DNA from: an uncultured Gammaproteobacteria bacterium
GTDB lineage: Bacteria > Patescibacteriota > Microgenomatia > CAYQLK01
Length of the DNA: 64,000 bases
Direction: 5' to 3'
Assembly: GCA_964404855.1 (NCBI GenBank)
Contig: CAYOLO010000001.1
Location: forward strand, 30,245 to 94,244
The notes under the pieces were generated by a model, which was not told where the DNA came from, searched no databases, and was given only the letters and a program-made list of their open reading frames with translations. Made by a program: the position numbers and the translations under genes. Shown one piece after another: positions 1 to 64,000 of this stretch. Numbering within the stretch: position 1 is the stretch's first letter; the number at the start of each line of letters is the position of its first letter.

Positions 1-1029
1 CCAACCTCGACTCCGACACAAATTCCTGAACCAACTCAAACACCTGCACCGACAGCAACACCAATAGTTCGCCCGAGGTACATATCTTCACTACAAGATC
101 CAGTTCAGCCAGAAGCAACGAAAATTGTTGTTGGCGGAGCAAGTGATTACGTTGTGGGGAGTAGATTCACACTGAATTTTGGTACCCCAACTAGCGAAAC
201 GATACAGGTTATCGCTGTTGGATTCGAAAGAAGACCAAATCATGGTGTAAACATTTTAACGCTCAATCAGGCTCTACTGTTTGCTCACACAGTCGGCGAG
301 AGCTTGACAGAAGCGCAAGCGGAATCCGTACCCATTCCTGTCAGCCCAGCAAATGTTAGTTTCGTGTTTGACCCATCTACGTCAGATGAAGATCGCGAAC
401 TAATTGTGAATGCAATTGCATTTGCTCACAACTTCTTTTCTGAGAATCTCGGTCGCACCGTTACAGACCAGATAGAAGTTAAGACACTTCAGCAAGGATG
501 CTTGAATGGAGGACAATACGTCGCCTATCCTGGTGGTCTCTGTATCACCATAGGAACAGGCGAATGGTTGTCGTTAAGCAAGAATGGCAAAGCTAAGATT
601 TTGGCTCATGAGTACTATCATATCCTCCAGATTTCAGTTGGGTGCATTCAGTGGGGGGATTTCTTCACCTACTACAACACCCCCAACTGGCTAACGGAAG
701 GAGCGGCAGAATTCGTAGCTAGTCTCGTTTTGTCATACTCAGGCGGAACCCCCATAGAAGCCTCACGGCTTTCATTGAAGCAGAACATCGAGATTAATCC
801 ACCTGATGCTTTGAGTCGGTACGAGACGCAAGCAGTGAGGCTTCGGTATGATCTTGCTGCTTTAGCGTCAGACCGAATCTCAGGCGGTAGCGCACCAAAA
901 CTATTGGCCTACTGTAGCCTTAGGGCAAACGGCCAAGAGTGGCACGAATCGGCTTTCCAGGCTTTCGGACTTACTGTCCCAGAATTCTACGAGCAGTTCG
1001 AGCTTTACCGCGCGAACGGCTACAAGTAA
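1..1029 (+). CDS. 5'-partial secreted protein: Pro/Thr-rich linker then a domain with an HEYYH (HExxH-type) motif; putative Zn-metallopeptidase-like
   Basis: The frame is open from the window edge through the Met at 154. It contains the LAHEYYHILQ motif. GC is about 49% against about 33% for most of the window. Confidence 0.45.
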   Translation, partial: PTSTPTQIPEPTQTPAPTATPIVRPRYISSLQDPVQPEATKIVVGGASDYVVGSRFTLNFGTPTSETIQVIAVGFERRPNHGVNILTLNQALLFAHTVGESLTEAQAESVPIPVSPANVSFVFDPSTSDEDRELIVNAIAFAHNFFSENLGRTVTDQIEVKTLQQGCLNGGQYVAYPGGLCITIGTGEWLSLSKNGKAKILAHEYYHILQISVGCIQWGDFFTYYNTPNWLTEGAAEFVASLVLSYSGGTPIEASRLSLKQNIEINPPDALSRYETQAVRLRYDLAALASDRISGGSAPKLLAYCSLRANGQEWHESAFQAFGLTVPEFYEQFELYRANGYK

Positions 1030-1045
1030 GGAGGTATACACTATA

Positions 1046-1085
1046 CAGCCCAGCTGCACAAATCGTGCAGCTGGGCTTTTTCTTT
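1046..1085 (+). terminator. intrinsic terminator
   Basis: GC-rich hairpin CAGCCCAGCTGCAC/GTGCAGCTGGGCT followed by a T-run, directly after the stop at 1029. Confidence 0.7.
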
Positions 1086-1101
1086 GTCTAAAGTGAAAAA
1101 C

Positions 1102-1494
1102 TTATTCGACTACAAATATTTTCCCAACCATATATGGGGAAATATGATCATGCATCCCCCATTCACCAACTTTGTCAAAAACGAAACTCCAAGACTCCCC
1201 TGGTTCGATAGTTTTGCGAGGGTCAAAGTCGGAATATTGACTGTGCGAAGGGTGCAAGTCAGATGCTGGCCAGTGATAAAAAGTGTCAGAATTCTTAAAA
1301 GTTACTTTTGTGCCTTTTGTAATTTTTATTTCATCGGGAATATATCCATCTGAGGTCATTTCTATTACTACTTCTCCTGATTGGGTAATTGGGGTAGGTT
1401 TTGGTGAGTCTTTATGGTTGTTTAGACTATCAGAAGTACTACAACCAAATACAACAAATGGGGTTATAAAAAATATAATATTTTTTAACTTCAT
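1102..1494 (-). CDS. cupredoxin-like domain lipoprotein (free-standing)
   Basis: Signal peptide with a lipobox-like VVFGC. The motifs HWPASDLHPSH and WGMHDHISPYMVGKIFV are paralogous to the N-terminal domain of the 6847-8298 protein. Confidence 0.55.
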   Translation of the reverse strand: MKLKNIIFFITPFVVFGCSTSDSLNNHKDSPKPTPITQSGEVVIEMTSDGYIPDEIKITKGTKVTFKNSDTFYHWPASDLHPSHSQYSDFDPRKTIEPGESWSFVFDKVGEWGMHDHISPYMVGKIFVVE

Positions 1495-1499
1495 ACTAT

Positions 1500-2867
1500 T
1501 TAATCAGGAATGTCTTTTTTTAAACAATCCTCAAAATATTCCAGTTCACCTTTTTGACAAAATTCAATTAATATTTGGGCATCATAGTAGTTTTCGTTAT
1601 TGGCAGCCCCCAAGGCAATATAACAACTTGATTTGTTTTCAACTTCGGCAAGTTTACAGATTTCGAATGGTACTGTGTTGCTAAGTAGAGGATCCCTAAG
1701 AATTGAATACCTAACTGCCCCACCGTAGCAATATTTTCTAAACTCTTTTTTGGAGTCTCTCTGGCAACTTTCTACCACTACTTTTGGTTTGTGGTTAGAG
1801 TTGACTAAGAGAAGATTGGCGCCCGAATCATAACATCTGTGGATATAGTTACGCTTTTTTTTAGGGTCTTTTTCGGGAATATTTTCACAATTTGAAAATA
1901 CTACTTTTGTATCTTGACTACCGGTACGCCCTGGCACATGGCTGAAACATTGACCGACAAATTTTTCGGGTATTTCTAGACAGGGAAAATAAACATCATC
2001 TTTATTGTAAAGCTTGTTGACATTAGACAGATAGTCAACATCACTTGTTCCTGGGACACTGCCAGCATGAAATGTCCCTGATAGACAAAGTTGGACTTCG
2101 TCACTACCAAAAGTTGGACTTAAGCTATCGCAAATTGCCAAAGTTTCGTTAAGACTTTGATCTGTAAATATTGCCATACCGTGACCAAACCAATGTAGAC
2201 ACTGATTAATAAAATACTGCTTTGATTGTATGGCTGGATTTTCCATACAGGCTTTTTGAACAACTCTAGTCCTATCTTTAGCTGGTAATTTGCCTAGACC
2301 GACCTCAATTACCCCATGATAACAACCAAAGGCACCCCACCCATCACAATCAACCAAGGCCTTGCCCAGACTATCGATAAGTTTTAATTCCACATCACTG
2401 AAGCCCTCAGTCGATTTAATGACCCCATTAGTGTTTTGACTGTCTTCAAAATATTTAACTGCAAAATCTCCAATCGTGTGAGATAAATCATGACTATAGG
2501 AAAGTAAAAACGGGTGCTCTTCAGCAACCGGCTCGATCACATCCAACGCCACTCTTGCGCCCTTTTTGGCGGACAAATCTCGCATTAAATTATTTACGCA
2601 TCGTTCAGACTCAACTTCATTGTTGTTAATACAATTTTTAGCTTGTTTTTGAAATTTTTCTATTTCTTTGCGATATTTTGCTGAGTTATTGGTTGCCAAT
2701 GGATTGGCATTGTAATAGGCATCATCTGGCGAAATATAATAAGAATTGAGAGTAATAAAGGGTTCAAAATTAGCGATTTTTTCGTTTTTGACTGATAAGA
2801 CACCAATACCAAAAACCAGAACGGCGCTTAGTATAAGTATTATTTTTTTATGTTTGAAAATTTTCAT
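1500..2867 (-). CDS. secreted Cys/His-rich paralog family member 1 (unknown function)
   Basis: N-terminal TM/signal. Motifs HxxSHxxG, CxxxxxxGCYHGV, CLHWFGHG and a degenerate GTFHAG. Alignable to ten other ORFs in the window. Confidence 0.6.
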   Translation of the reverse strand: MKIFKHKKIILILSAVLVFGIGVLSVKNEKIANFEPFITLNSYYISPDDAYYNANPLATNNSAKYRKEIEKFQKQAKNCINNNEVESERCVNNLMRDLSAKKGARVALDVIEPVAEEHPFLLSYSHDLSHTIGDFAVKYFEDSQNTNGVIKSTEGFSDVELKLIDSLGKALVDCDGWGAFGCYHGVIEVGLGKLPAKDRTRVVQKACMENPAIQSKQYFINQCLHWFGHGMAIFTDQSLNETLAICDSLSPTFGSDEVQLCLSGTFHAGSVPGTSDVDYLSNVNKLYNKDDVYFPCLEIPEKFVGQCFSHVPGRTGSQDTKVVFSNCENIPEKDPKKKRNYIHRCYDSGANLLLVNSNHKPKVVVESCQRDSKKEFRKYCYGGAVRYSILRDPLLSNTVPFEICKLAEVENKSSCYIALGAANNENYYDAQILIEFCQKGELEYFEDCLKKDIPD

Positions 2868-4009
2868 CTAGTATTAAAACAAGTCTCTCTATTATAAACG
2901 AACTTTTTACAAAACTCTTGTCTGTATGCTTCACCTTGCAATCTGGCGAGGTGAGAAGCTAATTGAATAAGACAGCTATCCTTTAATGTTTCAGAGGAGT
3001 TACATATTTCGACACTAAGATTCCCAAATGGATCGGTTACTAAACTAGATAAAATTGCTCCACTTAAGCAGATATCAATTTTTGTTTTTATGGCATTTTG
3101 ACAAACTTTGACTAACTCCTTGATATTGCCCTCGGTGATAAAGAAAAAATCTGCACCGAGCGAACCGACACACATATCAATATAACTATCAGATAATTCC
3201 ATACATGCCTTAAAGGAGTTAGGTATGTTATTAGTAGTTCTGTATGTATAGTTACCAATATTTCGAACACAAAGATCAAGATATGGCTGATTTAACTCCA
3301 AACAAAAACTATGAATATTATCTGGAAGTTTTTTGTTGTTATTGCCACTGATTGTGTCATCAATTGTTTCCATAAAAACACCACTTCCACACTCGACTTT
3401 TGCAATCTCGCTTTTTAATGAATCACAATATTTAAGTGAAAGCTTGGTGTCACTACCAGTAAACTCAGCTAATCCATGCCCCAAACCGTGATTGCAGGCA
3501 GTTAGTTGCTGACCAGGGAAATTATATTTAGCAAAAGAATCACATACCAGTGATAGATTAGTAAGGAGTTGTGTGTGCGCCTTTAGTGCACCAATGAGTA
3601 CTCCATGATAGCAAGCATTACCACACTCAGGTGTGCATTTTGACAACGACTCGCCAACATCTTTTGAATATTGACCATCTATCTCTCCCGCAATATGTCC
3701 CAAGGAATGGCATGCTATTTTTTGCGAATAATTATTAGTGGAACCATTTGTATATATTTTTTCCAACGCGATAATTGTTTTGGCCGCAGAATGTTCAATT
3801 ACAAAAGATTTTGACTTTTCTTTAAAACAGGCATTAAGTTTGGATTCGTCAGTATTTTCACAGATTTTTAACAAATTACGAACACTGTTTTCAATTTCTA
3901 AATCTCCGTTATTTTTTGTGACCTCGATAGGAGTTATATATTTTGAAAAAACAACGAAAAAAATAAAGAAAACAGACCAAATTAATAATATTATAAATTT
4001 GCGTTTCAC
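2864..4009 (-). CDS. secreted Cys/His-rich paralog family member 2
   Basis: Motifs CHSLGHIAG, CGNACYHGV, CNHGLGHG and GVFME. ATGA overlap with the downstream paralog. Confidence 0.6.
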   Translation of the reverse strand: MKRKFIILLIWSVFFIFFVVFSKYITPIEVTKNNGDLEIENSVRNLLKICENTDESKLNACFKEKSKSFVIEHSAAKTIIALEKIYTNGSTNNYSQKIACHSLGHIAGEIDGQYSKDVGESLSKCTPECGNACYHGVLIGALKAHTQLLTNLSLVCDSFAKYNFPGQQLTACNHGLGHGLAEFTGSDTKLSLKYCDSLKSEIAKVECGSGVFMETIDDTISGNNNKKLPDNIHSFCLELNQPYLDLCVRNIGNYTYRTTNNIPNSFKACMELSDSYIDMCVGSLGADFFFITEGNIKELVKVCQNAIKTKIDICLSGAILSSLVTDPFGNLSVEICNSSETLKDSCLIQLASHLARLQGEAYRQEFCKKFVYNRETCFNTR

Positions 4010-4064
4010 GATTTAATTATTTTGTGGCATATTAACGAATTATTTACTAACAAATCAAGGGTAA

Positions 4065-5234
4065 TTATTGTTGTTTTGTTTTATTAACAGAATCAAGACA
4101 AATTTCTTTTTTGTCAGAACTTAAAATATTACAAATATCGTTAATTTTTTCAGCTCTATTTGAAGAATTCATTCTTAATACAATTGCATCGAAACACTCT
4201 TTGGACTTAATTGGGTCAAAAGATGAACAAATTTCTACTCCTTTTCTAACTAAGGGGTCCGACATTACGCTTGATTCAAGCACACCAGAATAACATTCCT
4301 TTAGGTAGTTTTTTAAATACTGCGTACAAAAAGTCTCAAGTTTTTTATTGTCGCCCTGATAAACAAAAAACATATTTTGACCCAATGCACTTACACAACC
4401 ACCAACAAAACTACTTGGAACACTAATACAGGCATTTACAGACTCTTGTTCAGAATTATTTCGGATATATGCGTGAGTACCTGCGGTTATGTAACAAGTT
4501 TCTGCATATGTACCCCAAAGCGTTCCGCAAAATTTGGCAATATCATCAGGAAATTCTAATAATGCATGATCAAAACTAGATGGTTCGTATAATTCCATAA
4601 TTACACCTGCCCCACAATTTCTTTGCCCCTCTGTTGAATCTATTAGATCACAATACTTTAAGGATTGAGTCAAATCAAACCCTGATAAGTCAGCAACACC
4701 ATGACCTAACCCGTGAAAACAATCTGAATTGGTTGAAGCCTCTACTCCATTAATTTGATTTTTACAAAGAATTCCAATATTGTCCAAAATTTTGTACCCT
4801 GTCGAAATTGCGCCTTCAACAACACCATGAAAGCAGCCGGAAGTACAAATATTGGGACATTCTAAAATAGTTTTATTTAAATCTTTGGAATATGCACCAG
4901 CGGTTTGACCAACTGCATGTGCCACATCATGACACTGGTTAATACCGCCGCGATCAAAATCAACAGAATACAAATAGCGATTTTCTAACTCAGCCATCAT
5001 TGGCTTTAATCCAAATGTCTTGACTCCTTTTTCAAGGTTTTTTTTGTAACAAACAATATATTTAGTTCTTTCTTTGCTTTCTGAGCAGTTTTTGCTAGTT
5101 AAATCAAATATTTGAACTATTTCTTCGTTCGATTCTGTATTATGTTTCGAAGGATTATTGGTAAAAAAAAGCGAATATGCTACCCCAACAAAAAAAATGA
5201 GTACGAACGAAGCTATACGAAGTATCCTTGTCAC
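4065..5234 (-). CDS. secreted Cys/His-rich paralog family member 3
   Basis: Motifs CHDVAHAVG, CTSGCFHGV, CFHGLGHG and GVIME. Confidence 0.6.
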   Translation of the reverse strand: MTRILRIASFVLIFFVGVAYSLFFTNNPSKHNTESNEEIVQIFDLTSKNCSESKERTKYIVCYKKNLEKGVKTFGLKPMMAELENRYLYSVDFDRGGINQCHDVAHAVGQTAGAYSKDLNKTILECPNICTSGCFHGVVEGAISTGYKILDNIGILCKNQINGVEASTNSDCFHGLGHGVADLSGFDLTQSLKYCDLIDSTEGQRNCGAGVIMELYEPSSFDHALLEFPDDIAKFCGTLWGTYAETCYITAGTHAYIRNNSEQESVNACISVPSSFVGGCVSALGQNMFFVYQGDNKKLETFCTQYLKNYLKECYSGVLESSVMSDPLVRKGVEICSSFDPIKSKECFDAIVLRMNSSNRAEKINDICNILSSDKKEICLDSVNKTKQQ

Positions 5235-5262
5235 AAGTTTGGTAGATAAAGCTTAAAAATAT

Positions 5263-5829
5263 TTATGGAATATTTATGTATCCGCTTTCTTTATCGTCAC
5301 ATTGAAGACCATAAAATCCAATACCGTTTCCAAAGTCAGCAATGACCTTAATTGAGTCATTTGCTTTGAGGTCATAGCTTTTTTCCCAAATTTTTAGCTT
5401 GTGATTAACCTTATCTTTATTTTTAATTTCAAATTCTTTACCTAAGCCGATTTTGGCAACTTTTGGTGTAGCTTCACAATTGGATAATTCGACAATATTA
5501 GTATCTACCGAATTTTTGAAAAGATCTTGAATTTTTGCATCACTCGTAGAGTTTTCCTGCTTAACATCCTGTGAAGCATTATTGGACTTGGCTGGTACAG
5601 TATCTGATTGAGAAATGTTGATTATTTTATTAGAAAAAAACTTATTTCCAAATATGTTGCCCAAGAAAAGAGCTGATGCTAAAAAAGCTACCAACGCAAT
5701 CCCGTTTGCAATTTTAGAGAAAAATGTTTTTTGAGAGTGTTTAACCTCTTTACTTGATTGAGAAGCTTTTTTTCCTTTAACTGTTGTTTTTTTTACGGTT
5801 TTGTTTGGCATTTGTTTGTAATTACACAA
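5263..5829 (-). CDS. hypothetical membrane-anchored protein
   Basis: Lys-rich N-terminus followed by a TM helix. No recognised domain. Confidence 0.4.
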   Translation of the reverse strand: MCNYKQMPNKTVKKTTVKGKKASQSSKEVKHSQKTFFSKIANGIALVAFLASALFLGNIFGNKFFSNKIINISQSDTVPAKSNNASQDVKQENSTSDAKIQDLFKNSVDTNIVELSNCEATPKVAKIGLGKEFEIKNKDKVNHKLKIWEKSYDLKANDSIKVIADFGNGIGFYGLQCDDKESGYINIP

Positions 5830-6890
5830 TAATACTGATTCATTTTATCATGACAGGACTTGGCAAAATCTGTGGATAACAAGTCGCAAAATCCCATAGA
5901 GTCTTGTTTGCCTATACCTAATAATACTTCAACGCTTTTTTCGATGCAATAACTTTGATAGCTGCCGCCTGATATTGACATACAGATTTCTTTGACTTTA
6001 TTGCCTTGATATCCATCGACTACAGGAATCATTCTTCCAATGCCACCAAAACAATTTTCTTTTGCTGTTTTTTCAACAACCCCCTCACATAACTCAACCA
6101 TTTTTTGGAAATCATTAAAATAAACCCCTGCCCACCATGCTGGTTGTTCAAAGTAACAATCATTGGCATATTTATCGTTGATTTCGTTGCACGGCTCAAG
6201 AGGATTATTATTGTCAAGAGGCCTTAATTCGATTTCACCCGAATCTAAACTTTGCATTGTTCGTGTGTTGTATTCCATGAATACTCCATTATTACAACCG
6301 TTAATGGATGATATTGAAGACAAGCTTTCACAGTCTTTTAATGCGCTTTTTAGTCCTTCGAGATCGTAACCATTTAGGTACAAAACTCCATGGCCTAATC
6401 CGTGTATACAACCACCGTATTTTAGTGGCTGACTACCATCGCCAAAGCAATATTTGTCTCCAGATTGATATAAGTCTTTTCCCTCTTTTTCAAAGGCTTT
6501 AATAAAAAACCCGTGATAGCAACCATATGAAAATGCTTCGTCACAAATTAGTAACCCATCCATACCTCCATGAGAGTATATTTCCGTGCCTATCCAATGA
6601 GCTAGATTATGAACTTTGGTTTGGTCGATTTGACTATATCGATTTTTAAACACCTCGTACACCTCTTTATTTGATAAGCTGTTAAATACTTTTGTCAAAA
6701 TTGCCTTTTCTGTTCGGTAATCATAAGTGCTGTTAGTTACAACTGGAAGAGTCTCCTCGGTGTTTTGATTGTTATTTGAAAAAAAAACTGTCCCTACTAC
6801 GCCGACAATTATCAATATTATTGACCCACTAATGAATATGGTTTTTTTAATTTTTGTCAGTTTCACAAACATATTGATATTCTTTTTCAA
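5793..6890 (-). CDS. secreted Cys/His-rich paralog family member 4
   Basis: Motifs VHNLAHWIG, SYGCYHGF, CIHGLGHG and GVFMEY. Confidence 0.6.
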   Translation of the reverse strand: MKKNINMFVKLTKIKKTIFISGSIILIIVGVVGTVFFSNNNQNTEETLPVVTNSTYDYRTEKAILTKVFNSLSNKEVYEVFKNRYSQIDQTKVHNLAHWIGTEIYSHGGMDGLLICDEAFSYGCYHGFFIKAFEKEGKDLYQSGDKYCFGDGSQPLKYGGCIHGLGHGVLYLNGYDLEGLKSALKDCESLSSISSINGCNNGVFMEYNTRTMQSLDSGEIELRPLDNNNPLEPCNEINDKYANDCYFEQPAWWAGVYFNDFQKMVELCEGVVEKTAKENCFGGIGRMIPVVDGYQGNKVKEICMSISGGSYQSYCIEKSVEVLLGIGKQDSMGFCDLLSTDFAKSCHDKMNQYYCVITNKCQTKP

Positions 6891-8298
6891 TTTTCGAACA
6901 TAGGCTTTTTATTTTTTCCTCTGAAAAACTATTAATTGTCATTAATGAATAAAGATCTGAATAGCAGTTCTTCTTACCTTCACCAAGACTTGCAAGTTGA
7001 CATAAATTAAAGGGGGCGTTTTGGTCACCCAAGGCAAAAAGTGAATTGCTTATACCTGCAATACACCTATCTGCTAATTTTTGCTTCATATACGAGCAAT
7101 AAAGTTGAATTAATTTGGGGTCGTTCTTGGTTGCGGTACTGATAATTCTTCCAATATTATTTGCACATTCAACTTGATACTTGTCAGGAATTAGATCACA
7201 ATTTTTAGCAGTTTTTTTAATATCTCCTTTATTTACCCTGAACCACCAACTTGCTTGTTCTAAATAACAATAAGATTGATGTTTATCATCAAATTTATTA
7301 CATGGGAGTAATAAATCATTTTCGCTTAGAAATGGATGTTTGTCGGGAGTAAACCCATTGTGATCGCCTAAAGTATTCTCCATAAACGCTCCAATATAGC
7401 AATGTTTAAGATCATCTTCTTTATAATCACCCAACTGTTCACAGGTATCAATTGCTTTAAAAATATCATAATCTGCTTCCGCAGTAAATGCGTGTCCAGC
7501 AGCATGCAAACACATTTGGTTTTTGAAAATTGACAGTGTTTGACAGTGCTGCATCATTGACCTCACACCATCTAGGCCTATATCTGAAATCGCTGTAATA
7601 ACTACACCGTGTGAACAGCCATTTAATTCATCATTTTGACAAATTGGCAGAGCTTTTTCTTCGTACATTTCATATGCTACTTCTCCAATAATATGAGCTA
7701 CAAGATGAGTTTCACCAAATTTGGTAATCGGAGATTCGTTTAATAATTCTATGGCTATTTCAGGACCGACTTTGTGTGCCAAGGTCCTAGCAAGGGTCAG
7801 TCTTTTTGGTGAATTTTCATTCTTCTCTATTTCCCTCATTAACACTTTGCCTTCTTCTTTCGTCCACGATAAATCGTCATTATCGCCATAGAAAGAAATG
7901 ACTTTAATTTTTCCTCCCATGCTGGGGTTTAAATGATCATGAAAAAACCAGGTGCCATTATTTTGAATTTTAAACTTCCAGGATTCTCCAGGTTTTATTG
8001 GCGTTTGTGAGTCGAACTCGGGATAATTTTGATGGGTGGGATGTAAATTAGAAGCGGGCTGATGAGAAACGGTGTCATTGTTGATAAAAGTAATTATCGA
8101 GCCACTAGAAACTAAAACTTTTCTTGGTTCAAAACCATTACCTGTAATGACAATATCAATATTTTTATTTTGAGGAAGATATAAAGGTATGGCTGAGAAA
8201 TTAAAATCTTTAACATTAACTACCCCTGATACAAACACAAAAACGACTAATGCAGAAATTATCGGCAAAATAACTGGAATAATTACTTTCTTAATCAC
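6847..8298 (-). CDS. cupredoxin-like domain fused to Cys/His-rich paralog (family member 5)
   Basis: The N-terminal domain (HQPASNLHPTH, WFFHDHLNPSMGGKIKV) is paralogous to the 1102-1494 protein. The C-terminal half carries HLVAHIIG, NGCSHGV, CLHAAGHA and GAFME. Confidence 0.6.
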   Translation of the reverse strand: MIKKVIIPVILPIISALVVFVFVSGVVNVKDFNFSAIPLYLPQNKNIDIVITGNGFEPRKVLVSSGSIITFINNDTVSHQPASNLHPTHQNYPEFDSQTPIKPGESWKFKIQNNGTWFFHDHLNPSMGGKIKVISFYGDNDDLSWTKEEGKVLMREIEKNENSPKRLTLARTLAHKVGPEIAIELLNESPITKFGETHLVAHIIGEVAYEMYEEKALPICQNDELNGCSHGVVITAISDIGLDGVRSMMQHCQTLSIFKNQMCLHAAGHAFTAEADYDIFKAIDTCEQLGDYKEDDLKHCYIGAFMENTLGDHNGFTPDKHPFLSENDLLLPCNKFDDKHQSYCYLEQASWWFRVNKGDIKKTAKNCDLIPDKYQVECANNIGRIISTATKNDPKLIQLYCSYMKQKLADRCIAGISNSLFALGDQNAPFNLCQLASLGEGKKNCYSDLYSLMTINSFSEEKIKSLCSKIEKEYQYVCETDKN

Positions 8299-8328
8299 AG
8301 GATTAGTTTAAACAATTAGTTGGAAATA

Positions 8329-9078
8329 TTATATACAGGTTTTGTGTATATAACTTGCTGCTGTTTCTTTTGGCACAAAGCAAGCTGCGGTCGAAGTACC
8401 TTTTTCACTCGTCTGAATCAAAATTGGAGCTCTAACACTAATACCTAATTTATCTCCCGAGCTCGAACTAGCTACAGATGCACAATCTTGAATTGTACCC
8501 CCGTCGGGACTTTCAGGGTTGGTGATACCAGAACAAGCAAGTTTGCCTACTAAGTCAACATATTCTTTGTTGAAATATGCCGTAATTGAAGTCTCTGCCA
8601 GTTTTTGATTAACATTGGCACCTGTGTCTAGGGCCCACGTTCGAATGTATCTCGGAGTATTGTTTGAGGTACCAGTCACATATAAAACAAAAAATGCTTT
8701 ACTATTAACTGTCCATGTTCCAACATAAACATCGCCTGTTTCCTCTGCTTTTGTAACAAGTTTAATTTCAAGTGAGGTTGGCTTGTACTCGTTTTGATAC
8801 ACTTTTGTGAAAATGTCAGAAATATAACTTAATCCAGACTCTGGAAGGTCAGTGGAATAATTAATTCCCCCAATATTTCTTCCAACTGTATTTTCTTGCG
8901 GTGTTGGTACTAAGTTGGGTTTTTTACTTAAAAAATTGCTGTTTATAAAATTAAAACCTAAACCAAATATTGATCCAATTCCAATTAATATAAGTATGAA
9001 AATAATATATTTAACAATCGACCCGCTTGGCCTATTTGCTTGAGAATTACTGATGTTTTTTTGGGTTTTAGTTTTCAT
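8329..9078 (-). CDS. hypothetical secreted/membrane-anchored protein
   Basis: N-terminal TM helix. No recognised motif. Confidence 0.4.
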   Translation of the reverse strand: MKTKTQKNISNSQANRPSGSIVKYIIFILILIGIGSIFGLGFNFINSNFLSKKPNLVPTPQENTVGRNIGGINYSTDLPESGLSYISDIFTKVYQNEYKPTSLEIKLVTKAEETGDVYVGTWTVNSKAFFVLYVTGTSNNTPRYIRTWALDTGANVNQKLAETSITAYFNKEYVDLVGKLACSGITNPESPDGGTIQDCASVASSSSGDKLGISVRAPILIQTSEKGTSTAACFVPKETAASYIHKTCI

Positions 9079-9127
9079 TTTGTTACAAGGTAATTATATG
9101 CAAGCAGCTTGAGTATGGCAAATTGAA

Positions 9128-10390
9128 TTAATCTCCAATATTTATACTCTGTCCAGACCCTTTGTCGACCAAACACAAATCTCCGTACTTTCTGTTTTTT
9201 TCACTGCAAGTTTTTTTTACACTGTCGCCAGAGAATAAACCAGAATTCGACATTGTATAAATCATAGCAAAACATTTTGACGCAAAATCGTTATTCTCAA
9301 GACTGTCGCAAAAATCTACGGTTTGAGATAATTTTTCGGGCACAGTGGAGAGTGTGCTGCCGACGATATTAGCATAGCACTGATTTTCAAACTCGGGATC
9401 TAAAGCTTGAGGGATCTTACACAATTTGGACATTTTGTTTAAGTCAAACCCGTAGCTCGCTGTCAGAATACCTATGGCATGTGTTTTACATTTATTTCTG
9501 CCTTCTGTTGATGGAGATTCATTACACAGGTCAAAAACTTTGTTCGGTTCTTGTGAATATTTAACTACAGCCGCGTGTGTTATTTCTTCCCAACAAGCCA
9601 TCGCAATTGGATCAGAATATTTTTTACACATTAGTTCCATTTCATCAAGCCTGGCCGACCAGTCTAAATATTTTTCTGTCACAATTTTGTGATCAATCAG
9701 ATTAAGAGCGGTGATGTTTTCCATAAATACGCCTTGATTGCAGTAGTGGTTTTGAAGTGTTTGAGTAAATACCTTACAAGTATTGAGAGCTTCATCAATA
9801 TCACCACCAAATGAAACCAGAACTATATGACCGACAATATGATTACAATCGTTAATTGGATTATCACCACAGACAGAAATGATATTTTCATTAGTGATTT
9901 TGCCTTCAGGTAATGTTCCAATATAGGCTTCCACTATTCCATGCTGAGCTCCATAGTTACAAGTTTGGTTGATTTTGGGCAGATTCTGGCGCCAGTTGCT
10001 AGGATCTTTTAAATACTCACCTGTTCCTATTCCATGTGCAATCCAATGACAACCAAGTGCCACGATGTCGATTTTTTTCAACTCCTCAAGTTTTTTAAAG
10101 GCGTAAACGCTGCCATGCTGAGCTGAAATTTTCTTGAACTCCGAAGAATAACAATATTCCCTACTGTCAAGAAAAGTTGACTGATATTTTTCTGAACATT
10201 TTGTAAATATTGAATATATGTCTTGATTGTTATTGTCCTTATTTAGATTAGAGTTAATAAAAATAAAAGTAAGAATAGAAGAAATAGAAATAATCAGTAC
10301 ACCTAAGATAATCTTTATAGATTTGTAAGACCTTGAGTTTCTTTTTTGCAATTTTGAAACGCTGATTTGTTTGATTTTATTGACTGACAT
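9128..10390 (-). CDS. secreted Cys/His-rich paralog family member 6
   Basis: Motifs GCHWIAHGIG, DCNHIVGHI and GVFMEN. Confidence 0.55.
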   Translation of the reverse strand: MSVNKIKQISVSKLQKRNSRSYKSIKIILGVLIISISSILTFIFINSNLNKDNNNQDIYSIFTKCSEKYQSTFLDSREYCYSSEFKKISAQHGSVYAFKKLEELKKIDIVALGCHWIAHGIGTGEYLKDPSNWRQNLPKINQTCNYGAQHGIVEAYIGTLPEGKITNENIISVCGDNPINDCNHIVGHIVLVSFGGDIDEALNTCKVFTQTLQNHYCNQGVFMENITALNLIDHKIVTEKYLDWSARLDEMELMCKKYSDPIAMACWEEITHAAVVKYSQEPNKVFDLCNESPSTEGRNKCKTHAIGILTASYGFDLNKMSKLCKIPQALDPEFENQCYANIVGSTLSTVPEKLSQTVDFCDSLENNDFASKCFAMIYTMSNSGLFSGDSVKKTCSEKNRKYGDLCLVDKGSGQSINIGD

Positions 10391-11334
10391 AAGGTTTGAC
10401 CAATTTCTTCAAAATTTTGATATTTTTGAGAATAAACTTGTCTGACTGCTCCGATTATACAGTAGCTTAACCAATTATTAGCTGTAAGATTACAAGTTTG
10501 GATGATTTTTTCTGCATTAGCTTTAGACTCGAATACAATGAAGTAGCCTAGACTTACAAAACATTCCTCTGCCACCCTGTTCAAAGTAATTCGCTCACAG
10601 TCGCTGATTATTTTTTTTATATCCCACGAATGCTTGTTGGCGTAAACATTAAAAACGTACCTAGAACAATTATTTTCATATTCAATCTCGATACCTGAAC
10701 ACCTTTTTATAAACTCCTCTTCGTGTCCTGTATATAGCTCTGGATGCTCTGAGTACTCCATAAAAACACCGTCGTAGCAATAACTTCTGTTTTCATTTTG
10801 AAATGCCTTGCAGTCGATCAATGATGATTCAAGATTATTATTGTTTGCACCAAAGAGACCATGACCAGACCCGTGAATACATCCGGATAAAAAATCGGGG
10901 TTTAATCTAAATGTTTCTGTGCAAACTTTTTCTATTTCTGGTATTACACTTTTACCGAGAGTTAGTATTGTGCTTTCAGTAATCCCATGAAAACAACCAT
11001 AACTAAATGTTGCGTCACATATTTTAAGACCATCAACGCCGAATTTTTTGAATGCAGAATTGCCGACAATGTGAGCAAACTGGTGAACATCATCAATTGT
11101 TTGGTTATCTTTTGTAAATTTGTTTTTTAGAAAAATCCAGGATTCTTGTGGGTCTTCCATTGCTGCTTTTGAAAAAGATTCAAGCTTTTGCTGATATGTT
11201 AAAGAATCAAAATTAGAAAGCGGATTAGTTTTTTGTGGGTTATTCCGAACTAAAAATAATCTTAATGCTGCAAAAATAAAGACACAAACAAGCAGAATAC
11301 AAATTAGTTTGATATTTTTACTCTTTCTGAACAT
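10315..11334 (-). CDS. secreted Cys/His-rich paralog family member 7
   Basis: Motifs VHQFAHIVG, SYGCFHGI, CIHGSGHG and GVFMEY. Confidence 0.6.
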   Translation of the reverse strand: MFRKSKNIKLICILLVCVFIFAALRLFLVRNNPQKTNPLSNFDSLTYQQKLESFSKAAMEDPQESWIFLKNKFTKDNQTIDDVHQFAHIVGNSAFKKFGVDGLKICDATFSYGCFHGITESTILTLGKSVIPEIEKVCTETFRLNPDFLSGCIHGSGHGLFGANNNNLESSLIDCKAFQNENRSYCYDGVFMEYSEHPELYTGHEEEFIKRCSGIEIEYENNCSRYVFNVYANKHSWDIKKIISDCERITLNRVAEECFVSLGYFIVFESKANAEKIIQTCNLTANNWLSYCIIGAVRQVYSQKYQNFEEIGQTLCQSIKSNKSAFQNCKKETQGLTNL

Positions 11335-12470
11335 ATTTTTTTATTTTCTTCACTTTCTACTACCTTGCATGCGTTCAAATGATCAGATATTGATAACCAT
11401 CTGGTAAAAACCCAAGATACCCTTTCAAAGCAATAGGGTTGATACTCACTCTGAAGGGTGGTACAAAAATCAACAGCTTGAATTAATGCAGCATTCTGTC
11501 CGCCAAATTTATCATCAAAAGCGCTTACGATACCTAAATAGCAAAATAGTTTCTGTTTGCTTGTTCCGTTAACTACATTACATATATCTTTTAATTGCAA
11601 AATGTTTTCAGCGTTTGGCATAACGCTACTTCCAATTGCGCCAAAACATTCGTCTTGAGCAGATTCTGGTATGTTCTGGCAAAATTTACTTGTCTCTGTC
11701 CAATTACCATGACCAATATGGTTATGATAAATCGTTAGAAAAATATAGCACTGCTCTTGGAAGTTTGTTGCAAGCTTATTACATGGGTATAACTTATCTG
11801 ATGTTGTTGGAAGATATTTAGAAGGTAAATCGGTGCTTGAACTTTGAGGAAAATTTTCCATGAATACTCCCCCGTAGCAAGTAGATTTTTGAATATTTAA
11901 TTCATCACAAAGTAGCAATGAGTCAAATAATTCGTAGTTTTTTGCAACCATAATTGCATGCCCAACACCATGAATACATTGTTCCAGAAAACCTTGTTGA
12001 TTTTTTTCGATAAAAATATCACAAGCGCTTTGCATTTTTTCTTTGAACTCCAAGCTCTCGGGGGATGAGGAGAGGCTACTGAGTAAGCCAATCACAACAC
12101 CATGATAGCAAGCATTAAAATATACAGGCGTACACTCAATAAATACTTCGGCCAGGTTTTGGCTTATAAAATATTTTTCCATTGATAAAAAATGTAAATA
12201 ATCATGAAACTGGTAAGGGGTATCTTTCGCTTGAATTATTTCCAATGCCTCAAGAATATCTGTAAAGGAATATTGACTTAAATCACTTATAGCCAGTTTT
12301 CTGGTACAGGAGTTTCTGGAAGATGACTCATTACACTCTGATATGTTTATTGGTAAAGAATCAACTAAGGCTAAGTTTTGATTATTCGCTTTGAACAAGT
12401 TTTTTAAAACAAAACACGAAAGAAAAAAAGTAGTTAACCAAAAAAAAATAAGTAATTGTTTTATTTTCAC
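11304..12470 (-). CDS. secreted Cys/His-rich paralog family member 8
   Basis: Motifs FHDYLHF, NACYHGV, CIHGVGHA and GVFMEN. Confidence 0.6.
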   Translation of the reverse strand: MKIKQLLIFFWLTTFFLSCFVLKNLFKANNQNLALVDSLPINISECNESSSRNSCTRKLAISDLSQYSFTDILEALEIIQAKDTPYQFHDYLHFLSMEKYFISQNLAEVFIECTPVYFNACYHGVVIGLLSSLSSSPESLEFKEKMQSACDIFIEKNQQGFLEQCIHGVGHAIMVAKNYELFDSLLLCDELNIQKSTCYGGVFMENFPQSSSTDLPSKYLPTTSDKLYPCNKLATNFQEQCYIFLTIYHNHIGHGNWTETSKFCQNIPESAQDECFGAIGSSVMPNAENILQLKDICNVVNGTSKQKLFCYLGIVSAFDDKFGGQNAALIQAVDFCTTLQSEYQPYCFERVSWVFTRWLSISDHLNACKVVESEENKKICSERVKISN

Positions 12471-12477
12471 TTGAACA

Positions 12478-12909
12478 TCAAAGACTTAAAAATCCTTTTG
12501 AATATTCAAATCCAAACAGAGACTTAAATGGCTTGTCGTCAGTTATATCAATTAACCTTTCACCTGTAGTGTCTTCAATTAGTTTGACTGTGTAATTTGA
12601 AATTTCTGGGTCAATTTTTTGAACTTGCGGTTTGATTGTTTTGATTTTTACATTTTTGTGATTTCCTTTTGTTAAAAAATCTGTTCCACCTAAAAATAAA
12701 CCGGTATTTCTATCTGATTTTGCGTGCTGAAATATAGAAGCAAATCCATTTCCTGGCATGTTAATAGAGTCTATAACTACCTCATCGGCAATAGCTTGTG
12801 AAGTTATTGAGATACTTAAATTCTTTGCTCTAAAATAGTCAATCCATACGAGGGCTGCAAAGATAGCGATTATTATTAATGGAATTAGGAAAACGAATAT
12901 TTTTTTCAT
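12478..12909 (-). CDS. hypothetical membrane-anchored protein
   Basis: N-terminal TM helix. 143 aa. Confidence 0.4.
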   Translation of the reverse strand: MKKIFVFLIPLIIIAIFAALVWIDYFRAKNLSISITSQAIADEVVIDSINMPGNGFASIFQHAKSDRNTGLFLGGTDFLTKGNHKNVKIKTIKPQVQKIDPEISNYTVKLIEDTTGERLIDITDDKPFKSLFGFEYSKGFLSL

Positions 12910-12924
12910 TAATTTAAGAGCATT

Positions 12925-13569
12925 GTGATGTATAATTTTACTATAAAAGTTATGAGAGCAAAAATTATTATCGTTATTGTTTTGACTGGGACTATTTTGG
13001 TTCTGGCATTTTTATTATTTAGACCAAGCGGCGATCAAAAGTCAAAAGAAAATTCTGCCTCAATTAAACCTAAGGCCTTAACAACAATAACGAGCGAAAC
13101 TAAAAAGCAAACTAATGAAGAATTTGGAATTAGGTTTGAATATCCCGCTAACTATGAACTAACTGAATCTATTGCAACCAGCCTGTATGGATCAACGGAG
13201 GCAGTTGCTTATACATTTATTGATACAACTAGGCCATATATTGCACCAGTTAAATTAAGTTTTTATAAAATTTTAGAAATAAAAACAATTGAAGAGTTAG
13301 TATCTATATTAAAAATTGATTTTCCTAATATTACTACTCAAACTTGTAAACCACAGAAACAAAATACCATTTGTGTCGCACTACTTACAAAAGAGGGTGA
13401 ACCCCAACCACCGTTTCATTTTATAAAACAGTATGATTTTGGACTGACTGCTACGACGATGGACTTTCCTGAAAAAGATACAGTTCTTTATGACGATTAT
13501 GATCAAAATGGTGTAAGCCTAGATGACCCACTAGCTAAAGTGTTTAGTACTTTAGAAAGGACGGAGTAG
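12925..13569 (+). CDS. hypothetical secreted protein
   Basis: N-terminal TM/signal. No recognised domain. Confidence 0.4.
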   Translation: MMYNFTIKVMRAKIIIVIVLTGTILVLAFLLFRPSGDQKSKENSASIKPKALTTITSETKKQTNEEFGIRFEYPANYELTESIATSLYGSTEAVAYTFIDTTRPYIAPVKLSFYKILEIKTIEELVSILKIDFPNITTQTCKPQKQNTICVALLTKEGEPQPPFHFIKQYDFGLTATTMDFPEKDTVLYDDYDQNGVSLDDPLAKVFSTLERTE

Positions 13570-13590
13570 AAAAAAACTTCAAAGTAATTT

Positions 13591-14724
13591 ATGTATAAAC
13601 TTGTTTTTATTTTGACAAGTCTGGGAGTTGTTGTAATTAGCTATATCTTGATTTTTTTGTTTATTCATAATTACATAAAATCGACAGCATTACTGCTTGA
13701 AATTTTCCCATTAATTGAACCAAGACCGTTATCGGTTCTTGAAAAAGAGCCTATTAAGAAGGAAGTGGAAATAATTTCAGGAAAAAATATTTTAAAAACC
13801 GATATTTGGATACCTGGAGATTTAGATGACAAAAAAAAATATCCTGCAATAATTTTATCGGCAGGTGTTAATTTACCAAAAGACGATCATAGAATTCTTG
13901 CAACCATTAAGGGTTTGGCAAAAAGTGGTTTTGTTGTAGTAGTGTCAGATGTTCCGGAACTGCTTGCGTCAAGATACCTAAGTAGTACGATTAACGATTT
14001 TGTAAATATTTTTCAATTTGTTGAAGAGCAGCCATATGTTGAAAAAACAAAGGTTGGCTTCGCTGGATTTTGCTTAGGATCATCATTCGCATTACTGGCA
14101 TCTAGCGAAGAAGAAATTAGAGATAGGGTTTCATATATTCTTGTTAATGATGTTTTGTATGATATGTATAAATTTACAAGAGACGCTGTTACCGAGAAAA
14201 TTAACGACAACGAACCGGTTATTGATTGGTACGCGGAGGACGAAACAAGAGAGATACTTTACCGAGAATATTCTGACTATATTATTGATGACAAGGAGGG
14301 ATATTTGATTTTTCAAACGCTTTTTAAGCGAGAAAGATTAACCGAGGAACAGTACAAAAATTTATCAAATGATGGTAAAGTTTTTTATGACTTTTTATCC
14401 AATACCGACCCAAACAAATCGCCTGAGTTATTTGCCAGACTCCCAGAAGAAGCAAAAAAAATTATTGATAATATGTCCCCAAAAACAAAAATTCGTGATG
14501 TGAAAGCCAAATTGTTTGTGACTTCAGGCAGAAATGTATTTTTGCCAGCAAGCCAAGCAAAAGATTTAGTTAACGACCTTCCGAAGGATCAAGTTTCTTA
14601 TACGAGCTTGGAGTTTTTTCAACACGACAAGACGGTAAAATCTGAAAATGCTTTTGAAAATATAATTCAAGCCATGTTTGCAATAAAACATTTAAAAAAT
14701 GTTTTTGATTTTGTTCAGCACTAA
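13591..14724 (+). CDS. membrane-anchored alpha/beta-hydrolase (dienelactone-hydrolase-like)
   Basis: N-terminal TM helix. Nucleophile-elbow-like GFCLGSSFA. Fold-type similarity only. Confidence 0.45.
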   Translation: MYKLVFILTSLGVVVISYILIFLFIHNYIKSTALLLEIFPLIEPRPLSVLEKEPIKKEVEIISGKNILKTDIWIPGDLDDKKKYPAIILSAGVNLPKDDHRILATIKGLAKSGFVVVVSDVPELLASRYLSSTINDFVNIFQFVEEQPYVEKTKVGFAGFCLGSSFALLASSEEEIRDRVSYILVNDVLYDMYKFTRDAVTEKINDNEPVIDWYAEDETREILYREYSDYIIDDKEGYLIFQTLFKRERLTEEQYKNLSNDGKVFYDFLSNTDPNKSPELFARLPEEAKKIIDNMSPKTKIRDVKAKLFVTSGRNVFLPASQAKDLVNDLPKDQVSYTSLEFFQHDKTVKSENAFENIIQAMFAIKHLKNVFDFVQH

Positions 14725-14730
14725 GAATAT

Positions 14731-15582
14731 TTATTTCGAAATATAAATCATCCCGATTCCCATTCCGTCTATTTCACTATTTGATTGGTTATCATATTCT
14801 GCATAGAAATCAATTAAGTCACCTTTTCTCACTATTTGTTGATTTTTTTTGTAAGTAAAATAAGGAATTTTTTGAATATTTGTAAAATCGGGACTCGGTG
14901 ATATTTTGTAGCTAGCGTCTCCAATTTTTATTGTGATTTCTTTGCCGTAATTGTGCAAATGTCCACCAATATAGACAACCTTGCCGTTGTCGGGAGCATA
15001 AACCTTAGGGTCGATTGTTAAAGTTTGTTTGGTTTTAGCTGGAATATAAAAAGTGGGATCGTTCGTACAGTTTTTGACATCAACCCAGATTGGCTGTACA
15101 GGAATTAGTTGTGAAAAAAAGTTTTTTGGCTTGGTTTTGAATGTAAACCGAATTTTAATATCGTCTAGTTTTTTTGGTGTGGGATTAATTAAATGATTAA
15201 TTACCGCAATACCATCTGTACGATTAATCGGATAGCCATACCCTTTAGGTAAAACTAGTGGACTTATCTCTTTGCCGTTTGCGTGAATTCTTTCTTTAAA
15301 AACATTGGGGCATGTGTAATCTGGTTTGCTTAGATTCTCTAAAATCACATGATGGATAGTTTCTCTCTCAGCACCCACGACCTCATAATCAATATTGGTA
15401 ATCCAAAATGATTGTTTGGGAAAAAACTTAATAAAATCATACTTTCCAATATAGTCGTTTTCGGCAATAGTATAGCTATGGCTAGTAAGAACAATTGTTT
15501 GAGGTGAGGTAAACTTTGTAAAAATAAAACAAAGTACTAAAATCGTAATCCAAATATAAATTTTTTTCATAAATCGAGACAA
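14731..15582 (-). CDS. secreted protein with copper type-II monooxygenase (PHM/DBH)-like signatures, paralog 1
   Basis: HHVILEN...C, RIHANG, GGHLHNYG and C-terminal IDGMGIGM. Pattern HH / H / HxH..G / M as in peptidylglycine alpha-hydroxylating monooxygenase (PHM). About 280 aa, compatible with two beta-sandwich domains. Confidence 0.4.
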   Translation of the reverse strand: MSRFMKKIYIWITILVLCFIFTKFTSPQTIVLTSHSYTIAENDYIGKYDFIKFFPKQSFWITNIDYEVVGAERETIHHVILENLSKPDYTCPNVFKERIHANGKEISPLVLPKGYGYPINRTDGIAVINHLINPTPKKLDDIKIRFTFKTKPKNFFSQLIPVQPIWVDVKNCTNDPTFYIPAKTKQTLTIDPKVYAPDNGKVVYIGGHLHNYGKEITIKIGDASYKISPSPDFTNIQKIPYFTYKKNQQIVRKGDLIDFYAEYDNQSNSEIDGMGIGMIYISK

Positions 15583-15587
15583 TTTTA

Positions 15588-16574
15588 GTGTATGATATTA
15601 GTGTCAATTTAGCTATGAGAATAACACATCACAGACAACTATTTTTTTTGATTAGTATTGCATTTATTACTATCGTAATTTTAATTTTTCAAAAAAATCA
15701 TTCAAATGATTTGAGTAGAAAAAATGTTTTTGAATTTTTTACAGACCCAATTGAAATTAAGGCAAACTCAAAACCAGTTGATTTAATGAAAGGCGTTGAG
15801 ACGAACCTTTATTCAAATGGAGAGTTTGTAGTGCCAATGGATGGATATATAAAATCATATAATCCAGAGGCTGTAAATGCGCCAAAAGAATCAATGAGAT
15901 ACACCTACGCATTTAAGGTTGGAGAAAAAGATCCAGTGTGCAACAAAAAAGATGAATTGGCGCATGTGGTATCTATTGAATATAACGAAATGCACTACTA
16001 CTCAAAATTTGGTTATGGTTACAAAGTTAACAAGGGAGACAAAATACATTTTAGTTCTGCGTTTGCTAATTTTTCGAATATCGATCTGAAAAATGTCCAT
16101 ACAAAATTTAGAATCGAAATGGCTGAAATGAGCGAAAATTTAATTCCTGTCACGCCTGTTTATCTAAATGCCGTACCTTGCACTTCAATGTTTTTTGTTC
16201 CTGCAAAAACTAAGGACTATGTCAAATCAATGGAGATTCCATATGAAGTACCGTTTGATAGTAAATTAATGATGGCAGGATCACACGGACACAACTACAC
16301 TGACACAATATCTTTAATTAAAAATGGCAAACCAATTTGGACTACTGGACCTTTGCTAACAGACAATGGAATGAACGCAGGCAACCCAATTTATCTAAAT
16401 GTAGGCGGAATTGGATATGCCAACGATGGAGTAAGGTTTAAAAAAGGAGACAAATTATCAGTATCAATAAAAATGACCAATCCAAAAGATACACAAATTG
16501 ACGGAATGGGCACAATGTTAATTTTTCTAATTCCTGATTCTGGAGATCAGATTTTTCCCAATGCTGCTCACTGA
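15588..16574 (+). CDS. divergent paralog of PHM-like family (CuH site apparently degenerate)
   Basis: Keeps SHGHNY and IDGMGTM and the shared FVPAKTK block. Lacks the HH pair. Confidence 0.35.
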   Translation: MYDISVNLAMRITHHRQLFFLISIAFITIVILIFQKNHSNDLSRKNVFEFFTDPIEIKANSKPVDLMKGVETNLYSNGEFVVPMDGYIKSYNPEAVNAPKESMRYTYAFKVGEKDPVCNKKDELAHVVSIEYNEMHYYSKFGYGYKVNKGDKIHFSSAFANFSNIDLKNVHTKFRIEMAEMSENLIPVTPVYLNAVPCTSMFFVPAKTKDYVKSMEIPYEVPFDSKLMMAGSHGHNYTDTISLIKNGKPIWTTGPLLTDNGMNAGNPIYLNVGGIGYANDGVRFKKGDKLSVSIKMTNPKDTQIDGMGTMLIFLIPDSGDQIFPNAAH

Positions 16575-17500
16575 TAATTTAAATAAATGATTGATGATGC
16601 CATAGCATCGATTTCTTTATCAAGCGGATTTTCATAAAGTCCTTCTATTTCAATTTTTTGCCCACCATATACTTTGAAATTTTGATTATCAATATCACTA
16701 AAGAAATTTATTTTTTTGATTACCCCATCCTCAGATTCGGGAATATAGTTTATTTCCACGTCACCAACTTTGAGTTTTAGATTTTTGCCATAGTTGTGAA
16801 GATGTCCCCATGCATATAATAATCTTGCGCTGGTCGGGACTGTGTCTGGATAAGTTAATGTTAATGTCTCGGACGTTTTTGGCGGAATAAAGACGCTGGT
16901 GTCCCATTCGCATTTTTTCACATCAACCCAGATTGGGTGAGCAAATCGCAGCCTTCTAATGAAAGACTCTGGCTGAAAATGAATCTTAGCTTTAATTTTT
17001 ATATTTTTGTACTCTTCTTTTGTTGTGTTATATAAGTGAATATAAGTTCCTAATTGTTCTTTTTGTTTCATATAATAACCGAAGCCAGCGGGTAGATATA
17101 AAGGAGTAAACTCTTTAGCGGTGGCATGTAGCCTGTCGGGGAAAAAGTTGGGGCATGCTCTATCTCGTCTAGAGTTGTTAACTAAAATTGCATGATGGAC
17201 TCTTTCTTTGGGCGCTCCAGTTATTTCGAACTCCACCCCTGTTATCCATCCATTACTAGGAATTGAATGTTTTTTAAAATTATAGATTCCATACTCGTTC
17301 CCAGACTCAAGAACTAGAGAATCGCTTTCCACTTCAAATATTTTGTCCTTAAAAAAATATAAAGATGAGAAAGAAATAATAAAAAATATAAACCAGAGAA
17401 ATACAATTTTTTTATGTAAGAACATGCGTTGTACTATTGTATAATATCTATATTCGATTACCAATGATTCGGGCATTATTTTTGGGTATATTTTTTTCAT
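16568..17500 (-). CDS. secreted protein with PHM/DBH-like copper monooxygenase signatures, paralog 3
   Basis: RVHHAILVN...ACPNFF, RLHATAKE, WGHLHNYG and EIDAMAS. Confidence 0.4.
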   Translation of the reverse strand: MKKIYPKIMPESLVIEYRYYTIVQRMFLHKKIVFLWFIFFIISFSSLYFFKDKIFEVESDSLVLESGNEYGIYNFKKHSIPSNGWITGVEFEITGAPKERVHHAILVNNSRRDRACPNFFPDRLHATAKEFTPLYLPAGFGYYMKQKEQLGTYIHLYNTTKEEYKNIKIKAKIHFQPESFIRRLRFAHPIWVDVKKCEWDTSVFIPPKTSETLTLTYPDTVPTSARLLYAWGHLHNYGKNLKLKVGDVEINYIPESEDGVIKKINFFSDIDNQNFKVYGGQKIEIEGLYENPLDKEIDAMASSIIYLNYQ

Positions 17501-18636
17501 TTTTAATTTCGTTTTTAGTAGGTTTTGGCCTTGTAAAATTAGGTGTAAGTTTTGCTAGTAATAATATTGAAGACAAAGAGCTTGCCTTGTTTATGAAGAC
17601 TTGTATAAATGATAAGGACAAAGACCATTGTTATGACAAGGTAGCTGAACAATTAGCAAATAAATTTACTTTTGATCAAATTAAGACTTTTATGGTTAAA
17701 AATCTCACAGCTCAGGAGCTGGATAATTGTCACACAATTTCGCACAATATTGGGAAAGAAGTCTATAAAAAAACCGGTGATTATTTAATTACTTTTACAG
17801 GATCTAACTTGGAATTATGTATTTATGGGTTTTCACATGGAGCACTAATGCAGTATTTCAAAACCACAGGTTTTGAGGATGCAGGCGATAAAGAAAAAAT
17901 TAAAAAAATATTTATTACTGTTTGCCAAAAAGGTGAAACAATAAAAGAAGTGAGTCAACATGTGGAGTGTGTTCATGGATTGGGACATATTGCGATGATA
18001 CTTTCAAACAATTCATTGAAAGACTCACTAGAAATTTGCGATCTTTACGATAACGATGTTTATAGCAAAATGTGTTATGGGGGAACTTTTATGGAAAATT
18101 TTATGAATACCTCGGCAGGCTCTAGAAACCGACTAGTCGAGGGAGAAAATTTTGACAAGCCTTGTAGCGTTATAGATTCGAAGTACTGGGATTTATGCTA
18201 CTACTGGAAAGGTGCATTCTTTTTTGTGACATCTAAAGGTAATTTTACTAATGCGGTTAGTTTGTGTTTGAATGTTCGAAAGGATTATGAGAAGGAGTGT
18301 TTAAAAAGAATGTCGAGGGTTTATACACAAGCAAATACAGGAAAACTAAAGGAAATATATTCTAATTGTCAAAAATTAATGTTTAATAATGGTATTGAAA
18401 GCTGTATTACTGGAGCAGTCGAATCAATAATCGGCGATGTTGGAGACAAAAAATATTTACGCGATTTTTGCAATATGACAGGAGATAAAATTGATATTTG
18501 TTACGGAGTATTTATGAAAGCAATTGAAGAATGGGGATCAGATACAAAAGAAGAGCTGGAAAAAGAGTGTAACTTTTTATTGGACCTGAACTACAAAAAT
18601 AGATGCATGACTAATTTAGGAAAAAAATTCCTTTAA
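17437..18636 (+). CDS. secreted Cys/His-rich paralog family member 9
   Basis: Motifs CHTISHNIG, LCIYGFSHG, CVHGLGHI and GTFMENF. Confidence 0.55.
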   Translation: MYNIYIRLPMIRALFLGIFFSFLISFLVGFGLVKLGVSFASNNIEDKELALFMKTCINDKDKDHCYDKVAEQLANKFTFDQIKTFMVKNLTAQELDNCHTISHNIGKEVYKKTGDYLITFTGSNLELCIYGFSHGALMQYFKTTGFEDAGDKEKIKKIFITVCQKGETIKEVSQHVECVHGLGHIAMILSNNSLKDSLEICDLYDNDVYSKMCYGGTFMENFMNTSAGSRNRLVEGENFDKPCSVIDSKYWDLCYYWKGAFFFVTSKGNFTNAVSLCLNVRKDYEKECLKRMSRVYTQANTGKLKEIYSNCQKLMFNNGIESCITGAVESIIGDVGDKKYLRDFCNMTGDKIDICYGVFMKAIEEWGSDTKEELEKECNFLLDLNYKNRCMTNLGKKFL

Positions 18637-18709
18637 AGTAGGGTGATTTTGGTATTCTATCAACAAACTGACAATACTATAGATAATCATCAACAAATAG
18701 TAAATTAAA

Positions 18710-19741
18710 ATGGGAGGTAAAAAAACAAATAAAAAAAATGCAATTGTTTTAGAAACGCAAGAATATGTCAAATTAAAAAACTCAATTGAACAAGAAGGAA
18801 TATTAAATAGATCATATTTTTATTACTCATTACTTGCCTGTTGTGACTTATTAATATTTGCGCTTTCAATTATTGCTGTTTTTATCTCAACTAATATTTG
18901 GTTAATTGTAATATTTTCAGCAATGGTTGGTTTTTTTGCGGTCAGAATGGGTGGACTTATGCATGACGCTGGACATCAAGCTATTTTTAGGAGTGAAAAA
19001 AATAATGATATTGCAGGATATATATTTGGAACATTAGCAACGATTGCTTTTGCTGGATGGAAATCTTCACATAGTGCCCACCATGCGAACCCCAATCAAG
19101 AGGATGAAGACCCAAATGTTGAATTACCAATTTTGTCGTTTAATGTTGAAAGGTATCAATCAAAAAAGGGGTTGTCCAAACTGCTTAGAAAATATCAAAT
19201 GTATTTGTATTACCCACTTCTTATTAGTGTTGGTTTTGGTATGAGAATTGCGGATATTTTTTATTTTAAAAGCTCATTTAAACTACCAAAGCTTTGGCAG
19301 TTGGAGATTTTTTTAATTGCATTTTTCTGTATATATTTCTTACCTTTTTTAGTCTTTCCTTTTACTAAAGCTGTAGTAGTTGTGATTGTTTCAAATATTG
19401 TTACCGGAATTTATTTTTCTACAATATTTGCCCCAAACCATAAAGGTATGTATGAGCCCAAAAAAGGCGAGCGCTTGTCTTTTATTAAACATCAAATTAT
19501 TACTTCGAGAAATATAAATTCGAACCCAATAACTGATTATGTTTTTATGGGATTAAATTACCAGATTGAACACCATCTATTCCCAATGTGTCCGAGGAAT
19601 AAATTAAAATACATTACTCCACATGTTGCGAAGGTTTGCGATAATCAAAAATTGGAATTTACTAAAGTTTCTTTTATTAGATCTAATTTAATTATTCTTG
19701 AATCACTAAAAACAGTTGTCACTAAGGCAAGTACTATTTAA
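18710..19741 (+). CDS. membrane fatty-acid desaturase family protein
   Basis: Three His boxes (HDAGHQ, HSAHHANPN, QIEHHLFP) and multiple TM helices. Confidence 0.75.
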   Translation: MGGKKTNKKNAIVLETQEYVKLKNSIEQEGILNRSYFYYSLLACCDLLIFALSIIAVFISTNIWLIVIFSAMVGFFAVRMGGLMHDAGHQAIFRSEKNNDIAGYIFGTLATIAFAGWKSSHSAHHANPNQEDEDPNVELPILSFNVERYQSKKGLSKLLRKYQMYLYYPLLISVGFGMRIADIFYFKSSFKLPKLWQLEIFLIAFFCIYFLPFLVFPFTKAVVVVIVSNIVTGIYFSTIFAPNHKGMYEPKKGERLSFIKHQIITSRNINSNPITDYVFMGLNYQIEHHLFPMCPRNKLKYITPHVAKVCDNQKLEFTKVSFIRSNLIILESLKTVVTKASTI

Positions 19742-19743
19742 GA

Positions 19744-20733
19744 CTAATCCGTAACACATTGTGCGTATACACCCCTCATTCTCTCTGGCAATAGTTTGGC
19801 AATTTGAACTCCTAAAATGTCAGCATTATTAATGTTAGATTCTGGATTATTCTTATCTCTGCTTATGGTAAAAGACTGACCTATTCTCATTTGATAGGTG
19901 GATTTTGCGCGATTAAACCAAAAACCGATTGGTAACATAGGAACCCTCATGGCGCCAGCTAATTCGGCTAACTTACCAGCCATAGGATCAACTTGATGTA
20001 ACTCAAATTCGTCCTTTCCAGTAGGATATAAGATAAGAACATCACCGTTCCGAAATACTTTTGGAATTTCTCGGGAGTGAGTATTTGTTGGAATCATTCC
20101 AAATACCACAGAGGTGTTAAACAAAACTTGATTTGCAACATTGTTGGCCTGACCGACAACTTTTTCAACGCTAGCATGAATGCTTTGACTTATTGGTGGT
20201 GTCAAATGTGGATAAACCAAATTAAGGCGAGTATTTTTTTCTGTTTTTTCTACAAGTCTTTTTTCATTTTCGATAACTGGAATAAAATTTCTTGTTTCCC
20301 CATCAGGCAGATGTTCACTCACAGCATGAGCCATAATCGGAGCCTGAGGCATGCCTTTGTGTATGCCACGATTGAAGTGATTCGAAATAATAACAAATGA
20401 TCCTGTTTGGGGAATATGTTCCTGACCAGATACATTAACACCGTGTTCAAAGTATGATTTTAATTTTTCGTCTTTTAAGGGATGGGAAAATGGGTTACCG
20501 TTTGCAATATCAACAAGTACTTGTTCAAATGCTGCTTTGGCCGTTGGATCCTTAAGGTTTTGGCCTGGACCACTATATTCCATAGATAAATGATAAGCTC
20601 GCATTCCAATACGCTCAACTTTGTTTAGGGGGCGGGTAGCGTCAGGTTTTTCAAAATAATATGGCTCTTTTTCTTTCATAAAGGTTTTTTGAGTTTGGCA
20701 AAGTATATTACTACTAATCAGGCTGAAAAACAA
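19744..20733 (-). CDS. acyltransferase (LPLAT)-like protein with degenerate HX4D motif; start likely at the internal MKEKEPYY
   Basis: ISNHFNRG, YPTGKD and VPMLPIG resemble LPLAT motifs I, III and IV, but the catalytic Asp is absent. Confidence 0.3.
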   Translation of the reverse strand: MFFSLISSNILCQTQKTFMKEKEPYYFEKPDATRPLNKVERIGMRAYHLSMEYSGPGQNLKDPTAKAAFEQVLVDIANGNPFSHPLKDEKLKSYFEHGVNVSGQEHIPQTGSFVIISNHFNRGIHKGMPQAPIMAHAVSEHLPDGETRNFIPVIENEKRLVEKTEKNTRLNLVYPHLTPPISQSIHASVEKVVGQANNVANQVLFNTSVVFGMIPTNTHSREIPKVFRNGDVLILYPTGKDEFELHQVDPMAGKLAELAGAMRVPMLPIGFWFNRAKSTYQMRIGQSFTISRDKNNPESNINNADILGVQIAKLLPERMRGVYAQCVTD

Positions 20734-20767
20734 CCCATAGTGTTATGAAAATTGATTATTAGAGAAA

Positions 20768-21163
20768 TTACTTTTTTTTAAAAAACCTGCGAGTTTTTTT
20801 AGTTGGAGCTTCAACCGCTTCAGAAGTATTTACAGGACTTGTTGTTTCAACAATATTATCACTTGGGGATTCAGAATCGCGAGGTAAAAGCTTGTCAATA
20901 TTTAAGCTGCCGATTGTTTTAATACTTTCAATCGTTTCGTTCACACTGTCTTTAAGGTCTACAGCTTTTTCTTTTACCTCATTTTCGGCAATATGAAGTG
21001 TTTTTTGTGGATCTTCAACAATATTTTCTAATGATTTTTTAACATAGTCGTAAAGTTCTGGAGTCTTTTTTCTTCCGGAATCAGAAATAAAATAAGCCAC
21101 ACCAGCACCAATTGCCGTACCAATTAAAAAACTAACAGTGATATTCTTTTTTTCGTCGTCCAT
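20768..21163 (-). CDS. YtxH-like small membrane protein (N-terminal TM helix plus coiled coil)
   Basis: Architecture and the GTAIGAGVAYF segment. Confidence 0.35.
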   Translation of the reverse strand: MDDEKKNITVSFLIGTAIGAGVAYFISDSGRKKTPELYDYVKKSLENIVEDPQKTLHIAENEVKEKAVDLKDSVNETIESIKTIGSLNIDKLLPRDSESPSDNIVETTSPVNTSEAVEAPTKKTRRFFKKK

Positions 21164-21411
21164 TACTTGCGATTGGCGAACTTTTCAACAATTCCAATTC
21201 CTGCCTGAATTCCAGAAGTAAGATTTGCCAGCGAACTAACTGGCTGTTTAACACTTTCGGTTATATCGCCTGTATCATCTAAGATTCGATTCATTTTCCT
21301 GAGACTGACCCTTAGGTCCTTAAGTAGTTGATAGACTTGATACCCAATAAAAAGAATAGCGGCCGTAACGATAATTGCGATTAGGAGAATAATAAATTGA
21401 ACAGGATCCAT
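21163..21411 (-). CDS. small single-TM protein
   Basis: 82 aa. N-terminal TM helix. Confidence 0.4.
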   Translation of the reverse strand: MDPVQFIILLIAIIVTAAILFIGYQVYQLLKDLRVSLRKMNRILDDTGDITESVKQPVSSLANLTSGIQAGIGIVEKFANRK

Positions 21412-21495
21412 ATGGGCAGTATTGTTTTTATAATGACTCTGGGGGTAATTTTATCAAAGTGGGCGTGTAAGTCAACGACGGTTTGGCCGTGAAAA

Positions 21496-22134
21496 TTACT
21501 GCGGATTATAAAATATTGTGAGATTCTTGGTTGTTTTCCTATTGTTTCTGTCAATTGAGACTATTTCATATTTATTCAAGCCTGAATCAAGAATTACAGG
21601 TTTTGAAAATTCACCCTTAGTGGTCAGCGAAGTCTGATTATTATTAATAAAAAGAGTCGAATCTGGGCCGGTTTTACCGGTGATAAAAATATTTTTGGTG
21701 TTAAATTCTTGATTGTCCTGCGGAGATACAATGTTTAAATTAGGACCAGATGATAGAGAAAAAAATAAATTGCCAAAGTAGAACAAAAACAAAAATGCAA
21801 TTACAGCAATTGCAAGGTAAAAAATTCTCTGAGGTGTTACAGAAAATATCGAGTTGGATAATTGAGTTAGAAATGGCTTAGCCATGGCTAAATTATCAGG
21901 CTTATCTGTCTCTCTGCGATAAAGGGCTACAATATTATCGGGGTCAAGATTTAAAAAAATTGCGTAATTTCTAATAAATCCTTTTATAAATGTAGATGGG
22001 GGTAGATTATTAAAGTCACCTTCTTCAATTTTTGACAGTACAGTTTTTTTTATTTTTATTTCGTGTTCAATGCGCTCGAGCGTATAGCCTTTTTTTAACC
22101 TCTCACTTCTTAACTTTTCGCCGGACTTTTGCAT
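21496..22134 (-). CDS. rodZ: RodZ-like protein (N-terminal XRE-type HTH followed by a TM helix)
   Basis: The HTH LKKGYTLERIEHEIKIKKTVLSKIEEGDF, then a TM helix and an extracytoplasmic tail. Confidence 0.5.
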   Translation of the reverse strand: MQKSGEKLRSERLKKGYTLERIEHEIKIKKTVLSKIEEGDFNNLPPSTFIKGFIRNYAIFLNLDPDNIVALYRRETDKPDNLAMAKPFLTQLSNSIFSVTPQRIFYLAIAVIAFLFLFYFGNLFFSLSSGPNLNIVSPQDNQEFNTKNIFITGKTGPDSTLFINNNQTSLTTKGEFSKPVILDSGLNKYEIVSIDRNNRKTTKNLTIFYNPQ

Positions 22135-22173
22135 AGTGGAGGTATTTTACAACCTCAGCGTGAGTTTTTAAAA

Positions 22174-24276
22174 TTAATCTATTTTTTCCTGAGTAGAATC
22201 GCTGGAATTACCAAGTACGAGTGATGGATCAGTAATCAATAATTCGCGAGGTTTTGACCCATCACGAGGACCAACAACCCCTGCATCCTCTAATTGGTCG
22301 ATAATTTTAGCTGATCTGGCATAACCGACGCCTAGTTTACGCATCAAAAAGGAAGAGGAGGCTTGATTTTGAGAGATAATTGCGTACAAAGCTTCTTCAA
22401 ACAACGGGTCGCGATCACTTGCTCCCCCACCAATTCCTCCAGCACTTCGACCAACGGCCATACTAGTAATCTCTTCGACATATTCAGGTTCTTGACCGCT
22501 ACTCTTTAGGAATGAAACTAGATTATGAATCTCGTCGTTACTTACATATACACCTTGAATGCGAGCTGTTTTTGATGAATCTGGCGGAACATATAACATA
22601 TCTCCCTTGCCTAAGAGTTTTTCAGCACCTGACATGTCAATAATTACTCTAGAGTCAGTTTGGGAAGTGACATTGAAAGCAATACGTGTTGGAATATTAG
22701 CCTTGATTACACCAGTTATGACATCCACTGAAGGTCTCTGTGTTGCCAAAATCAAGTGAATACCAACAGCACGAGCCATTTGGGCAAGACGGACGATTGC
22801 CTGCTCTACCTCGATGGCTGCTAGCTTCATAACAGTATTAAGCTCATCAATGACAATAACTATAAACGGCATAGCTTGAAAACCAGACTGACGATTATAT
22901 TCATCAATGTTTTTGACGCCAGCCTGAGACAAAAGTTCATATCTATTATCCATTTCTCTAACTGACCACTTCAGAGCTGAAAGTGTTTTTTCTGGCTCGA
23001 CAATTACTGGATTGAGTAAATGAGGTATACCATTAAATGGGGCAAGTTCTACTCTTTTCGGGTCTACGAGAATAAATTTTACTTCGTCTGGATTGGCTCT
23101 AAATAAAATGGAGCAAATAATTGAGTTAATTAAAACCGATTTACCTGAACCAGTAGTACCCGCAACAAGAATGTGTGGCATTTTGCTGATATCAGCAACA
23201 AGGGGTTGACCTGAAATATCTAATCCTAATGCAAAGGCAAGTTTTGATTTTTCGGACTGCATGTTTTTGCTAGTGAGCATTTGACGCAGATTGAGAGTCT
23301 CTCTTTTTAAATTGGGAATTTCTATGCCGATTAGCGACTTACCAGGAATTGGTGCTTCGATTCTAACGTTACCGGTTTGAGTCGCTAGAGCCATCGCAAG
23401 ATCTGATCCAAGATTCACAATTTTTGATACTTTTGTTCCAAGTGGCAGACTTATTGCATATTGGGTAACGGTAGGCCCTGGGTTATATTCAACAACTTTT
23501 GCTTGAATTGAGAAACTTTCGAGAACTTTTTCAATTGTGTGGGCATTCTTGTTAACATCTCCTCTGTCGGCTTGCTCACCAGAGTCGGAAGAAAGTATGG
23601 AAAGGGGTGGATATTGCCAAGCTCGTCTTGTTTTTGGAACATTGGTTTGAGCCTTGTTAGGAATTTCTGGCCGAAATTTTTCAACATCATCTTCTTTTGG
23701 GGCAGCGATTTCTACTGTGCTGTTTTGCTGATATTGATGTCCAACTGTAATTCCCTTAGGCTTGGGGCTTTTTTTGAAAATCTTACTTAGGTTGCCAACC
23801 GTTAGTGCATAGGCCTCACTAAACGGTGTATCTGTAGCTAGAATTAACCCTGAAGCTAAACCAAAACCGACAACTATTATTCCACCTAAGGGGGTTAATA
23901 TTTCCGAAAGCGTTAACCAAACTACTGACCCAATAATGCCAGATGACTCAGAAGAGAATGCGGAGGTAAAAGAAATCATTGAAACAACAACGATAAAAAT
24001 ACCTAAAATCAAATTTACTTTTATGAATTTGAGTCTTAAGCCTAATAAGAACAATCCGCAGACAATACCTAATATTGCAATGACAAAAGCCGACCAGCCA
24101 AAAATAAACTTGAGAGTGACTGAAAAATAAGATAGCCCACCGGAGGGTTCAAAGACCGATAATAAACTTAAGAGCGAAAAAACTAAGATTGCTAGCGCAA
24201 ATATGCTTTTGATTGTCGAACCCTTAAGAAGCTTAGATTTTTTTTGTTTCTTAAGCCTTTTTTTGTACTTTCTCAT
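22174..24276 (-). CDS. ftsK: DNA translocase FtsK/SpoIIIE
   Basis: N-terminal TM helices. Walker A GTTGSGKSV. C-terminal gamma-type winged helix. Confidence 0.9.
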   Translation of the reverse strand: MRKYKKRLKKQKKSKLLKGSTIKSIFALAILVFSLLSLLSVFEPSGGLSYFSVTLKFIFGWSAFVIAILGIVCGLFLLGLRLKFIKVNLILGIFIVVVSMISFTSAFSSESSGIIGSVVWLTLSEILTPLGGIIVVGFGLASGLILATDTPFSEAYALTVGNLSKIFKKSPKPKGITVGHQYQQNSTVEIAAPKEDDVEKFRPEIPNKAQTNVPKTRRAWQYPPLSILSSDSGEQADRGDVNKNAHTIEKVLESFSIQAKVVEYNPGPTVTQYAISLPLGTKVSKIVNLGSDLAMALATQTGNVRIEAPIPGKSLIGIEIPNLKRETLNLRQMLTSKNMQSEKSKLAFALGLDISGQPLVADISKMPHILVAGTTGSGKSVLINSIICSILFRANPDEVKFILVDPKRVELAPFNGIPHLLNPVIVEPEKTLSALKWSVREMDNRYELLSQAGVKNIDEYNRQSGFQAMPFIVIVIDELNTVMKLAAIEVEQAIVRLAQMARAVGIHLILATQRPSVDVITGVIKANIPTRIAFNVTSQTDSRVIIDMSGAEKLLGKGDMLYVPPDSSKTARIQGVYVSNDEIHNLVSFLKSSGQEPEYVEEITSMAVGRSAGGIGGGASDRDPLFEEALYAIISQNQASSSFLMRKLGVGYARSAKIIDQLEDAGVVGPRDGSKPRELLITDPSLVLGNSSDSTQEKID

Positions 24277-24309
24277 TGGCAGGTTAAATTAGTCGGCAGG
24301 TTTTTAAAC

Positions 24310-26028
24310 CTATACTTCTATCGTAAATATTAATACTAATGGTCGTTTACGATATTCTTCTAGAAAATATCTCTCCAAGGATTCTTTAATCCGATGCCTT
24401 AAAGAATTAGAATCAATTAGAGACCTGTTGTCCATTACTTTTGAGATACTTCTCTTAGAGGACCTAATTATCTCATTTTTGTCAATTTTTATGAAGCCTC
24501 TAGTAATTATTTCAGGGTCTTGATACAAGGAACCATCTTCATGATTTATTTTGAGAATTGCTAAGACAATACCATCAGAAGATAATGTTCGTCTGTCTTT
24601 GAGAATTGCTTCGTCAATCTCACCAGCTTCGAGGCTATCAACAAAAATATTTTCTGCTGGAATTATTTTGCCATAAGTAATCTTTTGGTTATAAATAATT
24701 ACCTCTTGAGCAGGTTTAGGAATTAAAATATTTTCATTTTTGTAACCCATCGCAGAAGCAATTCGACCATATTGTTTCATTTGTCTTAAAGAACCTCCGA
24801 TCGGTAAAACATTTTTAGCTTTGGTAAGAGCCATCATCAGTTTGAGGTCCATTTCGGCACCGTGACCAGAAACGTGTAAATCTTCCAAAATCGAGGAATA
24901 ATAAACCTCAACACCAAGTGCGGTTAACGAGTTAATCATATTATCGACTGCTGTTTCGTTACCAGGAATTGGGTCTGCGGAAAAAACAACAGCATCGCCC
25001 GAAGCTAAAGTAACTTTGCGGTGTTCTCCGGTAACTGCCATTGACAAAGCGGACTCAGGTTGGGCTTGAGAGCCTGCAACAATTACCACCAAATCATTGC
25101 GGTGATGTTGAATGGCTTCAGGTTTAACTAACATTTTTTTGGGAATATTAATAAAACCTAAATTTTGTGCAATCGTAATATTTCGATCGATTGATCTACC
25201 GACCAAAGCAACTTTTCGATTAAACTTGACGGCTGATTGAACGGCCTGGTCAATTCTTGAAATGTTTGACGAGGCAGTTGTGATATATACGTTACCTTTT
25301 GTTTTAGATACCACTTTGTCAAATGAATCTTGGATTTTGACTTCTGATAAAGTGTAGCCTTTTTTCTCACTACGCAAACAGTCAGACAAAAGCAAAAAGA
25401 CGCCGTTCTCTTCACCGGCAATTTGAGAAATTCTTGTGGCGTCCGAAGCACGACCGTCAACTGGGGTCCAGTCGAACTTAAAGTCAGGAGAATGATAAAT
25501 CGTATAACCCTTAACTTTAAGCACAATGCCTTTTGAGTCAGGCACCGAATGGGTGATGTGAACAAATTCTGCCTTAAAGTCCCCGAAACTGTAAGTTTTG
25601 CCCTCTTCAATTGTATGAATCTGAAAACGGTTTCCTCCTTTGGTTTGTTCAAGTTTACCTTTAATAAAACCAGCGGTGAGTTTTGCTGTAAAAACCGGCA
25701 CGGGAATTTTGGGCAATATATAAGGTAGTCCACCCATATGATCCTCGTGAGCGTGACTAATCAAAAATGCCCTGACTTTTTTAAATTTTTCGGGCTGCAT
25801 TAGATAAGATATGTCTGGCAAGACAAAGTCGATTCCTAAGTTGGTTTCGTCAGGGAATCCAATACCACAATCTAAAACGATAATATCGTTCTCCGTCTCA
25901 TAAACAAAAAAGTTTTTAGTAACTGTACCGACACCACCAAGTCCTATGATTTTGATATCAAAAGGGTTTTTAGTCTGTGGCGTTAGAGAATTAGGATTAT
26001 TAACATTTCTAGGTTTGAATGTTTTCAT
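24310..26028 (-). CDS. rnj: ribonuclease J (metallo-beta-lactamase/beta-CASP)
   Basis: HAHEDHMGG motif. About 570 aa. RNase J architecture. Confidence 0.85.
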   Translation of the reverse strand: MKTFKPRNVNNPNSLTPQTKNPFDIKIIGLGGVGTVTKNFFVYETENDIIVLDCGIGFPDETNLGIDFVLPDISYLMQPEKFKKVRAFLISHAHEDHMGGLPYILPKIPVPVFTAKLTAGFIKGKLEQTKGGNRFQIHTIEEGKTYSFGDFKAEFVHITHSVPDSKGIVLKVKGYTIYHSPDFKFDWTPVDGRASDATRISQIAGEENGVFLLLSDCLRSEKKGYTLSEVKIQDSFDKVVSKTKGNVYITTASSNISRIDQAVQSAVKFNRKVALVGRSIDRNITIAQNLGFINIPKKMLVKPEAIQHHRNDLVVIVAGSQAQPESALSMAVTGEHRKVTLASGDAVVFSADPIPGNETAVDNMINSLTALGVEVYYSSILEDLHVSGHGAEMDLKLMMALTKAKNVLPIGGSLRQMKQYGRIASAMGYKNENILIPKPAQEVIIYNQKITYGKIIPAENIFVDSLEAGEIDEAILKDRRTLSSDGIVLAILKINHEDGSLYQDPEIITRGFIKIDKNEIIRSSKRSISKVMDNRSLIDSNSLRHRIKESLERYFLEEYRKRPLVLIFTIEV

Positions 26029-26197
26029 GATTGATTTTGTCTTGTTATTTAATTATAAGTTTTTTCTAGTTAAACAATAAAAGTAATTTAAAAATATTAT
26101 TCACAAGCTAAACTTATTTTAACTGTTCATTACAAGCCTTGAATTCTACTACAAATTGAGTTTTTTTATTGGTTTATAATTGTTTAACTGATTTCTA

Positions 26198-27381
26198 ATG
26201 CCAAGCAAAAAAAGACTATTTATTTTCTCATTATTCTCTATACTATTTTTAACTGGAGTTTTTTCTAAATCTTTAACTAGTTATTTGCCTGATTTTGCTA
26301 CCAATATTGGTGGCGTTGGTGATAAAAATATTGCTCAACTGAAAAAGTGTGAGGAAAAACCTTATGATTCAATACAGTTTGACAATTCAGAAAGAAGTAT
26401 TTGTTATAAATCAAGCATTACCAAGCTAATCAGTGACGAGTCTTTAGGTGCGACAATAAAAACCTTGAAGGCTTATATGCAAACAGATGAGGGTAAAGTA
26501 CTAAACGGCAGGAGATGCCACGATCTTGGACATGGAATTGGAATTGAGGCTGTAAAAAGAGGTATCCCAAGTAAAGAAATATTAACTGAGTGTGCGGACT
26601 GGTGTGTTGGCGGTTGTCTAAATGGTGCGGCGCATGTATATGTTCTTACTGACCATCAACCGGAAGAGTTAGTAAGTTTTTGCAATGTAGGTGGAGTTGC
26701 TGAAAATCTAAAAAGGATGTGCTACCACGGACTTGGCCATGGATATATGGAGGCAAATAGTGCTGACATAACAAAGACAATGGATTTTTGCGAACAAATA
26801 CCGTCCGAGCTTGGGCAGTACGAGTGTGGGCATGCTGCTGTTATGGATTATGCGCTTCTGTACACAGCACCAGTAAGAACAATTCCAGAAGATATTGTTG
26901 GTTTTTGCGACTCTAAGCAGGCGGTTTTTCGTCCTAGTTGTTATGAATTTGTTGGGTTTTTGGCATATTCAAGAACGGTCGATACTAAAGACTCGTTTGC
27001 TGCCTGTAAAAAAATACCTATGGAATATAGAGAAAATTGCCAAGAAAGAATTGGTGAAGCTTACTTTTCAATTCTCGGACGTGATCCTGAAAAAATAGTA
27101 AAAGGATGTGAAATTGGAAATGGAGAGGAGACCGTTGTATGAAAGGGGCAGTAAGATCTTCAATTTATGGCGCAGATAGTTCTTTTGGCGGGTTGGGGGC
27201 AAGGTTCTGCTCTCTATTAATAAGCGAAGGTTCGAGAATAATTTGTTTTGAATTTTTGGGTGGAGAAATAGAATCAGTTCACGGACAAGAGAGAAGAACA
27301 GAGACCTGTAATGAGTTGTCAGGAGCAGACAAAAAAAACTGTCAAAAGATCAGACAAGAAAGAGATATGACGATTAAATAA
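26198..27381 (+). pseudogene. Cys/His-rich paralog family member 10, interrupted by a 1-nt frameshift near 27130 (ORFs 26198-27142 and 27139-27381)
   Basis: The 80-aa downstream ORF (KGAVRSSIYGADSSFG...CNELSGADKKNC) aligns to the C-terminus of the 27384-28589 paralog (KGANIFSIHTPDSSFG...CETLTSIDKKSC). Confidence 0.55.
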
Positions 27382-27383
27382 GA

Positions 27384-28589
27384 ATGAGAATGAAAATGAA
27401 AATTAAAACCTTTGCCAAACCATATGTAATATTTTTTTTCGTTTTGGTAATTGGTATTGTGTCTAATATTTTTTTTGATTTACCAAAAGGAATATCTACA
27501 ACAAAAATTAACTCTCAACTTACAATACAAATGGAGGCTTGTGAAATCTATGAGTATTCAGACAGTAATTTTTTAGCCTCTGAGAGACGCACTTGTTACA
27601 ACGATAAAATTTTTAGCCATATACGCGAAAACGGCTTGAAAAGTACCCTCCTGGGACTTGAAGATTATATGAAAACTGAACAGGGATCGTATTTAGTCGG
27701 AACACGCTGTCATGATATTGGGCATGGTATTGGTATTGAGGCTGTAAAAGCTGGATATTCATCAAGAGAGATTTTGGAAACTTGTAGTACATCGTGTGAA
27801 GGTGGATGTTTAAATGGTGCGGGGCATGTATTTATTACAACGCTATCCAGAAATGGAGACTTAAATAGTTTTTGTGATTTGGATGGAATCAATAAAACGG
27901 TTCGCGATATGTGTTTTCATGGAATTGGACATGGACTGATGGAATATTACAGTTTGGATATTCCAAAAGTAATAAAGGATTGCCAAAGAATTGAAAAAAA
28001 TTCCGATAAATTTCAATGCGGACATGCGGCATTTATGGATACTAATTTAGTTAACCAAGCTCCTTTTGATAAAATCCCAAAAAAACTTTATGAGTACTGT
28101 AAAGAACTTGAAGAGGTACTAAGATATTCTTGTTATCAATTTGGCGGATTTTTGACTTTTGTTAGAGATCTAGATATTAATGAGTCATTCGATTTTTGTA
28201 CAAAAGTTCCAACTCAGATTTCTAATATCTGTTTTTCAAGAATTGGTGAGTCTGCATATTTGCGCAATAATGGGGATGCACAAAAAACTTTGGGGCTATG
28301 TAAGCGCGTAGAAAATAATCAGTTCAGAAGTTGCTTAAAGGGGGCTAATATTTTTTCAATTCATACCCCAGATAGTTCTTTTGGGACTAAAGCAAAAAAT
28401 ATTTGCTTAGCAGTTGAGGGAGAAGTTAGGTCGGGATGTCTGTCTGATTTGGGGGCAATGATTGTTAAAACTTACGGCAATGAGCAGTTAAATACTTTTT
28501 GTGAAACTTTAACCAGTATCGATAAAAAAAGTTGTTTTGAAATAAATCAGTCAATAATTAATGAACCTGATTTTGTACAGGCAGATTAA
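27384..28589 (+). CDS. secreted Cys/His-rich paralog family member 11
   Basis: Motifs RCHDIGHGIG, CEGGCLNGAGH, CFHGIGHG and CGHAAFMD. Confidence 0.6.
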   Translation: MRMKMKIKTFAKPYVIFFFVLVIGIVSNIFFDLPKGISTTKINSQLTIQMEACEIYEYSDSNFLASERRTCYNDKIFSHIRENGLKSTLLGLEDYMKTEQGSYLVGTRCHDIGHGIGIEAVKAGYSSREILETCSTSCEGGCLNGAGHVFITTLSRNGDLNSFCDLDGINKTVRDMCFHGIGHGLMEYYSLDIPKVIKDCQRIEKNSDKFQCGHAAFMDTNLVNQAPFDKIPKKLYEYCKELEEVLRYSCYQFGGFLTFVRDLDINESFDFCTKVPTQISNICFSRIGESAYLRNNGDAQKTLGLCKRVENNQFRSCLKGANIFSIHTPDSSFGTKAKNICLAVEGEVRSGCLSDLGAMIVKTYGNEQLNTFCETLTSIDKKSCFEINQSIINEPDFVQAD

Positions 28590-29212
28590 AGTAATTCTTC
28601 TTGAATAACACTAATTTCTGAATCTAATTTAGGATTATCTTTAATTTTTGATTCGTCTAAAATAATTTTAAGTTTTTGAAAATCGTTCTCTAGCTCTTTT
28701 AAAATGTTGCCTGCTCTAAGGGCGGCAGCGGGGTGGTACAACGGGAAAAGATGATATTTTCCAACTTGATAAGACCTGCCATGAGCTTGAGATATTTTTT
28801 CTTCTGGTAAAAAAAGATTCATTGAAAACCTACCCAAGGTTGCAATTACTTTGGGCTGAATAATTTGTATTTGTCGTTTTAGGAAAGGAGTATAAATTTT
28901 AATTTCTTCTGGGGTTGGATCACGATTCTCTGGTGGCCTGTGTTTAATAATGTTTGTTATAAAAATATCTTCTCTGTTTAAAGATATGCTGTCTAACATT
29001 TTGTCTAAAAGTTTACCTGCATTCCCAACAAAAGGCTTACCTTTTTGATCTTCGAAAAAACCTGGCGCTTCGCCGATAAACAAAATATCAGCATCTGGAT
29101 TACCGTCACCTGGGACGGATTGTGTGGCCGTTTTGTAAAGAGTGCCAAGGCGTAGATTTTTGACCTCTTCAGCAACTTGACCAAGGAGTTCTTGTTTTTC
29201 TTTTACTGTCAC
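28586..29212 (-). CDS. uracil-DNA glycosylase, family 4
   Basis: GEAPGFFEDQKGKPFVGNAGKLL signature. Confidence 0.85.
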   Translation of the reverse strand: MTVKEKQELLGQVAEEVKNLRLGTLYKTATQSVPGDGNPDADILFIGEAPGFFEDQKGKPFVGNAGKLLDKMLDSISLNREDIFITNIIKHRPPENRDPTPEEIKIYTPFLKRQIQIIQPKVIATLGRFSMNLFLPEEKISQAHGRSYQVGKYHLFPLYHPAAALRAGNILKELENDFQKLKIILDESKIKDNPKLDSEISVIQEELL

Positions 29213-29260
29213 GTTATTTGATGATAATTTTAAAAGCGTTTAGATATTAATTGCTAAAGC

Positions 29261-30307
29261 TTACCACGATGGAACAAAATCTTTAATGTTTTCTTCGGTG
29301 ATATGAAAATCTTTATTTTGGGTTTGAATTACCTGAAACGCGATACGCCTAGCAATACCACTAATAGTTCTCTCCAAGGACCTCATTCCACCGTCAAATC
29401 CGAGCGGTCTAATAATTTTTGACCAAACACCATCATCAACTGCAATTCTTACATCACTAAGACCTGAATTTTTAATAACTTTTGGGAAAATATATTTTTG
29501 GGCAATAACAAGTTTTTCTTCATCCGTATAAGATGGCATTTGTATTGGCTCAAGACGGTCCATGACAGCGGTTGCAATATTACCTGTATTGTTGGCCGTA
29601 GCCACAAACAGGACATCTGATAAATTAACGGGATAATCAAGATAATGGTCTGTAAAAGCTGAGTTTTGTTCTGGGTCAAGAAGCTCAACCAAGACACCCA
29701 TAATATCGTTTCTGGTTTCGGTTGAAACTCTATCTATTTCGTCTAAAAGTAAAACTGGATTACGGCTTTTGGCTCTTTTTAAGGCTTTTATGATTAAGCC
29801 AGGTTCTGCATCAGGATAGGCCCTGGATTGTCCGCGCAATTGAATTGAGTCCCCCATTCCTCCAAAAGGAATACGAATAAATTCTCTACCCATGGCTTCG
29901 GCAATTGATATTGCCATTGTGGTTTTTCCTGTTCCAACTAGTCCAATAAGAAATAAAATTGGCGCTCTGGAAACACCGGCGTTTTGTATTAATTGGAGTT
30001 TAAGTACCGAAAGATATTCGATGATTCTGGTCTTAATTGGATCCAGTCCGTAGTGATTTTTGTCAAAAACTTCCTTGGCTTTCGTGAGATCAAGCAAGTC
30101 GTTGGTTTTGGAGTTCCATGGCATAGAGACAATCCAATCAATATATCTACTGACGGCTTCGTATTCGTTACTGTAACTTCCGAGTGTAACCATACGCTCA
30201 AGTCTGGTCAGTTGGGAATTAACTTTTTCCAATAGATCAGGAGGAAGCTGAACTTGTTGAACTTTTTGAGCGAGTTTTGCGATGTCTTCTTGGGCAGTTT
30301 GGGGCAT
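29261..30307 (-). CDS. Lon-type AAA+ ATPase without a recognisable S16 peptidase domain
   Basis: GLVGTGKTT (Walker A), LLLDEIDR (Walker B), close to the Lon ATPase module. The C-terminus lacks a Ser-Lys dyad region. Confidence 0.6.
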   Translation of the reverse strand: MPQTAQEDIAKLAQKVQQVQLPPDLLEKVNSQLTRLERMVTLGSYSNEYEAVSRYIDWIVSMPWNSKTNDLLDLTKAKEVFDKNHYGLDPIKTRIIEYLSVLKLQLIQNAGVSRAPILFLIGLVGTGKTTMAISIAEAMGREFIRIPFGGMGDSIQLRGQSRAYPDAEPGLIIKALKRAKSRNPVLLLDEIDRVSTETRNDIMGVLVELLDPEQNSAFTDHYLDYPVNLSDVLFVATANNTGNIATAVMDRLEPIQMPSYTDEEKLVIAQKYIFPKVIKNSGLSDVRIAVDDGVWSKIIRPLGFDGGMRSLERTISGIARRIAFQVIQTQNKDFHITEENIKDFVPSW

Positions 30308-30362
30308 ATAGGAATTTTAACGGAAAAAAAGTAATTTAGCTATGAAGTTTTAATTTGAGTTT

Positions 30363-30398
30363 AAAAAAAATACACCCCACCGAAATCTAGTGGGGTGT
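30363..30398 (-). terminator. intrinsic terminator
   Basis: ACACCCCAC / GTGGGGTGT hairpin followed by an 8-nt T-run on the minus strand. Confidence 0.65.
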
Positions 30399-30680
30399 TG
30401 CGTGGACACACTACATTGTCTTACTGCTCCAAGAACAGCCAATGTGGCAAGTTAGACACCGCCACCACGAAGTACCATTTTTGGACGGACTGACTTGGTT
30501 GAGTGCACCATGTATTTCACACGATGGATATGTTCCGGCAGGAAAAACTTCCAAACCAAAACGATTAACTGACAATACCTTTCCTTGTGGTTCAGGTAGT
30601 GCAGTGAGACTGTTAGAAAGATGCCAAGAACCGCGGATCAACTCAATTACCAGCCTTACTTTCGGGTGTGTGGGAGAAAG
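30363..30680 (-). ncRNA. candidate structured non-coding RNA (unknown class) ending in an intrinsic terminator
   Basis: About 300 nt at about 46% GC between two minus-strand terminators (30700-30733 and 30363-30398). The only ORFs are Cys/Trp/His-rich frames that look random. Possible -10 TATACT near 30672. Confidence 0.25.
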
Positions 30681-30699
30681 TATACACAATACAATAAAA

Positions 30700-30733
30700 A
30701 ATATGAAAAAGGACCGCCTTTTTAGGGGCGGTC
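30700..30733 (-). terminator. intrinsic terminator
   Basis: GGACCGCC / GGCGGTCC hairpin and a T-run on the minus strand, directly after the stop of the GC-rich ORF. Confidence 0.65.
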
Positions 30734-30759
30734 CGTGGGGGGGGGTGGGAGGCCAGGCC

Positions 30760-31026
30760 TCAGTCGTTGTAGCCGAACATGTCCTGCATCATGGTGAAGT
30801 GCGCAGCGTCGCTCTCGCAGGGGCGGTAGCAGCCGGCAACATCACAGAGGGTCTGACGCTGGACGATGTTCTGCCGGGGCGGGGGCGGCTGCGGCGTCAT
30901 ACGAGCAGCACGCATGGCGAGCTGGTCGCCGATCCGGCGCTGATTGACGAGCCGCGAGGCTCCTTCGAGTGGACCACCTTCGTTTGCTAGTGTCATGACC
31001 ATGACTTGTCCTCCCGTTTGCCAAAC
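30760..31026 (-). CDS. small (about 88 aa) GC-rich ORF of foreign composition; Pro-rich middle, C-terminal Cys-containing segment (LCDVAGCYRPCESDAAHF); function unknown
   Basis: GGGAGGA RBS before ATGGTCATG. GC is about 65% with very high GC3. Own terminator. The track ORF 30760-31080 includes upstream sequence. Confidence 0.4.
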   Translation of the reverse strand, partial: VWQTGGQVMVMTLANEGGPLEGASRLVNQRRIGDQLAMRAARMTPQPPPPRQNIVQRQTLCDVAGCYRPCESDAAHFTMMQDMFGYND

Positions 31027-31262
31027 TTGAGCTGGCGTGGATACCTGTGACCGTAGTCGCAGGTAATCAATCCAGCTCAAACTTGAATATTAAATATGTT
31101 AATTTAACCACTTAATTATACCCTATAGTATATAATTTGTCAAGTGTTACTACACTAAGACATAACTTATAGTTTGATAATAACTCAGAAATATAGAATC
31201 ATTAAAGTATAAATTATCCTATTTGTGAACGGAAGTAATTAAATTTGTTATTATTAATTTAA

Positions 31263-34058
31263 ATGAAGACACTGCCAATTGACGCATCTGGGTTGGGACG
31301 AAAAATCGTACTTAATTTCATTCTCGGCGTAATTTTTATATTAATAATAAATGGGGTTTTTGTTGGTTATAAATTGTTGAACAGACAAGGTACACCCGAA
31401 AAAATAAATATTTCGACTTCTCAGGAAAATGCTGACAAGCTAAAAACTCAGCTAGTTTATAACTCTGAAGAAGAAGGTTATGGAAATTTTTATTCAAATG
31501 CTTTGGATGCTGTAATTACCTACCCAAAAGAAAAATTTGGATTTACTGACTCCGGAAGAAGTGTGCTAATTGAACCAAAGAGCAAAAAAAGATTCGATTC
31601 GGTTGTGTTTAATAGTTTATTTCTTTACAAGTTTGATCAGGAAACAGTAGGTGAAAATATTGACGAATTCCTTATAAATGAACTTAAGTCGGATACAACC
31701 ATAATCAGTTCGGAACTAATTGATGCTAAAAACGAAAGAGAAATACGAAAAATAAAATTCAAAACCAAAGAAAAAAGCATTTTTTCAAAAAACGACCAAG
31801 ATAAAATACAGATGTTTTTTGTGCACAAGATAGACAATGCTTACTTCCTTGCAAAAATTTCTTATCTTGGTGGTTTTGCTAACCAGCAATTAGAAAACGA
31901 TCTTGAAAAACTTTTGACCGAAGGTATTAAGTTAGGTTCGGAAGGAATAGAGAAAAATATTCAGGTGGTTATAGAGCCTTATATTTTAACGGATTCTGGA
32001 TTAAGTTTTAATTTTGACAGAACCAAATGGAGCGGAAGTTCTGATGCGGAACATGTAGTCAATTTGGAGTACAAACGTGAAGATCAATCAAAAGAAAAAT
32101 TAACCAGTTTAACTATTGGATTTGAAGTAGATAGTGATGCTAGTTTTGAAAAATCACTATCAGCTGCCAAAGAAAAGGAAGCGCTTAAAAAAAACGGTGT
32201 ATATAAAGACTCGTATAGACTGTTAACTGACGCTGAACCAGTTGAGATGCTGGGCACCACCTTTTATAAATCGACTTCTACTTATACTTCTGACTGTTGT
32301 AGTGATCTTGGTATACCTGCTTATAAGGCATTTAGTGTTACTTATTTCGGTTATGTAAAAGAGTTAAATTCCTATCTTGCTATTCATATCGATACCGACG
32401 ACTTAAACTCTCAAGGCTCAAAGGAAGCAGAAATTATTTCTGCAACACTCAACATACAAATACTTACAAAATCAATTTCAGCTAATTATACAAACCTACA
32501 AAGACGTGTTTTAGGGACTAGAACGGATGATAGTAATACTGTGGAGATTGATAAGCCGTCAGTCCTTGGACAGAACTCAATCGTACATATTTTTAATAAT
32601 TCCTGCGTGGACGCGACAATTGTGTCAATGCCTGAGACGAGCCAATACAACGGTAAGCAATATAGAATTTGTTCAGCAGGTGAAGGAACAGGGTTTTTTA
32701 TAAACGAAAATGGAAATCTGATTACTAATTCCCATGTTGCCAACCCTAGCCCTGAGGACATTGTATATGCTGATATTAATAACGCTGATTCTAAATTTTG
32801 GATAGATTATGCAACAGGATTTCTTAGTAACTTTACTACCGAGGAAGAATTATATGCAACATTTGAAACTACACAAGATTTATTGATTGCCATACTAGAA
32901 AGATTTATCGCCGACATTGATAATAATAATATTAAACTTGAAAAAGATTATGAGAACTATCTAGAAGGAAAAAATGCTTTTGAGTTTGATTACGCTCTTC
33001 GTGATTTAAAGGACAAGGATAAGCACATTAAAGCAAGTCTGGTTGACGGCACAATCGACTCTGGAATTAGAAGCTCTTATGATGCGATTCAACAATGGAA
33101 AAACGGAACTCCTGAGGAAGACATTGTGGCGGGTATAAATACCCCTGATGTTGCGGTGTTAAAAGTAGAAAAAAATTCAGAAATTGCCAATTTTCCAGGA
33201 CTTATTTTAGAAAACCCAAACCTTGTTACTGTTGGGCAAAATATACAAGCAATCGGATTCCCTGGTGTTGCTGATAATCGTTCATTGTTTTCAAAAGAAG
33301 CCTCAACAATTCCAACTATTACGAAGGGAACAATTTCTGCGATAAAACCAAATGTAAATAGCACTTTTAATCTAATCCAGATAGATGCCTCAATTAATCA
33401 CGGAAACAGTGGCGGACCTGTACTTAATAGTAAAGGCAGAGTTATTGGAATCTCGACATATGGAGTAAGTCCTGAAGAATCAGGTGGAAATTTTAATGCT
33501 GCGGTTTCTGTTGAGTCTATTCAAAAAATCTTAATGAAAAATAATATAGACAACCAAATCGGCCAGGCAAGTATCTACTTAGAAGACGGATTGGATAATA
33601 TACTGAGAACCTACTATTCTTTGGCGGTAACTGATTTAACAAAATCTAAAGAACTTTATAACTCAAAATACGATTTGATTACTCCGCTTATTAGCATTTC
33701 GGAAGAAAAAATCAGTCTTGGAGAGGATAATAGTCCATTGATTGTCATAGGGAGTCTGGAGCTTAAGAAAAACGATGTAATTATCATTATCGGTATAACC
33801 AGTATCGTAGTACTAATTATTCTAATAGTACTTATTATTTTGATAATTCGTTCACATAAAAAAATGCACGGCACTATGGCGAGAATTGAACAAAATCAAA
33901 TACCTAACTACCCTGCTCAACCTCAGGTTAACCAATCCCCATATCAGCCTGTAAACACAGCTCAAAATGTTTACCAACAGGTTCCGCCAACAAACATTAG
34001 CCAAAGTCCGCTACCAGCTGAAACACCTATTCAAAATCCCTTGAATCCTCAACAATAA
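31263..34058 (+). CDS. large membrane protein with an S1/trypsin-like (HtrA-type) serine protease domain, C-terminal TM helix and Pro/Gln-rich tail
   Basis: N-terminal TM helix. Triad-like GTGFFINENGNLITNSHV (His), TPDVAVLKVE (Asp) and NHGNSGGPVLN (Ser). TM VIIIIGITSIVVLIILIV. PQ-rich C-terminus. Confidence 0.6.
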   Translation: MKTLPIDASGLGRKIVLNFILGVIFILIINGVFVGYKLLNRQGTPEKINISTSQENADKLKTQLVYNSEEEGYGNFYSNALDAVITYPKEKFGFTDSGRSVLIEPKSKKRFDSVVFNSLFLYKFDQETVGENIDEFLINELKSDTTIISSELIDAKNEREIRKIKFKTKEKSIFSKNDQDKIQMFFVHKIDNAYFLAKISYLGGFANQQLENDLEKLLTEGIKLGSEGIEKNIQVVIEPYILTDSGLSFNFDRTKWSGSSDAEHVVNLEYKREDQSKEKLTSLTIGFEVDSDASFEKSLSAAKEKEALKKNGVYKDSYRLLTDAEPVEMLGTTFYKSTSTYTSDCCSDLGIPAYKAFSVTYFGYVKELNSYLAIHIDTDDLNSQGSKEAEIISATLNIQILTKSISANYTNLQRRVLGTRTDDSNTVEIDKPSVLGQNSIVHIFNNSCVDATIVSMPETSQYNGKQYRICSAGEGTGFFINENGNLITNSHVANPSPEDIVYADINNADSKFWIDYATGFLSNFTTEEELYATFETTQDLLIAILERFIADIDNNNIKLEKDYENYLEGKNAFEFDYALRDLKDKDKHIKASLVDGTIDSGIRSSYDAIQQWKNGTPEEDIVAGINTPDVAVLKVEKNSEIANFPGLILENPNLVTVGQNIQAIGFPGVADNRSLFSKEASTIPTITKGTISAIKPNVNSTFNLIQIDASINHGNSGGPVLNSKGRVIGISTYGVSPEESGGNFNAAVSVESIQKILMKNNIDNQIGQASIYLEDGLDNILRTYYSLAVTDLTKSKELYNSKYDLITPLISISEEKISLGEDNSPLIVIGSLELKKNDVIIIIGITSIVVLIILIVLIILIIRSHKKMHGTMARIEQNQIPNYPAQPQVNQSPYQPVNTAQNVYQQVPPTNISQSPLPAETPIQNPLNPQQ

Positions 34059-34082
34059 TTAAGAATAATCAAATAATATTTG

Positions 34083-34790
34083 TTATTTTGGTTGAATTGT
34101 AAATCCGGTATATTTCTTCGATGAGGGATCTTGGTAAAAATTCGTAGTAAATTGGTTTTCAGAAACGGCTTGAAGGTTAAAAACTTTTACAAGCTTGTCT
34201 TTGTCAGAAGTGTCATACCCATCGATGATGTACAAACTAATTTTTAAGAATGCGCCGTTAGCATCAAAATAAAAGTCGACAAAATAACCACTTCCACGAT
34301 AAGTTGAGCGAGTTTCTAATGTTGTTCCATCTTTAACAGTATCCTCGGTCTGCCCAAGTGACTTGGTAACCTCGGTCAAATTTTGTCCAGCAAGCGACCC
34401 CAGGTCTATAAGTAAATCTGAACCGAAGTCGTTAACTGTTGGACTTGTATCGATTGAAGTCGCGGTTTCGTTAGTGGGAGATGGTTTATTTGGTAATACC
34501 TCTTGTGTGTCATCAGATTTTTGTATTACGGATTCGTTTTTATTTTTTGGGTCAGAAGTTGGGGAGGAAGTATCTTTATTTAGGATAAGAAAAAGACCGA
34601 TTCCGATTACAGCAAGAAATACTATCGACACAAAAATTAAAAGTATTATTAGAACTGAGGGTGTTTTCTTGGAAACTGGAGGCTGATAAATAGGCTGACT
34701 TGGCATCGCTTGCGGACTTGGAGGAATCGGCTGAACAGTCGACTGGTTGAGAGATGATTGGTTTGGAATAACTTCAGGGTAGTCAGGCAT
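34083..34790 (-). CDS. Pro/Gln-rich N-terminus, single-TM protein (tandem paralog set, 1 of 3)
   Basis: N-terminal PQ-rich segment followed by KKTPS and a TM helix. Downstream domain shares LGxxxD blocks with its neighbours. Confidence 0.45.
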   Translation of the reverse strand: MPDYPEVIPNQSSLNQSTVQPIPPSPQAMPSQPIYQPPVSKKTPSVLIILLIFVSIVFLAVIGIGLFLILNKDTSSPTSDPKNKNESVIQKSDDTQEVLPNKPSPTNETATSIDTSPTVNDFGSDLLIDLGSLAGQNLTEVTKSLGQTEDTVKDGTTLETRSTYRGSGYFVDFYFDANGAFLKISLYIIDGYDTSDKDKLVKVFNLQAVSENQFTTNFYQDPSSKKYTGFTIQPK

Positions 34791-35506
34791 TATTTATTTA
34801 TTGAAATTGATATATATGAATCCTCGTTATTATTGTATATAAATTTATACTCATATGGTGGCACGACATTATTAAGATTAAAAAGCGATTTCATCTCAGC
34901 TTCTGTTTCTCTTTCGTAGAATTCTATAAATTCAATTCGTATTCCATTATTAATATTCGTAACATTGTCGATGTTAACTAATAAATAGTAAGGAAGACCA
35001 GAATGTTCCTTTGGATACATGACTAATGTCGTCATGTCGAAATCCGTATTTTCTATATCGTGTGGCTCACCTAATAAAGAAATTATTTCTTCTTTCGTTT
35101 TTCCTAGAATTGTATTGGGGTCAAAAATTACCGATGACTGAGAGTTGTCAGCGGTATCAGTTGAGATTTCCGCTGCTTGAATTTCCTGAGGTTTCGGTGT
35201 AGGGGTGGCGGTAGGCTTTGGTGCGTATGTTACCTGAGGAACTGAGGTTGGAGAAATTTTCACGTTTGCCACAATCTCCGTATCTTTACTGTTTTGCCCG
35301 TATTGGGTTGATGCTGGTTTTTTCATTAGTAAGAACATGCCAATAATAATTCCACTTATCAAGGTAAGTCCAAAAATTATGATTATGATAATTAATATTT
35401 TATGATTTGAATTGTTGGGCTGAAATTGTGGCGGTTGCGATATTGTGGCAGATGTCTGATTAGTACTGGGAGGATTAGATAGAGAGCTAGAACCAGAGTA
35501 TTCCAT
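34790..35506 (-). CDS. Pro/Gln-rich N-terminus, single-TM protein (2 of 3)
   Basis: The block ILGKTKEEIISLLGEPHD resembles LINKTKQEVYSILGEPNN in the 35506-36255 protein. Confidence 0.45.
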   Translation of the reverse strand: MEYSGSSSLSNPPSTNQTSATISQPPQFQPNNSNHKILIIIIIIFGLTLISGIIIGMFLLMKKPASTQYGQNSKDTEIVANVKISPTSVPQVTYAPKPTATPTPKPQEIQAAEISTDTADNSQSSVIFDPNTILGKTKEEIISLLGEPHDIENTDFDMTTLVMYPKEHSGLPYYLLVNIDNVTNINNGIRIEFIEFYERETEAEMKSLFNLNNVVPPYEYKFIYNNNEDSYISISINK

Positions 35507-36255
35507 TATTCATATTCCTCTAAAGAAAAGTCGGTTGAGCCTGTTGGATAAATACTCACAGCAGAAATAAAATTATATTTTTCGATAATATTGTCCTTGA
35601 TAAAATATTCTGTCGCAGATGTTGAAAGGTTTAAGGCTTTGTATATATCGTCTTGTTTAAAAACTATTCCATAAGGGTCTTGGGGGACTGATACGCTGAT
35701 ATATCTAAATTCTTGACTATCTAAATCATAATAAACAGAAATAGACCAATCATTATCGTAGTTGTACCAACTAATTCCATTATTAGGTTCACCGAGAATT
35801 GAATAAACTTCTTGTTTAGTCTTGTTTATAAGACTCGGCACATCATAAAGAATTCCTAAGTCTGGTGCTTGCGAAGCTTGATTTTCAACACCTGACTCTT
35901 GTGATTTTTCGGAAGAAGATTTGTCATCTAGTGATGAATCCGATTTAGAAATAAGATTGGATTTCTCATTTGTGTCTTGAACTGTTTTCGATCTGGTAAT
36001 AAAAAAAACTGCACCGCAAATTGCAATTATCAGAACAAGACCAATAACCAAAGCAATAATGATTAGTTTTTTGGAAGATTTTGGACTTTGAGAGATTGGA
36101 TTTGTACTTACTGGCTGAGTGACAACTTCTGGTTGTGGCGGAAAAGTAGTTGGTGTTGGTTGACTGGGAAATTGTTGGGAGGGTTGAGCAATCGGCTGAA
36201 CAGGTGGCAGTTGACTGCCAAGAGGCGGTTGAGGGTCTGTAGGCAGATTATCCAT
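35506..36255 (-). CDS. Pro/Gln-rich N-terminus, single-TM protein (3 of 3)
   Basis: As above. ATGA-type abutment with the neighbouring gene. Confidence 0.45.
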   Translation of the reverse strand: MDNLPTDPQPPLGSQLPPVQPIAQPSQQFPSQPTPTTFPPQPEVVTQPVSTNPISQSPKSSKKLIIIALVIGLVLIIAICGAVFFITRSKTVQDTNEKSNLISKSDSSLDDKSSSEKSQESGVENQASQAPDLGILYDVPSLINKTKQEVYSILGEPNNGISWYNYDNDWSISVYYDLDSQEFRYISVSVPQDPYGIVFKQDDIYKALNLSTSATEYFIKDNIIEKYNFISAVSIYPTGSTDFSLEEYE

Positions 36256-36288
36256 ACTACTAATGATAGTAGCATGGATTAGTTAAGA

Positions 36289-38541
36289 TTATCTACGAGG
36301 TCCGCGGCTGCGGTCGAAACCGCCCCCACCACGTCCACCGCGGTCAAATCCACCGGAGCGACGACGGTCGAAACCGCCACCTCTGCCTCCGCCGAATCCA
36401 CCACGATCTCCGCCGCCTCTTGGTCCGCGCTCTTCGTCCTCAGACTTAGCGTCGTCACCAAATCTCATTGAAAGATTAAGTCTGCCCATATTGTCTACTT
36501 CGACAACACGAACTTTGACTTTTTGTCCGACTTCGAGATAGTCTTCGACTTTTTCGACTCTGGTTGGAGCGATTTCACTAATATGAACCATTCCTTCTTT
36601 GCCTGGTAGTACTTCTACAAAGGCTCCAAAATCCATAATTCTTTTGACTTCTCCTTCGAATTCTTCACCCGGAGTTAATTCGCGAGTTAGACCATCAACG
36701 ATACCAATGGCTTTTCTAATAGACTCGATATCAACACCTGAGACTGAAACGTTTCCGTCGTCGTCGATGTTAATTTCAGTGCCTGTTTCAGCCACGATTT
36801 TGTTAATAGTTTTGCCACCCTGACCAATAACGGCTCCGATTTTTTCTGGGTCAATTTTTATAGACTCGATCTTTGGAGCGTATTGGTTAAGCTCTTTGCG
36901 CGGTTCAGCGATAGTTTCAGCCATTTTTTCGAGAATGAAAATTCTAGCTTTGTATGCTTCGCGAACAGCCTCCTCAAGAATTGGAAGAGGGATTTCGGTT
37001 AGTTTGATATCCATTTGGATTGCTGTAATACCTTCTTTGGTACCGGCAACTTTGAAATCCATATCACCGTTAGCATCTTCCGTGTAAGCAATATCAGTAA
37101 GCACAACGTGCTTTTTGTCATTGGTCATAAGACCCATGGCAATACCGGCTACAGGAGCAGCAAGTGGTACACCTGCGTCCATAAGACAAAGTGTTGAACC
37201 ACAGACAGAAGCCTGTGAAGTTGAACCACTTGATCCTAAGATTTCGGAAACAACTCTAATTGCATATGGGAAATCAGATTCTGATGGCAAAACTGGTTCG
37301 AGTGCTCTTTCGGCTAGCATTCCGTGTCCGATTTCTCGACGACCTGGGGATCCAAGACGACCTGACTCTCCATTACTAAATGGAGGGAAGTTGTAGTGGT
37401 GCATGTAGCGCTTGGTTGACTCACCATACATTCCATCAACGGTCTGATAAAGACTTGGTGAACCAAGAGTTGCAACCGATAGGGCTTGAGTTTTACCTCT
37501 TTGAAATAGTGCTGAACCGTGAGTTCTTGGAAGAAGTCCGACTTCAGAAGTTAGTGTTCTAACTTCGTCTAGTTTGCGTCCATCAAGACGTAGACCTTTT
37601 TCCAGCACCTGTTCGCGAACGAAGTACTTAAATTCTTTTTCAAGTACGGCATAAATTTCTTTTTTGGAAACTTCACCTGCTTCGAGCTCTTTAGTGAACT
37701 GACTGGTTATCACATTCATTTGAGTGTGAAACCAAGTTTCGTCCATCGCTGTTTCAACATCGTTAAGAGTTGGAATAACATCTTTTTTGATGAATTCCTT
37801 AACAGCCTTGGTCTTAACTTCGTCAATTACCAAAGGCTCGTACTCGTGTTTGGTGTTACCAACTTCTTTAGCAAAATCTTTGATGAGTGCAATAATTGGC
37901 TGACAAGCTTCGAAGCCTGCGTTCATCGCCTTGATCATTGTGTCTTCGTCAACGATTTTTGCACCAGCCTCAATCATTCCGATTGATTTGTCGTTAGCTG
38001 TGATTACCAAATCAAGCTTGCTTTCTTTAAGCTGAGTGTTTGTTGGGTTAATAACGATTTCGTCATTAATTAGACCAACTCTTACTGTTGCGATTGGCCC
38101 CTGCCAAGGTACATCTGAGATTGTCAAAGCACAAGAAGCTGCAATTGAACCTAAGATATCTGGGCCGTTTTCATTATCAATCGACAAAACTGTCGAGATA
38201 ACTTGAATATCAGCGAAATAGTCTTTTGGAAAGAGTGGTCTGATACCACGGTCAATTAACCTTCCAGCCAGAACTGACTCGTCGGTTGGTCTGCCTTCTC
38301 TTTTGATAAATCTTGAGCTAGAAATACGTCCACCAGCGTAGAGTTTTTCTTCAAAACTTACATTCAGTGGAAAATAATCTAGATCTGGAGCGGTTTTGTT
38401 GCGAGCTACAGTTGCCAAAATGGCGGTGTCTCCGTAGGTTGCATAAACTGCACCACTAGTAAGTTGAGCCATACGACCCGTTTCGAAGGTCAATGTACGA
38501 CCCTGGAAATCAATTGATTTCCTGATTATTTTTTTATTCAT
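36289..38541 (-). CDS. pnp: polynucleotide phosphorylase with C-terminal RGG/RGGGFDR low-complexity tail
   Basis: N-terminal FETGRMAQLTSGAVYATYGDTAILATV. Two RNase PH domains, KH and S1. 750 aa. Confidence 0.9.
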   Translation of the reverse strand: MNKKIIRKSIDFQGRTLTFETGRMAQLTSGAVYATYGDTAILATVARNKTAPDLDYFPLNVSFEEKLYAGGRISSSRFIKREGRPTDESVLAGRLIDRGIRPLFPKDYFADIQVISTVLSIDNENGPDILGSIAASCALTISDVPWQGPIATVRVGLINDEIVINPTNTQLKESKLDLVITANDKSIGMIEAGAKIVDEDTMIKAMNAGFEACQPIIALIKDFAKEVGNTKHEYEPLVIDEVKTKAVKEFIKKDVIPTLNDVETAMDETWFHTQMNVITSQFTKELEAGEVSKKEIYAVLEKEFKYFVREQVLEKGLRLDGRKLDEVRTLTSEVGLLPRTHGSALFQRGKTQALSVATLGSPSLYQTVDGMYGESTKRYMHHYNFPPFSNGESGRLGSPGRREIGHGMLAERALEPVLPSESDFPYAIRVVSEILGSSGSTSQASVCGSTLCLMDAGVPLAAPVAGIAMGLMTNDKKHVVLTDIAYTEDANGDMDFKVAGTKEGITAIQMDIKLTEIPLPILEEAVREAYKARIFILEKMAETIAEPRKELNQYAPKIESIKIDPEKIGAVIGQGGKTINKIVAETGTEINIDDDGNVSVSGVDIESIRKAIGIVDGLTRELTPGEEFEGEVKRIMDFGAFVEVLPGKEGMVHISEIAPTRVEKVEDYLEVGQKVKVRVVEVDNMGRLNLSMRFGDDAKSEDEERGPRGGGDRGGFGGGRGGGFDRRRSGGFDRGGRGGGGFDRSRGPRR

Positions 38542-38765
38542 TTTTCGGTGTAATTTATGAGACTTAGCCCAATAAAAAATTCGCGTCTTTATGTGTCCAA
38601 AATTATATATTTGGAATTATGTGTAGGGTAAGTTAGGAAACAGAAAAAAAGTGTTTAAAAATAATACTTAAACAGTTTTGTTCAATTTCTTAACTTACTG
38701 CGCTATTTTTTAAAGTCTAGGACGATAAATTACTCCTCCTTTCTTTAATTTTTACTTATAAATTT

Positions 38766-39026
38766 TTAAAGCTCGAGCTTTTTGACGATTTCGCCATATC
38801 GCGTTTCGTCTTTTTTCTTAAGGTAGGTAAGAAGACGACGTCTCTTGTTTACCATTGTGAGTAATCCTCTGCGGGAGTGATTATCATGGTCGTGTTCTTT
38901 GAGGTGGTCAGTTACGCTTTTAATTCTTTCTGTAAGAATTGCGACTTGAACCTCAGGTGAACCAGTATCACCTTCGTGAGTTTTATAAAGGTCAATAATT
39001 TTTGACTTTTTGGTTGTATCTATCAT
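38766..39026 (-). CDS. rpsO: 30S ribosomal protein S15
   Basis: 86 aa. [20 protein letters not shown]...HSRRGLL signature. Confidence 0.9.
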
Positions 39027-39237
39027 AGTCCTATAAATTAAGTATTTTAAAATTATATGTTAAATATAAAACTTGTCAGATTAGAATAATCGGACAAATT
39101 AGCCTCGAAAAACTTTCGCGTTTCAAAGTGGCTTATAATTTTAACATATAAACCTTCGGGGCGCTATACCTCTTATTTAAAGTATAGCAATAGCGATTGT
39201 TATTTAGCAAAACAACAATTTATTGGAAGCAAATATC

Positions 39238-40320
39238 TTAGCTATTCGTTTCGTTGAAGTCAGACTCGACCACAGTGGAACCTTGATATATTTTGGGTTT
39301 TGACTCCCAGTCGGAAGCTACTTGGGCCTGCTGATTAGCGGGGGTATGATCACGAACTGGAGCAACTCTTTGTGGTTGAGCTGGTTGTTGTTGGTTTGGT
39401 CGGTTATCGTAATTTGGTCCAGCAGGTTGGCGGTTACGATCTCGATTACGGTTACGATCTCGGTCTCTATTCCTTGCTTGTCTGTCTCTATCAAAATTTT
39501 GCTGTGGTTGGGATATGTTGGATTGATGTTGAGTTTGTGGTTGAGCTGGTTGTGGGTGTGAATTTTCAGATGGGCGATGGTCCACGCTTTTGGTGGAAAG
39601 TGCAGTTTTATTGGCCCCATTTGTGACAGCCCAAGTCGCAACTTCGAGGGTGTTTGGGGTAAGATTGGCGACTGAAAAATTATTAGTTGCCGAATATAGT
39701 CCTTGGAAAATATTAAACGCAAGATCTTCCCATACTGGAAGTTTGGTTGTCTCAATAATCCTTGCGACAATTTCTGAAATAGATTTTGCCTCTTGGTCAA
39801 TTATTGTTTTGTCTGTTCCAGCAGCATGACTTTGATTGTTAGAAATAACCAAAACAGGACTTTGGCTAGAGCCAAATTCCGGAAATTTTGATAAAGCGGA
39901 CTGCAGATCTTGACCGAGAGCAATAATCAGGTCAAAAGAAGAAGTTTCGTACCCAAATGAAATTTCATTGGAGTCAAATTTGTCAACATTTTCTCTGGGA
40001 AAAAGCATAAATTTAAGATCATCTCCATCAACAAAATGTTTGACTCTTTTTAATTTTGGTACTGCGTTTTTGAGAGTAATAACAAAATTATCCGACGGAA
40101 CGGAATTACTAAGCTGGTCGATATCAAAAAAATTAGAATCCCCGACTCTAGCTGGTGTTGGAGAAAGTAGTGAAACAGATTGATTAACTTTTCTTAACGC
40201 CATCATCAAAGCAAGACCTGCAGCCAAAATATCATTACTGTAGTTAGCTGGAATAAGAATAGCCGTCTTTGTTCCGGGAATAAGAGCTGGTTCGATGGCA
40301 GTAGTATTAATTGTTTTCAT
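39238..40320 (-). CDS. DHH/NrnA-like protein with degenerate catalytic motif and Gln/Pro/Arg-Asp-rich C-terminal tail
   Basis: AILIPANYSNDILAAGLALMMAL resembles the NrnA motif I region, but the DXD is replaced by NYSND. The tail reads DRDRQARNRDRDRNRNRDRNRQ... and QPAQPQ. Confidence 0.3.
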   Translation of the reverse strand: MKTINTTAIEPALIPGTKTAILIPANYSNDILAAGLALMMALRKVNQSVSLLSPTPARVGDSNFFDIDQLSNSVPSDNFVITLKNAVPKLKRVKHFVDGDDLKFMLFPRENVDKFDSNEISFGYETSSFDLIIALGQDLQSALSKFPEFGSSQSPVLVISNNQSHAAGTDKTIIDQEAKSISEIVARIIETTKLPVWEDLAFNIFQGLYSATNNFSVANLTPNTLEVATWAVTNGANKTALSTKSVDHRPSENSHPQPAQPQTQHQSNISQPQQNFDRDRQARNRDRDRNRNRDRNRQPAGPNYDNRPNQQQPAQPQRVAPVRDHTPANQQAQVASDWESKPKIYQGSTVVESDFNETNS

Positions 40321-40376
40321 TAGTATTTTTGGTAAGGCAGGGAAATGTTTATAAGTAACACTAAAGGCTTAGGGTG

Positions 40377-41834
40377 TTACTCCGAGATGAATTCTAGCTT
40401 ATCGCCAATTTTGAAGTCAAGCGGAGGTGAAAGCAACACTCCACACTCTTGGCCTGCTCGTACATCGTTAACTTCTTTGGACCTTTGTTTGAGTGAAGTA
40501 ATCTTTGCTTCGGTTAATACTTGTCCGTTACGAGACAAAAATACGTTCATGCCGTTTTTGAGAGAACCCTTTGTAACTTTTACGCCTGCGATGTGAACGC
40601 CTTCTATAGTAAATTCTGCGGTTATTTCTGCAACAGCTTTTATTTTTTCTTCCTCTTTTTCAGCTTCGATTGCTGCAACAACATCGTCGATATCGTCAAG
40701 AAGTTCGTAAATAATCTTGTAAGGTTTAATAATGACACCTTCTCTAGACGCAGATTTTTCTACATCAGTTGGAACTTTGACATTAAAGGCTAAGATTGGA
40801 GCAATGGCCGATTTGCTTAAAGTAACATCATTACTTGTCACATCGCCTGTTGAAGAAAACAGTACTTGAACCTTGTTGGGAATATTTTTGATAATTGCTT
40901 CAAGTGAGCCAGAAACATCAGCTTTAACAATAATTAAAAAACTGTCTTTTTTGGCTTGACCAGCGGCAATTAGATCTCCGGCCAAAACAGCGATAGGTTG
41001 GTTATCTTCTGCACCTTCTTCTTGGCTTCCAACAGCAACATCAGTAACCAAAGTACCTGTGTCAGGCACAAAACTAAGACCTGTTATTTCTACAGGAGTT
41101 GATGGGCCAGCCTCTTTAAGCACGGCGCCTTTGTCGGAAGTAATTGAGCGAATTTTGCTGGTCTTATCCCCTACAAAAATATCTTGTCCGGTTTTGAGTA
41201 TTCCTGATTTGACGATTGCATGCGTAACAGCTCCTTTGTTTTTGGTCATTTCTGATTCGATAACTACGGCAGAAAATGGTTCGTCAGAGGTATCTTTGAG
41301 ATCGACCATATCGGAGACTAAAATTATCATATCCAACAAATCGTTGATACCTAATCCTGTGGTAGCAGAAACCTGAACAACCGGAACATCTCCGCCATTT
41401 TTATCAAGCTCAACCCCTGCTTTGGTTAGTTCGCCGAGAACTTTTTCGACATTAAGATTAGGAAGATCGATTTTGTTAAGAACGACGATCATTTTGGCGC
41501 CTGAATTATTAATATGTTTGATGGCTTCTATAGTCTGAGGCTTGACCCCATCGTTGGCGGCAACAACCAAAAGAGCAATATCAGAAGCTTGAGCTCCACG
41601 GGAACGCATAGCTTCAAAAGCCGCATGACCTGGAGTATCAATAAAAGTAATTAATCTGCCATTAAAATCAATTTGATAAGCACCAATCGCCTGAGTAATA
41701 CCCCCCGACTCGCGGGCTGCAACATTAGCGGAACGAATTTTGTCTAAAAGTGAAGTTTTGCCGTGATCAACATGCCCCAAAACCGAGACGACCGGCGGAC
41801 GATTTTTGGTTGTAGTTACTGTGTCTTTTGGCAT
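40377..41834 (-). CDS. infB: translation initiation factor IF-2 (short form: G domain plus C-terminal domains)
   Basis: VVSVLGHVDHGKTSLLDKIR and DTPGH motifs. 485 aa. Confidence 0.9.
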   Translation of the reverse strand: MPKDTVTTTKNRPPVVSVLGHVDHGKTSLLDKIRSANVAARESGGITQAIGAYQIDFNGRLITFIDTPGHAAFEAMRSRGAQASDIALLVVAANDGVKPQTIEAIKHINNSGAKMIVVLNKIDLPNLNVEKVLGELTKAGVELDKNGGDVPVVQVSATTGLGINDLLDMIILVSDMVDLKDTSDEPFSAVVIESEMTKNKGAVTHAIVKSGILKTGQDIFVGDKTSKIRSITSDKGAVLKEAGPSTPVEITGLSFVPDTGTLVTDVAVGSQEEGAEDNQPIAVLAGDLIAAGQAKKDSFLIIVKADVSGSLEAIIKNIPNKVQVLFSSTGDVTSNDVTLSKSAIAPILAFNVKVPTDVEKSASREGVIIKPYKIIYELLDDIDDVVAAIEAEKEEEKIKAVAEITAEFTIEGVHIAGVKVTKGSLKNGMNVFLSRNGQVLTEAKITSLKQRSKEVNDVRAGQECGVLLSPPLDFKIGDKLEFISE

Positions 41835-41878
41835 TATTTGTTTTTTTTAGATTTCTCACTTTTGTCACTTGAGCTAAA

Positions 41879-43165
41879 TTAAGCTTTGGCTTCTTCAGGC
41901 TCTGGTTCAGAAGCAACCTCGGCGGTGGCATCTTCAACTGTTTCATCAGTAGCTGCTACTTCTTCAGTTGTTTCGGCTTCTGCAACTTCCTCGGTAGGAG
42001 CAACTTCTACAGGAGCAGCGTCGACTGCGACTTCAGTTGTGTTGACAGGCTCCTCAACTTTTACCTCTTCGGATACAGCTTCGACTGGTTCTGCTGTTTC
42101 CTCGATCTTTCCTTCTTCAACACTTTCTTTTGCTTCAACAACTTCTTCTTTTTTGACCTCTTGGACGATTGGATCGTCTTTGAGTGAAGGAATTCTGGAT
42201 TCAGAAGTCGTACCTGATCCTTGAATATCGATTTTGTATCCGGTTAACTTGGCAGCAAGGCGAACATTTTGTCCGTCTTTACCGATTGCTAACGATAACT
42301 GATCTTCAGGTACTGTAACGACAGCGGTTTTTTCTTCCTCGTTAATAGTGACAACTATTTCTTTGGCTGGAGACAAGCTTTGAGCAATAAAGGTTTTAAT
42401 GTCATCAGAATATTGAATAATATCGATTCTTTCAGATCCAAGCTCATTAATTACAGCCTGAATACGCACGCCTTTTTGTCCAACACAGCTACCAACTGGA
42501 TCGACACCCATTTGGTTACTCGAAACTGCAATTTTAGAGCGCTGTCCAGCTTCGCGAGCGATAGCTTTGATTTCGACAGCTCCACCAGAAAGCTCTGGAA
42601 CTTCGGCCTTAATTAGACCTTCAAGAAGACCTTTATCAGCACGGGAGACAATTATTTCTTCACCATGAGTACCTTCTTTGATACCAACAATATAAAATTT
42701 AAGTCTTTGTCCTAGAGAATAGTTTTCGTTCTGCATCTGCTCTTGAGGAGGCATAATTGCTTCGGCTTTGCCAAGGTTAACAGTAACGATTGGTCCAGAA
42801 ATACGCTGAACTTGTCCGCCCATAATTGTGCCTGTTTTGGTACGGAATTCGTCCAAAATTGAATTTTTCTCTGATTCTCTGATTCTTTGCAAAATTACTT
42901 GTTTGGCTGTTTGAGCAGCAATACGCCCAAAACCAGCTGGCGTGACATTTTTGCCGTCTTTTTTGATTTGAACTTCACCCGTAACAGGATCAAGATCAAC
43001 TTCAACTTCGTTTTCTTCTGGGTCAAAGTCTTTGTGATAGGCTGCGGCAATTGCAATTTTTATAGTTTCAATAACATCAGAAACGTCAATTCCACGCTCG
43101 GAAGCGACCTGATTTAAGGCTGCAGCAAATTCTGTTCGGGCAACAAAAGGGTTGTTATTATCCAT
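41879..43165 (-). CDS. nusA: transcription termination/antitermination factor NusA with acidic Ala/Glu/Val-rich C-terminal extension
   Basis: N-terminal domain, S1 and KH homology (GPIVTVNLGKAEAIMP..., GSRIDIIQYS...). Confidence 0.85.
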   Translation of the reverse strand: MDNNNPFVARTEFAAALNQVASERGIDVSDVIETIKIAIAAAYHKDFDPEENEVEVDLDPVTGEVQIKKDGKNVTPAGFGRIAAQTAKQVILQRIRESEKNSILDEFRTKTGTIMGGQVQRISGPIVTVNLGKAEAIMPPQEQMQNENYSLGQRLKFYIVGIKEGTHGEEIIVSRADKGLLEGLIKAEVPELSGGAVEIKAIAREAGQRSKIAVSSNQMGVDPVGSCVGQKGVRIQAVINELGSERIDIIQYSDDIKTFIAQSLSPAKEIVVTINEEEKTAVVTVPEDQLSLAIGKDGQNVRLAAKLTGYKIDIQGSGTTSESRIPSLKDDPIVQEVKKEEVVEAKESVEEGKIEETAEPVEAVSEEVKVEEPVNTTEVAVDAAPVEVAPTEEVAEAETTEEVAATDETVEDATAEVASEPEPEEAKA

Positions 43166-43367
43166 ATTTTTTATTTTTTAAGGTTAGTTCAGAAACAAAA
43201 AAGGCAGACCACTTATTAACCACGTGTCTACCCCACATTCCTGTTTAACCTTATCAAGGGTGTATTCTAGTCACTCAAGGCCTCGAAGTCAAATCACAAC
43301 AGGCGTGATATATAATTTGCCAGAATAGCAGATAATTATGAGTTATACTCTTAAAAATTAAAATCTA

Positions 43368-44252
43368 ATGAAAAAAACAGATAAACAAATACCTGTCCTA
43401 CTTTATTATAAGTATGTCAATATCTCTGACCCTCACAAAGAAGTGGTAATTCAGAGAGAATTTTGTGAAGTCAATAATATTACTGGCAGAATACTAATTG
43501 GGTTCGAGGGCATAAACGGTACAATTGCAGGTAATAAAAAAAATACCGATAAATACGAAACTTGGATGCAAGAAAGAGGTGAGTTTAAGGATATTGAGTT
43601 TAAGGTAAGTTTAGGGTCTGAAGATACTTTTTCTAAGTTAAAAATTAAATTCCGCCCTGAAATTGTGACTTTGGGGGTTGAGGGACTAGATCCAACTGTA
43701 AGCGGCAAACGAATGTCGGCTGATGAGCTACATAATATTCTTGGTGAACAAAAAGATGATGTGGTTCTGGTTGATATGCGTAACGACTACGAATCGGCTA
43801 TCGGCAAGTTCGAGGGAGCAACTCTTGCTCCAATACACAGATTTCGCGAATTGCCTAATGTAATTGGTGAACTCAGTAAATACAAAAATAAAAAAGTCAT
43901 TACCTACTGTACGGGAGGAATCAGGTGTGAAAAAGCTTCGGCATTATTGTTAAAGGAAGGCTTTACAGATGTTTATCAGCTAGATGGGGGAATATTTAAA
44001 TATGCCGAAAAATATCCTGATGGATATTTTGAAGGTAAATGTTTTGTGTTTGATAAAAGAATGTCGGTAAGTTTTAATCAAAAAAAGGACGCCAAAATTC
44101 TTACAAATTGCAAATTGTGTAATAAAAAGAGCGATAATTACATTGATTGTGCCAACAAAACCTGCCACGATTTATTTATCTGTTGCACGGACTGTGCAAG
44201 TAAATATAATGATTATTGTAGTGAAGAGTGCAGAATAAAATGCCAAAATTAG
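43368..44252 (+). CDS. trhO: rhodanese-domain tRNA U34 hydroxylase TrhO (YceA/UPF0176 family)
   Basis: N-terminal ILIGFEGINGTIAG block. Rhodanese active-site loop CTGGIRCEKA. Cys-rich C-terminal tail. Confidence 0.7.
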   Translation: MKKTDKQIPVLLYYKYVNISDPHKEVVIQREFCEVNNITGRILIGFEGINGTIAGNKKNTDKYETWMQERGEFKDIEFKVSLGSEDTFSKLKIKFRPEIVTLGVEGLDPTVSGKRMSADELHNILGEQKDDVVLVDMRNDYESAIGKFEGATLAPIHRFRELPNVIGELSKYKNKKVITYCTGGIRCEKASALLLKEGFTDVYQLDGGIFKYAEKYPDGYFEGKCFVFDKRMSVSFNQKKDAKILTNCKLCNKKSDNYIDCANKTCHDLFICCTDCASKYNDYCSEECRIKCQN

Positions 44253-45538
44253 CTAAAAAATCTCAAGACATAAACATTTCAAAAGGATTAAATTACTTAT
44301 TTGCAGTCTTTGTTGTTCTATTAGCGACAATGCTTGTTTTTCAAACGACGACTTGCCAAGGCTTAGTTGCGGTTGGTATGACTGGAAAATCGCCAATTAT
44401 TGAAATTAATAAAGTTGCTCGAGGATATACCCTGATTACTCCAATAAGCCAAAGATCAGACACTGGCGGAAAAAATATGGTTTATCTGGCTGACTTGTAC
44501 GGCCAACCAGTACATAACTGGACTACAGAATTCGCTGCATTCTATAGCGTATTAGATAATCAAGCTAATCTAGTTACAGCAATAGTCAGTCCGTTCGATC
44601 CCAAAAACTACCCCACTGGAGCAAGGACCGGATTAATCCAAAAACTTAACTGGAATGGTGAAAAAATTTGGGAATACAAAAACGATTTTACCCATCACGA
44701 CTTTGCGGTTTTGCCAAATGGAAATGTGGCGGTAACTGTCTGGGAGATAATCCCCAAAAATATTTCTGACAAAATAAAGGGGGGCATACCTAACTCGGAA
44801 TTTAAAGGAGAAATTTGGGGTGACAAAATAGTTGAAGTAGATAAGGATGGCAAAGAAGTATGGAGCTGGAGTGCGCATGAAAATATGGATACAAATATTG
44901 ATGTATTTCAACCTTCAACTGCTAGATCTACCTGGACATTACTTAACGGAGTTACCTATCTTCCTAAGGATCCGATTGAAGGCAAAGAAGCATATTTAAT
45001 ATCACTAAGAGGAGTTAATACTGTTGCAATAGTCAGAAAAGAGGATGGCAAGATAATTTGGAGAAGCCCAAAGGGGGCTTTTAGCGGACAACATGATGCG
45101 ACATTACTGCCAAATGGAAATATTCTGGCTTTCAATAATAATATCGATGCAGCTTTTTCTAATCCCCCAACAGGATCAAATATTACAGAAATCAATCCCA
45201 AAACTAACGAAATTGTTTGGCAGTTGGATAATGGAGCAAAGGGAATTGAGAATAAAAGATTCTATTCTTATCTAGTTGGTGGTGCCCAAAGACTAGTTAA
45301 TGGAAATACTTTTGTTGCAGACGGTTTGCAGGGTCATATGTTTGAGGTCACAGCGGACAAAAAACTAGTCTGGGACTTAGTTAATCCATTCACAACACCT
45401 GAAACAGGAATATTCCCAAATAATGCAATGTTTAAGGCAAAAAAATATACTAACGAGCAAATTAACTGGCCCACTAAACTGAAGAGTGATATGCCAAAAA
45501 GTGCCGAGGTATGTAGAACTCTGAATGGATTTATTTAG
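44228..45538 (+). CDS. arylsulfotransferase (ASST)-like beta-propeller protein, paralog A
   Basis: HHDFAVLPNGN, GQHDATLLPNGNIL and LVNGNTFV repeats typical of the ASST family. N-terminal TM/signal. Confidence 0.6.
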   Translation: MQNKMPKLAKKSQDINISKGLNYLFAVFVVLLATMLVFQTTTCQGLVAVGMTGKSPIIEINKVARGYTLITPISQRSDTGGKNMVYLADLYGQPVHNWTTEFAAFYSVLDNQANLVTAIVSPFDPKNYPTGARTGLIQKLNWNGEKIWEYKNDFTHHDFAVLPNGNVAVTVWEIIPKNISDKIKGGIPNSEFKGEIWGDKIVEVDKDGKEVWSWSAHENMDTNIDVFQPSTARSTWTLLNGVTYLPKDPIEGKEAYLISLRGVNTVAIVRKEDGKIIWRSPKGAFSGQHDATLLPNGNILAFNNNIDAAFSNPPTGSNITEINPKTNEIVWQLDNGAKGIENKRFYSYLVGGAQRLVNGNTFVADGLQGHMFEVTADKKLVWDLVNPFTTPETGIFPNNAMFKAKKYTNEQINWPTKLKSDMPKSAEVCRTLNGFI

Positions 45539-45562
45539 TGCTTAACTTGCCATAATTAACCA

Positions 45563-46813
45563 ATGCTCAAACAATTCAATAATAAAAAAAATAGTCTAGT
45601 ATTGGTGACTTTATTGATACTAGTTACGGCGGTCGGTTTTGAAAAAACTGTTTGTAGTAGTTTTGACGCTGTAAATAGCTATGGAAATTCGCCTATTGTA
45701 GGCAGACATAAAGTATCCGACGGATATGTTCTTATTAGTCCTTTCAGTCAAAAATCTGAGAAGGGTGTAAAAAATAAAATTTATCTTACGGACAATTATG
45801 GAAGAGAAGTAAAATCTTGGGAAGTTGAATCGGGAGTTTTTTATAGCGTACTTAAACCAAACGGCAATCTTGTAGTATCTCAACAAAAGGAATTAGCTGG
45901 TGGAAAGACTGGAATTATTCAGGAGTTAGATTGGAATAATAATATTGTTTGGGAATACAAAAATGATGAAATGCATCATGATTTCAAAGTATTACCCAAT
46001 GACAATATTGCCCTAACACTCTGGAAAGAAATGCCAACAGAATTGTCGTTAAAAATTAAAGGAGGGGTAGCTGGAACGGAACCAAAAACCGGCATTACGG
46101 GAGACAGACTAATCGAGGTCGATAAAAATGGAGAAGAAGTTTGGAGTTGGAATGCTTACGAACATCTAGACCCAGTACTTGATCCTTTCCCAGATTATTC
46201 AGCTCGAGCTGCTTGGACGATGATTAATGGATTTAGTTATTTACCTAAAGATCCGATCGAAGGAAAAGAGGCGTATTTATTAAGTCTAAGAGTAATAAAT
46301 AAACTAATTATTGTTCGCAAAGAAGATGGAAAAATTATTTGGAAAAGTCCAGAGGGTATGGTTAGCGGACAACACGATCCGACACTGCTACCTAATGGAA
46401 ATATTTTAATTTTTAATAATAATATTGGCGAAATTTACAACACTCCCCCAACTGGATCAAATGTTTTAGAAATAAATCCTAAAACAAATGAAGTTGTTTG
46501 GAGGTTAGAAAATGGACATAAGGGCTTAGAAAATAATCGGTTTTTTTCCTATTTGGTTGGTGGGTCCCAAAGACTAACTAACGGCAATACTTTTGTAAGT
46601 GATGGACAGCATGGCCATTTGTTTGAAGTAACTCCCGACAAAGAATTAGTTTGGGATTTGGTTAATCCTTTTTTAACATCAAAAACAGGAATATGGCCAA
46701 ATAATGCGATGTTTAAGGCAAAAAAATATAGCGAAGAGGAAGTAAAATGGCCAGAAAAATTAAGCAGTAGTAAGCCTTTGAGTGGGGAAGTTTGTGAGAT
46801 GTTAGGGAAATAG
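45563..46813 (+). CDS. arylsulfotransferase (ASST)-like protein, paralog B
   Basis: Collinear with paralog A over its whole length (about 55-60% identity by eye). Confidence 0.6.
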   Translation: MLKQFNNKKNSLVLVTLLILVTAVGFEKTVCSSFDAVNSYGNSPIVGRHKVSDGYVLISPFSQKSEKGVKNKIYLTDNYGREVKSWEVESGVFYSVLKPNGNLVVSQQKELAGGKTGIIQELDWNNNIVWEYKNDEMHHDFKVLPNDNIALTLWKEMPTELSLKIKGGVAGTEPKTGITGDRLIEVDKNGEEVWSWNAYEHLDPVLDPFPDYSARAAWTMINGFSYLPKDPIEGKEAYLLSLRVINKLIIVRKEDGKIIWKSPEGMVSGQHDPTLLPNGNILIFNNNIGEIYNTPPTGSNVLEINPKTNEVVWRLENGHKGLENNRFFSYLVGGSQRLTNGNTFVSDGQHGHLFEVTPDKELVWDLVNPFLTSKTGIWPNNAMFKAKKYSEEEVKWPEKLSSSKPLSGEVCEMLGK

Positions 46814-46861
46814 TATTATTTTTTTGTTTTTAGATAGGATTAATTTTAAATTTCTTTTTTT

Positions 46862-47275
46862 TCAATCTGCTTTCTTGGACGCAATTTTGGATGTTTGCTT
46901 TTTGCTAAAAGCGAACTCTGCGCAACCAAAGTTGCTTCGACCCGAGAGATTTCTTTCTTTCACTTTTTGCTCGCTCTTTTGCTAAAACAAAATCTGTGCC
47001 CACTCAAAAAAAGAGATCCAAGAAAACATATTGAGGAATTAGGGAACAAAAAAACAAAAGGCGTTCACGGTGAAATATTGGACTTGTTAGTTTGCTTAAC
47101 AGCAAACAATTAAAACTGGAGTGGGGAGAGAAAAGCGTGGAGTTTATAGGTTCTCGCTCAAACTCGCAAAATATTTCGAGTCCCCCGAAATTTTATTGAG
47201 TGCTCGCTTTCTGGCGAAAACTACGCCTCGATTTTTGATTCTCAAAAAATCAGTTTGAGCTACAAGCCTGCGTTA
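46862..47275. repeat. modular intergenic repeat, copy R1 (modules A-B-C-D)
   Basis: Shares TTTCTTTCACTTTTTGCTCGCTCTTTTGCTAAA...AAGAGATCCA...ACAAAAGGCGTTCACGGTGAAATATTGGACTTGTTAGTTTGCTTAACAGCAAAC and GGTTCTCGCTCAAA...GTTTGAGCTACAAGCCTGCGTT with copies at 51.9, 52.9, 55.8 and 58.6 kb. Confidence 0.75.
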
Positions 47276-47333
47276 AGAATGAATTAAAGATTCATTCTCT
47301 CGTTGAGACAGGAGACCTGAAACATAAAAAAGC

Positions 47334-47560
47334 CCCCTGAGAGTGGAGGTGTGGTACTCTCAGAGGGCGAAGAAAATGGTGGCTGGAGTGGTACGTTTTA
47401 CGTACTGGATTAGTACGAGGTCGAAATCTTGACTTCACCAGGGTCGTACCGCCAAGCCTGGCGGAGACGACGATTCGCACGGCGCTTGAGGAAGCAACGG
47501 CCTTTTGGTCCGCGGTACTCGAGGGCGGAGCCGAGAGACTTGATCGGGCTGTACTTCAAC
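47334..47560 (-). other. GC-rich (about 60%) structured element ending in a strong minus-strand intrinsic terminator; candidate small RNA or remnant of foreign DNA
   Basis: Hairpin CCCTCTGAGAGT/ACTCTCAGGGGG plus T-run at 47334-47377. Internal long stem GTCGTACCGCCAagccTGGCGGAGACGAC. No convincing ORF. Confidence 0.3.
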
Positions 47561-47728
47561 AGACACTCCAATTTGTTAATTTGTTGACACTATTATATAT
47601 TATTATAGGTCTTTTGTCAAGTACTATGGGCCTTAATATTAGAAGTACTTTTATTCACAGGGCTGTGTTGTAAATAAAATTTTGAGAGTAATTGAGGGCG
47701 AATAAAAGAGGTTAGGTGATTGAGAATT

Positions 47729-48925
47729 TTAATAATTAGCAATGTCTATTTTGGAGATTATTTGTCTGCCAATTTTTTCTCCCAAATCAAAACCCGCGTC
47801 ATTATCGATTTGAAAATGTATACCACTCATTAATCTCGTGTCGCGAGCCTCTTTAGCATCATCGAGCCACATTTGCTCTTTTTCTGGTACCAGTTTACTT
47901 AATACTTCTGCTGCTGCTCGTGAAACGGTTGAATGACCGGATAGATAACTTGGAAAGTTTGGATTATTCTGAGTGATTGATAATTGCTTCATGCGCATTG
48001 ATGGTCTGGCGGTCCAGTAGGTAAACTTGACCTTCCAGCATTCCATGAAAGCATCTGCTATGGTCTGGGTTAGGATTTTTTGATATCTGGCATACTGCAT
48101 GTCGTGTATTTTTTGATCCTTAGTTTCTTCATATAATCTGTTAAGCCAAATTCCCGAGGGAGCTTCGGTACCAGGCCCTCCTGCCCAGAATTCAATTTTT
48201 GGCAACCACTCTTTGTCATCACGACTCTTAACTGCAGCAATTACTATTTCTATCTCTTTTTTATCTTGAGCTGAATTGAGTATTGGCGGAGCAGGTGTTT
48301 CAAAGTTGTAGTTGTTATCCAATACCCATCTAGTCCATTCGCCTGCGGTAGGCGAGTAAGGATTTTTACCTACCCACTTACCCTCTCCACTCGGAATAAT
48401 TTCATCCCAAATTAGATTATTTTTGCCATCGGTTTTTTCGCGATCTTGATATTTTTTAAGAATCTGCTTAGTTTGTGATGAAATTTTTTCACTTGAGTTA
48501 TTTGAAATTTCTTCAAAGTATTTATTCGTTTGGCTAATGTCGTTAGACATTATTTGGTTAATTATTTCTTTTGTCGCCAAACTTGACTGAATATTACTTC
48601 CATTTACAGCTAAAACATCGGCATAAACTGAGGCGACATAAGCATAGAATCTCGCTGACTCTGGTGGTGTGGGTTCGTTTTTTTTGACCAGATTTTGCGC
48701 ATATTCAACCCAAAGTCTTGATCCATTGCGATATTTAAGATTATTCTCCTCGTTCACAAACGCGTCATCATAACTGCGAGTGTAGTCTGGAACGTTTTTA
48801 ATTACTGAATTTTGGGAAATAAAAAAAATATTTGACAAAAAATAAACAATGACGAATACAATCGCCAATATTATTGACAGTTTATATTTTTTCCACTTGT
48901 TTTCAGAAGGCCTTTTTTTGGACAT
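47729..48925 (-). CDS. PAP2-superfamily protein, vanadium-haloperoxidase/acid-phosphatase-like, N-terminal TM anchor
   Basis: KxxxxxxRP-like YWTARPS, then PSYLSGHS, SRAAAEV and GIHFQIDND (PSGH / SRxxxxxHxxxD pattern). Confidence 0.55.
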   Translation of the reverse strand: MSKKRPSENKWKKYKLSIILAIVFVIVYFLSNIFFISQNSVIKNVPDYTRSYDDAFVNEENNLKYRNGSRLWVEYAQNLVKKNEPTPPESARFYAYVASVYADVLAVNGSNIQSSLATKEIINQIMSNDISQTNKYFEEISNNSSEKISSQTKQILKKYQDREKTDGKNNLIWDEIIPSGEGKWVGKNPYSPTAGEWTRWVLDNNYNFETPAPPILNSAQDKKEIEIVIAAVKSRDDKEWLPKIEFWAGGPGTEAPSGIWLNRLYEETKDQKIHDMQYARYQKILTQTIADAFMECWKVKFTYWTARPSMRMKQLSITQNNPNFPSYLSGHSTVSRAAAEVLSKLVPEKEQMWLDDAKEARDTRLMSGIHFQIDNDAGFDLGEKIGRQIISKIDIANY

Positions 48926-49088
48926 TAGTTAAATTATAAACTCTTGCCGTTAATATCACCGATAGAAAAGAGAGACTGTCAACTGTATGTCAACTTAATT
49001 TGTACCGAATTTTTCTTAACTTATCTCAAACTTGTTTTTCACCTCGACAGAAATATTTATATATTTAATAAAATTATTATAATTTTTA

Positions 49089-49120
49089 ATAAAAAAAGCC
49101 CTCCTTTTTAGGGGAGGGCG
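49089..49120 (-). terminator. intrinsic terminator
   Basis: GCCCTCC/GGAGGGC hairpin plus T-run on the minus strand, after the cupin gene. Confidence 0.65.
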
Positions 49121-49142
49121 TGTGGGATGGATAGAGCGGATA

Positions 49143-49670
49143 TTAACCGTTCCATCCGCGGTTTGGGTCGGCGCGCATTTCCTCGGTCTCGACCTGGGAG
49201 CGAGGATAGTCGTCATGCAGACGAACCGTCCTACCAGTCTCGGGGGTGGAGAATTCGGCGATTACGCAATCCGTAACCGCTTCCAGGCGGTGAACCGTCG
49301 GTGGCTTGATTCGGTATCCCACGAACGGTTCCATCTTGACCGGACGAAGATTGTCCGGCGAATTGCCGATCCAGAGGATTGCTTCGCCGCTGATCAGGCA
49401 CATGGTCTCGTCTTTTGCGGGCTTTCCCCCGCTGGGTCCATGACCGAGACTTTGGGCGTGATACTGCATGGACAACCTGCAGCCAGCTTTGATGTGTTCG
49501 AGTTTCCCGGTGTATTCCGCGGTTTCGGCCACGATCAGCTCGTGTCCCCACGGCTTCATGACCGTTTTGGCCATCGGCTCGGTGCCAGCTACGGCGGGGA
49601 ACAGATTCCTGTCGCCGTTATCGTCGACAATCTTCCACATTTCTGCAGCAGACGGTTGCGAGCGAGTCAT
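49143..49670 (-). CDS. cupin-domain protein (phosphomannose-isomerase-type cupin), GC-rich foreign composition
   Basis: KPWGHELIVAE...QYHAQSLGHG...GYRIKPPTVHRLEAV cupin motifs. GC is about 60%. The mirror-strand ORF 49122-49673 is an artefact of the high GC. Confidence 0.6.
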   Translation of the reverse strand: MTRSQPSAAEMWKIVDDNGDRNLFPAVAGTEPMAKTVMKPWGHELIVAETAEYTGKLEHIKAGCRLSMQYHAQSLGHGPSGGKPAKDETMCLISGEAILWIGNSPDNLRPVKMEPFVGYRIKPPTVHRLEAVTDCVIAEFSTPETGRTVRLHDDYPRSQVETEEMRADPNRGWNG

Positions 49671-49803
49671 TAGGTTCTCCTTTATTTGTTAAGGTTAGAC
49701 GCGAATTATAACATAACTATCCTATAATATTCAATTTGTGGACAATATCTGATATAATTTCGCCTTAGGCAAATTAACAAATCCAACGAAAGAGGAAAAC
49801 ATC

Positions 49804-50091
49804 TTGTCTTGTCGGATTATGGAGGTAACATTCCCCTTGCGCCAGTTCGCTTACGGACTCGGCAACGACTATATGCCCGGCGACTATTTGTTCGCTCCGC
49901 ATGAAGAAGACCTGACGAGCGACGAACCAAACGTCCGCGTGACGACCAAGCCCCACGAAGGCGAAGAGATCGAAGTGCCCAAGGGCAAGGTTCGCGCCAC
50001 CAACTTCGTGGCCGAAGAACAACCACCTCTTCGCCCGCTCATGCCGGCGGCTCGACCGACGATGGCTAAGCTCGGCGCTTTGGCCCGATAG
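49804..50091 (+). CDS. small GC-rich ORF, unknown function (likely start at the internal MEVTF)
   Basis: High GC3. Co-oriented with the following small membrane ORF and a shared terminator. Confidence 0.3.
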   Translation: MSCRIMEVTFPLRQFAYGLGNDYMPGDYLFAPHEEDLTSDEPNVRVTTKPHEGEEIEVPKGKVRATNFVAEEQPPLRPLMPAARPTMAKLGALAR

Positions 50092-50099
50092 GCCAAAAG

Positions 50100-50333
50100 A
50101 TGCAGACTGACGTCGAGTTTCTCGCCGAAGCACACGCTCAGCCAGAGTACGAAAAGCGAAAGATTCGGAAATACCGATTCCAAGCCGTACTGACAGCGTT
50201 GTTCACGACCTTTTTCGCTGCCACTGGATACCTGCTGTTTGATTTCATCGGACTGTTGGTAGTCTTCATCCTGTTTCTCATACTGACCACGCAGTCAGAA
50301 TGGAAGCAGTGGTTCCTCTTTCTTAGGCGTTGA
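50100..50333 (+). CDS. small hydrophobic membrane protein (77 aa), GC-rich cassette
   Basis: Two predicted TM segments. Followed by the terminator at 50359-50390. Confidence 0.35.
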   Translation: MQTDVEFLAEAHAQPEYEKRKIRKYRFQAVLTALFTTFFAATGYLLFDFIGLLVVFILFLILTTQSEWKQWFLFLRR

Positions 50334-50358
50334 TCCTCTGGGATTGCCGCACAGCCAC

Positions 50359-50390
50359 GACCCTCGATTAACCTCGAGGGTCTTTTTTTA
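50359..50390 (+). terminator. intrinsic terminator
   Basis: GACCCTCGA/TCGAGGGTC hairpin followed by a 7-nt T-run. Confidence 0.7.
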
Positions 50391-50453
50391 AGCATTAGGT
50401 CTCTTAATGCGCAGGAATGTAATTACTCACAAAATAAATTTTGTTATGTCTTG

Positions 50454-50470
50454 TGATTTGTTTCACAAAT
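50454..50470. promoter_or_regulatory. perfect 7-bp inverted repeat GATTTGT-ttc-ACAAATC upstream of the helicase gene; candidate operator
   Basis: Palindrome seen directly in the sequence, about 170 nt upstream of the start at 50642. Confidence 0.2.
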
Positions 50471-50641
50471 CTAAGCGCAAACTGAGTAAGGAATGAGCCT
50501 TGCCGAAATGACGAGCGAATTTGCGCGAGTAACTATAAAACCCGATATTTTGAAAAATATCCCGTAGTATTTACATTAAGAAATAAAATTAAAGATATTT
50601 TACAACTTACAGGTTAAGATAGAGATTCTTGTAACCAAGAA

Positions 50642-51814
50642 ATGTCAAAACTTACTCTTTCTACAGATCAACAAACCGTTCTTGACCAAGTTATGGCCTG
50701 GATAGATGCCCCAGTTGGGGATTATTTAACAATTGGCGGTTATGCTGGAACAGGAAAGACAACCTTAACGGCTTTTATTAGGCAAGAAATTTTTAACAAG
50801 GCGCCTCTGCTCAAAATTGCCTTTTGCTCATACACTGGCAAAGCTGCGCGAAACTTGGAAGAAAAACTTAAAGAAAATAAAGCGATTTTTTCAGGAGATT
50901 CTGTGTCTACAATTCATTCTCTTATTTATACGGCAATTACCAATAAGCAAGGCAACATCACTGGATGGAAAAGAAGAGATTTTATGGACGCGGACTTAAT
51001 AATTGTTGATGAGGCGTCGATGGTCGACCCTTTTATACTTAATGATTTGCTTAGTTACGAAGTGCCGATTGTTGCAGTTGGGGATCACGGGCAACTTCCG
51101 CCAATTGGAACTAATTATTCTTTGATGCAAAGCCCGCATCTTACTTTGACCCAGATTCATAGACAGGAGGAAGATAGTCCGATTATTGATGTTTCGATTT
51201 TGGCAAGAACGAGTGGGGAGATTCCTGTTCAAAAATTTGGAACGGGTGTAATAAAAATATCGCGTAATGATCCAGACTCTAGAGAAATATTGAATGAGGC
51301 TTTGGAGAGTTTCAATGAAGAGACTTTGATTATCTGCGGATACAATGCGACAAGATTAAGACTTAATAAAGAATTAAGAGCCAGAAAAGATAGATATGGA
51401 GATGTGCCAGAAGCAGGTGATAGAGTAGTGGCTCTGAAAAATAATCACTACTCGGGTATTCATAATGGAGCAGTCGGTACTATTACAAAAATATTAGAAG
51501 AGGACAAAACTGGTAATTGGTTATTGGTCAAAATAGATATTGATGGACAAGATAAACCTTATCAAGGATATATTTATAAACCGCAGTTTAATCAGAAGGA
51601 AACAATAATTGGTAACCTTAAAGATCCTGATGGACATCAAGGAGATTTGTTTGATTTTGGTTATGCCTTAACTGTTCACAAAGCTCAAGGTTCTCAAGCA
51701 GACTCGGTAATACTTTTTGAGGAAAGGTTTCCAAAATCTTCCGATGAAGAGTGGCGAAGATGGTTGTATACGGCAGTGACTAGGGCCAAACAGAATTTGT
51801 TGATTGTGGGGTAA
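50642..51814 (+). CDS. SF1 RecD/Dda-like ATP-dependent DNA helicase (short, 390 aa)
   Basis: Walker A GYAGTGKTT, Walker B IIVDEASMVD, VGDHGQLPP, and C-terminal ALTVHKAQGSQADSVILF. Confidence 0.7.
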   Translation: MSKLTLSTDQQTVLDQVMAWIDAPVGDYLTIGGYAGTGKTTLTAFIRQEIFNKAPLLKIAFCSYTGKAARNLEEKLKENKAIFSGDSVSTIHSLIYTAITNKQGNITGWKRRDFMDADLIIVDEASMVDPFILNDLLSYEVPIVAVGDHGQLPPIGTNYSLMQSPHLTLTQIHRQEEDSPIIDVSILARTSGEIPVQKFGTGVIKISRNDPDSREILNEALESFNEETLIICGYNATRLRLNKELRARKDRYGDVPEAGDRVVALKNNHYSGIHNGAVGTITKILEEDKTGNWLLVKIDIDGQDKPYQGYIYKPQFNQKETIIGNLKDPDGHQGDLFDFGYALTVHKAQGSQADSVILFEERFPKSSDEEWRRWLYTAVTRAKQNLLIVG

Positions 51815-51899
51815 ATTTTTAATTGCAAACTTTTTCTTGTTTAATATAGACATTTATTTTTAATTTCACTGTTCACTTCAGCTCTTTGGACTGGTGTCG

Positions 51900-52125
51900 T
51901 CGAGCACCTTGTTTTGCCGTCGCAAAACAAAAGGCGTTCACAGTAAAATATTGGACTTGTAAGTTTGCTTAACAGCAAACTGGAAAGATTACAAAATAAA
52001 ACAAAAAGAGATCCACTAAAGGAAATTGGGACTTAAGGGAAACAAGGAAACAAAAAAGGGCGTTCAGAAGAAAATATAGGACAAGGAAAAAGAAAGATCC
52101 GCTTAAGAGAATTGAGGTTATGAAA
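51900..52125. repeat. modular intergenic repeat, copy R2 (rearranged modules)
   Basis: Contains CAAAAGGCGTTCACAGTAAAATATTGGACTTGTAAGTTTGCTTAACAGCAAAC and AAGAGATCCACTAAAGGAAATTG. Confidence 0.65.
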
Positions 52126-52474
52126 AAGTTATTTCTATTAAACACCATGTGGGAGATGTCTTAGATTTGGAAAATATTAAGAGTAAATAGGGAAGTGTAG
52201 CAGTAGTGTATATAGTGTATCCATACACTGGTATATATTTTGATTGACTGGAACATTGTAGTCACGAATAATGACATTTAGTATAAAGTGTCAAAATAGC
52301 TTCAATTTTAATAATTTTACGTTTATTCCCCTGTTATGTTTTCATGCTAATTTTAATCTTTTTCACAAACTTTTAAATTTGGATTATTATTAGCACTCTA
52401 CTAGCTATATTGACAGAGAGTGGTGTATAGGAATTTTGACATATTACCTATTTTGGGAATAATATGAATGTAAT

Positions 52475-52807
52475 ATGAAACTGCTCATTAGATTGTTAAT
52501 CAATGCTGTCGCGGTTCTGATTTGTGCTTACTTTATTCCAGGTGTGACTGTGGATGGATTTGTTTCTGCGTTATGGGTAGCTGTAGCTTTGGCTGTACTG
52601 AATACTTTCTTAAAACCAATTTTGATGCTTATCTCCTTCCCTATTAATTTAATTACCTTTGGCTTGTTCACGATTGTAATTAACACCATTATTATTTTGC
52701 TTGCTGACTACCTAGTACCAGGACTTATGATAGAAACTTTTTGGCTTGCGGTGTTGTTCGGTATTGTGCTGACGATTGTGTCGGGAATTTTGGATAATTT
52801 GGATTAA
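52475..52807 (+). CDS. small 3-4 TM membrane protein of the phage-holin-4/YvlD-like family
   Basis: 110 aa. Hydrophobic pattern CAYFIPGVTVDGF...ADYLVPGLMIETF. Confidence 0.45.
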   Translation: MKLLIRLLINAVAVLICAYFIPGVTVDGFVSALWVAVALAVLNTFLKPILMLISFPINLITFGLFTIVINTIIILLADYLVPGLMIETFWLAVLFGIVLTIVSGILDNLD

Positions 52808-52904
52808 GTTTTAATTTTATTTTTAAAGATAATTTTTTATATTTCCTTCTTCACTTTTTGCAGAGTCGTATGCCTATAAAACATTTATTTTAATTACAAT
52901 TTTT

Positions 52905-53170
52905 TTTCAATCCCCTTTAGTGGCACGCAAGAAATCCCGGCGAGATTTCTTTCTTTCACTTTTTGCTCGCTCTTTTGCTAAAGCAAAAACCATGCCCGCT
53001 TACAAAAAGAGATCCACTAAAAGGAATTGAGGAATTAGGGGACAAAAAGACAAAAGGCGTTCATTGTGAAATATTGGACTAGGGCTTATAGGTTCTCGCT
53101 CAAATTCGCAAAATAATTTGAGTCCCTCAAAATTTTGCTCAGTTTGAGCTACAAGCCTGCGTTTCAGGAT
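52905..53170. repeat. modular intergenic repeat, copy R3 (modules B and D)
   Basis: Near-identical to R1 over B (TTTCTTTCACTTTTTGCTCGCTCTTTTGCTAAAGCAAAA...GGCGTTCATTGTGAAATATTGGAC) and D (GGTTCTCGCTCAAATTCGCAAAATA...GAGCTACAAGCCTGCGTT). Confidence 0.7.
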
Positions 53171-53189
53171 ACCTGAAACTAAAGGAAAG

Positions 53190-53924
53190 TTAGATTTGGT
53201 TGCGGGTTGGAATGGGGGAAGTCGTATTTGGGTTGGAAGTGCTTGGCGAGACTTGGGTTGGTCCAGAGTTAACAGAAATAAGTGGTTTTTTCTTAGTCCA
53301 AAAATAAATCAGACTTGTCCATTCAGCTAAGGCATAAACCCCAAGCAGAAGTGTTAATGGTCCGATTTCTTCTAAGGCAACATGACCAAAAACCAGCCAA
53401 ATAATTACATAAGCCGCCATGTGCAATCTCCCCCACCACTTACCTAAGCGCTTCATCGAAAAATCATTACTGGTTATAAACATTACAAAGAATAAACAGA
53501 AGGCCAAAAATCCTAACGTTTCTCTAAATGGCGGAAGACTAAAACTTTGCCAAGTCATCATTGGCACAAGTCGCAGAACAGCGTAATGAGTTAGAGTTAG
53601 TAGAAATGTAGCAATGCCAAAATGTCTACGGAAAGTCTGAACAATATTAAAAACTGGGTGGCGGATGCCAAATCTTTTGGCAATACCTGGAGTGATGGTT
53701 ACAAGAAAAGCTAAAGCCGCAAGAGTTCCAAACTTTCCACCAAGATCATAATAAAGAACACCGATTTCGTTACCATCAGCAATGAGAGCCACAAAATAAG
53801 CAGCTGCGAGAATATTAATCGTTAGTAGAATATGGGCAAGAAAAAATAGTTTGATAACTAGGTTTTTGTTTTTGACCAACCAAAGAAATACCTTATTTGA
53901 AAACGAGTAAAGAAAAATATCCAT
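53190..53924 (-). CDS. polytopic membrane protein, possibly ferric-reductase/MsrQ-like heme-binding TM domain, with Ser/Thr/Pro-rich C-terminal tail
   Basis: Six predicted TM helices with conserved His in TM segments (LAHILL, LTLTHYAVL, GRLHMAAYV, FGHVALE). Confidence 0.3.
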   Translation of the reverse strand: MDIFLYSFSNKVFLWLVKNKNLVIKLFFLAHILLTINILAAAYFVALIADGNEIGVLYYDLGGKFGTLAALAFLVTITPGIAKRFGIRHPVFNIVQTFRRHFGIATFLLTLTHYAVLRLVPMMTWQSFSLPPFRETLGFLAFCLFFVMFITSNDFSMKRLGKWWGRLHMAAYVIIWLVFGHVALEEIGPLTLLLGVYALAEWTSLIYFWTKKKPLISVNSGPTQVSPSTSNPNTTSPIPTRNQI

Positions 53925-53944
53925 AATTATCTAAACCATTATAA

Positions 53945-54247
53945 CTACTTCTTTTTCTTGTCTAGTTTATCTAACTTAAGAAGTTTGACTCCGAAGTAAA
54001 CAACCAAGGCAATAACCAAGAAGTCGATACCGGTATTAACAAAACTTCCCCACATTATTTTGGCCTCTCCAATTGCAATGTGCGCATCAGCGAGATTACC
54101 TGCTGCGCCAAGTGCAACCCCAAGAATAGGATTAATAATGTCTTCGACTAATGATGAAACAAGTCCTGATACGGCACCACCGAGAATAAAACCTACGGCT
54201 AGACCAACGACGCCTTGATCACGAACAAACTCAATAAATCCTTTCAT
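53945..54247 (-). CDS. mscL: large-conductance mechanosensitive channel MscL
   Basis: MKGFIEFVRDQGVVGLAVGFILGGA... typical MscL N-terminus and length. Confidence 0.85.
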   Translation of the reverse strand: MKGFIEFVRDQGVVGLAVGFILGGAVSGLVSSLVEDIINPILGVALGAAGNLADAHIAIGEAKIMWGSFVNTGIDFLVIALVVYFGVKLLKLDKLDKKKK

Positions 54248-54303
54248 TAATTATTTCACCACCTTTCAATAATAGTTACTAAACGATTAATTAATAATAC
54301 TAG

Positions 54304-54702
54304 TTACTCGGATGTAGTTCCGTCAAAGTGAGCTTCGTTAAGTTCGGCTTCTTCTTTGGTGACCCTAACAATCCCATCCTTATGTTCTGGTGGAGAATAA
54401 ATAGTGTAGAGCTTAAGTGGTTCGGTTTGGGAAACATTAATGACATTATGATTGGAGCCAGCTGGAACAATAACTGCGTCACCGTCTTTTACTTTGTGAA
54501 TTGTGTCATCAATGTGTACTTCCCCTTCGCCGTTTTCAAAACGAAAAAATTGATCACGATCTGGGTGGACTTCTGAACCAATCTCCTCCCCTACCTTAAG
54601 TGCCATTAAAACTAATTGAGAATTTTGTCCGGTATATAAGACTTTGCGAAAATTATTGTTATCTAGTGTTTGCTGTTCGATGTTTGTTTTGTAGCCTTTC
54701 AT
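54304..54702 (-). CDS. cupin-domain protein (native low-GC composition)
   Basis: GSNHNVINVS...HPDRDQFFRFENGEGEVHIDD cupin pattern. Confidence 0.5.
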   Translation of the reverse strand: MKGYKTNIEQQTLDNNNFRKVLYTGQNSQLVLMALKVGEEIGSEVHPDRDQFFRFENGEGEVHIDDTIHKVKDGDAVIVPAGSNHNVINVSQTEPLKLYTIYSPPEHKDGIVRVTKEEAELNEAHFDGTTSE

Positions 54703-54850
54703 AATGAATAAAAACTGTGAGGGATTGGTAACTAACTATATTCTACTACTCTTGTGCAATTGAAGTACTCGGAGGTTTACAAATATCTCTATTTAATTTA
54801 TTGATTGCGAACCTTAGTAATAACCTGTAATGTTAGTTTAATGCCCCTTT

Positions 54851-55132
54851 ATGGACCCTAATCAACCAACTGATTCGAATAATCCAACCCCACTTAATCC
54901 ACTACCTGTTCAGCCAGTCCCAGAAGGAGCAACCATAGACAGCACGACTGCTGCACCTGTGACAATTGGTAACCAAATGCCTCCTGTTATGCCACAAATG
55001 CAATCTCAGCCCATCTCCCCATTTCCAGCTCAGCCAGAAATATCTCAGCCACAATTTCAAGACAACACTACTCCACCAAATGGAGGCGGAAGTAAGAAAA
55101 AACTATCCAGACGCAAAAATCAATTATTGTAG
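54851..55132 (+). CDS. Pro/Gln-rich small protein (possibly N-terminal part of a disrupted membrane-protein gene)
   Basis: PQ-rich composition like the N-termini of the 34083-36255 proteins. Ends with the basic SKKKLSRRK and no TM helix. Confidence 0.3.
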   Translation: MDPNQPTDSNNPTPLNPLPVQPVPEGATIDSTTAAPVTIGNQMPPVMPQMQSQPISPFPAQPEISQPQFQDNTTPPNGGGSKKKLSRRKNQLL

Positions 55133-55158
55133 CTTAGAACTAGTGCTACACTTGAGGT

Positions 55159-55749
55159 ATGCCCAGCTCTAAACATCCCGTCAAAGCAAAACTATTACTA
55201 GCTAGTAACCTTGCAAACATCTTTGGGTTTGGACTTTTTTTGCCGTTGTACGGTGGATATATTTTGGCTCTTGGTGAAGAACCGGAAACAGGAAGTTTTT
55301 TGTGGTCGGCGCATACTTTAGCAATTGGAATATTTGCACTGGTGTTTGGTCGGTTGGAGGATAAAAAAAATGGACTGTTTTCAAGGTTTTTGATTGGCGG
55401 GAACTTGTTACAACTTGTTGGTGTTGCGATTATTTTGGTTACCAGTCAGGTAGTGTGGTTCGGTGTGGGACTGGTTATATATAGTCTTGGTGTTGGAGTG
55501 TTGTCGCCAGCATGGCTTGCGATGTTTTCCAAAAGTCTCGATGGCAAGCACACGGCGCGCGGATGGTCTTATGCTCAAGGTGGTGGTGCTCTAGCCGGAG
55601 CGGGAGGCGCAGCAGCAGGAGGATTATTGTTTTCTGGTTATGGATATTTAGGAGTGTTTGTTTTGGCACTGATATTACATGCGATTGGGATGATTTTGGG
55701 GATTATGGCAGTGAATAAGAAGAGGTTAAGACCTCAAGTTGTTGGTTAG
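55159..55749 (+). CDS. polytopic membrane protein (MFS-like half-transporter fragment)
   Basis: About 6 TM helices, Gly/Ala-rich. 196 aa. Confidence 0.35.
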   Translation: MPSSKHPVKAKLLLASNLANIFGFGLFLPLYGGYILALGEEPETGSFLWSAHTLAIGIFALVFGRLEDKKNGLFSRFLIGGNLLQLVGVAIILVTSQVVWFGVGLVIYSLGVGVLSPAWLAMFSKSLDGKHTARGWSYAQGGGALAGAGGAAAGGLLFSGYGYLGVFVLALILHAIGMILGIMAVNKKRLRPQVVG

Positions 55750-55774
55750 GATTCATTTTATCTTTTAAATTACA

Positions 55775-56050
55775 GTTTTTTATATTTCCTTCTTCACTTT
55801 TTGCTGAGTGGCGTAAGAATAAAACTCGGCCACTCATCAAGGTGAATTTTCTGACCTAGAAAACGAATGTTTGTTTATTAAATTTTTTAGTTTAAGGAAT
55901 ATCCGAAAATTCAAACCCGTTCAGAAGAAAATACGGACTAAGAAAAAAAGAGATCCACTAAAGGGAATTGAGGAATATGGGAGACAAAAAAACAAAAGGC
56001 GTTCACGGTGAAATATTGGACTAGTTGGTTTGCTTGACAGCTAACGAGAA
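55775..56050. repeat. modular intergenic repeat, copy R4
   Basis: Starts with TTTTTATATTTCCTTCTTCACTTTTTGC (also found at 52835-52862). Contains AAGAGATCCACTAAAGGGAATTGAGGAATATGGGAGACAAAAAAACAAAAGGCGTTCACGGTGAAATATTGGAC. Confidence 0.7.
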
Positions 56051-56141
56051 AGCGAACCATTAAAGGGAACAACGACTGGAGGATGAGGATTTAAAACTTT
56101 CATGAAAAGTTAAGGTAAAATTAAGCAGAAATTAATAAAGT

Positions 56142-56822
56142 ATGAAAGTGAAAATATTACTAGTTGAGGACGAAATTAAACTTGCGAATGCGACAAGGCG
56201 GGCTTTGGAGTTGCAGAAATATATTGTTGATGTTGCCTACGATGGCGACAAGGGGCTAGATCTGGCATTGGGAGAAAAATATGATTTAATGATTCTTGAT
56301 TTGATGTTGCCAGAAATAGATGGACTAGAAATCTGCAAAACCGTAAGAGAGGAAAAAATAACAACTCCAATACTGATGCTTACAGCTAAAGGTCAAGTTA
56401 GCGACAAGGTAATAGGACTGGATGCGGGGGCTGACGATTATATGGTTAAGCCTTTTTCTTTTGAGGAGTTGTTTGCCAGAGTTAGAGCCTTGTCTCGCCG
56501 AAGTGCAAAAGACAAAGACCAAGTACTTAAAGTAAAAAACCTAACATTGGACACCAACACATCCAAGGTAAAAATGAATAATTCCCCTATCGAATTGTCG
56601 CCGAGAGAGTTTGCTATTTTGGAATATTTGATGAGGAATAAAAATATTGTTGTGAGCAAACCACAAATTGTAAATAATGTTTGGAATTACGAAACCGATA
56701 TTCTGCCAACAACGATTGAGGTACATATTAAACATTTAAGAGATAAAATAGATGGAGTTTTTGGAACCAACCTTATTCGAACTGTTAGGGGTTTCGGGTA
56801 TGAATTAAACGATGAAGAATAA
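56142..56822 (+). CDS. OmpR-family response regulator
   Basis: Receiver domain (LLVEDE..., D-box LDLMLP) plus winged-helix C-terminus. Confidence 0.85.
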   Translation: MKVKILLVEDEIKLANATRRALELQKYIVDVAYDGDKGLDLALGEKYDLMILDLMLPEIDGLEICKTVREEKITTPILMLTAKGQVSDKVIGLDAGADDYMVKPFSFEELFARVRALSRRSAKDKDQVLKVKNLTLDTNTSKVKMNNSPIELSPREFAILEYLMRNKNIVVSKPQIVNNVWNYETDILPTTIEVHIKHLRDKIDGVFGTNLIRTVRGFGYELNDEE

Positions 56823-57840
56823 TCCTTTTGATACGGCGAGAATACAACTGACTGTATGGTATGTGCTGATTATTTTTGTAATTAGCGGGCTGTTCAGTGC
56901 GGCTTTTTATCGAGCGGCAACAGTGGAAATAGATGGAATAATTGAGAGATTAAAATTTGAGGAACTAAGAGGAGAAATTGAACTATTTCGTGTATTGAGA
57001 CAACCTAACGCGCCAACAATTGAAGATTTGCAACAACACAAACAGCGAACGATGATGTCGCTGATTGCAGCAAACGGGGCTATTTTGATTGTCACTGCAG
57101 GACTTGGTTATTGGTTGGCGGGAAGAACACTAAAGCCGATTAAGACAATGGTTGAGGATCAGAATCGGTTTATTTCTGATGCGTCGCACGAACTGCGGAC
57201 ACCGATTGCGACACTGAGAGCGGAGATGGAGGGTGGACTAATGGAGAAAAAAATAACCGACTCCTCTGCTCGCAAACTGGTAAACAGTAATCTTGAAGAG
57301 CTAAGCCGGCTTCAGAATCTGACAAATAATTTGCTGTCACTTACTGGTTTGGGATTAGGTAAAAACTACAAAGAAAAGAAAAAAAATATTAACGTAGCCG
57401 AAATTGTCGAAGTTGCAAAAAGTAGAGTTAACGCTCTAGCAAAGGTAAAGTCAATAAAAATCACATCAAAAATATCATCACAAAAATTAAAGGTTTCGGG
57501 GAACGAAGAAAACTTAACTGAACTAATAACAATATTAATGGAAAATGCGATTAAATATAGTCCGCAAAAATCTGCAGTCACAATTGGGGTAAAAAAACTG
57601 ACCAAAAAAGTTGAAATATCAATCTCTGACCAAGGAATGGGGATAGCTAAGAACGAACAGGAAAAAATATTTGAAAGGTTCTATCGCACGGACAAATCAC
57701 GATCGACCACTGAGGGTTTTGGTCTGGGACTATCGATTGCCAAAAAAATAATTGAGGATCACTCTGGAATAATTGAGGTCATGAGTAAAAGCGGAAAAGG
57801 CTCGACTTTTATAGTTACCCTGCCTGAGAATAACTTTTGA
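56812..57840 (+). CDS. sensor histidine kinase (two TM helices, HisKA, HATPase)
   Basis: H-box SHELRTPIATL. G boxes DQGMGI and GFGLGLSIAKKII. Overlaps the RR gene by 11 nt. Confidence 0.85.
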   Translation: MKNNPFDTARIQLTVWYVLIIFVISGLFSAAFYRAATVEIDGIIERLKFEELRGEIELFRVLRQPNAPTIEDLQQHKQRTMMSLIAANGAILIVTAGLGYWLAGRTLKPIKTMVEDQNRFISDASHELRTPIATLRAEMEGGLMEKKITDSSARKLVNSNLEELSRLQNLTNNLLSLTGLGLGKNYKEKKKNINVAEIVEVAKSRVNALAKVKSIKITSKISSQKLKVSGNEENLTELITILMENAIKYSPQKSAVTIGVKKLTKKVEISISDQGMGIAKNEQEKIFERFYRTDKSRSTTEGFGLGLSIAKKIIEDHSGIIEVMSKSGKGSTFIVTLPENNF

Positions 57841-57925
57841 TTTTTGGGTGTTTAAGCGATTATTAAGAAAAAATATATAGAATTAATTGTAATAAATAGG
57901 AGGAGGTGAAACCATAAAATGGCCG

Positions 57926-58435
57926 ATGAAAGCGAAAAGAAAGATGGTTGTAATTGCGACTGCGGTAATTGCTGTTAGCGGAGGAATTATCGGATCTTCA
58001 AAAGCTTTTGCACAGGGCTCAGAAGTATTCGACGATCCAATGTCATCACTAGTTACAAGAATATCTGAAAGATTTAGCCTAGACAAAGACGAGGTTAAGC
58101 AGGTGTTTGATGCTGAACTCGAAGAACAACACAGAAAGATGCTAGAAAAATCTTCACAAGATCTTACAGAACTAGTGAAAGATGGCAAAATTACTGAGGC
58201 TCAAAAACAACTTATTATCGATAAGAGAAGCGAACTGCACTCAAGCCATATGAGTAAGATGATGAACTTACAAGGTTCGATGCGAGAAGAAACTAGGGCA
58301 GCAATGGAAAAAGAAAAATCAGAGTTGGAACAATGGGCAAAAGATAATGGTATTGATGTGAGTTATGTTTTTGGCGGTATGAGGAAAATGGGGTTTGGTG
58401 GCGGTATGCGAGGATCTCATTTTTTTGGCAAGTAA
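57926..58435 (+). CDS. secreted helical protein, possibly Spy/CpxP-like (LTxxQ-type) periplasmic partner of the two-component system
   Basis: Signal peptide. Helical, charged. ITEAQKQ resembles LTxxQ. Adjacent to the RR/HK pair. Confidence 0.25.
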   Translation: MKAKRKMVVIATAVIAVSGGIIGSSKAFAQGSEVFDDPMSSLVTRISERFSLDKDEVKQVFDAELEEQHRKMLEKSSQDLTELVKDGKITEAQKQLIIDKRSELHSSHMSKMMNLQGSMREETRAAMEKEKSELEQWAKDNGIDVSYVFGGMRKMGFGGGMRGSHFFGK

Positions 58436-58597
58436 TCAAAAGCACAAAAGAGATTTGTTAATCTCAAAACAGTCCATACACTTAAAATAGCTCTCGGCAA
58501 TAAAATGTCGGGAGTTATTTTTTTTAATTATTTTTAAAACGGGTTTTCTTCTTTTGAAGAAGCAAGGTTTTTAATTATTTTTTAAAATTACATTCTT

Positions 58598-58790
58598 TTT
58601 TCAATCTACTTTCTTGGCACTCTAGAGTTTTCTCTAAAGAGAAACAGTTGTTTTTCAATTATCTTCAAAGGCACGTTCAAAATCCCAGCGAGATTTTTCC
58701 CTTTCACTTTTTGTTCGCTCTTTTGCTTATGCAAAATCCGTGCCCGCTTACAAAAAGAGATCCACTAAAGCAAATTGGTAGACGTAAAAG
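58598..58790. repeat. modular intergenic repeat, copy R5 (modules A and B)
   Basis: TTTCAATCTACTTTCTTGG...ATCCCAGCGAGATTTTTCCCTTTCACTTTTTGTTCGCTCTTTTGCTTATGCAAAATCCGTGCCCGCTTACAAAAAGAGATCCACTAAAG. Confidence 0.7.
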
Positions 58791-58862
58791 AAAGGGAGAG
58801 GGAAAGGAGGGAATTTATTTGCTTAGGCAATAAGTCTGAAATAATGATACTATTGGCGCCTT

Positions 58863-59414
58863 ATGAGAAACTTTGATCGCGACAACAATTCTGGTGGAAG
58901 AAGAGATTTTGGCAGACGCGATTTTGGCGGAGACCGCAACCGCGAACGACCACAAATGCACGAAGCAATTTGTGACTCTTGCGGCAAAACATGCCAACTC
59001 CCCTTCAGACCAAGTGGTGACAGGCCAGTTTATTGCAGCGACTGTTTTGCCAAAAATCATGGTGCTGAACCACGAAGAAATTTTGACCGTAACGAGAGAA
59101 GAGATGATAGAGGTGGAAACAGACCTCCTTTTAGGAAGTTTGATAACGACTCAAGTGGCAAATCTTTAAGAAAACTTCAGTTCGAAGCACTTGATGCGAA
59201 ATTGGACAAAATCCTTGCCCTACTCTCGGCTAATAACACAGTTGTTACTAAGCCAGTCGTAGTTCCTGCTCCAAAGAAAAAATCCGAACCAAAAGCTAAA
59301 CCTGTTGTAGAAACAGCGCCTGAAGTGGCTGTTACAGAACCGGAAATAGTTACAACCGAGCCGGAAGTAATTACAGAAGTTGTTGAGAAAAAGAAAAGAG
59401 TAGCTAAAAAATAA
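58863..59414 (+). CDS. Zn-ribbon (CxxC...CxxC) protein with Arg/Asp/Gly-rich repeats (RRDFG) and Lys-rich C-terminus; possible nucleic-acid-binding protein
   Basis: CDSCGKTCQLPF...PVYCSDCFAKNH and repeated RRDFGRRDFGGDRNRER. Confidence 0.4.
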   Translation: MRNFDRDNNSGGRRDFGRRDFGGDRNRERPQMHEAICDSCGKTCQLPFRPSGDRPVYCSDCFAKNHGAEPRRNFDRNERRDDRGGNRPPFRKFDNDSSGKSLRKLQFEALDAKLDKILALLSANNTVVTKPVVVPAPKKKSEPKAKPVVETAPEVAVTEPEIVTTEPEVITEVVEKKKRVAKK

Positions 59415-59440
59415 TCTAGCTAACGTAAAGTGAATACAAT

Positions 59441-62400
59441 TTAAGTATTCAAAAAAACTACATCTCTGTAGTGTTCGTAAACAAAGTTATACACCTCATT
59501 GCCTTTTATCTCGCAATCTTTTTCCGTGTAAGTTGGTTCAGGAAGGTAGCTGTATAAGATATCTGATATCGTTGTTCTAACGCCAGCGCGTGCAATTTCT
59601 TTTTCTCTCCAATCAATAACAAGTTTTTCTTCTTTAAGTTTTGCTAAAAGTTCCTTTGATGTTTTCTTTACCCTGTCTCGTTCGTCTGGATTTAATTGAT
59701 CTTTTTTTAGAAGATCAAAAATTGCAAGTTCTTCTTCTGTAAGATTCTCCTTCACAGATCTTTGTTCTTCTTCGGACAACTCCTTGGCAAGTTCTACGAG
59801 ATCATCAAAGAGTTGATCAATATCATGAGCTCCACTGTTATACATATCTAAAAGTTTAGTAAAGCGCTCCATGAATCTTGCACGCATTTTATTTTTCTTT
59901 ATCATTTCAGTAATCTTTTTTTCGATCTCATCTTTGAGTGCTTCGACCTGAAGATTTTTATTCTCGAGTTTATAGAAAAAATCATGTAATGCATCTGCAT
60001 CAAGTAGGCTCAAGTCCTTTAATCTCTTGTACTGTGGAATTACATATTCTCCAGCTTGAATCGACTTGTCTAGCAATTTTTCAAGATCTCTTTTTACAGG
60101 GGAAGTATCAAAACTTTTCAAACCAATATCTCTAACTCTAGAAGCTATTACGCGAACAGCAGTCACTTCCTCGTAGTAATCTTCCGCATCAGGATCCGGA
60201 AGCACTGCCTGGTAAGCATTATAAAGATCTGAAGATAAATTTAAGAAATCCTTTTTTGTCTCACTGTTTTCGAGGAGCTTATTAGCATAGCTTTCTATAA
60301 GAAGTAATTTTTGTTCACTTGGAGACTCTAGGAGAATAGATATTTCAATTGAAAATTTCTTTAAAAATTCTTTTGTTTGTTTCAAGATATCGTTAAGCTC
60401 AACTAATAACTCTTCTTTATCTTTTATAATTTCGTCATCATCTGTTTTTGTAGATGCATACAGAGCGAGTGCTTTTTCAACATTCTTAAACACACCGATA
60501 TAATCAACAATTATTCCGTTAGTTTTTCCTTCCGCGACTCTATTAGCCCTGGCAATTGTTTGCATAAGAGTATGGTTCTTAAGTGGTTTATCAAGATATA
60601 AAGTAGAAAGTGTGGGTACATCAAACCCCGTAAGCCACATTGCACAGACAAACGCTATTTTTAGATTACTATCGCTTTTTTTGAATTCTTCTTCAAGATC
60701 TTCTTTCTGAATCCTGCTTCTGATTTTTCTCATGTCAATATCAAACGGCTCAAGATCTGCAATTTCATTTTGTGATTGAGAGACTACAACTGCCATGTCA
60801 ACTTTTTCGAGTTTTTCAATCTCATCTTGAATTTTTCCTTGCTGATATTCATCGTCCGTTCTTGATAGATCTAATCTTAATTTATCAAGGTGTCTATCCC
60901 ATTCCTTTTTTACTTTTATATACATACGAACTGCAGTTTTTTTGTCTATTGATACAACCATTGCCTTACCGTCATAGCCTCGACCTATAAAGTGCTGAAC
61001 AATATCCCGTGCAATAGCATTTAGCCTGTCTTCACGAGTTATTAGGTGGTATGCAGTTGAAAATTCTTGCTCCACTTTTTCCTCTTCTTCATCATTCAAG
61101 TCGTAATAATCCATGATTTCAGAAAGATCTTTTTCAAGATCTGGATTTACATTCTCAAGTTTTGCAACTCTGTTTTCATAGAATAGCCGGACTGTCGCAC
61201 CATCTTTAACGGATTGACCGAAGTTATAAACTGAAACATATTCGCCAAAAGTATTTCTAGTTTTTTCCTCGCCATGGGCAAGTAGTGGAGTACCAGTAAA
61301 ACCAATAAATGAAGCGTTAGGCAATGCCTTTCTCATGTTCTGTGCATAGGTATCGTATTGGCTCCTGTGAGCCTCATCAGTCATAACTATGACGTTATCT
61401 CTATCTGATACAGATCCGGCAATATCCTGGAACTTCTGAATAGTGGTGAAGATTTGACGGTGATCTTCCGTGAGTAGTTGTTTTAAATCTTTAATTGAAT
61501 CTGCGCGAACATGTTTTTCGTAGACAGCACCAACATTTGCAAAGTTCTTGTATGCTTGACCATCGAGCTGTTCACGATCTGTAACAACAATAAATGTAAA
61601 GTTACCTGTAATTTTGCGAAAGACCTTTTGAGAAAGGTAAACCATAGCAAATGATTTACCTGAACCTTGTGTATGCCAAAATACCCCTAGCTTTCCGTCT
61701 AGTTCGCGTCTTTTTAATACTCGATCAAATGCTCGATTGACTCCGTAGAACTGAAAGTATCTTGGAACTATTTTCTTTATTTCTCCGAGTGATTCGTCAA
61801 AAAGAATAAAGTTTTCGAAAATATCAAGCATCCTGTTCTTGTCGCAAATACCAGAGATTATTGTTGGTAAATCTGTCTTTGCTGGATCATCTTCACTTGC
61901 GACCTTTTTCCATTCGTTGAAGTATTCAAATGGGGAAGTAAGAGAGCCAAACTTATTTTCAATGCCATTTGAAATAACAATTCCACAGTTGTACCAGAAG
62001 AGTTGAGGGATTGTGTCTTTGTAGTCGCGGATATTATCTCTGTATGCATCAACAAGACTTTTATGAGAAGCTTTCAACTCCAAAAGCATCAGAGGAATTC
62101 CATTGACGAACAGCACTACATCGGGTCGTCTTGTATGCATTTCTCCTACAACCCAAAATTGCGAAACGCATAAGAAATTATTATTGTCCGGGGTTTCAAA
62201 ATCAAAAAACTTTACAGTTTCAGTCTTTGTATTTCCTTCATTGGTTTTTATGTTTACGCTATATCCATCTTTCAATAATTTATATACATCCTGGTTAGCA
62301 CGAACCAGAGTATTATTTGATCTGTCGCGAGTTAACTCGTTTATTGCTTGCTCGAGTGCATCTTCAGGAATTGATGGATTAATTTTCTGGAGAGCCGGAA

Positions 62401-62566
62401 GTAGATATTTCTTAAGGATAACTTCACCCCTGTTATCACGTCCAAGGATCGCATCGTCCTCGTCTTTAAATGCATTTACATGACAATCCTCATCATTCCA
62501 GATTTGCTTGATGAGTTTTATTGCTGTCTGTTCAACTAAATTGTCTTCGTTAAATTGATTGCTCAT
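59441..62566 (-). CDS. hsdR: type I restriction enzyme R subunit (HsdR)
   Basis: N-terminal PD-(D/E)xK-like PDVVLFVNGIPLMLLELK. SF2 motifs HTQGSGKS and DEAH. 1041 aa. No hsdM or hsdS in the window. Confidence 0.85.
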   Translation of the reverse strand: MSNQFNEDNLVEQTAIKLIKQIWNDEDCHVNAFKDEDDAILGRDNRGEVILKKYLLPALQKINPSIPEDALEQAINELTRDRSNNTLVRANQDVYKLLKDGYSVNIKTNEGNTKTETVKFFDFETPDNNNFLCVSQFWVVGEMHTRRPDVVLFVNGIPLMLLELKASHKSLVDAYRDNIRDYKDTIPQLFWYNCGIVISNGIENKFGSLTSPFEYFNEWKKVASEDDPAKTDLPTIISGICDKNRMLDIFENFILFDESLGEIKKIVPRYFQFYGVNRAFDRVLKRRELDGKLGVFWHTQGSGKSFAMVYLSQKVFRKITGNFTFIVVTDREQLDGQAYKNFANVGAVYEKHVRADSIKDLKQLLTEDHRQIFTTIQKFQDIAGSVSDRDNVIVMTDEAHRSQYDTYAQNMRKALPNASFIGFTGTPLLAHGEEKTRNTFGEYVSVYNFGQSVKDGATVRLFYENRVAKLENVNPDLEKDLSEIMDYYDLNDEEEEKVEQEFSTAYHLITREDRLNAIARDIVQHFIGRGYDGKAMVVSIDKKTAVRMYIKVKKEWDRHLDKLRLDLSRTDDEYQQGKIQDEIEKLEKVDMAVVVSQSQNEIADLEPFDIDMRKIRSRIQKEDLEEEFKKSDSNLKIAFVCAMWLTGFDVPTLSTLYLDKPLKNHTLMQTIARANRVAEGKTNGIIVDYIGVFKNVEKALALYASTKTDDDEIIKDKEELLVELNDILKQTKEFLKKFSIEISILLESPSEQKLLLIESYANKLLENSETKKDFLNLSSDLYNAYQAVLPDPDAEDYYEEVTAVRVIASRVRDIGLKSFDTSPVKRDLEKLLDKSIQAGEYVIPQYKRLKDLSLLDADALHDFFYKLENKNLQVEALKDEIEKKITEMIKKNKMRARFMERFTKLLDMYNSGAHDIDQLFDDLVELAKELSEEEQRSVKENLTEEELAIFDLLKKDQLNPDERDRVKKTSKELLAKLKEEKLVIDWREKEIARAGVRTTISDILYSYLPEPTYTEKDCEIKGNEVYNFVYEHYRDVVFLNT

Positions 62567-62567
62567 T

Positions 62568-63173
62568 TTATTTCTTTCTTATTCTTTTTACCTCAATAGT
62601 TCCATGATTGTTTCTATCTCTTCCTGAATAGTAATAACCTGTTAATGTATCTTCTTTCTCATCATGTATCAGTTTTGCTGAGCCTTCGTGGATAGACATT
62701 GTTTCAGTTGCGTCATAATTCGGCTCGTTTCTGAAAAAGTAAAATAACGCAACTTTATTATCAATTTCACTTCTGCTGAAATTTTCATGGACACTTACTG
62801 ATTTTGATTCTTTGAAAGTACCGCAAATCTTTATTCTGGTCGCAGTTTGCTCAATCTCAAGTTCAGTTTTTATGTCACTCTTAAAATTGTCGTAAGAGGA
62901 TTTTGCAACACCTTCCCAATTACCATTTAGATCATCAGCAATTACAATTCCTATTTTCTTGAAAAAAGATAGTTTCCAAAGATGATTATTAAAAATCCAA
63001 AAAAATATTGAATACACCCCTATGGTGGAAATTGGTAAATCTACATAAAAAGGAATAATTATCTGATTGTGTTTGAGAAATAGAGTGATTGTATAGGATA
63101 TAGCAACACTTATTCCTATAAGTGCCAAAATAAAATATGTAAACTGTCTGTAATTATCGTTGTTTATATTCAT
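62568..63173 (-). CDS. 2-TM membrane effector-like protein (Cap15-like architecture: N-terminal TM pair plus about 130-aa C-terminal soluble domain)
   Basis: TM helices YFILALIGISVAISYTITLFL and ISTIGVYSIFFWIF. 1-nt spacer to the hsdR start and ATGA overlap with the upstream NTase. Confidence 0.4.
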   Translation of the reverse strand: MNINNDNYRQFTYFILALIGISVAISYTITLFLKHNQIIIPFYVDLPISTIGVYSIFFWIFNNHLWKLSFFKKIGIVIADDLNGNWEGVAKSSYDNFKSDIKTELEIEQTATRIKICGTFKESKSVSVHENFSRSEIDNKVALFYFFRNEPNYDATETMSIHEGSAKLIHDEKEDTLTGYYYSGRDRNNHGTIEVKRIRKK

Positions 63174-64000
63174 ATTTTTATTTTCCCAAGATAATAATCT
63201 GCTATTTTGGCCACGTAAACGATCAGATTAGTGCTATTCCATGTATTAGAACTGATCAAAGTATCTTGCTCATTTGCACAAATAAAACCACCTATCCTGC
63301 TTGTCTGAATTGCATCGAAAATAAATTGCAGAGTTTTAAGCATACAATCACCATAATTCCCATCAAAGCATGGACTAGAACAGTTATAAAGTAGATTTTC
63401 AATGAAGTAAGATGGAGCAACATCTTCCTCAAGATCTCCATTCTCGACTAGATTGTTACGCATATTCTTGAAAATCCTAATCATATCTTTGAATTTTCCA
63501 TCCGTGTCAATGTTTTTAGATTCACAATTTTTGAGATGTACCTTGGGGAAATTGATAATTTCTTGACCATTAGATGTGTCGTACAGTTTCATCCCCTCAA
63601 CAAAACTTTGATTATCGTGCGATATAAATCTTTTATATAGCTTGTACTGGATACAAGGAACAACGTCTGCATCTTTTCTGTATGTATTTTCATCAACATT
63701 AATGCACTTATCACCCCAATGTACTTCCCCTGAACCTAGTTCATCGGTAAGCGCCTTAAAAACAGCATCTTTAAAGTGCCTAAAACGATAAGAACTGCTA
63801 CTGTAGGAGATCTCGTGCAGAAGTTTCTCGCCTTCTGTTAATTGAGATTTGTCGGAATAAAAAACAGCATTTAGTTGAACTGCAATATCAACATCGCTAT
63901 CAAATCTTACATTTGTGCTATTTGCATAAGATCCTTGCAGGTAGACCTCATAGCCAAAACTCGAAAGATTATATTCCCTTTTTATTTCAATGACAGGTAG
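63170..64000 (-). CDS. CD-NTase/SMODS-like nucleotidyltransferase (CBASS cyclase-like), 5'-partial (runs off window)
   Basis: pol-beta NTase signature QGSYANSTNVRFDSDVDIAV (GS...T...SDVD) plus a downstream acidic KDADVV. The frame is open to the window edge beyond the Met at 63592. Confidence 0.45.
   Translation of the reverse strand, partial: LPVIEIKREYNLSSFGYEVYLQGSYANSTNVRFDSDVDIAVQLNAVFYSDKSQLTEGEKLLHEISYSSSSYRFRHFKDAVFKALTDELGSGEVHWGDKCINVDENTYRKDADVVPCIQYKLYKRFISHDNQSFVEGMKLYDTSNGQEIINFPKVHLKNCESKNIDTDGKFKDMIRIFKNMRNNLVENGDLEEDVAPSYFIENLLYNCSSPCFDGNYGDCMLKTLQFIFDAIQTSRIGGFICANEQDTLISSNTWNSTNLIVYVAKIADYYLGKIKI

What the first reader, a model, noticed from the sequence alone, without database searches (positions are those of the whole stretch)
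30363..31080. GC-rich foreign cassette 1: small Cys-containing ORF with its own RBS and terminator, plus adjacent candidate ncRNA
Between the Lon-like ATPase gene and the large protease gene, GC jumps from about 33% to about 65% over about 370 bp (30700-31080). The only coherent frame is a minus-strand ORF of about 88 aa (GGGAGGA-N6-ATGGTCATG...) with very high GC3. It has a Pro-rich centre and a C-terminal segment TLCDVAGCYRPCESDAAHFTMMQDMFGYND. It ends in a GC-rich hairpin plus T-run. This looks like a leader-plus-core small peptide (RiPP-precursor-like) or a small regulatory protein from a high-GC donor. Immediately downstream, about 300 nt of intermediate GC with no plausible ORF is closed by a second terminator, a candidate sRNA. 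Both edges are sharp, flanked by AT-rich DNA.
Basis: seen in the sequence. Interest (0 to 1): 0.65.

Follow-up and report, generated by a model that had tools for sequence, protein, structure and literature searches.

The report
Two tiny native genes, one GC-rich
The GC-rich patch is a real, conserved 80-residue protein gene that a small clade of ultra-small (CPR/Paceibacterota) bacteria has inherited vertically while keeping it GC-rich, and the supposed non-coding RNA beside it is a second small protein gene missing from every annotation checked; neither is recently imported DNA.

Summary
The sequence features are real. Window 30700-31000 is 58-71% GC in a 37% GC window. It holds a minus-strand ORF (30760-31002, 80 aa, not 88) with SD GGGAGGA-N6-ATG and an intrinsic terminator.

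(1) ORF1 is not a recent foreign cassette. Nine distinct alleles occur in about ten independent assemblies of related Paceibacterota. All lie in the same place, directly upstream of a Lon-like AAA gene. All share a perfect TTGACA-N17-TATAAT promoter, a covarying 56-nt 5'UTR hairpin and the same terminator. No homologue was found in any other lineage, phage or plasmid. Four-fold sites have turned over as much as in the neighbouring gene (60% differ) yet remain 80-85% G/C, against 33-38% next door. The GC-richness is therefore maintained, not a relic.

(2) The "sRNA" (30363-30700) is a second protein gene, ORF2 (30411-30641, TTG start, 76 aa). Its dN/dS is 0.05-0.24, no gene is called there in the three records checked, and no protein in 5.8 billion shares words with it. 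It is an insertion found in only one subclade.

(3) No RiPP enzyme lies in the 64 kb. ORF1's conserved C-x4-C-x3-[C/H]-x5-H pattern suggests a metal site.

Function is inferred only. ORF1 shares promoter, 5' and terminator motifs with two other GC-rich units in the window.

The parts
31115..31143 (-). Promoter of ORF1: TTGACA (31138-31143), 17-nt spacer, TATAAT (31115-31120). It is a 12/12 consensus match.
   Evidence: The two hexamers are conserved (one allele, L008, has TACAAT) across all nine full-length alleles, including the deep lineages L002, L006 and L014. The spacer motif ACTATAGGGTA recurs only in the promoter of the cassette-2 cupin gene.
31094..31105 (-). AAATTAACATAT box at the start of the 5'UTR, 9 nt after the -10 hexamer.
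   Evidence: Conserved in the ORF1 orthologues. The same 12-mer AAATTAACAWAT lies 9-12 nt after the TATAAT of two other GC-rich units (47571-47582, 49771-49782), and the cupin gene carries TTAACAAAT. Its role is unknown.
31026..31081 (-). 56-nt 5'UTR hairpin: 22 base pairs in two stems, separated by invariant internal loops.
   Evidence: RNAalifold and pair counts give 98% of cells paired and 8 pairs with compensatory changes. 0/500 shuffles reach the covariation score, and slid controls pair only 20-37%. A covariance model finds the hairpin once per locus and nowhere else in the window. It has no Rfam family.
31009..31015 (-). Shine-Dalgarno sequence GGGAGGA, 6 nt upstream of the ATG.
   Evidence: It is invariant in all orthologues.
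30760..31002 (-). ORF1: an 80-aa, lysine-free protein. It has a predicted N-terminal helix, a Pro-rich linker and an invariant C-terminal domain, QTLC-x4-C-x3-[C/H]-x5-H...MQD.[FY]G.ND.
   Evidence: Coding is shown by codon-position differences of 9/11/34 between the window and L002, and by in-frame indels. dN/dS is about 0.2 in the closer comparisons. Position 62 is Cys in the shallow lineages and His in the deep ones. GC3 is 0.65-0.81 in all lineages. No Pfam, NCBIfam, PHROG, PADLOC or PDB match was found.
30703..30759 (-). 3'UTR of ORF1: a small hairpin overlapping the stop codon, a C-rich tract (CCTCCCACCCCCCCCC), then an intrinsic terminator (stem 30711-30734, loop CCTAAAAA) and a T-run.
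   Evidence: The terminator is conserved, with a compensatory A-U to G-C change in L006 and L014. The sequence CCCTAAAAAGG spanning the loop is shared only with the terminator of the cassette-2 cupin gene. The C-run length varies between assemblies (9 against 8).
30679..30707 (-). Weak promoter-like site for ORF2: TTCATA-N17-TATACT. It overlaps the T-run of the ORF1 terminator.
   Evidence: 9/12 match. TATACT and the upstream TGTG are invariant in the window, L004, L012 and L013. Function is not shown, and read-through from ORF1 is an alternative.
30411..30641 (-). ORF2: a 76-aa protein with a TTG start and no gene call in the records checked. It is rich in Cys, His and Trp, with the motif C41-x2-H44 ... 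C62-x2-C65-H66-x2-C69.
   Evidence: The frame is open in all lineages. Differences between the window and L013 fall 7/6/31 by codon position. dN/dS is 0.05-0.24. The antisense frame with coincident wobble positions carries stops in three lineages. No gene is called there in the records L001, L003 and L004, and no protein in 5.8 billion shares words with it. GC3 is 0.36, which is host-like.
30363..30398 (-). Intrinsic terminator of ORF2: a 10-bp stem at 30372-30398 followed by a T8 run.
   Evidence: Other lineages carry different, non-homologous terminators at this position.
30347..30697 (-). Extent of the roughly 350-bp insertion that carries ORF2, measured against the deep lineages.
   Evidence: The segment is present in the window, L003/L011, L004, L012, L013 and L015-L017. 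It is absent in L002, L006-L010 and L014, where the ORF1 terminator is followed after 45-75 nt by the AAA gene.

Best explanation
Window 30347-31143 holds two independent, very small protein-coding transcription units on the minus strand. Both are native to a narrow clade of Paceibacterota (CPR) bacteria.

Unit A (shown):
- A perfect sigma-70 consensus promoter drives an mRNA of about 405 nt.
- The roughly 105-nt leader starts with an AAATTAACATAT box and contains a 56-nt hairpin supported by covariation.
- A strong SD is followed by ORF1 and an intrinsic terminator.
- ORF1 is 80 aa and lysine-free. Its N-terminal half evolves fast, and its C-terminal 30 residues are nearly invariant.
- Four potential ligands, C-x4-C-x3-[C/H]-x5-H, are conserved, with a Cys/His exchange between lineages.

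Unit A (inferred):
- ORF1 is an abundantly expressed cytoplasmic small protein with a metal site, most likely zinc.
- The leader hairpin controls mRNA processing, stability or translation. At 22 bp it is long enough to be a substrate for a double-strand-specific RNase, or it may bind a protein.

GC-richness:
- Shown: it is a maintained property of the transcribed unit, not a remnant of recent transfer.
- Inferred: selection acts on the mRNA through resistance to decay or overall foldedness, or through use of codons that are rare in this host.

Unit B:
- Shown: ORF2 is a 76-aa gene with a TTG start and no gene call in the records checked. It was inserted between ORF1 and the Lon-like AAA gene in one subclade and is under strong purifying selection.
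- Inferred: its C-x2-H...C-x2-C-H-x2-C pattern forms a zinc-ribbon-like knuckle pair.
For: ORF1 is a real gene:
- Third-position excess and in-frame indels.
- dN/dS of about 0.2 in the closer comparisons.

ORF1 is inherited vertically:
- Synteny NusA-IF2-S15-PNPase, then ORF1, then Lon-like AAA and UDG in L002 and L006-L010.
- ORF1 dS tracks AAA dS: 0.35 against 0.36 for L012, and 0.84 against 1.02 for L013.
- The profile search of 1.84 billion representatives returned only two genuine clusters.
- Four species-level genomes carry it in GTDB.
- No viral, phage or plasmid relative was found.

GC-richness is maintained:
- GC3 is 0.65-0.81 in every lineage, against 0.29-0.43 for the adjacent AAA gene.
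- At four-fold sites between the window and L006, 60% differ in both genes. Those sites are 85/80% G/C in ORF1 and 33/38% in AAA.
- Arg is encoded almost only by CGN, Leu by CTN, and there is no Lys, even in the fast-evolving N-terminus.

RNA elements:
- Hairpin covariation.
- The whole transcript folds with z = -5.1 against dinucleotide shuffles.
- Synonymous-codon permutation gives negative z in all six alleles tested, from -0.4 to -2.7.

Metal site:
- C53, C58 and H68 are invariant.
- Position 62 is Cys in six alleles and His in L006, L008 and L014.

ORF2:
- Coding tests.
- It occurs only in the syntenic position.
Against: - No experimental or homology-based evidence of function exists for either protein.
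- The AlphaFold models are poor (pLDDT 56 and 55), and fold searches returned nothing significant.
- Metal binding rests only on the ligand pattern.
- Synonymous sites of ORF1 are not more conserved than the neighbour's at short distance. No specific RNA structure is therefore constrained across the CDS, and the synonymous-permutation z-scores are modest.
- Polarised counts show more GC-to-AT than AT-to-GC changes at ORF1 third positions, for example 5:1 and 12:4. Taken at face value this fits slow decay. However, parsimony with a long outgroup branch is biased in exactly this direction.
- ORF2 has a non-ATG start and only a weak SD and promoter, so its expression is unproven.
Confidence: 0.6

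Rival explanations
1. Recently acquired foreign cassette. ORF1 arrived by horizontal transfer from a high-GC donor and has not yet ameliorated.
For: Composition is strongly atypical: GC3 is 0.75 against 0.22-0.40 for host genes, with CGN Arg codons and no Lys. The edges are sharp. Polarised counts show an excess of GC-to-AT changes.
Against: - ORF1 is present at the same locus in all sampled members of the clade, down to 44-48% protein identity, and its dS tracks the neighbour's.
- The promoter and leader are AT-rich and host-like.
- No donor homologue exists in 1.84 billion cluster representatives (of about 15 billion proteins), nor in viral contigs, phages or plasmids.
- No mobility gene, tRNA or flanking repeat is present.
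- Four-fold sites are as diverged as the neighbour's yet still 80-85% GC.
- An ancient transfer into the clade ancestor cannot be excluded, but that alone would not explain why GC is retained.
Confidence: 0.07
2. RiPP precursor. ORF1 (or ORF2) is a leader-plus-core peptide, modified by enzymes encoded elsewhere in the genome and then cleaved and exported.
For: Both are small and Cys-containing. ORF2 has an F-G-L-E-V box and an S-P-S-K site followed by a C-terminus rich in Ser, Thr, Cys and Trp. From memory, this resembles class I lanthipeptide leaders (FNLD box, PR/PQ cleavage site). A trypsin-like membrane protease is adjacent in the window.
Against: - Pfam finds no LanB/C/M, radical SAM, YcaO, cyclodehydratase, peptidase-containing ABC transporter or other maturation enzyme among about 45 proteins of the window or in the syntenic loci.
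- The protease adjacency is specific to one lineage; the ancestral upstream neighbour is PNPase.
- In ORF1 the putative core is invariant and the putative leader evolves fast, the opposite of most RiPP families.
- The Cys-to-His swap at position 62 suits a metal ligand rather than a thioether donor.
Confidence: 0.08
3. The 30363-30700 segment is a non-coding sRNA.
For: It has its own terminator and intermediate GC. The fold z-score is -1.9. No gene is called there in the records checked.
Against: - Codon-periodic substitution of 7/6/31, and 27 synonymous against 10 non-synonymous codon differences.
- The frame is open in all four lineages, while every other frame has stops or mostly non-synonymous changes.
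- dN/dS is 0.05-0.24.
- No Rfam match even at E <= 10.
Confidence: 0.03
4. Dual-function RNA. The GC-rich ORF1 transcript is also a structured regulatory or sponge RNA, and that second role is what keeps it GC-rich.
For: The whole transcript folds far better than shuffles (z = -5.1). All six synonymous-permutation z-scores are negative, two of them at or below -2.5. The leader hairpin and the stop-codon hairpin are conserved. GC-richness ends exactly at the transcript boundaries.
Against: Silent sites are not slower than the neighbour's at short distance, so no extensive specific structure is conserved inside the CDS. No target or partner is known.
Confidence: 0.12
5. Local GC-biased gene conversion. 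The unit is a recombination hot spot, and biased repair rather than selection keeps it GC-rich.
For: L012 and L004 are almost identical across the unit except for six clustered differences in the last 40 nt of ORF1. There L012 matches the L013/L002 type, which looks like a recombination tract.
Against: This is a single anecdotal tract. GC-richness coincides with transcript boundaries in three separate units, which is not expected of recombination hot spots. No Chi-like or repeat element flanks the unit.
Confidence: 0.1

Closest known systems
Small zinc-finger or zinc-ribbon proteins of prokaryotes (for example Brz of Halobacterium, PMC2253796; from memory, the small CPxCG-related zinc-finger proteins of archaea)
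   Same: Size under 100 aa, a cytoplasmic character, four conserved Cys/His ligands and stand-alone transcription units. ORF2 has two knuckle-like pairs, C-x2-H and C-x2-C.
   Different: No sequence or profile similarity to any Pfam, NCBIfam or PDB entry. The ORF1 spacing C-x4-C-x3-[C/H]-x5-H matches no zinc-finger class I can name. Metal binding is untested.
Horizontally acquired genomic islets recognised by atypical GC content (the classical amelioration model)
   Same: Sharp compositional discontinuity, atypical codon usage, and an orphan gene.
   Different: There is no donor and no mobility signature. The position is conserved across a clade. Silent sites turn over without losing GC, the opposite of what amelioration predicts.
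RiPP precursor peptides (class I lanthipeptide LanA type)
   Same: Small size, Cys content, and for ORF2 a leader-like FxLEV box with an S/T/C-rich C-terminus.
   Different: No tailoring enzyme, transporter or immunity gene was found in 64 kb or in the syntenic loci. The 'core' is invariant. The ligand-like Cys/His exchange points away from thioether chemistry.
Structured 5' leaders cleaved by RNase III, such as the E. coli pnp leader (from memory)
   Same: A long (22 bp) imperfect hairpin in the leader of a strongly transcribed gene, here located next to rpsO-pnp. G-U pairs and compensatory changes show that it acts as RNA.
   Different: No sequence relation. Cleavage has not been shown, and the internal loops are invariant, which fits a protein-binding site equally well.
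Codon-based expression control by rare codons (Streptomyces bldA/TTA; from memory)
   Same: A handful of genes use codons that are rare in the host genome.
   Different: This is the mirror image (GC-rich codons in an AT-rich genome) and affects whole genes rather than single codons. No dedicated tRNA has been identified. It is an analogy only.

Membership tests
Horizontally transferred island or cassette | Composition and codon usage atypical for the host | tested here: met
   GC3 is 0.75 against 0.22-0.40 for host genes. Arg is CGN only, and there is no Lys.
Horizontally transferred island or cassette | Homologues in a plausible donor lineage, or a patchy distribution among relatives | tested here: not met
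   Only two clusters, both from the same clade. ORF1 is present in every syntenic relative sampled. Nothing was found in viral contigs, phages or plasmids.
Horizontally transferred island or cassette | Mobility signatures: integrase or transposase, a tRNA target, flanking direct repeats | tested here: not met
   No tRNA in the window. No flanking repeats. The neighbours are PNPase or a protease, and the AAA and UDG genes.
Horizontally transferred island or cassette | Composition decaying towards the host's (amelioration) | tested here: inconclusive
   Four-fold sites are 60% diverged yet still 80-85% GC, which argues against decay. Parsimony-polarised counts show an excess of GC-to-AT changes, but that method is biased in this direction.
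RiPP precursor peptide | A cognate maturation enzyme encoded nearby | tested here: not met
   Pfam scans of about 45 window proteins, and the precomputed domains of the syntenic loci, show none. Genes elsewhere in the genome could not be checked.
RiPP precursor peptide | Leader and core architecture with a recognisable leader motif or cleavage site | tested here: inconclusive
   ORF1 shows the reverse pattern: a variable N-terminus and an invariant C-terminus. ORF2 has FGLEV and SPSK motifs that resemble class I leaders, but this resemblance is from memory only.
Bacterial sRNA or ncRNA (for 30363-30700) | No conserved reading frame, with conservation explained by structure | tested here: not met
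   A conserved 76-codon frame with dN/dS 0.05-0.24.
Bacterial sRNA or ncRNA (for 30363-30700) | Match to a described RNA family | tested here: not met
   No Rfam hit at gathering score or at E <= 10.
Small zinc-binding (zinc-finger or zinc-ribbon-like) protein | Four conserved Cys/His ligands, with Cys-His interchange tolerated | tested here: met
   ORF1: C53, C58 and H68 are invariant, and position 62 is Cys or His. ORF2: C41, H44, C62, C65, H66 and C69 are invariant.
Small zinc-binding (zinc-finger or zinc-ribbon-like) protein | Similarity to a known zinc-finger family or fold | tested here: not met
   No match in Pfam, NCBIfam or the PDB by sequence. The models have low confidence and Foldseek gives E > 1.
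Small zinc-binding (zinc-finger or zinc-ribbon-like) protein | Stoichiometric metal binding | not testable with these tools
   This needs metal analysis of the purified protein.
Cis-regulatory RNA structure (5'UTR hairpin) | Base pairs maintained by compensatory substitutions | tested here: met
   8 of 22 pairs carry double changes, 98% of cells are paired, and the shuffle and slide controls fail to match.

The most novel reading that the evidence does not exclude
ORF1 may belong to a small, co-regulated set of GC-rich mini-genes in an otherwise AT-rich CPR genome. The set would comprise ORF1, the cupin unit with its divergent small ORF at 49.1-50.4 kb, and a third unit at 47.33-47.62 kb. These units share several features:
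- a near-consensus promoter;
- an AAATTAACAWAT box at the 5' end of the transcript;
- for two of them, the same promoter-spacer motif and the same terminator sequence (CCCTAAAAAGG).

On this reading their GC-rich composition is itself the selected trait. It would form an expression programme based on mRNA stability or on rare GC-rich codons, the mirror image of TTA/bldA control in Streptomyces. ORF1 would be a lysine-free, metal-binding effector or adaptor made under that programme.
Probability: 0.15. Interest if true: 0.75.

Novelty: new variant of a known kind. Interest (0 to 1): 0.45.

Why it matters
- It shows that a sharp GC island is not by itself evidence of recent transfer. Here the island is clade-wide, syntenic and compositionally stable although its silent sites have turned over as much as the neighbouring gene's. 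This gives a clean natural case for asking what keeps a 250-bp gene GC-rich in an AT-rich, reduced genome. Candidate answers are mRNA stability, rare-codon control and biased gene conversion.
- It adds two previously unrecognised small-protein families to CPR bacteria. ORF2 has no gene call in the records checked and matches no protein in the 5.8-billion-sequence database, because it starts with TTG and is short.
- It identifies a new covarying leader hairpin and a shared 5' box that may define a small regulon.

If the proteins turn out to be ordinary zinc-binding regulators, the finding is a useful annotation correction rather than a discovery.

Tried and rejected
- **Rfam.** No family matched at gathering score on the whole window or at E <= 10 on 30250-31200. 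The mir-5882 hit merely reflects the hairpin.
- **tRNA and tmRNA.** ARAGORN found none.
- **Protein family libraries.** Pfam, NCBIfam, PHROGs, PADLOC and PDB sequence searches gave nothing for ORF1 or ORF2.
- **Structure.** AlphaFold2 gave pLDDT 56 for ORF1 (6-sequence alignment) and 55 for ORF2 (single sequence). Foldseek against the PDB then gave no hit with E < 1.
- **Homologue search for ORF2.** No candidate protein was found.
- **Viral contigs, phages and plasmids.** No relatives were found.
- **Paralogues.** ORF1 and ORF2 have none in the window.
- **Hairpin copies.** The leader-hairpin covariance model found no second copy.
- **Polarised substitution counts.** Judged unreliable because of parsimony bias with a long outgroup branch.
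- **First shuffle script.** It timed out and was replaced by synonymous-codon permutation.
- **Antisense ORF 30442-30990 (182 aa, plus strand).** Rejected. It has stops in L004, L012 and L013, and over ORF1 its first codon position coincides with ORF1's wobble position.
- **Heme-c reading of the ORF2 CLTCH motif.** Considered and set aside: there is no signal peptide, and this rests on context only.
- **Pup-like or degron reading of the invariant C-terminal G-[YS]-N-D next to the AAA gene.** Considered, but nothing supports it.
Full report
**Observation**

The compositional jump is real. 100-nt windows between 30700 and 30999 have 58-71% G+C, against 23-45% on either side and 36.9% for the whole window.

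The minus strand carries an ORF from ATG 31002 to the stop at 30760-30762. It encodes 80 aa, not about 88. GGGAGGA lies six bases before the ATG. The ORF is followed by the hairpin GGACCGCC-CCTAAAAA-GGCGGTCC plus a T-run at 30705-30734.

ORF1 GC3 is 0.75-0.76. Of the roughly 60 other ORFs in the window, all have GC3 of 0.22-0.40 except those in the two further GC-rich patches and one ORF at 154-1029.

**Not an assembly artefact**

The identical protein is encoded on an independent 1,007-bp Logan contig. That contig is 99.9% identical to window 30096-31103 and crosses both junctions. Seven further assemblies from other samples cross the junctions too.

**ORF1 is a real gene, restricted to one clade and inherited vertically**

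- The word-indexed search of 5.8 billion proteins found four relatives at 71-95% identity. One is annotated as a hypothetical protein of Candidatus Pacebacteria.
- A profile search of 1.84 billion cluster representatives added one more genuine relative, P0005 at 48% identity. Its two other hits were repetitive junk.
- A scan of 185,579 species genomes found four loci.
- Pairwise differences concentrate at third codon positions, for example 9/11/34 between the window and L002. All indels are in frame.
- In the deep lineages the gene sits in the block NusA-IF2-S15-PNPase, then ORF1, then Lon-like AAA and UDG. In the window lineage a roughly 5-kb block (the protease plus three membrane proteins) has been inserted between PNPase and ORF1.
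- ORF1 divergence follows that of the adjacent AAA gene. dS is 0.35 against 0.36 for L012 and 0.84 against 1.02 for L013. The deeper pairs are at or near saturation for both genes.
- The promoter, SD and terminator are conserved in all alleles. The terminator stem carries a compensatory A-U to G-C change in L006 and L014.

**The leader**

A 56-nt hairpin at 31026-31081 has 22 base pairs, of which 8 show changes on both sides. 98% of cells are paired. No shuffle out of 500 reaches the covariation score, and slid controls pair only 20-37%.

G-U pairs occur in the stems, and the internal loops are invariant. The hairpin therefore acts as RNA and probably presents a specific recognition surface.

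A covariance model finds it once per orthologous locus and nowhere else in the window. Rfam has no counterpart.

**GC-richness is maintained**

All nine alleles have GC3 of 0.65-0.81, whereas the adjacent AAA gene has 0.29-0.43.

At four-fold sites in codons with the same amino acid, 60% differ between the window and L006 in both ORF1 (20 sites) and AAA (127 sites). Those sites are 85/80% G/C in ORF1 and 33/38% in AAA.

A neutral GC-rich insert under the host's AT-biased mutation would have lost most of its excess GC over that much turnover. This is my inference from a two-state relaxation argument.

The N-terminal half evolves fast; dN over the whole ORF reaches 0.5. Yet it stays lysine-free, uses CGN for Arg and CTN for Leu, and stays rich in Ala, Pro, Gly and Arg. 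Composition appears to drive the amino-acid content there, rather than the reverse.

There are two caveats:
- Parsimony-polarised counts show more GC-to-AT than AT-to-GC changes. That method is biased towards common-to-rare changes when the outgroup branch is long, so I treat the result as inconclusive.
- At short distance silent sites evolve as fast as in AAA. No specific RNA fold is therefore constrained throughout the CDS.

The transcript as a whole folds much better than dinucleotide shuffles (z = -5.1). Permuting synonymous codons gives negative z-scores in all six alleles tested, from -0.4 to -2.7.

Because the GC-rich segment coincides with the transcript boundaries, I favour selection on the mRNA, through stability or rare-codon use. 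This step is inferred.

**The protein**

AlphaFold2 gives low confidence (pLDDT 56). It predicts a helix at residues 16-34, a Pro-rich linker and two short C-terminal helices. No fold or sequence match was found.

The informative feature is the ligand pattern. C53, C58 and H68 are invariant. Position 62 is Cys in the shallow lineages and His in L006, L008 and L014. A Cys/His exchange at a fixed position is typical of a structural metal site, so I propose zinc. Fe or Cu cannot be excluded; the C-terminus is also Met-rich.

**The 'sRNA' is a second gene**

Alignment of the segment between the two terminators shows that it is a roughly 350-bp insertion. It is present in the window, L003/L011, L004, L012, L013 and L015-L017. 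It is absent in L002, L006-L010 and L014.

Differences between the window and L013 fall 7/6/31 by codon position in the frame of 30411-30641. There are 27 synonymous and 10 non-synonymous codon changes. The frame is open in all lineages.

The antisense frame whose wobble positions coincide with this frame has stops in three lineages and a worse synonymous to non-synonymous ratio. dN/dS is 0.05-0.24. A TAG immediately upstream in L004 and L012 fixes the start at the TTG.

GC3 is 0.36, which is host-like, and GC2 is 0.55. The 'intermediate GC' therefore comes from the amino-acid content.

The protein is 76 aa, with the sequence ...FPAGTYPSCEIHGALNQVSPSKNGTSWWRCLTCHIGCSWS.... Its Cys and His residues are invariant in a C-x2-H...C-x2-C-H-x2-C pattern.

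No gene is called at this position in the three records whose gene calls I saw (L001, L003, L004), and no protein in the 5.8-billion-sequence database shares words with it. A tblastn-type scan of 241 million metagenome records found it only at the syntenic position.

**RiPP reading**

Pfam scans of about 45 window proteins, and the domain tables of the syntenic loci, show no tailoring enzyme. The adjacent protease is specific to one lineage.

ORF2 resembles a class I lanthipeptide leader (an FGLEV box and an SPSK site). That resemblance is recalled from memory and remains an untested lead.

**Context noticed on the way**

Two other GC-rich units in the window resemble unit A.

The first is the cupin gene (49143-49670, minus strand) together with its divergent small ORF. 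It is conserved in the deep lineage at 84% identity with GC3 of 0.67-0.70, against 0.34-0.38 for its neighbours.

The second is a unit at 47330-47620. It has another perfect consensus promoter, a possible 49-53-aa basic ORF and a strong terminator.

Several motifs are shared among these units:
- Exact CCCTAAAAAGG occurs only in the terminators of ORF1 and the cupin gene.
- Exact AYTATAGGRTA occurs only in their promoter spacers.
- The 12-mer AAATTAACAWAT lies 9-12 nt after the -10 of ORF1, the 47.6-kb unit and the plus-strand ORF of cassette 2. I estimate about 0.14 occurrences expected per window, and three are seen.

These similarities suggest shared regulation or a shared origin for the expression signals. 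I did not test this further.

**Verdict**

The 'foreign cassette' and 'sRNA' interpretations are not.

The region contains two native, clade-specific small protein genes. ORF1 is remarkable mainly because its GC-rich composition is actively maintained in an AT-rich reduced genome. ORF2 is a gene that the public annotations I could check have missed.

Function is inferred from motifs only.

Noticed in passing
window 49090-50395: A second GC-rich island. It holds a cupin-like gene (49143-49670, minus strand; PHROG 'cysteine dioxygenase', E = 9e-11), a divergent 90-aa ORF (49819-50091, plus strand) and a 77-aa membrane-like ORF (50100-50333). The cupin gene and the divergent ORF are conserved, and still GC-rich, in the deep lineage (L024: 84% aa identity, GC3 0.67-0.70 against 0.34-0.38 for neighbours).
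   Followed up: partly
window 47325-47620 (minus strand): A third GC-rich mini-unit. It has a perfect TTGACA-N17-TATAAT promoter (47592-47620), an AAATTAACAAAT box, a possible 49-53-aa basic ORF (47410-47571) and a strong terminator near 47330-47365. It has no Rfam match. Only near-identical copies were available, so coding could not be tested. It is absent from the deep lineage L024.
   Followed up: partly
window 31094-31105, 47571-47582, 49771-49782 and 49684-49692: A shared box, AAATTAACAWAT (TTAACAAAT in the cupin leader), lies 9-12 nt downstream of the -10 hexamer of all four GC-rich transcription units. It may be an operator or a 5'-end RNA motif.
   Followed up: partly
window 30703-30741 vs 49089-49126; 31119-31129 vs 49718-49728: The terminators of ORF1 and the cupin gene share the exact 11-mer CCCTAAAAAGG spanning the loop and a preceding TCCCAC(A/C)C. 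Their promoter spacers share AYTATAGGRTA. Each exact motif occurs only at these two places in the window.
   Followed up: partly
L012 vs L004, last ~40 nt of ORF1: The two alleles are almost identical across the 430-nt unit except for six clustered differences at the 3' end of ORF1. There L012 carries the L013/L002-type sequence (DLFGSND rather than DMFGYND). This looks like a short recombination tract.
   Followed up: no
window 30739-30747 vs L001: The homopolymer C-run in the ORF1 3'UTR differs in length between assemblies: 9 in the window and 8 in L001. This is either a sequencing or assembly slip or true variation.
   Followed up: no
window 30308-30345: The Lon-like AAA gene (29261-30307) has no SD. 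A TAAAAT -10-like hexamer lies 6 nt before its ATG, and this arrangement is conserved in all lineages. It may be a leaderless mRNA. The protein has the Lon ATPase module without the N-terminal or protease domains.
   Followed up: no
window 31263-36255: A 931-aa membrane-anchored trypsin-like protease and three Pro/Gln-rich membrane proteins (235-249 aa) form a roughly 5-kb block. In this lineage only, the block is inserted between PNPase and ORF1. In the deep lineages PNPase directly precedes ORF1.
   Followed up: partly
window 26198-28589: Two paralogous Cys-rich secreted proteins (314 and 401 aa) carry repeated C..GHG motifs and have no Pfam domain. They are conserved next to UDG in all lineages.
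   Followed up: no
window 154-1029: An ORF with moderately elevated GC (0.48, GC3 0.48) and no Pfam domain. It may be a further compositional outlier.
   Followed up: no
L012, L013, L014 (records CAYQLK01, CAYROP01, CAYUKQ01): Three MAG records that carry this Paceibacterota-type locus are titled 'uncultured Gammaproteobacteria bacterium'. The label is probably wrong.
   Followed up: no

Follow-up and report, generated by a model that had tools for sequence, protein, structure and literature searches.

The window analysed here, a stretch of DNA of 64 kb, ends in three minus-strand open reading frames arranged end to end (Table 1): a partial nucleotidyltransferase gene (cdnE), an ORF of 201 aa (cap15) and a gene for a type I restriction subunit (hsdR). 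This layout had been given in a preliminary description of the DNA and was confirmed from the sequence, as were the opposite orientation of the gene that follows hsdR and the tight coupling of the pair to hsdR, which is seen in the overlap of cdnE with cap15 and in the single nucleotide between cap15 and hsdR. The cdnE gene is truncated by the end of the window: comparison with P0242, the full-length nucleotidyltransferase of 312 aa encoded on the same source contig, places 36 codons beyond position 64000 and the start codon approximately 108 nt past it.

Table 1. Features of the cdnE-cap15-hsdR locus and its downstream neighbour (window coordinates)
Feature	Position	Strand	Basis or remark
cdnE (clade-E CD-NTase, CBASS cyclase), partial	63170..64000	-	C-terminal 276 of 312 codons; profile and PDB matches
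Overlap ATGA, cdnE stop codon TGA and cap15 start codon ATG	63170..63173	-	Read off the sequence
cap15 (2-TM membrane effector with C-terminal cyclic-dinucleotide receptor domain)	62568..63173	-	Pfam, PADLOC and PDB matches
Junction: cap15 stop codon TAA, 1 nt, first base of the hsdR ATG	62566..62570	-	Sequence; blastn block limits; junction alignment
hsdR, full-length type I restriction endonuclease/translocase subunit, 1041 aa	59441..62566	-	TIGR00348, Pfam and motifs
zf_Tbcl_2 zinc-finger gene downstream of hsdR	58863..59414	opposite to hsdR	26 nt from hsdR

Promoter-like sites between positions 58800 and 64000 numbered 14, no more than in shuffled controls (17.2), and three terminator-like sites were counted in the same region, against a shuffled expectation of 2.7. 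Rfam and tRNA scans of the window gave no matches. The GC content is 30.5% for cap15 and 37% for the window; a recent transfer of cap15 is not clearly signalled by this value, since 12% of ordinary 800-nt windows have a GC content of 32.5% or less.

The nucleotidyltransferase had been described as being of the SMODS/CD-NTase type, and the profile searches bear this out. The protein carries the motif GSYANSTNVRFDSDVDIAV and a pol-beta nucleotidyltransferase core with the catalytic residues GS...[DE]x[DE]...D; G23-S24, D36, D38 and D112 (numbered as in the window) do not vary among 36 relatives, and the cyclase relatives carry the domain PF26305 (CD_NTase_C). It matched the PADLOC cyclase model PDLC00788 with an E-value of 2.1e-84, a profile search gave 5.9e-85, and NCBIfam NF053871 (DS2_2) was matched at 5.6e-76 (255.6 bits). 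The five best PDB matches were all CdnE enzymes: RmCdnE (6e0k, 2.1e-44), EfCdnE (3e-37), ClCdnE, LpCdnE and EmCdnE. Matches to Pfam NTP_transf_2 (2e-5) and to the antitoxin MntA (0.0037) were far weaker, so that the comparison suggested earlier, between CD-NTase and antitoxin profiles, favours a CD-NTase, and an MNT/AbiEii antitoxin was ruled out.

The lid asparagine of the window cyclase is conserved and aligns to N166 of RmCdnE, which points to uracil as the acceptor and to a product that probably contains uracil. The (R/Q)xW motif for a pyrimidine donor reads NTW in the window cyclase and KTW in the family consensus, and this departure leaves the product itself not callable. Both product and trigger can be proposed from homologues that are only approximately 30-46% identical to the window cyclase, this being the range of its identity to the solved CdnEs.

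The 201-aa protein had been compared to Cap15 for its two N-terminal transmembrane helices and small soluble C-terminal domain, and both Pfam models of Cap15 recognized it above their curated cut-offs: Cap15_CD_rec at 7e-26 (91.4 bits, cut-off 31.2), covering 118 of the 122 profile positions, and Cap15_TM at 3.8e-7 (31.1 bits, cut-off 28.2), over residues 20-67. The PADLOC 2TM effector model (2.8e-53) and the Cap15 structure 7n34 (6.9e-6) were matched as well. On the Kyte-Doolittle scale residues 11-34 clearly exceeded 1.6 and the second helix was weaker. A single-sequence AlphaFold2 model (mean pLDDT 42, pTM 0.22) was too low in confidence for fold comparison.

No Cap2/Cap3, HORMA/TRIP13 or other signature accessory gene adjoins the pair downstream in the window, where hsdR is the next gene, or upstream in the colinear relative L115 described below, where hsdS is the preceding one. 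By its gene content the pair is a type I CBASS, composed of cyclase and effector only.

The HsdR protein, identical (100%) to P0121, matched TIGR00348 at 4.3e-156 and contains the Pfam domains HSDR_N, SWI2_SNF2, T1R_D3-like and T1RH-like_C. The motifs of the PD-(D/E)xK nuclease and of the SF2 motor are intact (nuclease D...ELK at 163, Walker A QGSGKS at 300, DEAH at 397 and QTIARANR at 669), and no frameshift occurs across the 1041 codons. The relatives of this HsdR, at 58-96% identity, are found in hsdM-hsdS-(cargo)-hsdR operons; in the closest of them, L111 (96%), the genes that precede hsdR are hsdS and a cargo gene. The intact motifs, the uninterrupted reading frame and the close relative in an hsdS-cargo context argue for continued selection on the window HsdR.

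The preliminary description had called hsdR an orphan. Its observation that neither hsdM nor hsdS accompanies hsdR in the window was correct: tblastn searches in which HsdM and HsdS of two type I families (see below) served as queries found neither gene within the 64 kb. The window ends before the start codon of the cyclase, and the relatives indicate what would lie beyond. L115 is colinear with positions 64000..60394 of the window, at 79% DNA identity (94%, 81% and 79% identity for the nucleotidyltransferase, Cap15 and HsdR proteins), and its gene order is hsdM (527 aa), hsdS (421 aa), cdnE (312 aa), cap15 (201 aa) and hsdR; the genes overlap by 4 nt at the hsdS/cdnE, cdnE/cap15 and cap15/hsdR junctions. 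For 19 relatives of the window HsdR, at 58-90% identity, the upstream sequence is long enough to show hsdM, and in every one of them hsdM lies upstream on the same strand, with hsdS adjoining the cargo slot wherever the locus reaches it; the DNA of L111 stops short of this, taking in only hsdS and, upstream, a short ORF that resembles the C-terminus of HsdM. From L115 and the 19 relatives, hsdM and hsdS are to be expected just past position 64000, a possibility that the preliminary description had itself raised, and the hsdR gene is almost certainly no orphan. The placement of the pair in the slot of PrrC-type nucleases, between hsdS and hsdR, is upheld by the colinearity with L115.

The content of this slot varies among operons with closely related HsdR proteins. 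The cargo is a GajB-like UvrD helicase where HsdR is 96% identical to that of the window, Shedu SduA at 90%, a 60-aa ORF with an SDH_protease gene at 89% and PDC-S19 at 86%. Other members of the family carry OLD/AriA/PtuA-like ATPases, DUF4145/PD-T7-4-like proteins or unknown proteins, and the slot is empty in a relative with an HsdR 58% identical. The DNA homology found by blastn falls into two blocks: hsdR relatives cover hsdR only and CBASS relatives cover the cassette only, with the breakpoint between the two lineages at the cap15/hsdR junction.

The same cassette lineage, with nucleotidyltransferases 63-88% identical to that of the window, occupies the same slot in a second type I family, whose HsdR and HsdM proteins show 28-31% and approximately 28-30% identity, respectively, to those of the window family. 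In a neighbour-joining tree, which carries no support values, the cyclases of the window and of L115 fall within the cassette clade of this second family. The occurrence of one CBASS lineage in the slot of an unrelated type I family indicates that the cassette moved between operons, and its arrival by exchange between different type I operons at their hsdS-hsdR slots appears to be the best explanation. Of the 80 genome loci, no fewer than three more have CBASS in a type I operon: L030, a separate embedding in which a patatin effector and a CD-NTase lie between hsdS and hsdR; L035, also a separate embedding; and L048. Stand-alone pairs exist as well: L009-L012, with cyclases 58-64% identical, are flanked by at least 3.6 kb of DNA upstream and approximately 9 kb downstream from which type I genes are absent.

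The 80 genome loci were obtained by an alignment-based contig search; a query with the single Cap15 sequence had matched nothing. Of the ten species-level genome matches that lie closest, nine are Patescibacteria, and Patescibacteria/CPR lineages account for approximately 20 of the 80 loci. The cyclase family is common in Patescibacteria, and the suggestion that such a locus would be unexpected in a CPR-like organism is not supported.

Taken together, these results make it highly probable that the window contains the 3' part of an hsdM-hsdS-cdnE-cap15-hsdR operon, in which a self-contained type I CBASS is carried as cargo by a complete type I R-M system. Judging from gene spacing, all five genes would be carried on one transcript from the hsdM promoter, and ribosomes may pass from cdnE to cap15 to hsdR by translational coupling. 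The first line of defence would be the HsdM2S1R2 enzyme, cutting unmethylated incoming DNA. If a phage escaped restriction, CdnE would sense the infection and synthesize a cyclic dinucleotide, the binding of which to the Cap15 beta-barrel would cause Cap15 to oligomerise and disrupt the inner membrane, aborting the infection. For the characterised CdnE03-Cap15 the sensed signal is a phage-derived structured RNA (PMC10686824), and autonomous function of CdnE-Cap15 has been published (PMC10686824, PMC10442399). Restriction and CBASS are most likely independent of each other in this locus, co-expression and co-inheritance being their only link.

[quoted passage not shown] CdnE/Cap15 might act as a similar guard, silenced by the type I complex, or activated by a restriction product or by stalled HsdR, and firing once a phage has disabled the enzyme with an anti-restriction protein. 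We consider this improbable. It would agree with the position of the pair, tightly coupled to both hsdS and hsdR, with the retention of the five-gene unit while the cyclase diverges to 63% identity, and with the recurrence of CBASS in type I operons, and with that of one lineage in the same slot of two unrelated families; were it true, this repeated placement would reflect selection for coupling and not only a recombination hotspot. Yet the stand-alone pairs L009-L012 lack type I genes within the flanks given above, and the many unrelated cargoes, or the empty slot, fit a hotspot of recombination better than a specific partnership. The HsdRs beside which the cassette is found share only 28-31% identity with each other, a divergence that speaks against a specific protein interface, and neither CdnE nor Cap15 bears an extra domain. 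Homology to PrrC (ABC-ATPase plus anticodon nuclease) is absent, the two proteins being a CD-NTase and a Cap15, and CdnE-Cap15 defends alone in heterologous hosts (PMC10686824).

That hsdR is truly orphan or hybrid, with, for example, hsdM and hsdS of the second family joined to an hsdR of the window family through recombination within the cassette, or with hsdM and hsdS deleted, so that a working CBASS would accompany a non-functional HsdR, is highly improbable. The DNA upstream of cdnE lies outside the window, no hsdM or hsdS occurs elsewhere in the 64 kb, the locus is mosaic at the cap15/hsdR boundary, and a second-family locus (L001) encodes a cyclase with 88% identity to the window enzyme, which makes an upstream half from that family conceivable. 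Against this, L115 combines the same cassette with hsdM, hsdS and hsdR of the window family, and the window HsdR, with all its catalytic motifs intact, is 96% identical to the L111 protein, whose gene comes directly after hsdS and a cargo gene. To inverse signalling as in Panoptes, where a constitutive nucleotide would hold a 2-TM effector off until its depletion by phage sponges led to membrane disruption, we give next to no credence. Panoptes effectors are 2-TM proteins that have been compared with Cap15 (PMC12657218, PMC12657230), and the trigger proposed for the window CdnE is putative; however, the Panoptes cyclase is a minimal CRISPR-polymerase (mCpol), whereas the window enzyme is a 312-aa clade-E CD-NTase with CD_NTase_C, and the effector passes the Cap15-specific Pfam models. 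This reading was rejected, the cyclase being of the wrong type.

The self-contained CBASS within a type I operon thus remains the preferred reading, and its closest known counterparts are the type I-B systems of CdnE and Cap15 (Staphylococcus schleiferi CdnE03-Cap15, PMC10686824; the EfCdnE, ClCdnE and LpCdnE operons, PMC10442399; structure 7n34). The window pair shares with them the two-gene order of cyclase then effector, the clade-E fold family, the GS/DxD/D residues, the lid asparagine, the two transmembrane helices and the Cap15 receptor domain. It differs in the low identity to the solved CdnEs, the donor motif NTW, the Patescibacteria-like host and its splicing into a type I R-M operon, with no room for a promoter or terminator of its own. 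The match to DS2_2 also relates the cyclase to DS-2 of DefensePredictor (phospholipase, cGAS-like protein and DAC; NF053871; 10.1101/2025.01.08.631726), but the score falls below the 350-bit equivalog cut-off, partly from the 36 missing residues, the effector is Cap15 and not a phospholipase, and a diadenylate cyclase gene is absent.

The preliminary reading of a compact layered defence locus is reasonable; the arrangement itself falls into a class already described, that of defence genes lying between hsdS and hsdR (PMC12255303; 10.1101/2024.01.29.577857; PMC11411939). This site is a published hotspot, occupied by DarTG2 in the EPEC RRDM island (PMC12255303), by TgvAB in VPI-2 of V. cholerae (PMC11411939) and by the PDC candidates proposed through "guilt by embedding" in type I R-M operons (10.1101/2024.01.29.577857), one of which, PDC-S19, is the cargo in a relative of the window HsdR. 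No paper naming CBASS as a type I R-M cargo was found in the literature searched, and the term "cbass" is absent from the main text and the 11 supplementary files of the embedding preprint (10.1101/2024.01.29.577857). The locus is a new example of a known arrangement, defence cargo in the hsdS-hsdR slot, and reveals no new mechanism; with it, CBASS joins the cargoes known for this slot. Operons of one HsdR family, 86-96% identical in HsdR and each with a different defence cargo, offer a compact natural data set on cassette swapping, and the family also supplies candidate defence genes that lack annotation. Abortive-infection CBASS is common in small-genome Patescibacteria, where it is often packed with restriction in a single operon. 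PrrC-EcoprrI is defined by physical dependence on the R-M complex; the window pair resembles it in gene position. With the published embedded systems the window shares the site after hsdS and before hsdR, the strand, the tight integration into the operon and a cargo that varies among close R-M operons; what distinguishes it from them is that the cargo is a CBASS.

Three contiguous minus-strand ORFs could be read between 59441 and 64000, arranged exactly as the preliminary description had reported. In the whole 64-kb window no tRNA gene was detected with ARAGORN and no Rfam family reached its gathering threshold.

Positions of genes in the window and in the related loci compared with it (L-numbers). 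HsdR identity is that of each locus to the window.
Locus	Feature	Position	Strand	HsdR identity	Remarks
Window	Nucleotidyltransferase ORF (cdnE)	63170..64000	-		276 codons present, including GSYANSTNVRFDSDVDIAV; continues past window end
Window	201-aa ORF (cap15)	62568..63173	-		ATG overlaps nucleotidyltransferase TGA as ATGA
Window	1041-aa ORF (hsdR)	59441..62566	-		ATG one nucleotide after TAA of 201-aa ORF
Window, L001-L008	First ~8 hsdR codons (M..FNE...VE)	Window 62566-62545			Conserved at DNA level
Window	zf_Tbcl_2 treble-clef zinc-finger gene	58863..59414	+		Next gene past hsdR, convergent, gap 26 nt; 183 aa, zf_Tbcl_2 at 7e-18, R/D/G-rich low-complexity sequence either side; related zf_Tbcl genes also near R-M operon of L114
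Window	RecD/PIF1-like SF1 helicase (AAA_19, AAA_30, UvrD_C_2)	50642-51814	+		390 aa; ~8 kb from defence operon
L111	hsdS-hsdR cargo: GajB-like UvrD helicase			96%	
L112	hsdS-hsdR cargo: Shedu SduA			90%	1.2e-53
L113, L114	hsdS-hsdR cargo: 60-aa ORF + 297-aa SDH_protease/NfeD-like serine protease (SDH_protease family)	L113:4272-5349; L114:8920-9998		89%	Conserved pair
L088	hsdS-hsdR cargo: PDC-S19/DUF3644			86%	1.6e-144
L091, L092, L095, L096, L103, L105	hsdS-hsdR cargo: OLD/AriA/PtuA-like AAA_15 ATPases			68-72%	
L100, L109	hsdS-hsdR cargo: DUF4145-containing proteins			63-69%	L100 also matches PD-T7-4
L089, L090, L097, L107	hsdS-hsdR cargo: proteins without significant family match	L089:9214-10005; L090:2902-4053; L097:3657-4352; L107:9394-9996		73-80%	200-383 aa
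L101, L102, L104	Empty slot			58%	hsdS directly before hsdR
L113	hsdM-hsdS cargo: Fic	L113:1879-3060			
L109	hsdM-hsdS cargo: RhuM	L109:6839-7882			
L107	hsdM-hsdS cargo: AAA_14/DUF4143 ATPase	L107:6695-8167			
L088	hsdM-hsdS cargo: 149-aa ORF	L088:7234-7683			
L001, L002, L003, L005	Family-A HsdM, N-terminal MerR/HTH_17-type domain	L001:265-1953; L002:1047-2729; L003:6663-8351; L005:7134-8828			560-564 aa
L030 (Pseudomonadales MAG)	hsdM-hsdS-(patatin effector + CD-NTase)-hsdR	L030:4991-14038			PADLOC patatin phospholipase 4.5e-158
L035 (Ferruginibacter MAG, Chitinophagaceae)	hsdM before cyclase, hsdR after	L035:6706-15822			
L048 (Chitinophagaceae)	hsdM before cyclase, hsdR after				

The nucleotidyltransferase belongs to the CBASS cyclases. 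Profile comparison favoured a CD-NTase over an antitoxin: the PADLOC model for oligonucleotide cyclases matched the protein at 2.1e-84 and the NCBIfam model NF053871 ('anti-phage nucleotidyltransferase') at 5.6e-76, against only 0.0037 for the MntA antitoxin model. NF053871 derives from the DS-2 cGAS-like gene described in the DefensePredictor preprint (10.1101/2025.01.08.631726). The family profile matched at 5.9e-85, and the top five solved-structure matches were all clade-E CD-NTases: RmCdnE (2.1e-44), EfCdnE, ClCdnE, LpCdnE and EmCdnE. The catalytic residues GS, DxD and third Asp are retained and do not vary among 36 relatives; a conserved Asn aligns with N166 of RmCdnE, an asparagine of the lid with which that enzyme recognises the uracil acceptor (PMC10442399). 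A cluster look-up placed the full-length cyclase (P0242, 312 aa) on the same NCBI contig (660,813 bp) as the window, and its length indicates that just 36 codons of cdnE are missing from the window.

By its sequence the 201-aa protein is a Cap15, scoring over the curated cut-offs of the Pfam models for the Cap15 cyclic-dinucleotide receptor domain (7e-26) and the Cap15 TM helices (3.8e-7), and matching the PADLOC 2TM CBASS effector (2.8e-53) and the Cap15 crystal structure 7n34 (6.9e-6). The single-sequence AlphaFold model (pLDDT 42) was unusable, so that membership of the fold is based on sequence profiles. Fold prediction excepted, the checks that the preliminary description had set against its own reading speak for a CdnE-Cap15 type I CBASS. 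A match to TIGR00348 (4.3e-156) and the intact nuclease D...ELK motif, Walker A, DEAH and motif VI identify the 1041-aa protein as a complete HsdR.

Neither hsdM nor hsdS was found at any position of the 64-kb window, and hsdR had been described as an orphan. Since the operon is transcribed toward lower coordinates, any hsdM-hsdS would be located beyond 64000. Locus L115, reached through P0241, another member of the P0242 cluster, is colinear with the window from 64000 to 60394 at 79% DNA identity (cyclase 94%, Cap15 81% and HsdR 79% identical as proteins); its gene order is hsdM (527 aa)-hsdS (421)-cdnE (312)-cap15 (201)-hsdR, with a 4-nt overlap at each of the hsdS/cdnE, cdnE/cap15 and cap15/hsdR junctions. 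A same-strand upstream hsdM was present in all 19 HsdR relatives (58-90% identical) with upstream DNA long enough, and hsdS adjoins the slot, as the hsdS-hsdR interval is called here. In L111 the sequence reaches no further than hsdS and, upstream of it, a short ORF resembling the HsdM C-terminus. The L115 gene order and the 19 relatives indicate by comparison that the orphan state is with high probability an artefact of the window edge.

In the HsdR family of the window (family B), the contents of the slot varied from locus to locus; at the DNA level the window and these loci are homologous across hsdR, up to its start codon. The 60-aa ORF and serine protease of L113 and L114 are a candidate embedded defence pair, the protease having no PADLOC match. 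The cargo of L089, L090, L097 and L107 matched nothing significantly in Pfam or PADLOC (L090 had a weak HSDR_N_2 match, below the cut-off), and 'guilt by embedding' makes these proteins candidate new defence genes. The hsdM-hsdS interval is a second cargo position in the family. Two by-products of the analysis are the most useful: cargo turnover in the family is very high, and several unannotated cargo proteins are defence candidates.

The cyclases closest to that of the window after L115 were those of L001-L008 (88, 80, 77-78, 72 and 63% identical), which are also located within hsdM-hsdS-cdnE-cap15-hsdR operons. These operons belong to an unrelated type I family (family A), whose HsdR (969-978 aa) is 28-31% identical to that of the window and whose HsdM, with an N-terminal MerR-type HTH, is approximately 28-30% identical to family-B HsdM. 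The MerR-type domain may point to a self-regulating methyltransferase. DNA homology of the window with L001-L008 comprised cdnE-cap15 up to the cap15 stop, followed by some 20 nt in which the N-terminal codons of hsdR are conserved; this shared start borders the slot on its downstream side and could provide microhomology for cassette exchange. A neighbour-joining tree, which carries no support values, placed the cyclases of the window and L115 within the clade of family-A-embedded cassettes, and the stand-alone pairs L009-L012 (58-64% identical), whose flanking DNA as far as examined contains no type I gene, outside that clade. The simplest reading is that the cassette moved from one such slot to another, between type I operons that are unrelated.

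Further independent points of CBASS embedding in type I operons were found at L030, L035 and L048, and the embedding at L030 is independent of the Cap15 cassette lineage. At L035, and similarly at L048, four or five genes are embedded between hsdM and hsdS and not between hsdS and hsdR; the L035 hsdM-hsdR interval contains, besides hsdS, a 111-aa ORF, a fused HTH and M78 peptidase gene (CapP/PD-Lambda-2_B-like), the CD-NTase, Cap15 and a TIR protein (SpbK-like, 2.6e-26). At L031 and L060 the CBASS pair adjoins R-M genes and is not embedded. Embedding was thus seen in 4 of the 80 species-level genome loci, and adjacency in 2 further.

The gene identities, intact motifs, spacing and comparative data are observed; the mechanism proposed for the locus is inferred, and in it the five genes would be carried on one transcript. 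The type I enzyme would restrict unmethylated DNA, and CdnE would be activated during infection to make a cyclic dinucleotide, probably containing uracil; the CdnE03-Cap15 system of S. schleiferi is triggered by a phage structured RNA (PMC10686824). [quoted passage not shown] PrrC, a known occupant of the slot, guards its type I enzyme (EcoprrI), and the CBASS pair might be linked to its own type I enzyme in the same manner. Such a guard is improbable. We favour independence of the restriction and CBASS systems, given that stand-alone cyclase-Cap15 relatives exist, that the cassette sits with either of two unrelated HsdR partners and that the slot takes any cargo.

Patescibacteria/CPR lineages accounted for 9 of the 10 closest genome matches and for roughly 20 of all 80 genome loci, and HsdR relatives with source names came mostly from these lineages. 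The layout first described is confirmed, and its earlier interpretation is borne out in part: the CBASS pair stands, the orphan hsdR is not supported, and the view that such a locus is unexpected in a CPR-like organism fails.

Type I CBASS of the CdnE-Cap15 kind has been well characterised (PMC10686824, PMC10442399). The occurrence of defence genes between hsdS and hsdR is already established, and Payne et al. used such embedding as the basis of a discovery method (10.1101/2024.01.29.577857). We found no literature naming CBASS as cargo embedded in type I R-M; the CBASS cargo described here is an instance of this known class of embedding and not a new class.
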